The position numbers and the translations under genes are program-made. The notes under the pieces are model-generated. The model searched no databases, was not told where the DNA came from, and was given only the letters and a program-made list of their open reading frames with translations. A DNA stretch of 37,504 bases from the NCBI GenBank assembly GCA_023345925.1, contig JAJQQN010001113.1, positions 1 to 37,504 on the forward strand, in the 5' to 3' direction. This DNA comes from Vannella sp. Taxonomy: Eukaryota. Of this stretch, positions 1 through 37,504 are shown piece by piece (the stretch's first letter is position 1; every line of letters starts with the position of its first letter).

Positions 1-225
1 CTCGCCTCAGCTACTTTACACAAAGTAGCGCTCAGATGGAGGGCACCGCCTTATTTCCCTTGTTTGGGTCCAAAAAGTGAAAAAAAAATGAAATCAATCC
101 AAAAGCTTATCCTGAAGAGATGGAGGTCATCAGGGCAAGCTACGCAAACACGAGTTCTGACCCTGTTCCCATCACTCGTGGATTTTCTCTGTGATGATTC
201 ATCCATTCCACTATTCGGTGAATGA
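1..225 (+). CDS. Probable 3' end of an upstream gene (partial, unknown product)
   Basis: Frame 1 is open for 74 codons from the window edge (LASATLHKVALRWRAPPYFPCLG...DDSSIPLFGE) to TGA at 223-225, 60 bp before the acyl-CoA oxidase ATG. No recognisable motif. Confidence 0.35.
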   Translation, partial: LASATLHKVALRWRAPPYFPCLGPKSEKKMKSIQKLILKRWRSSGQATQTRVLTLFPSLVDFLCDDSSIPLFGE

Positions 226-285
226 TTCATCCAAGCATTGATTCTTGCATTCTATTCCATTCTGCGGGTTTGATTCATTCTTTCG

Positions 286-2245
286 ATGAGCGCGGTGGCG
301 GAAGGACGTCTCCACGCTGTGGCGTGCCATCTGGCGGTGCCTGCCTTTGATCAAGAAGCGATGTGGACATTGTTGGCTCACGATCAGTTGGATACACGCC
401 GTCGCTTGCTGGAGTTGTTCCGCGAGCCGCTTTTCATTCCACAGAAGAACATCTCCCTCGACCAAGAGCGTGAGTTGGCCTATCTCCGTCTGAAGCGTAT
501 CTGTGAAGACGGCGCTTTCCTCTCTGTTCGTGACTTCCTGGTGGCTCCCTCTCGCATCTTCGCTGTTCATGAGCTCACCGGTTACATGGACGGCTCTACC
601 GCTACCAAGATGACTGTCCAGTTCAAGTAAGCCCCACTTCTTACGCTCTCTCTTGTGGACTTTCTGACGGAGAGACAGCTTGTTTGGAGGAACTGTGCTG
701 AAGTTAGGAACGGAGAAGCATCACGGCGCCTTCTTGGACCAGATTGATCGCCTTCAGGCTGTGGGTTGCTTTGCACTCACTGAACTGGGTTATGGTAACA
801 ACGCCGTGGAGATGGAGACCACAGCTACCTTCGACAAGGCAGCGGGAGAGTTTGTCATCCAAACGCCCTCCACTCTGGCTCAGAAGTACTGGATCACCAA
901 CTCTGCTATCCATGCTCGCCACTGTGTAGTGTTTGCACGTCTCTTGATGAATGGGACGGACGAGGGCGTTCACGCCTTCCTGGTCCGCATTCGCGACGAT
1001 TCCCACCGCGTTTGCTCTGGTGTGCGAGTGGAGGACATGGGCCACAAGATTGGTGTCAATGGAGTGGATAATGGGAAGCTCTGGTTCGACCAGTATCGCG
1101 TTCCTATCTCTGCCTTGCTCGACGCCAACTCCCAAGTCAAGGAGGATGGAAGTTTCCTCAGCAATGTCACGAGCAAGCGCGGGCGCTTCCTTAAGGTAGC
1201 TGACCAGTTGCTCAGTGGACGTATCTGCATTGCTTGCATGTGTTTGGGCTCAAGCAAGATGGCATTGACTGGTGCTGTGCTGTATTCCGCTTCCCGCTTA
1301 ACTGTGGGAGCGAGTGGCAAGTCGGACCATCCTATCCTTCACTACCAACTGCAAAGCCGCGCCTTGATGCCTCTTCTGGCCAGTACATACGCCCTGAACT
1401 TTGGTCTGGACTGGGTGAAGGACCATTATGCTCTTTGCACTGTGAACAACGATGAGGACGACCTGAGCAGGCAAATAATGGTGATTAACTGCTGTGCATT
1501 GAAGCCTATTGTGACTTGGAATGCCGAGAAGACTGCGACAGTATGCCGCGAACGATGTGGAGGGCAGGGATTCTTGTCCGTCAATCGATTCGGGGAAGCA
1601 ATTATCGGTGCCCACGCAGGCATTACTGCAGAGGGAGACAACGCCGTTCTCATGCAGAAGGTTGCCAAGGAGCTCCTGGGATTGTGGCAAAGCGGACAGT
1701 ATCAATTGGCCGAGTCCACTCCTCCTTCAGCAGGTGATTTGAGTCCAGACGCTCTCATGTACTTCTTGGCTGCCAAAGAAGCTCATCTCATGAAGAGTCT
1801 TGCCAACAAGTTGCAGAGTGGATTGGCAGAGGGCCGAGATCTCTTCACTGTCTGGATGTTGGAGGAAAGTGACATTATTCAGGGTCTGGCCCGTGCCTAC
1901 GGTGAACGTTTGGTTTTCGAGCGCTGTTTGATTGTTTTGGGATCGGCCTCTCCATCCATCCGTGAGACTATCCACTTGGTGGTCACCACCTTCGCCTTGT
2001 CCTTGCTAGAACGCGACTTAGGATGGTATCTAGCAGAGGGTCTCCTCTCTCGTGAGGATGCTTCTTTGATCATCTCTACATCCCAACGGAAGTGCAAGGA
2101 AATGAGCGACATTGCTGTTCAGCTTGTACAAGCGTTTGGCATCCCTTCCCATGTCTTCCAAGCACCAATTGCTAGTGACTGGGTTGCTTTCAATGAAGGT
2201 GACAACCAAGGAGAAGTTGTCCATTCCCAGAAACTCTTCCAATAA
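286..2245 (+). CDS. ACOX: Peroxisomal acyl-CoA oxidase (2 exons: 286-626, 679-2245), N-terminal PTS2
   Basis: Removing a 52-nt GTAAGC...ACAG intron (627-678) joins the two ORFs into ...[22 protein letters not shown] motifs: [72 protein letters not shown] matches the PTS2 consensus RLx5HL. Confidence 0.95.
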
Positions 2246-2302
2246 CTCCACTAAACCTTAACTTCCTCAAATGATGATTGTAAGACCGAGTCCGAGCGGC
2301 GT

Positions 2303-4474
2303 TTAGTTCGAGGTGTTGGTTTCCAAATCTTTTGGAAGGAGGAGGGACTGGTGAAAGCAATTGGGCCGAATCCTAACCCATTCATTCCACTCTTCAAGAA
2401 AGGGCATCTCTAAAGGCGCGAACGCAAACGTAACGAAAGCGAAGAGAATCGAGCCATTGCGCAGCATCCTTTCTTGATCCCAGTAGGTTTGATAGTGTTC
2501 TTGCAAAGCTGATTGTTGGATCCGATGAACGAGCGCTCTGCTCGCTTTCTTATCGGAGCACTCTAACAGAATCCCCAAAAGCTTGGGTCCTACTCTTTCC
2601 TTTCCTTCTTGGATCCACAAACGGACTGAATCCATCCACTGTGACTCCCAAGAGACCCAGCCTCCATCAATCAGAAGGAAAGCCGCTTGAAAGGGAGGAC
2701 ACGCCGAAAACTCCAAAGTGACTTTGGGAGATAAATCCATCCAACGGAGGTGGTCTCTAACTACCAAATCACTAGCAGTATCGCAATATAAAGATGCACC
2801 ATGGCTGAGAGTAGCTTCAAGAGCAGGGAGGACAAAATGAAATCCTGGTTCATGGAGCCACACTGAAGAGCATTTCCAGTGCTTAACATATTCAGAGAGA
2901 TAGAAGCTGATGAATTGATATTTACAGGAGCTGGATGAAGGCCTTTTGCTTCTGTTGAGGCACCACCCGTTCCATGTTCTGAGTCCCGAAATCGGACTTG
3001 GCACCTCTTCTGAGTCAGTTTGGGACGTAGTATCAGCATTCAAGGAGAATATGATTGTTACACACGGGTGTATCGATCGTAGTGATGAGACATAAGATAC
3101 TTTCATGCAGTGTGCAGGAAATCCGGCATCAACGCCAGCCTGGAACACTCCAAATACAATCCAGTCTACGCTGACATGATCCCAAATGGCAACAGAATCA
3201 GCACATTTCAGATCCAGTCCTAAGAATGAGACTTTCTCACATCTTTTGAGGGCAGATAGAGCCTCAAGAAGATCTGACCACTTCGAACACTGTTGAAGTT
3301 GCACAGCTGAGAAGACATTTGAATAGGTCAGCCAAATGGCAGAAGCTGGAGCCCCACGTGCATCTTTCAAACAAGATGCAAATGTTTCAGTCTTAATAGA
3401 GAGCAAAGGAGGTTCTTGAAGGCGAGCCAACTCTTTTGCGAGCAGCGCTTCGCTGGAAGAGGAAATCACATTTGAGTGGATGAGCGAAGGAGAAATCCCC
3501 GTCTGGAGAAGTGCGAGAGTAACTGGAAGCAGCTTCGAATCCTGGATGAAAACCAAACCGACACTGCGTTCACAAGAAGCTACCAAATGGGCAAATTGAT
3601 TTGAGTTATGCTGCATCGAGGACCATAAGACCGTTGGCTCAGTCATTTGCATACCAAGTATTTTCCAATCTTTTCCAGCAAAGAAGAGCAAATCTACTTT
3701 GGAATCTGGAGTTGGAATTGGAAGATGCTTTTGTTCTTTTTCGTGAACGAGAAACGCAGCGGTCACCATCATGGCACATTGCCTCTTGTTGCCATCATCA
3801 CGCGATATTTCTTTCCTGACATTCGTAGAGCTTTCGTAGGCAACTAAGCCTGCAAACGTCACTTTCATTCCACATTCGGTTCCAACACTACTGAGAAAGA
3901 GAACGAGCTCATCCACAATGTCAAAGGGATATAACTGGGGTGTTCCACGTTGAGAGAAAGTGACTGCGATCACAGAAGGGCCAGATACCCTTTCAGGAGC
4001 TACCCAGCCCTTTTCTAAGAGCATTCTGAGGTCTTGCTGACGCTGGCGCCCTTGTTTTGAGCTAAAAGTTCCACAATAGTCAAGCCATACAAATCCAAAT
4101 TGTTTTGGCCAGCTGTGAAGGCTTAAAGAGTCCCGTAAGGTCGAAACAGAGTCGAACATTGCGGAAAGGAGTTCGTGAGAGCACATTGGGAAGGCCAATA
4201 GTCCCGGGCATTGCTTGATCATGGACTCACAGTCTCCTTCATTGGGATTAGGGACGACAACTCTTCGAGGACAGACCCCAATCGCCTCCAACGCCTTCTG
4301 TGTGATCAGATGCGGTGTGTCGAGTACCAAAGCCCAAGTGCGATCCAGCTCCTCACTCTTTGCCACAACCAAGAGACTGGCTAGCCAATCATTCACTGCG
4401 ACCTTCAGCGGACTCTCCCCAACTCGGTAGTCCGCCCCAACCACCTTTTTCCCCTTCCCGCCCCCTCGAGCCAT
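2303..4474 (-). CDS. 723-aa uncharacterised protein with SAM-dependent methyltransferase-like (Rossmann) domain(s)
   Basis: Single uninterrupted ORF with ATG. The ALVLDTPHLITQKAL and FGFVWLDYCGTF segments resemble class I MTase strand motifs, and similar degenerate segments recur twice. Function is inferred only. Confidence 0.6.
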   Translation of the reverse strand: MARGGGKGKKVVGADYRVGESPLKVAVNDWLASLLVVAKSEELDRTWALVLDTPHLITQKALEAIGVCPRRVVVPNPNEGDCESMIKQCPGLLAFPMCSHELLSAMFDSVSTLRDSLSLHSWPKQFGFVWLDYCGTFSSKQGRQRQQDLRMLLEKGWVAPERVSGPSVIAVTFSQRGTPQLYPFDIVDELVLFLSSVGTECGMKVTFAGLVAYESSTNVRKEISRDDGNKRQCAMMVTAAFLVHEKEQKHLPIPTPDSKVDLLFFAGKDWKILGMQMTEPTVLWSSMQHNSNQFAHLVASCERSVGLVFIQDSKLLPVTLALLQTGISPSLIHSNVISSSSEALLAKELARLQEPPLLSIKTETFASCLKDARGAPASAIWLTYSNVFSAVQLQQCSKWSDLLEALSALKRCEKVSFLGLDLKCADSVAIWDHVSVDWIVFGVFQAGVDAGFPAHCMKVSYVSSLRSIHPCVTIIFSLNADTTSQTDSEEVPSPISGLRTWNGWCLNRSKRPSSSSCKYQFISFYLSEYVKHWKCSSVWLHEPGFHFVLPALEATLSHGASLYCDTASDLVVRDHLRWMDLSPKVTLEFSACPPFQAAFLLIDGGWVSWESQWMDSVRLWIQEGKERVGPKLLGILLECSDKKASRALVHRIQQSALQEHYQTYWDQERMLRNGSILFAFVTFAFAPLEMPFLEEWNEWVRIRPNCFHQSLLLPKDLETNTSN

Positions 4475-4566
4475 AAACGAAATGTTTTATTAAACTTGAT
4501 TTTCATAACACTGTGCTAACGAAGAAGATAGGAAAGAACTTCAAGCAATCAATCCAACTGGTTGAA

Positions 4567-6894
4567 TTAAAGCTTTTGCGATTCGGCGATCTCGCGGAGA
4601 AGACGGGCTCGTTTGATGTTCTTACGGCGGAAGCAAAGTTCTGTTGCAATAACACTGATTCCTACCAGGACAATGGCACCAGCCACCATCCCTAGAGAGA
4701 CCCAAGCGAGCGTAGTTTCTGCACTTGAAGATTGACCGCCATTTCCTCCGGTCAGGAGCAACGCAAAATTAGTGAGATGTTTTGTTTCACCACAAAGCTG
4801 GCCCTTGTTTGTCTGTAAAAGGGACTCATCCTCGCACTCCCATTTGGACTTGCTTTCGTCGTAAAAGCTCAAACAATATCCCCCGTTGGACTGATCGGCG
4901 CTTGCAGGTGAAAAGCAAACAATCAAAGGTTCATCCAGCTTGGTAATGATAGTATTGTTGCTGACATCCAACAAGACGATGTCAAATATGATTCCTCCCA
5001 GAGTCGGGCGGAAGAAGTCCTCAGGTACCTTTGAGATCGCTGTGACGGTCAGAGTAGTGTTTGGAACTTTTGTCAGGCCCAAAGGTATCAACAGTGAACC
5101 TATAACCTCTTCATCCGAGGATCTTAAAGTCACGAATCCGGTCTCCAGAATCAGAATTTTGGAAAAGTCGCAAGTTTCGCAATCGCTCTCGAGAGCTCTC
5201 ACGATAGGATTCGGGGTTGAAGAATCCGAGAGCGTTGAGGAGGATGGGTTTGAAGCTAGATTTGAAGGACCGAGCTGGGTCGAACTTGAAGTTGATGTTC
5301 TGCTAGAACTTTCTTCTCCCGATACTGACACCGAGAGGCTCACCAAAATCACACTAATGGATTTTTTGCTCAAGGAGCGACTCCTGCTGACCAAGGGGAC
5401 AAAGCTCGTTTGTGTTGATGAGAATAAACTGGATTGGCTTCCTATTGGCGCACTCGCGGTTGGGCTACTTCTCGTTGGAATTGGAGTGGGAATTTGGGAG
5501 GATTGAGTGCGAGATATGCTTATTCCAAATGAATTTGAAGATGCGATGGTGGCTGAAGCGATTGAGAGACTGGTTGCCACGCTTTGAGACGTCTCGCTTG
5601 TAGGAGTGGATACCGCCGAATTACTTTCGATCGTTGACACACTGGCGGGTACGGGTGAGGAAGGGCTGGCCATCGAGACCTTAATCACTGACACGGACGC
5701 AGAAAAACTTGCAAAATACGATCCGCTTGGAGACATGCTAGCAGAAAAGCTGACCATTGGTGATGTGCTAGAAGAATTGGAGCTTGCTATCACTGTTGGA
5801 AAAGGCCTGCTAATTGAATCGGTTCCAGACGAAGAAATCGATCCGCTGGGCATGATTGATCCGCTAGGAGATGGGGAGAAGCTGGCTGCCACTGTTGCAA
5901 ACGGTGTCTCGCTGACCGAAGAGGTCATTGAATCAGTTCCCGACGAAGAAATCGATCTGCTGGGCATGATTGATCCGCTAGGAGATGGGGAGAAGCTGGC
6001 TTCCACTGTTTCACTGACCGATGAAGTCATTGAATCGGTTCCTGACGAAGAAATCGATGCGCTGGGAGACAGGCTAGCAGTTGGAGAACAAGAAGGAGAA
6101 TTGCTATTGGATGGACAGGCGCCATTGGGATCACAATATCCAATCTGATAGTTCGAGGGCGGGACTGATGAACAACTGAAGTTTTGTCCAGATAGATTGA
6201 CGCCCTCGACTGCTAAATCGAGAGTCCCAATTGGGATGACCCCACAAAGGTTGTTTCCACTCAGAGATACCTTTTTCAAACGGGAGAGCTCCGGCCACTG
6301 CTGCAAGGATCCTGTCAGTTGGCTAGATCCAAAAGGCCTGGCATCGATCGATCTACTCAAAAGTTAACATTGGGCATTGAGGAGGCTGAATTTGAAGTCC
6401 CCTACATTACAGATAGGAGAGGGATGGCCGACCAGGAGGGAAGGCTTCCCGTCAGCAGATTTCCATCTAAAATCCTTTGCAAATGTTAAAAGCCGTTCCA
6501 GAAAGCATGAAAACTCACAATATCTCCAGACTGGAGAGATTGAACCATTCTCTCAGGGTTCCATCGATTGAGTTGTTTTGTAAATTCCTTCTGCAGATGA
6601 GAAGAGATAAGAGTAGAAGGTAAACTCTCACAAGTACTGCAAATCGGGAAGGTCCAGCTCAGGCAGAGGCCCCGTCAAGTTGTTACTTGGCAGATTGATC
6701 GATGTTACGCTACAAGCCGTGCAACTAACTCCGTACCAACTGCAATGGTCCTCCTCCAGGCTCCATGTTCTTATCCAAGATTCTCCCTGCAACTCTTGGT
6801 AGAAGGCGACCAACATGTCATGATCAGATTGAGGGGTGAAGCATGCGTGCACTAAGAGTATCACGGAGCTTAGAAACGTCAACCAGGCCCACAT
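4567..6894 (-). CDS. Type I membrane protein: signal peptide-LRRNT-LRRs-Ser/Thr stalk-GAIN/GPS-single TM (paralog A; exons 6894-6632, 6587-6519, 6474-6406, 6352-4567)
   Basis: Signal peptide MWAWLTFLSSVILLVHA; LRRNT (DHCSWYGVSC); LxLxxNxLxGxLP repeats joined in frame by three phase-2 GT-AG introns; Ser-rich stalk; GPS motif CLSFYDESKSKWEC...LCGETKHLTNFALLL; TM LAWVSLGMVAGAIVLVGISVIA; short basic tail. Confidence 0.85.
5805..6062 (-). repeat. Imperfect coding tandem repeat (~102-114 bp, ~2.5 copies) in the Ser/Thr stalk of paralog A
   Basis: GAAGAAATCGAT recurs at ~5831, ~5945 and ~6047; the first two copies share the longer GGCATGATTGATCCGCTAGGAGATGGGGAGAAGCTGGC. Peptide unit approx. SISSSGTDSMTSSVSET..ASFSPSPSGSIMPS. 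Confidence 0.85.
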
Positions 6895-7413
6895 CACGAG
6901 AAGAAATGGCTTTCAGTCCGAACTGTCGGCCGGAGAGGGAAATGCAACCGATCCGGTTTGGTCAGACCAACATTGAATCGGCCCCCCCTTTAATTACTGA
7001 TTATGCGAATATTCTAATGCGAGGCTTACTATCCCAGCGAGAAACAGAGCAAAAACAGGAATGTTAGGGTTAGGGTTTGGTAATTGGGACGGGCCGAACA
7101 CCGGCTTCTTGTTCTGAACACACCCGAAGATTCTTCCTTTGTACATAAATGAAGTGAAAAGCACATTGAGAGTTCTGGCTTGAGACTCAAGCGCAATCCA
7201 GTCAACACGTTACTAAGGCAGAACAAGCCTCAAACGCTTCTCTGAAGGATTCTCTAAATCCTCCTTTTTGCCTTTCCTGCCCCAGCAAGCTACTAAAATT
7301 GAAAAAGAAGTCATTTAGAAGTCATTTTCTTAGTTGCTGCGAATGAAGTAGTAGAAGAAAAGAGATAGGAAAAGGAAAAGAAAGAGCTTGGGGGAAGATT
7401 TGGCTTTCTCCAT

Positions 7414-10400
7414 CTACAACTGTTGAGAATGGGCGGCAATCTCACGAAGAAGGCGGGCTTGTTTGATCGTCTGATGGCGGAAATAGATTTCCGTTCCAAT
7501 CACGCTGATACCTACTAGAAGAATGGCGCCAGCCACCATTCCGAGAGAGACCCAAGCGAACGCGGTTTCCACACTCGAAGATTGACAAACGCTACCGCCT
7601 CCATTACCGCCACTTCCTCCAGTTTTCCCGGTGAGAAGCAACGCAAAGTTGGTAAGGTGGTCTGTTTTGCCGCAAAGCTGGCCCTTGTCTGTTTGTAAAA
7701 GACACTCGTCTTCGCACTGCCACTTGGACTTGCTTTCGTCGTAATAGCTCAAGCAATATCCTCCATTGGACTTTCCCGTGCTTGGAGGTGAAAAGCAGAT
7801 AGTCAAGGGAGCCTCCAGTGAGGTAATGAGATTGTTACTGGAATCCCTTAATACGATATCAAGGATGATTCCCCCGAGAGTCTGGCGGAAGAAGTCCTGA
7901 GGTACGTTTGAGACAGCAGTGACAGAGAGAACCGTGTTAGGGAGGTTTGTCATGCTTCGGGGTATCAACAGTAAACCCACAACATCTTGAGAAGAAGAGT
8001 TCAAACTCACGAATCCGGTCTCCAGAATTTGAGAACTTGAAAAGTCACAAGTTTCGCAATCGCTCTCAAGAGTGTTCACAATTGAATTTGGAGCGAACGA
8101 AGGGACTGATTTCAAAAGCGTAGGTGACGAGGAGTTTGAAGGTACAATCGGAGGACTCATTTGCGCCGAGCTGGGCAACTTGAGGAACGTTGAGGTGCCA
8201 TCTAAACTTTCTGCAGACCCCACCGATCTTGTAGATTGACGACCAATTGCCGATGGACTGAAAGTTGATGTCAGACTCTCTCTTTCAGAAGTGAATTCGA
8301 GCGAGCTGCTTTCGGTTGCGGTTTCGGCTACAATTTGAGTCAATGATATCGTCGAGCTGGAGTCTGCAGAAGGATTTTCCGTCATTGATGATCCACTGGG
8401 AGATGCAGTCGTGGAAAAGCGGGAGCTGACACTGACAGAAGGAGTTGCCGTCATTGATCCTCCACCGGGCGATTCGGTCGTGAAAGGGAAGATGGAAGGA
8501 CTTGCCGTCATTGATTCACTCAGTGAGTTGGATGCAGTGAAGCTGGAACTTACACTGACAGAATGAGTTGCCGTCATTGATTCACTCAATGTGTTGGATG
8601 CAGTGAAGCTGGAGCTCACACTGGGAGAAGGAGTTGCCGTCATTGATTCACTCAGTGAGTTGGATGCAGTGAAGCTGGAGCTCACACTAACAGGAGGAGT
8701 TGCCGTCATTGATTCACTCATTGAGTTGGATGCAGTGAAGCTGGAGCTCACACTAACAGAAGGAGTTGCCGTCATTGATCCACTCTGTGACATGGATACC
8801 GAGTAGCTGGGGCTCCTACTAACCGTAGTTGATGGGCTAGGAGAATTAGTTCCAGAGTAGCTAGTGGTTGCACTTTCAGAAGGTGTTTCGCTTGATGTGG
8901 AGGTTTCCGAAGGAGTCTCGGACGAGGAAGGGGTCAAAGAAGATGATGGGGAGTTGCTGGTAGTTGGGCAGGCCCCTGCAGGATCACAACGGTCGAACTG
9001 GTAAGTATTTGGCACGGGTAAGGTGCAATTGAAAACCTGTCCAACGAGGTTAACGCTATTGAATGGAACACCAAGCTTTGCAATAGGAATATCGCCACAA
9101 AGATCGTTGCCTGTGAGGGAGATGCTCCCTAGCTGGGTTAGCTGCGGCCATTCTTGCAAAGAGCCGGTCAATTTCTCTCCAAAAACATGAGCATTGATCG
9201 ATCTACCGGTGGTTAGAAGAAGACAAAACTCGAATATGATGTCCCCACATGATCTCCAGTTTGGTAAGTGTGGACCAGCTTGGCAGACTTCCCGTGAGAT
9301 AATTCTCATCCAAAATCCTTCACAACTTCAGATTAAGTGCACAGTACCCAAAAAAACTAACATTGTCACGAGATTTGCGAGATTCTTCCACTCGGGCAGA
9401 GTTCCTGTGATTTGGTTCTTTTCCAAGGATCTTGCATCCGCCAATGGAATCAGTCCAGAAGGCATCCTCTCATTGGCCAACTTACAAGAATGTGAGATTT
9501 GTTAGGCTATTCCACTGGGGTAACGCCCCTGATATCATGCAGGATCCCAACTTCCTTTGAGGGGTGTTAGTGTTTTAGTGAACAACACTCCACAAAAAGA
9601 GCTCACAGAGTGGTTAAGTTAACCAGGCAACTCCACTCAGGAAGTTGTCCAACGAGATTGGAATTCTTTTCCAAAACTCTGCTTTGTATCAATAACAAAT
9701 ATTGAGAGAAGAGAACTCACAGTGTGGATAACCCCGTCATATGACAGAAATCACGAAGGGTTCCATCGATATAGTTATTCCTCAAATTTCTGAAAGAGGA
9801 TCCAAAGGGCTGAGGATCCTTTCTTTGGGTAAAGGAGGAGTCCACTCACAAGTAGGTGAGCTGAGATAGAGATCTCCACTCCGGAAGAAAGCCGTCGATA
9901 TTGTTATCTGCAAGATCTCTATCAAGATGTTAGGAGAATCCAACAAATGAGGTGCAAACCCACAGGTACGTGAGTTGAGAAAAAGAAGAAGTCCACTGCA
10001 AAATCAACCCATTCAAGGAGTTTTTCGCCAAATCTCTTCTTTTCTGGTCAGGAAATGTTGAACTCCGAATGAGGAAACTAACAAGTGGGTGATCTTAGTC
10101 AGGTTGGTCCATTCTCTTAGAGGGCCTTCAATAGAGTTGTTATGTAAATCCCTTTCACAGATCATTAGACTCAAGAGGATGATAGTTACTCCTGTACTCA
10201 CAAGGACAACAACTCAGGGAGGTCAAGCTCAGGAAGAGCACCGGCCAGATTGTTACTTGGGAGAGTGATCGATTCTATACTCTCTGAAGCAGTGCAATGA
10301 ACTCCGGTCCAAGAACAAGGTGGCTCTGACAAGTTCCATTGCCTCTCCCAATTAGCCCCTGACAACGCTTGATTCAAGGCGACCAACGAATCCTGCTCAT

Positions 10401-10470
10401 TAGCGGGTGTGAGACAACACGCAAAGAACACCGCCGAGCCAAGAAACACCGCGAATTGGGCCAACAGCAT
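7414..10470 (-). CDS. Type I membrane protein: signal peptide-LRRNT-LRRs-Ser/Thr stalk-GAIN/GPS-single TM (paralog B; exons 10470-10202, 10151-10083, 10035-9964, 9918-9850, 9789-9721, 9678-9607, 9554-9486, 9430-9362, 9317-9249, 9202-7414)
   Basis: Signal peptide MLLAQFAVFLGSAVFFACC; LRRNT PCSWTGVHC; eight 69/72-nt exons each encoding one LRR (e.g. DLHNNSIEGPLREWTNLTKITHL), all flanked by phase-2 GT..AG introns; GPS CLSYYDESKSKWQC...LCGKTDHLTNFALLL; TM nearly identical to paralog A. Confidence 0.88.
8420..8790 (-). repeat. 66-bp coding tandem repeat (~4.5 copies plus degenerate flanks), unit MTATPSVSVSSSFTASNSLSES
   Basis: GCCGTCATTGAT recurs at ~8504, 8570, 8636, 8702, 8768, mostly followed by TCACTCA.TG..TTGGATGCAGTGAAGCTGGA. 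Confidence 0.9.
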
Positions 10471-10638
10471 AGAAAATGACAAACTGACCGAGCCACAGTC
10501 TGTCTCCTTTCCTCCGGACAGGGAGAACTCATTTCCTGTTCAAGGAAATGGCTGGTTTTGGCAAACCTCGCTCGAAAATTGTGATGAGAGGTAAAACATA
10601 AGTTTTTTAAGAAGCTTTTTGTCATAGTGCGTCAGAAT

Positions 10639-11226
10639 TCAGAGGACCCCTCCTTCTCTTCCCTTTGGGTCATCGCTTTCATTCTGTTCAGAAGGCCTTC
10701 TTCGATCGTAGCGCCTCCTTGTGGAGCCCACAGCAGCAAAGCTATGATACTGTTGGAGCCCATCAGGCTAATAATGAATCTCAGCTCAGTAGATACCCCA
10801 GCCCATAGGCTAGCGGCAACTCTCACCATCCCACCAACTTCCAAAGCAACCGAATGCCATACTATAAGGAGTGCAGTTACAAGGAGAGCACAAGTTGACA
10901 TCCACACTTATATGACGAGGCAACGTTTTTGCAATCCAAGGGGTTTGGATCACCTCTTCGACTCGAAGCCTTTGGTTCGCCATCTAGACAAGGTTGGAGT
11001 CTTTCGAAACAGAATTTTTGTATTACGACGCAAGGAGCTCACTTTCTGGCAGACAAACGACGAGGATGATCTTCTTGTACCTGGATCCTTCGCCAAATCC
11101 TCAGGGTTGTGAGAGTAGATGATACCACAGGTGATGAGGCCGAGTAGGAACAGCTGAAAAGCCTGAAGGTGCTCAGCAACCCTTCATGGAAGGCGGCAAT
11201 CGACACTGTTGAAGGAACAGGACCAT
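10639..11226 (-). CDS. Possible small multi-exon gene (hypothetical, possibly secreted)
   Basis: The minus strand carries several donor/acceptor pairs spaced like the local short introns (GTGAGC..TCTAG, GTGTGG..TTATAG, GTGAGA..ATTAG). They can join into ...AFQLFLLGLITCGIIYSHNPEDLAKDPG...IWHSVALEVGGMPDGLQQYHSFAAVG...GGVL*. The 5' end needs a weak donor and is uncertain. Confidence 0.3.
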
Positions 11227-11360
11227 TTCTCGGGGACGAATTTTATACATAATTCATCTTTGTCAACGATCCCGAGGGATTCAATACACTCTTTTAAACT
11301 CTGAGTGGAAGAAGAGGCCTTTTGCTGAATCTGATTCTGTGAGAGAAATGAAAGTGAAAT

Positions 11361-13085
11361 CTAATCGTTTTTAGATGCAGCATTAGGTTCTAGCAACACC
11401 TTCAATAAGAATTTACACCTTGAGTGCGTTGCTTTCTTAGAGGTCTTATCAAGTGGATCGTGTTGGACCCGCACAAGCCTTTTGAGGGCTTTTTGGAAAG
11501 CTAGCAACGTAGCAATCTGCTTATTCGGTAGCTGAATTACATTCCATATGTACAGCTTTTCTAATGCTCTGTGCAATTGAGTGTCTTGAAGAATTTCAAG
11601 ATGGTCACTTGATGCCTGGATGGCCTCCATTCTTTGTTTGGGAGATAGTTTTCGCTCTTGGGAAGTTCCTTCTAGGAGCAAATTAAGGATAAAATCAGCT
11701 GGAGCAAGAATTTGACATCGTTCTGAAGCGAACCACAATTTGATCGATTGCACTCGGCCAATGAAACAGGAAAGAGATGGTTGAAATATGCTGGCAATGA
11801 GAAAGAAATGACTACACGAGAGAGTCAATGAATTACTCTCCTCGCTGTTAGCCGAGTGCTTGAGTAGAAGTGATATTGAGATGATGATTTGACTTTCCAG
11901 GAGAGTATTTGCAATTTCAGAGTCTCGTTCACCGCTCTCTAACTTGACGAAGTAGCACAGAACTTTGATGACTTTTTCTAATGCTAAACTATTCATAGAC
12001 AACCAAGCGATCCTAGAACTTTCAGGAATATCCTTTTCCAACACGTTTTTGCTTAACATATCAAATCTTTCCTGTAGGAATGGCATCCTCGACTTCAGAA
12101 CTGAGCTCAGAGAGATTTTGAAGAAGGATGGCAAAGATGGCTTTCTCTCAGAGTTATCCAACTCCTCTGTAAACCGAGACAGCAAATCTACTTGCAACGC
12201 ACTCTTCAATCGGGAAGAGTTGGAAGAGGTAGATTCTCCTTCGAAGAGAAGACTTTCACTGAATGGAACGAGAAAGGTTACTGCTGATCCAGGGCGGGAA
12301 AGGAGAAATGCTTGTAATGAGGAGGTAATCTGTGCTAAGTAGAAAGTGGTGGCTGCAGCATCTTTGGAGCGCCCTGAGCAATCTAACCAATCAAATAGAA
12401 CTGGCATGGTCCGTAGAAATAGGCTCGTGATCTTATCTGTCTCCTCTGCTGCACCAATTACATCGGAAAGGGTGTCTGAACTCAATTGTCCTATCAAATG
12501 AGCTGCTTTCGTCATTGCAGATACGGACAGTTCGAGAGTATGCGTAAGCTCTGTCATACCAGAAGGAGACACGTTGGGTCGTGTGATCGAATAATCTTCC
12601 CAATCAGAGTCGCTACCAGACGCTTCTTCTTCTCTCACTCCAGCCTGATCTGGGGGCGGAGAAGTCGATGCGTCCTCCTCTTCCTCAGAGTGTGAGGGCG
12701 ATTGGCTGAAGGAGGCATGGTAGAGCTGTAGAAGTTGTCCAACTTCCCGCTCTTGGCGGTCTGCAATCAAACGGAAGAGGGGCAGGACGGTTCCTTCCAG
12801 AAGCACACGACGGGCGAGTTGTGAGAGGTCCTCACCAGAGCTTTCCTCTATGACATAGAGTAATCCTTCTATCATACGGAGTGTTGGAAGAAGGCTGGGA
12901 CCTGAGGTTGAGTTCGAGGATGTAACAACAGCCAGCATGGCCCTCAAGCCCGCTTCCTCCACCAAAGGAAAGTCCAATTGCAGCTCCTCATAAGTACCCA
13001 ACGCCAAATCGCCTTCTCCCCTGGCCTCCGCCACCAACAAGGCCTCCGCCAAGCGGTCCCCAAAGTCATCTGGAAGCCGCTGCAT
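11361..13085 (-). CDS. Uncharacterised ~575-aa mostly alpha-helical protein with an acidic low-complexity insert
   Basis: Long ORF (580 codons); first in-frame ATG at 13085 (MQRLPDDFGDRLAEALL). An extra 5' exon from ATG 13197 or 13269 via a GTATG..AG intron is possible. No family motif recognised. Confidence 0.7.
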   Translation of the reverse strand: MQRLPDDFGDRLAEALLVAEARGEGDLALGTYEELQLDFPLVEEAGLRAMLAVVTSSNSTSGPSLLPTLRMIEGLLYVIEESSGEDLSQLARRVLLEGTVLPLFRLIADRQEREVGQLLQLYHASFSQSPSHSEEEEDASTSPPPDQAGVREEEASGSDSDWEDYSITRPNVSPSGMTELTHTLELSVSAMTKAAHLIGQLSSDTLSDVIGAAEETDKITSLFLRTMPVLFDWLDCSGRSKDAAATTFYLAQITSSLQAFLLSRPGSAVTFLVPFSESLLFEGESTSSNSSRLKSALQVDLLSRFTEELDNSERKPSLPSFFKISLSSVLKSRMPFLQERFDMLSKNVLEKDIPESSRIAWLSMNSLALEKVIKVLCYFVKLESGERDSEIANTLLESQIIISISLLLKHSANSEESNSLTLSCSHFFLIASIFQPSLSCFIGRVQSIKLWFASERCQILAPADFILNLLLEGTSQERKLSPKQRMEAIQASSDHLEILQDTQLHRALEKLYIWNVIQLPNKQIATLLAFQKALKRLVRVQHDPLDKTSKKATHSRCKFLLKVLLEPNAASKND

Positions 13086-13195
13086 CGCTCCAGACTCCTC
13101 CAAAATGCCAAATTCTCTTCTCTTCAGAGGCTAGCTCATCAAGAAGGCCACCAATTACTTCATACTCGTCACGACCTTCCTTTTCGCTGGTGGTC

Positions 13196-16100
13196 ATGGG
13201 GGAGCCGCTCTCTGCCTGGTTGACCCGCTTTGAGAGCCTGGCGGGAACGAATGAGGGTTCCTTCTCCATTTGTGATGTGCGAGGCGATGCCTGGTGTGGG
13301 AATGGAGACGAGGAGAACTTGGCGGAGGAGGTGCGCGTGGTTTTCGAGCAGAGTCGCGCTAGTTTGGTGTTCTGCCTTTTGAATGGCACGCACGAGGAGA
13401 GGTGGAGCGGACAGGTCTTAGATCGAGTAAGTGGGACACGCGCAAATGGTCCCGCTACTCACTGAAGCAGATATCAGACTGGATGGAGCAACTACACTTT
13501 GCAATGCTCCTCATGCCCCTGACAGAAGCCAACTTCACCAGGCGAGGGGACGAAAAGGTCAAGATCATCTGTGATGAGGTCAGTCTGCCTGCTGTTGGGA
13601 GATGGAGCCTAACGGGAAGGCCAGATCTCCCAAGAAGTCCGCCGGGGCCGACAGGTGCTGGTTCTGTGCGATTTGAACGAATCACCATGTTCGATGCTGG
13701 TAGGATGTGCTTTGATTGCACTGGGCGTGGCTCCTTCGGCTCAGGAGTCGCTCCTTGCTCTTCAAGCGCACGCCAGGAAGAACCGCCCTTCGCCCATCCT
13801 GTTCCTTTCTGGAGCACAGAGCGATGACCCTGACCCATGGCTAGGAAGGATCAAATCGTTTGAAATCGACTATTACCGCCAGCTGGACTCGGCCGTGGTT
13901 GGGCAGGTTTTAGCGCGCATTCGGGAGGAGCGGCAAAGCGATGCGCAACGGGAGCGGCTCTTGATTGACTTGAAAGTAATCTCTTTGGTGAGTCGAGAAG
14001 AGGCCCAGCGGATGCTACTTCTTTCCGAAGCGCCTCTGTTTGCAACAATTGTTTATCGGGCAGACCGCGCTGCTCAAGTCCTCGCTCTATCCATCCTCAG
14101 CCGTCTGATTCAAAGAAGTGGGTCAGAGAAGCATAATGTGAGCTTGTCTAACCTCATTTGCGCAGGAGAAGCAGTCGAAGCCCTCCATTCTGGGCAATGT
14201 GTATTATCTCTCACAGCTCTTCTGGCCTCGTGCGCAGTTCCTTTCAGCCCTAGAGGAGACCAGAAGCAAAAAAGACAAGGAGATGAAGAGTTTGCCGAGA
14301 ACCTCTTATTTGTGCTGGCAAAAGTGGTGGAGCATTCTCGAAATGCCATTGATTTTGCCCGAGCAAACGGTGTATCCTCCCTCTTACTTGTTCTCGAAAA
14401 CTCTACGGACGAAAACGCATTGGTAGCTGCCGGCCGGGTCCTCCTTCAGGTCTCTGTGTGGGGCAGAGAAGTGCAAGCCCATCTCTCAATCTCTGAAATT
14501 GCGGACAGCCTCTTGGCTTTGATTTCGTGTGCCAGCCCTAAAGGATTGAAAGTGTTGTCACAAACGTGCGGAGCAATTCAGAACTTTTGCAAAGACGATG
14601 AACGTAATCGAAACACTTTTGTGGAGAAGAACGCTGCAGTTTTGCTTTCCGAAGCCATTTCCTCGCGCTTTTCGGATGAGCCGCTACGATTAATTTTTCT
14701 AAGGACGCTCAATGTGATTTGCAATCGTTCACCTGAAGTTCAAACATCGTATTGTGAGGCAGGAGTAATTGCTGTTTGCCTTATTGTCCTTCACGCAAGC
14801 GCCCCTGGCGGTCCAAATGCCACCCAGTCTCGTGAATACGCGTCGGATATTCTACAAAAGATCACTTGGAAGAACCGTAAGATCCTACTGTAAATCACTT
14901 GAGGGCAGGTACTAAAACACGTGAAAGGCGAGAACCAACGCCAGTTACTTGAAGGAGGAGGCGTTCCTGTCTTGGCTAATCTATTGCAAACGGTAAAAGG
15001 CCAAGAAACTGTAATAGGCAACACCCTCTCTTGTATATTTAATATGACCACGGATGGAAACAGTAAGACATCTCCTCTCTATCCTCGACACTAACATTCC
15101 CAAGGTCAAACTATTCAGGCTTTTCACCATCATGGACTATTGCAACTATTTAATCCCCGATTTTTGCAGTCATTAGCCTCATTCATGAAAGCTGATCTTA
15201 TTGGTACCGTCTACCTCATGAATGCAATGTCCATTATTGGCCATCTCGCAAATAGTGATTACCGTAAGTCACTTCCGCTACAATGCACATCTGCTCAAAC
15301 GAAAAAAGCGGAGGGTCAAAAGCAACTGAGAGAGTCTGCCGCGCTTGATACGATTGTTCAATTCCTGAAAGTGGAACAGCGATCAGTAATGCAACTTGCT
15401 GCCGCCCAAGTCATAACTTTAGCATGCACAAATAATGGAGCAAATGCAACGAGGGTGGTTTATCTATCTGGTCTCCAACTCCTCCTCCCACTCTTACAGT
15501 CAGAAGATGCTGCGGTCCTTCATCATGTTTTAGAGGCAATAGCTGCCATCCTCAATGAAGACCGAGCCGGTACGTGTCCTCCTCTCTCCTAATAACTGCT
15601 GATTTTGCTATCAGGGCATCTCGTTGAACAAGTTCTGCTTTCATCACCAGGCCTTATTGCAGCTCTGAGTTCTGGTGCCCGACATGTTCAAGTTCCTGCC
15701 GCAAGGTGTCTCACTCTACTCATCCAACAAAGTTTACAGCCACCCAAAGTTCAAATGAGCCTGATTGAGCAGGCAATTACTGGCCCACTAGTAGTCTGTC
15801 TTAATACCGACCAACGCCATTTAGTTTTGCAAAGTCTTTCCTTAGTTGAACGTCTTTCATCGGATAACCGCCAAGTCCAAGACGAATTGAGGAAAATCAT
15901 AACTCCTGCAGTAGTCCCGCACCTTTCAAACAAACAGTATAATTCCCTGCCCTTTGTGGCAGAGCAACCTCAATCTTGCCCCGAAATTCAAACAACAACT
16001 CTGCGAGCAATCATAAGCCTTTGTACGATTTCAGGTGAGCTTACCTTCTGTTAACAATTCTTCTGGGACTTACCTGCGGCTACCGTTGATGGAGAAGCAA

Positions 16101-16568
16101 AGATCTATAACCCTCTTTCAGTGGAGCAGCTCATCAAGAGCCTTGCTTTAGATCTCGTGCTACCTTTGGTTCGCCAGAAAGACGAACAGATCTTAGTCCT
16201 CGCACTTGAAGTCCTTTGGATTATTGCGCAATCGAACGGGAAAACCCGGAAAGCCATTGTCACAGCCGATCGAGACCAACACGTTTCTCTTTTTGCTCTT
16301 CTTCCCATCTTACTCTCGCATCATGAAGAAAGTGTTGCGCTCTTTGCGCTGCGTGTTATTTGCGCATTGGCAGAACCAAATAGTGAGTGATACGGATACG
16401 ATTGCTTGACTCGACTCATATTCTATTCCAGGAGAGTATCATCGGGCGTTTGTCCAAGGTTCTGTTGTCACCTGCATCACTCGAATGCCCGCCACTTCCA
16501 ATCAGTCCCTGATGATACAACTGCACGTGGCTCAAAAGATCTTTTTACAATCGCAAGTCCCAATTTGA
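13196..16568 (+). CDS. Multi-exon protein: N-terminal degenerate PTP/dual-specificity-phosphatase-like domain followed by armadillo repeats
   Basis: Introns 13427-13470, 13579-13624, 14877-14927, 15063-15104, 15264-15308, 15570-15614, 16035-~16097, 16383-16431 join the ORF fragments in frame to TGA 16566-16568. DSP-like ISQEVRRGRQVLVLCDLNESPCSMLVGCALIALG. ARM-like units, e.g. CGAIQNFCKDDERNRNTFVEKNAAVLL and ENQRQLLEGGGVPVLANLL. Confidence 0.75.
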
Positions 16569-16729
16569 GCCCTCAGAACACCTCTTCCACTCCTTCACTT
16601 TGGAATAAACGAGAACTGAGATGCAACGAATGCAGCTACTTCATGTACTGTGGGAGAACAATGAGTTTTATGATGATGTCACTCGTTCCTTTCCGCCTTT
16701 TGGATCATTCTTCCCAAGCGCGCACGTTC

Positions 16730-18541
16730 ATGTCCTGTTCTTACACGAGTCAGTTCTTAGTGAGGAATCAGACTGGCTCAACCCTTCGCACTGACATGAA
16801 TGGCAGTCAGAAGAAGGTTTGAACATTGCAGTGGCGAACAGCGCTGAAGACGTCAAGTTCTTCTCCGAAGAGATCGCTTTCTTCAAGAGTGTGCAGGGCT
16901 ACTTTGACGACTTCTCCAGCAAAGTCCAGAAACTCATCTCAAAGAACGAGTCCTCTCGTCTTCACTCGTACCCAAGCGGGTGAGCGGGACTGCTTGTCAA
17001 TACATCAGCTCTGACACTTGGTAGACCCACTCAGAAGGCCATGGCATCCCTGATTGACTCTCTACGAAAGACATCCATCGTTATAGGGAGATTTAGCTCA
17101 TGCGTTGCTGAAGGACACACCGAACTGTCCTCCGCTGCGAAGAACCGCTCCACTGATGCAAAGAAAGTAAGACCAACTCCCCTTTCACAAAAGTAAGACC
17201 TGATCTTCCTCTTAAGCTCCAAGCAGATGCAAGCAACGAGATCGCTTCCATCAAGGCCGCTCGAAGCGAGAAGGAGAAGAAGGAGAAGGACTACTTCGCC
17301 AAGGGCAAGTCCCTTGATGAAGCATTAGCGAGCCTTGTGAAGCTCAAGAACGCTGTCAAACAAAAGCCAAAGGACATTGCCAAGGCAGAGCAGAAAGTCG
17401 AAAAGTGTCGCGAGGCTTTCCTCCTTGCAGCGGGCGTGTACGACGAGCAGGTGCGCCAGAGTAACCTCAGTCTGTTTGATTCATTCAACGCTTCCATTCC
17501 TGGCACGCTGCAACGCTTTGAGGGCTACAAAGGGGAAGGCTTTGAGCAGAACCTCGTCGTCTTCAGGAGACTTCAGGAAGCCCTCAGCAAACTCCCTTCA
17601 GAGTTAGAAGAGATCGCTGTCGAGTTAGAGGGGATGGTAACCGGGGTGGACGTGCAAAAGAGCGTTGAAACGTTCATCGCTTCGTCCCCCTTCGTCTCCT
17701 CCCTGCCAGAGCCGCTTTCGTTTGTACCTTATCTCTCTGCTTCGTCTGACTTCCCTCCATTTACTCCCTCAGAAGTGCAACCCTTCGCCTTCTCCGAGTT
17801 CCTCACGTCCTCACAACCGGCCTCGCTGCCAACTGGTGAGGAAGCGGGTTCCTTTGTTACCGCAAAGCCAGAGAAGAGGAAACTGGTGAGTGTACTTTTC
17901 ATTGCTTGATGTGATAGCTCACGTGTGGCCTTCCAAAGACAATGAAACGGTTGAGCGTGAAGAACATTTCCGCATTCGGTTCTCGCCCTGCCTCTCAATC
18001 TAATAGACCACCAACAGTACAGGAGAAGGCAGCTTCACCAGAGATAGACCCTATTCCCAGCTCTGAAGGTGCACGAGACATGGAGAGTGTGCCTTCCTCA
18101 GCAGTGGAGGACAAGGAGGGTGTGACTCAGTCAATCTCTCCGCTCACTGCCACAGGGACCTCAACAAGGGCCATCAATCTAACCAAGGAGGAAGTGGTCT
18201 CCGTAAAGGGGGCTGATACAAGCCAACAGCCTGAGGAACAACCAGTTTCCTCGATCAACTTGAGCAAACCTCCGCAGGCCATCAGTCTCACGAAGGAGGT
18301 TCTCGAACAGGATAGAGACACGAATCAGCAACTTCTAGTTGATGTAGAGGAACGAGCGACTTCTTCAATCGATTTGAACAAAGCTGCAAAGGGCATCAAT
18401 CTTACAAAGGAAGAAGACCTCCCTGCCTCCCCCATTCCCGAGCCATCTCCCACACGAGAAGTGGCAGGGATCTTTCCCACTTCTGACGCCCCTCCGCCTT
18501 ACACCAAGGAGGACGTTCCCCCACCACCTTACGTGGCTTAG
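16730..18541 (+). CDS. F-BAR (FCH)-domain protein with disordered tail (exons 16730-16759, 16807-16979, 17025-17166, 17217-17885, 17939-18541)
   Basis: The spliced product MSCSYTSQFLSEEGLNIAV...EIAFFKSVQGYFDDFSSKVQKL...KAEQKVEKCREAF...YDEQVRQSN...IPGTLQRFE...VDVQKSVETFI follows the F-BAR helical pattern. All four introns are GT-AG and frame-consistent. The tail ends APPPY...PPPPYVA. Confidence 0.8.
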
Positions 18542-18696
18542 AACAGGATGAGGGAGTCGAGGATGATGAGGACGACCTGATCAATGAAAGTGGAACAACA
18601 TCATAATTGAATGAAATGCGATCGAATGAAACTTCAACTTCAGACTGGAGATCTCCATTTCTCAGTGACCCGTCGTCGGTCCCCTTCTGCCTTTCC

Positions 18697-21600
18697 ATGT
18701 CAGGCGATCTGGCAAGGGAGGCTCGGGGAAGGAAGAGGAGCGATCTGTTAGAGTCAGAGAATGCGGAGTTACAAAGATTGATTGCAGAAGAGAGGAGGCG
18801 GTCGAGCGATGCGCAAGAGCGGGATGCTGCTGTTATCAATCGTCTACAGAACAGCGAGATGCGCCTTTCTCGTCATCTTGTCGACCTCGAGGCCCAATTA
18901 CGAGAGGAAAGAGGTACGAACCTACTTGACAGTTAAGTGACTCTGCTGAATGAGAGCTAGACCTCGCCAACTGGCAGAAAGAGCAGCTACAGGTACTCAA
19001 GAAGTGCGAACTTACCTTGGACGATCTGCAAAGCCAACGAGCTGGTTTAGATCTCACCATGGAAGAGATGGGGGCCAGGCTGGAGGAGTACATCCTGCGC
19101 TACGAGAGCGACCAACGAAGGATCGCTCAATTGGAGCTTCAACTGACCTCCTCTTCAGTTTCAGATCCATTGACAGAGGCTGTTGTGTCAGAGGAACTTC
19201 TCTCCGTGGAGGAAGATACAACTGTGCTGCAGGAGAGCGAGTCATCAAGAGAGAGCGCCCAACAGCGCCAACAAACACAGGCTTTGCAGCAGGAGAAGGC
19301 TACCTTACTCGAGATATTGGAGGAAACTCGCGCCTCCCTTCGTCGCGCTGTTCAGCATTCAGAGCAACTTCAAGACTCCCTCCGAGACTCTTCAGGAAGA
19401 GTTGAACAGGGCCAGTACGTTCAAAGGTTGATGCAACAGGAGCTCCGAGATACTCAAAAGGAATTGAGAAGCTCCCACCAGTTCAACGCTACTTTACAAC
19501 GGGACATCGAGCAACGCTCTCGCGAGGCCAACCAGCTTCGAGCCTCGCTTGCTGCAGAGAAAGCCCTCAAAGAGGCTCAGTTACGAGACCTCCAGGCCTC
19601 TCAAAAGGCTCTCATAGACTCCCAAAGATCCCATTTACTTTCAAGCAATGCAATGACTTGTGAGATTCAGCAACTGACTCAGTCAGTCGAAGAGATGCGA
19701 GGTGAAGCACTCTGTTTCGCAGAGATTGCTCCTGGAAGTGACCAAAACATCTTATATTCTCCACTTCAACTTCGCATAAGTGAGCTCGAGAGGGAACTTA
19801 ATGCAGAGCGCCAAAGAACCCAATCAGTTCGTGAACTTTATGAGCATCATCAAAGTGTTGCCAAGGATCATGATGCGGTGATAGCCCAGCATTCAACCTA
19901 TTGCGCCGATTTACTGAATATTCAACAGCAGCTTGTTGAGGTCAACAGCTCCCTCACTCAACAAGTGAGTCTTCTGGAAGAAAAAATCGCTTCCCAAGAC
20001 CTGCATCAATCTAGTCATGCCGTTGATGGAAGTTTATTGCCTATTTCAGAGGGTAACGAACCTAAAGCTGAGTTTGAAGACCACTTAGAAATCAAAAGAC
20101 TACAGAAAGAGGTGGAATCTCTCAAACAACAAAACACTGCCATAAGGGAGCGATTAGAAGAGAACATCCTATCACTCAATCAGGAATATGAGTCCCACAT
20201 TCCTGTTTCAAATCCTCTCAACACCTCTCTCCTCTCTGAATTTCAGAATGAAAAAGAAAAGAACAAGATGGCGCTTCAAGTACTTGAAGAGATTCGTGGA
20301 GAACTTAAAACTGACCGTCTTTTCATCACAACTTTGCAGCGAGATATTGAGCAAAGATCACGAGAGACAAATCAACTTCGGGCTTCGGTTAGTGCGGAGA
20401 AAGCTCTTAGACTCGCCCAGGCTCAAGACTGTCAAGATTTACGCAAATCTTTGGCGGACACTCAACGATCTCACTTGCTGATGAGTAATTCTATGGCTCT
20501 AGAGATTCAGAAACTGGAACTCCAGGTGGCAACACTTTCTCTCGCCCAGCAATCAACAGAAGCTGAAGCCCAAATCCTGAGTGAACCCCAACAAGTAGCT
20601 GAGATTCCCAATCTCCAAACTGAAAATGAGTCACGACACAATGAGTTGCTTCTCTTGCAAATGAGAGATTCAAACGACTCACTCCTCCAGCGAGTGAGCC
20701 TTCTTGAAGAGAAAGTCTCTTCTACAGAGCAGGAGCTCTCCATCAAACAATCACTGATCTTGGAGTATCAAGAAGACGGCAGAAAGCTTCAGGCTGAGAT
20801 GGAGTTGTTAAGAGAGCAGGTTCGAAGTTGTTCTCTTCTTCCAGGTGATCTGGATAAGGGACGATCAGGACGCTCTCAGATCTCTTCACAAAAAACCGAA
20901 AATCTTGTTGAAAGACTTACGGAAGAAGTTAACTCGCTGAAGGGAGAAAAAGAAGCCATTCAGCAACGATTGAACGAAAGCCTTCTATCTCTTGACAAAG
21001 CAGTTTCGTCCTCTTCAAAAGAACTTGAAAGACTGATCCAGGAATCTTCCACCAGGGAAATGCTTCTCCAAGAAGAACAGCAAAGGCACATTTCGACACA
21101 ACAAGAGCTGCACAATGTTAAAAAAGAGATCAGAAGCGCCCAGCAGTTCAATGCGACTCTTCAGCGAGATATTGAGCTTCGATCTCGAGAGGCCAATCAG
21201 CTTCGATCCTCTGTTGCTGCAGAGAAAGCTCTTAATGAGTTGCAGATGAAGGATTGTCAGAATTTGCGCAAATCTCTTGCAAATGAGCAGAGATCTCACG
21301 TGCAAACTAGCAACTCCATGGCACAAGAGATCCAACAGCTTCAGGAAGCCCTCTCGCAGACCAAAACTTCCCCGTTGGAAGATGACAGCCGTTTCAAAGA
21401 TCTCCAACAGCGGCTCTTTGAATATGAGAGAGAGCTTGTTTCGGATCGTTCGCAGAACCGAGAATCACCACTGCTTAATGAGCAGAAAGCCGTCCAGGAT
21501 CAAGATAGTCGTTCTAATCATCCTGCCTCCCAGGAAGGAGGCGATGGTTTCTTTGCTCGAATCCAGGAAGAATTGGCAGTTTTGAAGAGGGAAAAACAAG

Positions 21601-24600
21601 CTATTCAGGACCAATTGGAGGAGAGCATCATTTCTTCCGATAGGGCAGTTTCCTCTGTCTCTGAACAACTTGCTCGGGCAAAAGAGAACTTTGTCCGAAC
21701 AGAAGCGGCTCTACTTGAACAGATAGAGAGTGATCAGCGAAAGCACGTGGTAGTACAGCAAGAATTGACAGTTTTAAAGAGGGAAAAGCAAGCTATTCAG
21801 GAGCAATTGGAGGAGAGCATCATCTCTCTCGATAATGCAGTTTCTTCTTCCTCTAAACGACTCGCTGGAGCTATAGAAGACTTCGCCCGAAGAGAAGCAG
21901 CTCTACTTGAACAGATAGGGAGTGACCAGCGAAAGCATGTGGTAGTACAGCAAGAGCATCGCAATACTTTGAGAGAGCTCAAGAACCTCCAAGAATTTAA
22001 TGCAACGTTACAGAGAGATATAGAACAGCGCTCTCGAGAGAGCAATCAGTTACGCGCCTCTATCACTGCCGAGAAGGCTTTGCGGGAGACTCAAAAAATG
22101 GAATATCAAGCCGAGTTAAAGACTCTTGCTGATGCACAAAGTATTCCTGTACCTTCTGTCTTGAAAGGGGCTTCCCGTGAGGTAGCGCTTAATATTGATG
22201 AAAAAGCAGTGAGCGAGCAGAATATTCAGGAGAACGTCGCTCAAAATGTATCTCTATCTCAGTTTAGCGAACTTGTTAATCTTCAGCAAGAACAAGTTAA
22301 TCTCAATAGCTTACTTGTTCAACAAATCGGCCTTCTGGAAGAAAAGATTGTCTCTGCAGAGCGCCAAATTGGGGTCGAGCAATCTTTGGCTTCTGAGTAT
22401 CAAAACGCTCTTCAAGCCTCAAATAGGACCTGCAAAGACCTAATGTCTGAGGTTCAATCACTGAAAGAGCAGTTGCAGTATCGCGACCAGTATTATCACA
22501 CCGAAAGTTTGAGGAATAAGCCAGAAATTGCTGTTCCGTTAGGAGATACTGAAAAGCAACGGTTGCAAGACCAACTGGAAGCTGCACATCTCCTCATTAG
22601 AAACACATCCGAATCAAGAGATCTTGCATGCAGACAGAATGAAGAAGAAGTTAAACGGCGAACAGAATCAGATAGCAAACTTGCTGCGATTTTGGAGGAA
22701 CTTCAATTGCTACGGACAGAAAACTCTTCTCTGCACACAACAAAAGCAAGAGCCACTCGAGATGTTGAACAAATGAAGTTGGATCTCATTTCAGAGCGCT
22801 CTCAGAAGGAAAGCCAACTGCACGAAATCGCAGCAATGAGAAGATCTCTGGCAGCCGCCCAGCGATCCAGCTTGGTGACAAGCAATGCAATGGCCGGAGA
22901 AATAGCTCAACTGAATGCGGCGTTGGAAGCATCACAGCGCTCACAATCTCTGCTACCAGACGATCCAGTGCAACTCCCTTTGAGGAACAATACTTCATTG
23001 CTACTATTGCCTGAGAATAATCAAACCCCCGATTTAGAATCTCTGCTTAAGGTGCAGGAAGAGTTTGGAGATCTCCAACAAGCCCACAAAACATTACTTG
23101 AGCTTCAGCAAGACTTATCAGACGTAAATGCTTCTCTACTACAGAAATCTGGGTTGCAAGAAGATGCTGTTCAATCTGCAAACTCTCAGATCTCCTCTTT
23201 GCGGTCAGTCCTCGAGCAACAAATTAGAGCCAATGATGCCTTGCAGAAGGAAAAGGAACATTTACTTGAGCAATGGAAGATCTCGGAAGAACTGATTCAA
23301 GTACAGGCTTCTCAAGTGGAGCTACTTAGAGCGTCGGTGGATCTTGAGGCAGAGACAGCTCATTCTTCAGTTCTGGAACATGAAGAGACGTTGTCCTTTG
23401 AAGAGGCAATTCAATTTGGTAAGAATGAGCTCGCAAGAGAAGTTGAAAGGAGGAATCATCTGGAGGATCAGTACGATGATTTATCAAAGGAGTGGAAGGA
23501 CGTTTGTAAGAAAAACATAGCACATGAAAGAGAAGCAGGTTTACGTCTTCAACAGTTGGAGCAACTTAAGATTGCTCTCACTGCTGAGCGCACTCAAAAA
23601 GACTCTTTGAGTAGAGATATTACTGCCCTGAGGAAGTCTTTGGCTTCTGCACAACGGACGAGCTTGATAACAAGTAACAATATGGCTCTAGAGATTCAAC
23701 AGCTCACCGCAGCATTAGCTGAAAGAGGTTCTTTGGTCCAGCAAAGATCTTCTCAAGCTTTTGTTGAACACGAAGGATTAGCTCGGCTCACACAGCTCCA
23801 GGAAGAGTTAGAGGAAGAAAGGAGACAGACACGACAATTACACCTCCGTATCGAGTCCCTACAAGAGCAGGAACAACAAGAATCTGAACTTCAGAAAGAA
23901 AACGATCAATTGCGAGAGGCCAATCAATCTTTGATTGAGCTCCAACAACAGCAGCTTGACCTCAGTGAAAATCTTGTTCAGCAAGCTACATCCCTTGAAC
24001 AACAACTCGTCACTTCACATCAACAGATTGAGCTCCTTGAATTCAGATCCTCTCAAGAACAAGGTGCTTTGTCGGTAGCACAAGAGCGCAACACTCTCCT
24101 TCAACAGCAGTTCTTAGGCATTGAAGAGAGATGTTCCAATTTAATTCAATCTCATTCAAAAGAAACAGAAGCTCTTCAAACTCGCTTCCAACAATCACTT
24201 GAGAAGCAACAGAGAGAGTTACGTACTTCTTATGAGCAGTTGCATGATGAAAGGGGTAAGAATCAGCAACTGCTTGACCGACTTCAAATGCTCGAAGTCC
24301 GACTTCAACAGAAAGATGAAGCATTAAAGGCTCAAGAACTTCGTTGGTCTGAGAACCAGAGGTACTTGAAACAACTTGAGATGAATTTAATGGATGCAGA
24401 GCGTGAGAAGGAACTACACTTACGACAGCTCGCTTTGATTGAAGAGGCTCACTTGTCTGCTAACAAGCAAGTCTTAGATCATCACCTCTTTGAAATAGCC
24501 TCCATCCGAGCAGAACTCTCTCCTAATATCGCTAAATTTACTGAGATGGAGCCAGCTTTGTCTGCTGAAACTGATAACTTGCAATTAGCTCAAGAAGAGG

Positions 24601-27600
24601 TCGAAATTCTTCGAGCTGAAACAGCCACACTGTACAGAAGTATTGAAGTGCTTGAAGCCTCAATGCAGGAACTTGAACTCCAAAAAAGTCAAATCAGTAA
24701 TCAACTAGAGAAAACAAGAGGAGAACTGAGCAATGTCAAAGAGATCCCTCCAACAATTCGACAAGTATCTGAAGCGGCTAATGCACAGACTGAGTCCAAG
24801 TTCGTTGAATTTGCATCGATTATTCAGCAACTCCAACAATCGTTGGATGCTACCGAACGGGAGCTACGTATCTATCAACAGGAGAATCAGCGGTTACTGT
24901 CCGAAGCCCACATCAATCATCAGGCGGAGTTGAATGACGCTTCAAATCTATCCCTTCTACGAAAGGTTCAAAATGAATTGGAAGAGCGAGAGGCCACATT
25001 AAGTTCTCTTCGTCATGAAATTATTGTTCTCCAGCAGAATACCTCAGAGAAAGAATATCAGTTAAGAGCTACTCAATCTCATATCAATCGGGAGCGTCAG
25101 TCTTTCACCGCTCAAATACAGCGATTAGAGGACCAATTAAGACTTGAGTCATCTAAAGTGCGTGAAGTTGAGGTACTCAGAAGCGAGTTGGAAGACTCCC
25201 TATTTGCAGCTGTAAACCCGAAGGCAAACTCAGTACAACCTGGTGAGGAATCAGTATTTGAGCTTAACCTAGAACTCCAAGAAGAAGTCAAACATTTACG
25301 GACAGAATTGAACGCCTATCAATCGCAGAAGTTACACAGTGTTTTAGATTCAGATTCAGTCAGGTTGCTTCATCACATAGAAAAGCTCCAAAGTGAAGCT
25401 GTCTCCCTCAAAGACGAAACGGCAACTCTAACTCGCCAATTACAAGAGCAGGTTCAAGAAACTCTTCGAATCAAACGGGAGCGGGAAAATTTGGCAGAAG
25501 AAAGTTCACGGCTACAACGAGAAAAAGAAGAATTAGTCAGCCGTTTGGGGACAGTTGAAGCTGAGCAAGATTCTATTGCCCGCACCCTCAGCGTTTCTCT
25601 CCAGCAAGAGCAGGCACATTCTGAGCAATTAGTTTCTCACCTCAAAGACATGCACTCAGCCCTTTCGACAGGAGAGGTAACTTCTAGAGCAGAGGCCTAT
25701 CAAATTCAGAGTCTGAGTACCGAGTTGCAAGCCAAACAATCCGAGCTTGTTCGCTATCAAATGAGCTTGGCAAAAGAGCTTGCATTTTCGGAGGAACAAA
25801 GTCTCTTATTGAAGCAGATGCAACAGGAACTCTCTCAATGTGACACGAGCGATGCACTCAAAGATGAACAAGTGGTAACATTCCAAGCAGCAATGCAAGA
25901 GCAGTTAACCTCGCTGAAGGGAAAGTACGAAAATTGTTTGGAAGCTTGGGAATCTGATTTAGCTGAGTGGAAGAGCTCTCTGGCATCAGCCCAGATGCAA
26001 GCATCACAAAAAGAACTCTGTCTTACAAGGGAAGTGGAGCAAGCTCTCCAGGAAGTGGCACTGCTTGATGAAGAGAAGCAGTTCGCGATTCGCCGGGCTG
26101 CCGAACTGCAAGCAGAGGCAGAGGGACTGGCTGGTTCGCAGAGGCAACTTCAGCATGCAATGCATGGGCAGCTGAACGCTTTGCATTCATCTTTGTCTTC
26201 AGAGCAGCGCCTTCGTGCGTCACTCGAGCAGCAACTTTTCGAGATTCAGAATGCCTATCATGAAGATCGTGATCATTGGGAGACTCAAACAGCATCACAA
26301 AACTCTGGGCAGCTCTCTAATCTTGATCTGGCTCTATCTGCGTTCCAAAGAGAGACATCCAGGCGTGAGGAGTGCGAGGAGAGATTACAACAGCTGGCTG
26401 GAGATCATGCGGAAGATAAGGAAACCAATAGACAACTCAGGCTGAGACTTCAGCAACACGAAATTGATGCCACTCAAATGCAAACGAGATTAGATCAGTT
26501 ACAAGCCTCTCTCTCGCAGAAGGAGGAGTCTCTTCACTCTACGGATCATTGGGCACACCAGCTGCAAAGAGAGGTTCAGGAAAGCCGTCTTTTACGTCAA
26601 ACAACTGCTCAACAGCTCGCAGATGAGCGACAGAAGGGGACTGAATTGAAAGATACGATTCATCAGCTCTCCGTCCAAATGGAAGACTTGAAACGAAGCG
26701 CAGAAGAATCTCATTTCCATTCTGAGGCAATCGCAGCTGTCTGGGAAAATTCACAGCAAGTCGCAGACTCACACGAATTGCAAATGCAGACCTTACAAAG
26801 CTTAGTAGAGAACTTAGAGGCCCAGACAGCAGCAATGGAACATCGATCTCAGCAAGAGTCTCAAGCGCTCCTGAACCAATCTCAATCTCTTCAGAGAAAG
26901 CTGGAAGCATACGAAGTCGAAATTAATCATCTCCATCTTCAACTGCAACAGCGGGACTCTTTTACAGATAGGCTGCAGGAGCAAATGGGTGCTCAAGCAC
27001 TCCTTCTCAACCAATCTCCGGGCCCCGCCCCAGAGTCTTCCCTGGCAATGCGAGGACTTACTGCTCAATTGGACTCCGCTCTTGAAGCGAACAAGCGATT
27101 GCAACGGGAGCTTCAGCAGCTTCGTTCAATGCCAGATAACCCTGACCAGTCAGAGGAAGCAAACCGTCTCAAAACCCAATTAACTTCATCAGAAACTCTC
27201 ATTCAAGAGCTCAGACTCGCTTTACACGAGGCCCAGCAGACACAACAAACTAGCGAGAAGGATCTGGAACAATGCTTGATCGAACTTGCCCTTTTACAAG
27301 CAACAGCAGATCGAAAGATCGCACTTTGTGAGAATGAGACAATTTCTCGTACTTCTGCTTCTGAAGTAGCCCATCAAGTAACAATGCATCAATTGAGTAC
27401 GTAGATTGATTTTGCCAGATTGTATTTTACTAACTCGCAGTAGTGGAGGAAAGGAAGCGTAATGAGACTCTACAAGCTCATATTTTGGAGCTTCAAATGA
27501 TCCAAGAGAACCATTCTGAAGAAATAAGACGTCTCCAAGAAGTTCGCAATCAGATTCAAGAAGAAGCCACCCAAGAGCGCGGCAGATATAATCAACTTCT

Positions 27601-29674
27601 ACATCGCCACGCTCGTCTCAAGGATGAATTGAGTGACATAACTAAGCACAGTGCTTCAGCTTCCTACACACAGCAAATTCAAAGGCTGAATTCCGAGCTT
27701 TCTGAATCGAATCAACATCGGCAAGCGTCTTCTTATCAAGCTCAAGAGTTGCAAAGGTCTCTGAAAGATGGGGAGATGCAAAACTCTCTCTTGCAACAGG
27801 AGATAACGGAACTCAAATCTGTTCTTGCGGAAAAGGAGTCGCTGAGTGCAAGAGCAGCTGTTTCTATCCAGCATGAGGAGGCCGAATCTGAGTTGGCTCG
27901 CTCCAAAGATCACATTCGGACTCTACAGCAATCAGCCGAGCGATGTGAAACACTCTTGCGAGAGTATAGACAACAAATCGATCAGTTAGTTGACAGCAAC
28001 TTGACACTTAACCAAGATAAGCAAGCTCTCATTGAGGTTTTGAGTACTTTTGAGGATCAACTCGGAGAGGTGCAGACCAATACCGCGCAACTTGAAACTC
28101 AATGGCGGTCCAACATTCAACTTGCTGGGCACACCCAAAGTGAATTAGAGACGAAAGATCGGGAACTTCGTGCTTGCCAACAACGACTGGTTGCTGCTCT
28201 AGAGGCGAGTCGGAGTCTCGAAGTTTCTTTGACACTTCGTGATCAGTCACTTGATACCCAACGATCAACTCATTCTGCTGCCTTAGTCCAGCTCCAACAA
28301 GATGCTCTTGCTCAAAAGAATCATTTCCGCAATTTGGAGCAGCAACTTGATCAGAGTAAAGCAAGCGTACTGGAATTAACTGCTCGGCTCGAATTTAGCG
28401 CTAGGAAGGAATCAGATACAAATTCAAAACTTCGTGTTGCTGAAGAACAATGCCAACGGCTTGGAGCTGAACTAACACTCCTTTCAAGAACCTTGTACGA
28501 CACCAACGAGCACCACACTCTTCTGAAAGCCCAAATGAGTACGCTTCAGCGCCAGTACGATAACCGAATAGAGGAGATCAAACAAACTCATCTGGAAACC
28601 ATCACGTATGCCAACACAAAGCTTCAAAAGACTATTCAACGCTGTTCTCAGGCTGAAAGCAGAACGGAAGATCTCGAAAGCCAATTCGCTCAGATGAATC
28701 ATCATGTGGCCGATCTGGTTCACTTTTTTGTTGATCAGGAATTAGCTTCTGTTTCATCATCGAAAGGTCCGCAGAGTTCTCCGCCTTGGACGAAATCAAT
28801 GGAACCAAGTTCAGGTATTAGTCAGCTCTGGCATTGTATCGACCAGCTGCGTGTTACGTTCATCGCCTCCCAGCAAGAGATTGGCTGCCTAAACAAGAAG
28901 CTATCATCCTTGGTGACTCTGGAGAAAACAAATCGGGACTTGCAAGATTCGATTTCAGCTTACAAAACGCGTGTTGAGGATCTTAATCTTCGGTTGAGTC
29001 AGGATGAAGAGCTTTCCCAAGAAGCAAACAAACAGCGCACTGAACTGGAAAAGTGTCTGATGGCTGACCTGCAAACACTCCGTTCTGAAGTCCAAGAACT
29101 TTCGTCAAAGCTTCACCAACAGACAGAAGAGAATTCTGATCTTCTCCAGAGGTTACATGAAGCTCAACAATGGTCTGCTCGAGCAGAGGAAGAAATTTCC
29201 AGCTTAAATCATCAAGCATCCAGATTCCAGCATTTACTGAAAGCTACACACTTGACTCTTCTCAGAGAGAGTGAATTAGATGAACTGAAAGAGGAGGAAG
29301 AGCAGAGAGAGCAACGCTCAGCGGTAAACGAAGTATCTCAATTGTACTCGCTGAAACAGTCCTATGCTGCAGCATCAGCCGCAGCTTCATCTCGCTATCA
29401 AGACCTCCTCTACCAATTCGAAGAGCTCCAAACTCGCTTACTCTCTTCAGAAGAACACAAAAACCGTGTTGCAGAGCTTCTTCAAGAGAAGGAGGAACTT
29501 CTTGATCAATTATCATCCCTTCAAGCTGAACGTGACACACTGGAGGAGCAAGTGGAAGAGAGAACAATCGAGTTAGAAATGCAACAGCAAATCTTCGAAG
29601 AGGAACAATCCCAGCTGCTCCAACAAATTGCCGCGGACACGGCTTGTTTGAAATCCACAATTCAACTGCAATAA
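18697..29674 (+). CDS. Giant coiled-coil protein, ~3,628 aa (exons 18697-18913, 18961-27396, 27441-29674)
   Basis: Phase-1 introns GTACG..CTAG (18914-18960) and GTACG..GCAG (27397-27440) join the 109-, 2795- and 743-aa ORFs in frame. E/Q/L/R/S-rich heptad pattern throughout; no globular domain recognised. Confidence 0.85.
19440..23720 (+). repeat. ~280-aa super-repeat (about 6 copies) within the coiled-coil gene, including a 192-bp recent duplication at ~21570-21955
   Basis: The QRDIEQRSRExNQLRAS..AEKAL motif is encoded at 19497, 20337, 21162, 22011 (spacing 825-849 nt); the linked SN.MA.EI.QL motif continues in degenerate copies at ~22880 and ~23673. Confidence 0.85.
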
Positions 29675-29854
29675 CCAACATCATCATTCCATTTGTTAGC
29701 CAATAAATTTGATCGCCCTCGTAAATTGGCAATAATTGCCTGTGGATGACGGAAAGTTCTGAATGACATTCTGAGCCACTTTTACTGCGAGATTTTGATT
29801 TTTGGACATTCGCTTGAACGAGCCATTCCAGAACACTTTTTCTTTCACCCCTCA

Positions 29855-30964
29855 ATGAGCCCTCGAGTTGCCCTCTTGGCCTTGTTCCTTGGCCTGTGCG
29901 TTGCTCGCACTTACTGGCACCAGTTGGAAGAAACAAACTACTCCTTCAAAGACTACGAAGCTGAGTTCTTCAAGTCGTACGAGACGATGGGAGAGCGCCG
30001 TTGGAGACGCGAACTCTTCGAGGCCAACCTTCAAGACATTATCACCCACAACCGTGGAGACCACTCTTGGAAGAAGGGAGTCAACCAGTTCACTGATCGC
30101 ACTCCTGAAGAGTTCCGTCAACTCCTTGGGTTTGACAAGGCTCTTGGTGCCCACTACAACGAGATTGAGACTCCCACTCTCGAGTTCTCTACTCCAAGAA
30201 ACGACCTTCCTGCTTCTGTTGATTGGCGCCAGAAGGGCGTAGTAACCCCCGTCAAGGATCAAGGCCAATGTGGCTCCTGCTGGACGTTTGCCACTGCTGA
30301 GACCGTTGAAAGCTACTGGGCGATTGCTACTGGTGAATTGATGACCCTCTCTGAGCAGCAAGTCGCTTCCTGCACTGCCAACCCTCTTAAATGCGGAGGA
30401 AGTGGCGGTTGCGGAGGAGGAATCCTCCAGCTCGCCTTCGAAAGCATTATCAAGCACGGAGGTCTCGCCTCCGAGTGGACGTACCCTTACATCTCATACC
30501 AAGGTAACAACTACGGATGCATGTTCCACAATAGAACCACCCGCCCTGTCGCCCACCTCAAAGGCTTCCAAAAGCTCCCTTCCAACGAGAACACTCCCGT
30601 CCTCAACGCCATTCAAAACGGTCCTTTGGGCATTAGTGTTGATGCTTCTGCTTGGCACTCGTACGAGAGTGGTGTCTTCAACGGCTGCAACCAAGTTAAC
30701 CCTGATATCGACCACGCCGTTGTTCTCGAAGGCTACGGAACCGACAGCACCACCGGTGAGGACTACTGGCTTGTTCGCAACTCCTGGAGCCCCACCTGGG
30801 GAGAGAAGGGATACATCCGAATCCTTCGCCAAGAGACTCCTCCTTGTGGACTGGACATCACCCCTCTTGAAGGAACTGGTTGTGTGGGAGGCCGATCCAA
30901 CGTGACCGCTTGCGGAACCTGCGGAATGCTCTACTCGACCACTTTCCCCGTTGTCTCTGTTTAA
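29855..30964 (+). CDS. Papain-family (C1A, cathepsin L-like) cysteine protease preproenzyme
   Basis: ATG 29855, signal peptide, I29 propeptide (ERFNIN-like ERRWRRELFEANLQDIITHN; GVNQFTD), LPASVDWR, catalytic QGQCGSCW, DHAVVLEGYG, YWLVRNSW. Intronless. Confidence 0.97.
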   Translation: MSPRVALLALFLGLCVARTYWHQLEETNYSFKDYEAEFFKSYETMGERRWRRELFEANLQDIITHNRGDHSWKKGVNQFTDRTPEEFRQLLGFDKALGAHYNEIETPTLEFSTPRNDLPASVDWRQKGVVTPVKDQGQCGSCWTFATAETVESYWAIATGELMTLSEQQVASCTANPLKCGGSGGCGGGILQLAFESIIKHGGLASEWTYPYISYQGNNYGCMFHNRTTRPVAHLKGFQKLPSNENTPVLNAIQNGPLGISVDASAWHSYESGVFNGCNQVNPDIDHAVVLEGYGTDSTTGEDYWLVRNSWSPTWGEKGYIRILRQETPPCGLDITPLEGTGCVGGRSNVTACGTCGMLYSTTFPVVSV

Positions 30965-31049
30965 TGACTTGACTCTCAATGGAAATAAACCTTCTCGTCC
31001 GCCATGTTCATGCCAGCCTCCCTCTTTGATTTCTCCTCTAAAACTGGAT

Positions 31050-33797
31050 TTATTGAGCGATTCCCTTTCTCTCTTCCTCTTCCTCTTGCTTGAACATCAC
31101 TTCCAAACACACTTCTTGTTGACAACTCAAAGAGTCCGACAATATCTCGCAATCAGAGCGACTGGAGAGAAGGATGTCAGGAAGCCACACAATACTTCTC
31201 AGATTCTGCGTGGGGCGATTCAGTTTGGAACAAACTGCTGTTTGGAGCCATTGCAGAGTAAGAGCCTGCCCTTGAGGGGGAGGTGGGACCAATGAAAAGA
31301 AATTGCTCTCAGCAGCCCGAACTTTGAGACGACCCCAATGTCTTGTTTCGGGAGTGTGCACTTGAACAGAGTCTGTCTCGAGGGAAGAGATAAACCAACT
31401 AGCCAAGTTCTGGTATTCACGGAGGAGGGGTTCGATGTCATTCACTTGAAGGTCGCTGATAGAGTGATGAACAAACGATAATGCCTTGATATGAGGCAGT
31501 TCTTGCTTTTGGGTCATTTTACGATCAAACTCTTCCGGATCAATTCGTAGATCTTCGCCACGAAGCTTCATGATAAATGAAACGCACGAACTTACATTGG
31601 TGAAGTAGTATGCCGCCTCCCCACAAAGCTCAGCTTTAGCAGAGCAGAAGTTTTCCATGTAAAGCAGATTGGATGGTAAATGTGGGGGATTGATTTTGAT
31701 AATGAGATAGATCATGGCAGGTAAGAACTGATCTGCGCCTCCATCTTTAACGTCCAATCGTGAGAGTATGTTATAAAGTGTTTTGCAGGCCGCAAGGAGT
31801 AATTGAAGCTTTGCATTCGGGCAGACGGCTTTGTGCAGAAGTGCAAAGTTTGATGAGGCTTTTTCAAACTCAGGATAGGTCTCAAGTGAGTCAGGAAGCT
31901 CTAAATGGTCGTGCTGAATCCAATCAAGCTGCTGAACCCGATTCAAAAAGGCTTTGTCATTCTCTAATCCTCCTTGATAGGAGAAGATTAGTTGATAGAG
32001 TGGCTTCATCATCATTTCACGCAAATCTTGTCTCAGAACCAGTATCTCATTCTTGGTGGCCTCCGCTGGAAGAGTGAAGAAAGAGCCTCCTAAAACATGA
32101 GAAGTGATTCTTTTGACATTTTTGGACAAAGAAGCCTTGAGTTCTTCTGTTCCGAGAGAGTCAGATATTTCCCGTCTAAGAGAACGGATGGCTTTTTCCA
32201 CCTTGATCTCGAACCGCTTTCTTTTCAGAAGAGGTAACTCTTCAAGGTATCGACTCAACGTTCTGGGCTCATACCTTGAAGTCGTTTCCAGATATGGTCG
32301 GGTTACGACATCATCAATCAGTATAACTGGGTAAATTGAACCTTCCAAAGAAACTCGCCCGTGTTGGATGATCTCAAATCGCATGGTTCGTTGATGATCG
32401 ATGCGACGTGGGTTGTGAGAGATAACAGAAAATTGATTCACGAGTTCGTTACCTCCGTGAAAAACTAAAATGACCTTTTTCTGAAAGTCAATGGTCCCCT
32501 TCTGGCCTCCTTGGGTTGTAAACTCTCGAGCACCATCTGGTAGTAATGTCTCATCGTTTGGAGTGATCCCACAATGCATCAGGTGTGCTGCTACCAACTC
32601 AGGATGGATATCAAATTCACTCAGGATAATATTTGGGGGTAGAAGAATCCAAGAAGTGCCCTGTCTGAGGATGTCCAAAAAGTCTCTGCAATCAACTCTG
32701 ACTCGCAAAGCTCTCAGCAGGAGATTACTCCGCGAATCATTCGCGAGCAAGGATTGATCGTCAGAATCCTGGATTCCTCGGGGAGAAGTTGATTTGCTGA
32801 GTTGATGAGTCTCTTGAATGTTCAAATTCCTCCCAGAGGGGCGTTCACTGGCTGATCGGGCTTTGCCAGAGGGAGTTTTGAGAGTACCCTGAGCCCTTGG
32901 GCGTCTTTGGTCAGACTCTGGTGCCTCTCTCTGTTGAGCTAATACCATTGATTTCCCTGGCTTTTCAGAAACACTTTTCGTTGTTGGTGGTACACCAAGA
33001 GATGACGATGTTCTCGGGGATAACGATAACTGTGGAGACAGAGTTGGTCTTTTGTTAGTTTTGCTGATTTGATCAGGCATCTTCTGGCCCCAGCACTCAG
33101 CTGTGGTGAGTAATTCATGGGGGCTTTCCTCGGTACCCTTGATTTGGTTACCAGAAGTGAGGAACATCTTCAATTTCGTCAAGCCATGGAGGAACTCTGG
33201 TCTCGTGCTGAGTCTGTTGTGTGTGACGTCGAAAACTTCCAACTCTTTGAGCTGAGCTATGGAGCTCGGTATCTCTCGGAGCAAGTTGGCTGAAAGGCGC
33301 AGATGGCGAAGCTGAACCAAACAGCCGATCTCCTCGGGGAGGAGAGAGATGCCGTTGAAGTTGAGGTTCATCTCCTCGATCGACTTTAGATGCGAAAGGT
33401 TGCAAAGGGTTGTAACTCGGTTGTAGCTTAGATCAAGAGAGCGGAGTGAAGCGAGGGAGGGGTGAAAGGAAGCGGCTGTGATCTTGTTGTGGGACAGTTT
33501 GAGTTCGAGGAGCGAAGAGGGCACCGTGCTGAACTCTGCAAAGGTCCGTATGTTGTTTCTAGATAGGTTGAGAGTCTCTAGCAGCGAGAGATGTTGAATG
33601 GAGGGAGGGAGGCACTCCATTTGGTTGGCAGACAAGTCCAAGTGTCTGAGGAAAGGGGAACAGCGTTCAATGGCGAGTAAGGGTGCTACATTTCGTAAGC
33701 TTAACGTTGCAGTGCCCACAATGGAGAGGCTGGTCCCCCGCTCCTCCAAAACCTTCGTCAGGAGGCAAGTTGCCCTCTTCTCCGCTTCGGTTTGCAT
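31050..33797 (-). CDS. LRR-VPS9 (Rab5-family GEF) domain protein with a possible C-terminal ubiquitin-like fold
   Basis: N-terminal LxxLxLSxNxI repeats (~8); disordered linker; VPS9 signature GADQFLPAMIYLIIKINPPHLPSNLLYM...GEAAYYFTN; downstream DLQVNDIEPLLREYQNL helix. Confidence 0.88.
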   Translation of the reverse strand: MQTEAEKRATCLLTKVLEERGTSLSIVGTATLSLRNVAPLLAIERCSPFLRHLDLSANQMECLPPSIQHLSLLETLNLSRNNIRTFAEFSTVPSSLLELKLSHNKITAASFHPSLASLRSLDLSYNRVTTLCNLSHLKSIEEMNLNFNGISLLPEEIGCLVQLRHLRLSANLLREIPSSIAQLKELEVFDVTHNRLSTRPEFLHGLTKLKMFLTSGNQIKGTEESPHELLTTAECWGQKMPDQISKTNKRPTLSPQLSLSPRTSSSLGVPPTTKSVSEKPGKSMVLAQQREAPESDQRRPRAQGTLKTPSGKARSASERPSGRNLNIQETHQLSKSTSPRGIQDSDDQSLLANDSRSNLLLRALRVRVDCRDFLDILRQGTSWILLPPNIILSEFDIHPELVAAHLMHCGITPNDETLLPDGAREFTTQGGQKGTIDFQKKVILVFHGGNELVNQFSVISHNPRRIDHQRTMRFEIIQHGRVSLEGSIYPVILIDDVVTRPYLETTSRYEPRTLSRYLEELPLLKRKRFEIKVEKAIRSLRREISDSLGTEELKASLSKNVKRITSHVLGGSFFTLPAEATKNEILVLRQDLREMMMKPLYQLIFSYQGGLENDKAFLNRVQQLDWIQHDHLELPDSLETYPEFEKASSNFALLHKAVCPNAKLQLLLAACKTLYNILSRLDVKDGGADQFLPAMIYLIIKINPPHLPSNLLYMENFCSAKAELCGEAAYYFTNVSSCVSFIMKLRGEDLRIDPEEFDRKMTQKQELPHIKALSFVHHSISDLQVNDIEPLLREYQNLASWFISSLETDSVQVHTPETRHWGRLKVRAAESNFFSLVPPPPQGQALTLQWLQTAVCSKLNRPTQNLRSIVWLPDILLSSRSDCEILSDSLSCQQEVCLEVMFKQEEEEERKGIAQ

Positions 33798-33994
33798 GAT
33801 CCAGTTAAAAATTGGTCATATATATATGTATAATGCAATGTTTTATTTTCAGAAGACCGAACCAGTTAGTTAGGCCTCAATGCGAGTGGATTTTGAGGGC
33901 ACGGTTGAAGAGTTAGTTCTCTTGCATAGCCAGACCAGCAAATCAAGGAGTGTTTGAACTTGTAAAACATGGACACTTTCGAGGCATTTTCTGC

Positions 33995-36954
33995 ATGTCC
34001 CAAAGCCACTTGAACGCAATTGCGTCTGGGGACCTTCGCGCAATTCAGGCGTTCTTGCGCGCTCACCCAGGGACTCTCAACGAAGTAGGGTTACTTCATC
34101 TGAAAACAGAAAGAGTTAACACAAGCTCACCTTTCGAGCTGCTTTAGGGGGCAAGTGATTCTCAGCTCCTCCCTCCCTTATGATGCCTCTTTCTCAAGGG
34201 ATTCCCTGGAAGAGGAAACCAGCTTACCTTATGGAGACCTTTTAGGAAGTAAGTGACTATCAGTTAGCCTTCCACTCTCTTTCCCCTCACCTGAAGAGCG
34301 GTGCGGGCGACGAATCATGGAGGAACTTACCGTTTGGGAATGCTTAGTGGGTGAGAGACTGATCCTTAGCCCTACCTACCTACCTAGCTTCCTTTTTCTG
34401 AAAGAGGAGTGAGGCTCACCACAATGACTTTAGGTTGTAAGTGGCTAATACATTAACCCCTCCCTCCCTCCCTTGGGGGATGGGTGCAAAGGAGGAGAAA
34501 TCACCTAACCTCATAATGGGGATGCTTTAGTATGTAAGTGGTAGATCGATTAGCCCCTCCCCTTTTGAAGACTCTATCTCGGGTTGCGAGGGAGTAGAAG
34601 AGCTAATCTTTTGGGGGATACTTTTAGTTTGTAAGTCATCTTCTCCCTTATGAAGACTTATCTTCGGTGAGGAATGAGATGGAACACGAAGGAGAAAGGA
34701 GGAAGAACTCACCATTTAGGACACTTAAAGTGGGTAAGTTCTGCAGACGGGAGGAAGAGGTTAGGACAGTGGGTTTCAGCCTGCAAGACAATATTTCGGT
34801 CTTTCTCAAGTCACCAAAAAGTGGCTGCAGAATTATCCTGAAACAGAAACCCCCTTTCCACTCCCTTTCCGTCTGAGGGATTTGTCTGTGACAATTCATA
34901 ACTTAGAACAGACTTTTCTGACCTTTGCTTGTTCTGAAGGGCAAAGCAAAATTGTCAAATACTTGCTCTCGATCCCCGAAATTGACATCAATAAGGTATG
35001 TTTTTTGCTTCTTTATCGAGAGTAACGATCCTCCAGACCGTAAGGCACAGTTTCTCGCATTTTTTTACACCCTTTATCTTCTCATGGAAAGCTCATTGGA
35101 TCGACAACGCGGTAATTTTCCCTCCCTGCAATATCTCTTTGCTGATTTTGGTGCTGATTCGATCAAGAGGGGAGAAGTACTACCTCCGGAATGCATTTAG
35201 AGAGTAAGTGGCTTTTTTCCTTGGTGGAATGAGTGAGAAAGAAGGTAAACTGACTCTTTGGGATACCAATAGTGGGTAAATTAATGATTCATCAACTTCA
35301 TTTGGAAGATAAGAACTCACCTTAAGGCGATAATTTTAGGAAGTACGTGAATAATCTACCAGATACTCTACCTTTGATGGAAAGGATGAAAGAAGAGAAG
35401 AAGGCGAATTCAACCTTTAGGGTCCTTTTAGTGGGTAAGTCCCATATTACTCCTTGACGGTGATGGTGATGAAGGAGATCTTTTAACGGAATGTAATTTT
35501 AGGGAGTAAGAAACTGATCCACTAGCCCTCCCATTGATTTTCGATTTCTTTCGCAAGGGACGGGGAGGAGAAAGCTCACCTTTTGGGCACTATTAGAGGG
35601 TATGTGATCGATCCATCATCCCTTTATGGATTCATCCTTTTTTTCTGTCTCAGTGAAGGAAAAATTCACCTTTTTGGATGCTTGTAGGATGTTAGTGAAA
35701 TACCCGTTATCGTCTTCCTTGAGATGCTTTCATAAGGAAAGAAAAGGACTGACCTTTTTGAGCTCTTTTAGAATGTAAGCTGATAACCCTTTTGATGGAA
35801 TAGAGGGAACTGAAGGAGCTTGAAAAATGCAGACACCGCTCGATATAGCCTTACAGGGATCACAAGGAGATCATCGAATTGCTATTCGCAAAAGGTGGTC
35901 AATGTGCAGTGGTGAGCCTCTTCAATGCAAGAAGTGAGAGCTCACAAAAGTTCAGGAGCAAACCAAGCTCGACGGGTATGTTGCCCGAAGGAGGAGAGAG
36001 GAAGCTCTGCAGATGGAGGTGGAGCTTAGGAAGCAGGCAACCCAAATTCAAAAAATCTTACTAGTACCATCTCGTGTGGCATTCGCTATGGCGTCCAGTC
36101 CCTGCTTACAGAACGAAAATTTGCAGAAATGTTTCATGGACGGACGCTTGCCGTGTTCCTTTTCCCTTCAGCTTCTGTGGGAACCTGTCATTGCTCAATT
36201 GGAACATTTTGGCCAAAAAGTAGCCGCAAAGGAGTCTGCTATTATCAGGCTACAGCAGAAGAGGAATGAATCGTTCCGAAACGCTTGTTCTGCCAAGCAG
36301 CACATTCAAGAACTTTCCGATCGACTAATGGCCTTTGAGGAGGAAGAGCACAGATGTGAAGAAGAGGAGGAGATCCTGAAAAAAGAACTGGAGGAGCTGG
36401 AGGAGATGGACATTATCTCTTTGCTTCCATTTGTTCGTTCCGCTGCAAAGGTAGAGAAGCAGTTGGTCTTTGAGCTTGAAGACAAACTTTCCAAAGACCG
36501 AGATGGTCTCTTTGCCCTTCATGAGGAGGGGAGTCCCAAGTTGTCTCTATTGATGAATTGCTTCGGAGCCGAGAAGAGAACTATCAAGCAGCTGCAAGAT
36601 CTCAATAGCAAGAACTTCATTTCACATAACATGGCAGAGGTCAATTTGTTGGTTTCTGCTTTGCCAAGAGTTCAGCAGACTGTCGTGCGGTACACCCAAG
36701 AACGTCTAAAAAGTGGCAAGTTGCCTTTCGCAGATCATGATTGTGCTCTCTGTGATTGCGAAACGCCCGAAGAGATGGCCAACTTCTTGAGTGAGCATGG
36801 TCTCAAACAGGTCACCGCTGACATTGTACGCAAGGCAGGTGCCTATGGAAGGGGAGCGCTGCTGTTCCTTACTTCTCAAAACCTTCAACTGGGCAACGGT
36901 CAGGCTGAGAAAAGAGCTTTGCGACAATCCCGAGCTTCTCATATCGAGAAATAA
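33995..36954 (+). CDS. Ankyrin-repeat + coiled-coil + SAM-like protein whose inter-repeat loops are encoded by 3-nt micro-exons; apparent frameshift at ~35857
   Basis: Exon 33995-34084 (MSQSHLNAIASGDLRAIQAFLRAHPGTLNE); micro-exon array 1; exon 34912-34995 (TFLTFACSEGQSKIVKYLLSIPEIDINK); micro-exon array 2; exon 35833-35911 (TPLDIALQ/DHKEIIELLFAKGGQCAV, frame break); intron 35912-35955; final exon 35956-36954 in frame with the 313-aa ORF. Confidence 0.75.
34085..34911 (+). other. Micro-exon array 1: seven single-codon exons GGG(34148-50), GAA(34246-48), TGG(34348-50), GTT(34434-36), TAT(34531-33), TTT(34628-30), TGG(34731-33) = G,E,W,V,Y,F,W
   Basis: Each triplet is preceded by a branch-point-like CTCAC/CTTAC/CTAAC/CTAAT plus TTAG/AAAG and followed by GTAAGT/GTGAGA (first one GCAAGT); ~85-105 nt period. 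Confidence 0.85.
34996..35832 (+). other. Micro-exon array 2: nine single-codon exons ACC(35037-39), AGA(35201-03), TGG(35273-75), GAA(35340-42), TGG(35432-34), GGA(35503-05), AGG(35597-99), GAT(35688-90), AAT(35772-74) = T,R,W,E,W,G,R,D,N
   Basis: Same YAG|NNN|GT architecture (donors GTAAGG, GTAAGT, GTAAAT, GTACGT, GTAAGT, GTAAGA, GTATGT, GTTAGT, GTAAGC); no stop codon among the triplets. Confidence 0.85.
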
Positions 36955-37400
36955 GCCGATTTACTCCATTTTGTTTCAGCCCAAATAATAAGCTTCTTGA
37001 ACTCAATTCTTGTTGGTGGGCTTTATTCTGCGTAACAGAAATTGCAATCACAATAGGGTTTCGGGTTAATAGTGAAAAAATGACCGCTGACACCCCTGAA
37101 TGACCGTTTTTGCGCAGTTGCAAGTGAGCAAGCCATTTATTGCGAATAAAGGATCCCCTTTTACGATTGAAGGTTGTTGCTGTGCACATAAAAATCAGAA
37201 TACACAATTCAAATGATCTGAAACGCATCCTCGGAAGCAAGGTTCAACGCGGATAGCAAGTGAGCAAAGTGAGCAAGACACTTTTTGGACATGAAGGCTT
37301 GTCTGGTAGAACCCTGCTATAATATGTTATTGAACGACATACATGGGCTACAATTTTATGCTTGGACTCATTTAATCGATCGTCAACCACTCACAGTAAT

Positions 37401-37454
37401 GAGCAAAGTGAGCAAAGTGAGCAAAGTGAGCAAAGTGTGCGAAGTGTGCAAAAT
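37401..37454. repeat. 9-bp minisatellite (GAGCAAAGT)x4 plus 2 degenerate copies; related copies at ~37255-37277
   Basis: Directly visible tandem repeat. Confidence 0.85.
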
Positions 37455-37504
37455 TGTGGAGATTGAGCCAAGTGATCAGAGTGAGCATGAGGTATAAAAA
37501 CGTT

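Follow-up and report, generated by a model that had tools for sequence, protein, structure and literature searches.

Two ankyrin loops encoded at this locus appear to be written one codon per exon, which raises two questions: whether the codons were selected for what they contact, and how many of them are used at a time. The window (the whole stretch of 37,504 nucleotides that was analysed) is eukaryotic, gene-dense and has few introns. The original prediction held that the residues encoded by 16 such units form a paratope-like palette, and that they were selected for ligand contact. Trp, Tyr and Arg dominate protein-interface hot spots. The reading that we favour, with a probability of roughly one half, is that the loops are built from single-codon exons that are mostly included, with variety arising by duplication, loss and mutation of the units and with some exon skipping on top.

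Gene layout and splice signals

The features of the gene are as follows.

33995–34084, + strand: predicted exon 1 of 30 codons, with the start codon and the first pair of ankyrin helices, phase 0, ending at the loop boundary
34085–35832, + strand: repeated intron unit in diverged tandem copies (from flank similarity)
34148–34733, + strand: array 1 (ankyrin loop 1), seven predicted 3-nt micro-exons (from sequence pattern and gene model); codons at 34148 GGG (G), 34246 GAA (E), 34348 TGG (W), 34434 GTT (V), 34531 TAT (Y), 34628 TTT (F) and 34731 TGG (W)
34912–34995, + strand: predicted ankyrin exon 2, 28 codons that begin with helix 1 and end at the loop boundary
35037–35774, + strand: array 2 (ankyrin loop 2), nine predicted 3-nt micro-exons (from sequence pattern and gene model); codons at 35037 ACC (T), 35201 AGA (R), 35273 TGG (W), 35340 GAA (E), 35432 TGG (W), 35503 GGA (G), 35597 AGG (R), 35688 GAT (D) and 35772 AAT (N)
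35091–35117, + strand: candidate dead micro-exon within a 161-nt intron (inferred from sequence)
35833–35911, + strand: predicted ankyrin exon 3 of 79 nt, interrupted by a frame break (from gene model and comparison with the relative P0011)
35956–36954, + strand: open last exon of 332 codons, encoding a long coiled coil and a pair of SAM-like helical domains

The arrays lie between the three scaffold exons, whose boundaries at the loop ends are all in phase 0. Exon 1 is identical to the N-terminus of the contiguous relative P0113 at 16 of 31 positions, and ankyrin exon 2 matches the same protein without gaps at 18 of 28; the latter exon is also picked up by Pfam Ank_3 with an E-value of 0.0012, which is under the curated cut-off for a lone exon piece. 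Upstream lies an LRR-VPS9 gene in divergent orientation.

All 16 units are present on the + strand where the original prediction had placed them, with the codons that it had given. At the DNA level, where the exons are predicted, each has the form AG-NNN-GT/GC in phase 0, and they are split 7 + 9. The codons specify four Trp, two Arg, two Glu, two Gly and one each of Tyr, Phe, Asp, Asn, Val and Thr, so that six of the 16 residues are aromatic; none is a stop codon. The micro-exons account for 16 of about 430 codons of coding sequence.

The layout is far above chance, and at 3 nt only. Within 34085–35832, 14 sites conform to a strict acceptor-NNN-donor pattern (13 of the 16 units, and an additional site at 34780); 5000 shuffles of the sequence yielded a mean of 0.51 and never more than five. 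This corresponds to 8.0 sites per kb in the array region and 0.59 per kb on the remaining + strand, and the same pattern with exon lengths of 0–2 or 4–9 returns zero or one site each. Acceptors and donors are intact in all 16 units, and a branch-like pentamer (loose pattern) lies upstream in 14. The introns of array 1 measure 83–100 nt. Four donors are non-consensus: three are weak (GTAAAT, GTACGT and GTTAGT), while the one at 34151 is the single GC donor.

Integrity of the gene copy

In ankyrin exon 3 the first helix is encoded in one frame and the remainder of the repeat in another. The second piece is identical to P0011 at nine of 15 positions, and in P0011 the repeat runs in a single frame. 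With the modelled splicing, translation would end after another 50 codons. An alternative acceptor, 5 nt ahead of the last exon, would bring that exon back into frame, at the cost of garbling the ankyrin repeat. This gene copy is therefore likely to be damaged, or mis-assembled, at ankyrin exon 3.

Such damage, together with the decayed unit at 35091–35117, is what would be expected if the gene were a decaying pseudogene, or if the units were not spliced as exons, in which case the codon list would reflect a past state or drift. We regard this as very unlikely. The splice sites of every unit are preserved, the 332-codon last exon is open and could be brought into frame by the alternative acceptor, and stop codons are absent from the micro-exons (an outcome with a chance of 0.13 given the codons' own composition). 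Even in a dead copy, moreover, the layout had to arise while the gene was spliced.

The C-terminal region

For the last exon there are 37 matches at E ≤ 0.001, a count that includes the window's own protein and consists mostly of short ENA and JGI contigs, and 78 matches in the 50% library. The predicted model of this exon (pLDDT 91) has a long coiled coil that leads into two small helical domains. In VIA-align, residues 181–254 superimpose on SAMD1 with a Z-score of 8.5 (r.m.s.d. 1.8, 66 aligned) and residues 263–332 give a Z-score of 6.7. The top Foldseek rows are the tandem SAMs of liprin and SARM1, with E-values of 0.55 or worse, and an Atlas search returns liprin SAM clusters with all scores below 0.9. 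Pfam SAM_3 is found in eight of the 37 members at E-values up to 1 (best 0.0008). Taken from models and profiles, the resemblance of the two C-terminal domains to SAM domains is suggestive. NACHT is absent from the last exon and its 36 aligned relatives among the Pfam families shown. The coiled coil and the SAM-like domains may serve to oligomerize the protein or to relay a signal.

Relatives with contiguous coding sequence

The locus is a member of an expanded family of genes that combine ankyrin repeats, a coiled coil and SAM-like domains. The architecture of the window gene recurs in P0052, P0112, P0113 and P0114 and in the cluster members P0124 and P0125, all with the source 'merc', which we take to be a marine metatranscriptome protein catalogue. 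It recurs also in P0115, a transcript of Vannella robusta (Amoebozoa, Discosea); the V. robusta relative is about 29% identical in the last exon (P0079, which shares a cluster with P0115). This shared architecture, with one named relative, is why the window gene is taken as likely amoebozoan. In the full-length proteins P0052 and P0112–P0114 ankyrin is the only Pfam family, and NACHT is absent. Pfam Ank exceeds its cut-off in P0052, P0011 and P0023, and the features of ankyrin repeats are recognizable from Pfam and the structure model: helix-turn-helix repeats, a T/S-P-L start and hairpin loops. In P0011 and P0023 a Gln is read through before T-P-L, which fits a shared intron and equally an ordinary loop; we left it uncounted.

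These relatives are known from contiguous coding sequences, and their variable segments start and end exactly at the boundaries of the arrays in the window. The middle scaffold block has 28 residues in the window gene and in the relatives alike. Among three close contiguous paralogs 67–72 of 87 scaffold residues are kept, while only 1–4 residues are common per loop and the loop lengths are 8 + 12, 7 + 13 and 10 + 14. The loops of V. robusta have 11 + 10 residues, and the second loops of two partial relatives have 5 and 9–11. It had been argued that loops of seven and nine residues are too long and hint at the use of subsets. This does not hold: the loops of full-length relatives span 7–14 residues, which puts the window at the short end.

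We used a predicted model of P0052 (pLDDT 78) as a stand-in for the spliced protein of the window gene. The model puts the variable segments in hairpins between the ankyrin helices. Its top Foldseek matches are DARPin structures, with gankyrin alongside (E-values of 0.003–0.015, probability about 1, r.m.s.d. about 2–4 Å over about 100 columns); there were zero rows at an E-value of 0.001 or better. Ankyrin repeats bind through the β-hairpin/loop region, on which positive selection acts in fungal ANK receptors (PMC4986451).

In the three close paralogs Trp, Tyr and Phe make up 14 of 64 loop residues and 15 of 261 scaffold residues; with Arg included, the counts become 26 of 64 and 19 of 261. 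Relatives with hypervariable, aromatic- and Arg-rich loops on a conserved scaffold support a binding surface, and this reading of the loops is a plausible one at the level of sequence comparison. As far as sequences can tell, hypervariability among paralogs is a better argument for contact than enrichment.

The family profile identified no locus on viral contigs (none of 43 pattern matches) or in GTDB genomes (none of seven). A weak search for a longer fused form of the family yielded none among 7,984 scored candidates. A metagenome scan for triple micro-exons gave at least 113 loci, and among the matches listed tblastn found no member of the family; the matches listed are mostly TAAG-type microsatellites or uniform tandem repeats.

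Residue composition of the micro-exons

Six residues is the canonical length of the ankyrin loop (seen in 120 of 154 from bacteria), rather than the approximately five assumed in the original prediction; Asp or Asn stands at position 2 in 71% and Gly at position 5 in 71%. Neither the window loops (7 + 9) nor those of the family (5–14) follow this six-residue xDxxGx pattern.

The composition was compared with several backgrounds, and all P-values below are to be read with n = 16, residue categories picked after viewing the data, and several sets set against several nulls. Relative to 8,721 codons of 11 window ORFs, an easy null that is rich in coiled coil and Ser/Thr, Trp stands at 4/16 versus 0.9% (P = 1e-5) and aromatic residues at 6/16 versus 5.2% (P = 1e-4). 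Permuting letters within codon positions gives P = 0.015–0.027 for the aromatic excess. All six codons that start with T are aromatic, for which P = 0.0001–0.0007 with bases 1 and 3 fixed. Another background is a set of 19 further single-codon arrays with 288 codons in all, hand-picked from at least 113 loci (20 arrays with one duplicate removed), with microsatellites and uniform repeats excluded. It contains four Trp (Fisher P = 0.0003 versus the window) and 29 aromatic residues (Fisher P = 0.005), and the aromatic share of the window (0.375) is above that of all ten other arrays of at least 10 codons (highest 0.26). Finally, we used 154 loops (966 residues) from 84 of 129 bacterial ankyrin loci, extracted by regular expression and biased to canonical repeats, against which the aromatic share is 6/16 versus 8.0% (P = 0.001), or versus 10% at the four variable positions (P = 0.003). 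Neither Arg (2/16, P = 0.42) nor Asp and Glu together (3/16, P = 0.58) exceed their frequency in these ordinary loops. Of the paratope-like palette, the aromatic excess therefore stands over four backgrounds, while Arg, Glu and Asp are no commoner than in other ankyrin loops.

The excess depends on how the Trp units are counted. With three related Trp units collapsed to one it is 4/14 (P = 0.005–0.045); with all four collapsed it is 3/13 and P rises to 0.03–0.14 across backgrounds, and to 0.08–0.14 against ankyrin loops and other arrays (0.08, no longer significant, for ankyrin loops). With duplicates counted in this manner, the fixed-base test gives P = 0.02–0.09. The palette is an aromatic, mostly Trp, signal, and the aromatic excess comes mostly from four TGG codons in duplicated units. 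Trp itself is rare in the loops of the relatives. The 99 loop residues of six relatives include 19 aromatic, 20 Arg and 17 Asp or Glu but a single Trp, so that the window resembles its relatives in aromatic share (P = 0.11) and differs from them in Trp share (P = 0.001). In the relatives Arg is in excess (20/99, P = 4e-4), and Trp, Tyr, Phe and Arg together reach 39/99 versus 16.8% (P = 7e-8, for sequences that are not independent).

An explanation solely by splice-site base preference had been named beforehand as one outcome that would defeat the proposal. Such preference does not by itself account for the codons. Codons of the form NAG are found in 0 of 16 units here and in 16 of 288 elsewhere, and G or T as the last base is alike in the two sets (11/16 and 205/288). 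TGG is not dictated by splice-site preference, since the palettes of other arrays with the same AG/GT neighbours are quite different.

Origin of the units

Each intron unit runs from a GTAAGT-like donor through a pyrimidine stretch, a purine-rich stretch and a CTCAC-like branch site, about 20 nt ahead of the acceptor, to a TTTAG acceptor. The similarity of the upstream flanks among units is 15.8, compared with 3.2 for shuffles; the flanks of the T unit (35037) differ from those of the other 15 units. The sequence at 35091–35117 has a branch-like site, an acceptor that now reads AC, a GCG codon at 35109 and a GTAATT donor-like site, and as a candidate decayed unit it would fit gain and loss of units.

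The four Trp units have upstream flanks more alike than 96% of four-unit sets (P = 0.04), with P = 0.98 for the downstream flanks and P = 0.50 overall. G occupies codon position 2 in eight of 16 units here and in 46 of 288 codons of the other single-codon arrays, which is expected from shared ancestry of the units. Codons seemed at first to follow flank ancestry (Mantel r = 0.20, P = 0.03), a result that was due to the one non-homologous T unit; when this unit is dropped, codon identity does not track flank similarity (r = 0.04, P = 0.32). Mean identity is 0.33 at micro-exon codon positions, which is near saturation, and 0.39 at spacer positions, and seven of 22 spacer positions are as low in identity as the codon positions. 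The comparison of codon with flanking spacer divergence, proposed as a check on selection, thus gives no sign of accelerated change.

Aromatic enrichment cannot separate contact from structure, since aromatic, cation–π and ionic pairs also stabilize β-hairpins. The palette could accordingly be a by-product, in which aromatics stabilize a lengthened β-hairpin or were inherited from a tandem-copied xGG unit, with no contact selection. Trp/Trp, aromatic, cation–π and ionic cross-strand pairs are over-represented in β-hairpins (PMC12291216). Array 2 shows a W-x-W alternation, and both the frequent G at codon position 2 and the likeness of the Trp units upstream agree with copying. In addition, ordinary ankyrins carry Trp more often than any other residue at the final position of the loop (13%). 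A structural role predicts conserved loops, yet close paralogs are least conserved in their loops; relatives obtain their aromatic and Arg richness from different residues (Phe, Tyr and Arg), and relatedness of the flanks is not followed by codon identity once the odd T unit is removed. On balance we consider this explanation unlikely.

Use of the micro-exons

Under the favoured reading, the 16 predicted units would be spliced as exons, most of them in each transcript, to give long, aromatic-rich loops that are likely to bind a target. Duplication, loss or point change of a unit would then alter loop length and chemistry residue by residue without a frameshift. Because each unit is one codon in phase 0, the loops can change in frame, and variety would lie chiefly between paralogs and alleles; some exon skipping is likely to add to it. 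On the binding face of the ankyrin repeats, selection may favour side chains that are aromatic or basic. Skipping a whole array leaves no loop, so several units must presumably be used if the protein folds.

A more far-reaching use of skipping is possible, although we think it less probable: a combinatorial library in which transcripts include subsets of the codons, so that many binders would come from a single gene, as is reported of the NACHT-ANK genes of truffles. Every unit is frame-neutral, and three weak donors and one GC donor are present. Order-preserving skipping would give 124 × 440 distinct loop pairs, or 29 × 234 with both loops of at least five residues. The precedent is Tuber melanosporum, whose NACHT-ANK genes contain tens of alternatively spliced 3-bp mini-exons (Iotti et al., 2012, as cited in PMC4986451, PMC13449251 and PMC9815663). 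Against such a library, loops of 7–14 residues in the relatives make full inclusion normal for the family. Both loops are identical in three of three pairs of near-identical catalogue proteins, which is weak evidence as the members of a pair may share assembled reads. The arrays (seven and nine units) are also short next to the dozens described in Tuber. We therefore retain mostly full inclusion, with skipping as an addition, as the preferred reading.

Comparison with known systems

In layout the window gene resembles the Tuber system, of which it is not a member as it has no NACHT domain. The window gene and the Tuber nank genes both belong to expanded ankyrin families in which runs of 3-bp exons are proposed to vary the recognition domain, a likeness that for the window gene is one of DNA. 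Unlike the Tuber genes, the window gene starts with ankyrin helices and consists of about three ANK repeats, a coiled coil and the SAM-like pair, and it is likely to be amoebozoan rather than fungal. Tuber also differs in that alternative splicing is reported there, whereas the exons here are predicted.

In the ANK, TPR and WD repeats of Podospora NLRs the variable positions likewise lie on the inner helices and the β-hairpin/loop, that is, on the binding face, but there diversity comes from shuffled repeats and from point changes within exons of the usual kind (PMC4986451). Micro-exon genes of Schistosoma share frame-neutral runs of micro-exons, which are subject to exon skipping there (PMC4015677 and PMC10526429); unlike in those genes, micro-exons do not make up most of the coding sequence here. 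Brown algal NB-ARC-TPR and ROCO-LRR candidate receptors also have an exon structure suited to varying the surface of a repeat protein, with one whole repeat per exon instead of one residue (as described in PMC13449251).

DARPins and loop-extended designed ankyrins combine a fixed ankyrin scaffold with variable hairpin positions. The window family has the same fixed scaffold and variable hairpins, but it is natural rather than engineered and varies in loop length too. In the non-subscription literature searched, there is no amoebozoan or protist report of such ankyrin micro-exon genes or of this family.

Biological implications

One may speculate, with considerable doubt, that the family is an amoebozoan natural counterpart of a DARPin library, in which a large set of ANK, coiled-coil and SAM receptors, with binding loops built from one-codon exons and stocked beforehand with aromatic and basic residues, generate thousands of variants per gene through skipping for the recognition of prey, symbionts or viruses, and that such arrays recur in many unrelated microbial eukaryotes. 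The 19 other single-codon arrays suggest that the design is widespread and has been overlooked by gene callers.

Runs of codon-sized exons in ankyrin genes were found, in the literature searched, in truffle NLR-type genes only. A further family of this kind, without NACHT and in what is likely an amoeba, would mean that single-codon exons have been put to use convergently to vary the same binding loops. It would also offer a small testable system for how the spliceosome defines consecutive 3-nt exons and for receptor variety by splicing in single-celled eukaryotes.

Other genes and repeats in the window

Besides the ankyrin gene, the window holds the following predicted genes, repeats and candidate units.

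4567-6363 and 7414-9327, minus strand: two neighbouring paralogous genes for Ser/Thr-rich surface-type proteins
8495-8823: 66-nt tandem repeat, in the region of the 7414-9327 paralog
18954-29674, plus strand: very long coiled-coil gene, with two ORFs of 2816 and 746 codons
31050-33815, minus strand: LRR + VPS9 gene, in a divergent, head-to-head arrangement with its ankyrin neighbour
34770-34782: TGG then GTTTCA, weaker candidate unit
34770-34782: CCT then GCAAGA, weaker candidate unit
37400-37487: 9-nt tandem repeat, about 10 copies, close to the window end

The two paralogs gave no Pfam family above the cut-off, and each carries a Cys/Trp-containing juxtamembrane domain and a C-terminal hydrophobic helix. 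In the coiled-coil gene the ORFs are separated by 30 nt and lie in different frames. The predicted starts of the LRR + VPS9 and ankyrin genes are about 200 nt apart. The two additional candidate units are located inside the 178-nt intron that follows the first micro-exon array of the ankyrin gene and are not counted among its 16 predicted single-codon micro-exons. Dispersed copies of the 9-nt repeat are also present upstream of it.

Single-codon arrays at other loci

Further arrays of single-codon exons are predicted from DNA on other contigs. At L013 (5233-7523, plus strand) 31 such exons, rich in Phe, Gln and Glu, lie immediately 3' of a 537-codon NACHT/NPHP3_N ORF, an arrangement that resembles the NLR layout of the Tuber melanosporum NACHT-ANK genes with 3-bp mini-exons, in another organism. 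At L059 (4916-8122, plus strand) 40 predicted exons encode mostly hydrophobic and small residues, and protein kinase domain exons follow directly downstream.

The arrays of L022 and L034 (both minus strand), L027, L036 and L098 are related to one another and have a common intron style, with up to 34 predicted single-codon exons rich in Tyr, Ser, Asp, Asn, Glu and Leu; Pfam gave no identity for their host gene.

More arrays are found at L002, L103, L011, L028, L073, L083, L105, L030, L058, L069, L086, L093 and L094. The loci recovered by the scan are a lower bound, and more exist. The GC content of the contigs carrying these further arrays ranges from 16% to 59%, and single-codon arrays are therefore present in several unrelated lineages.
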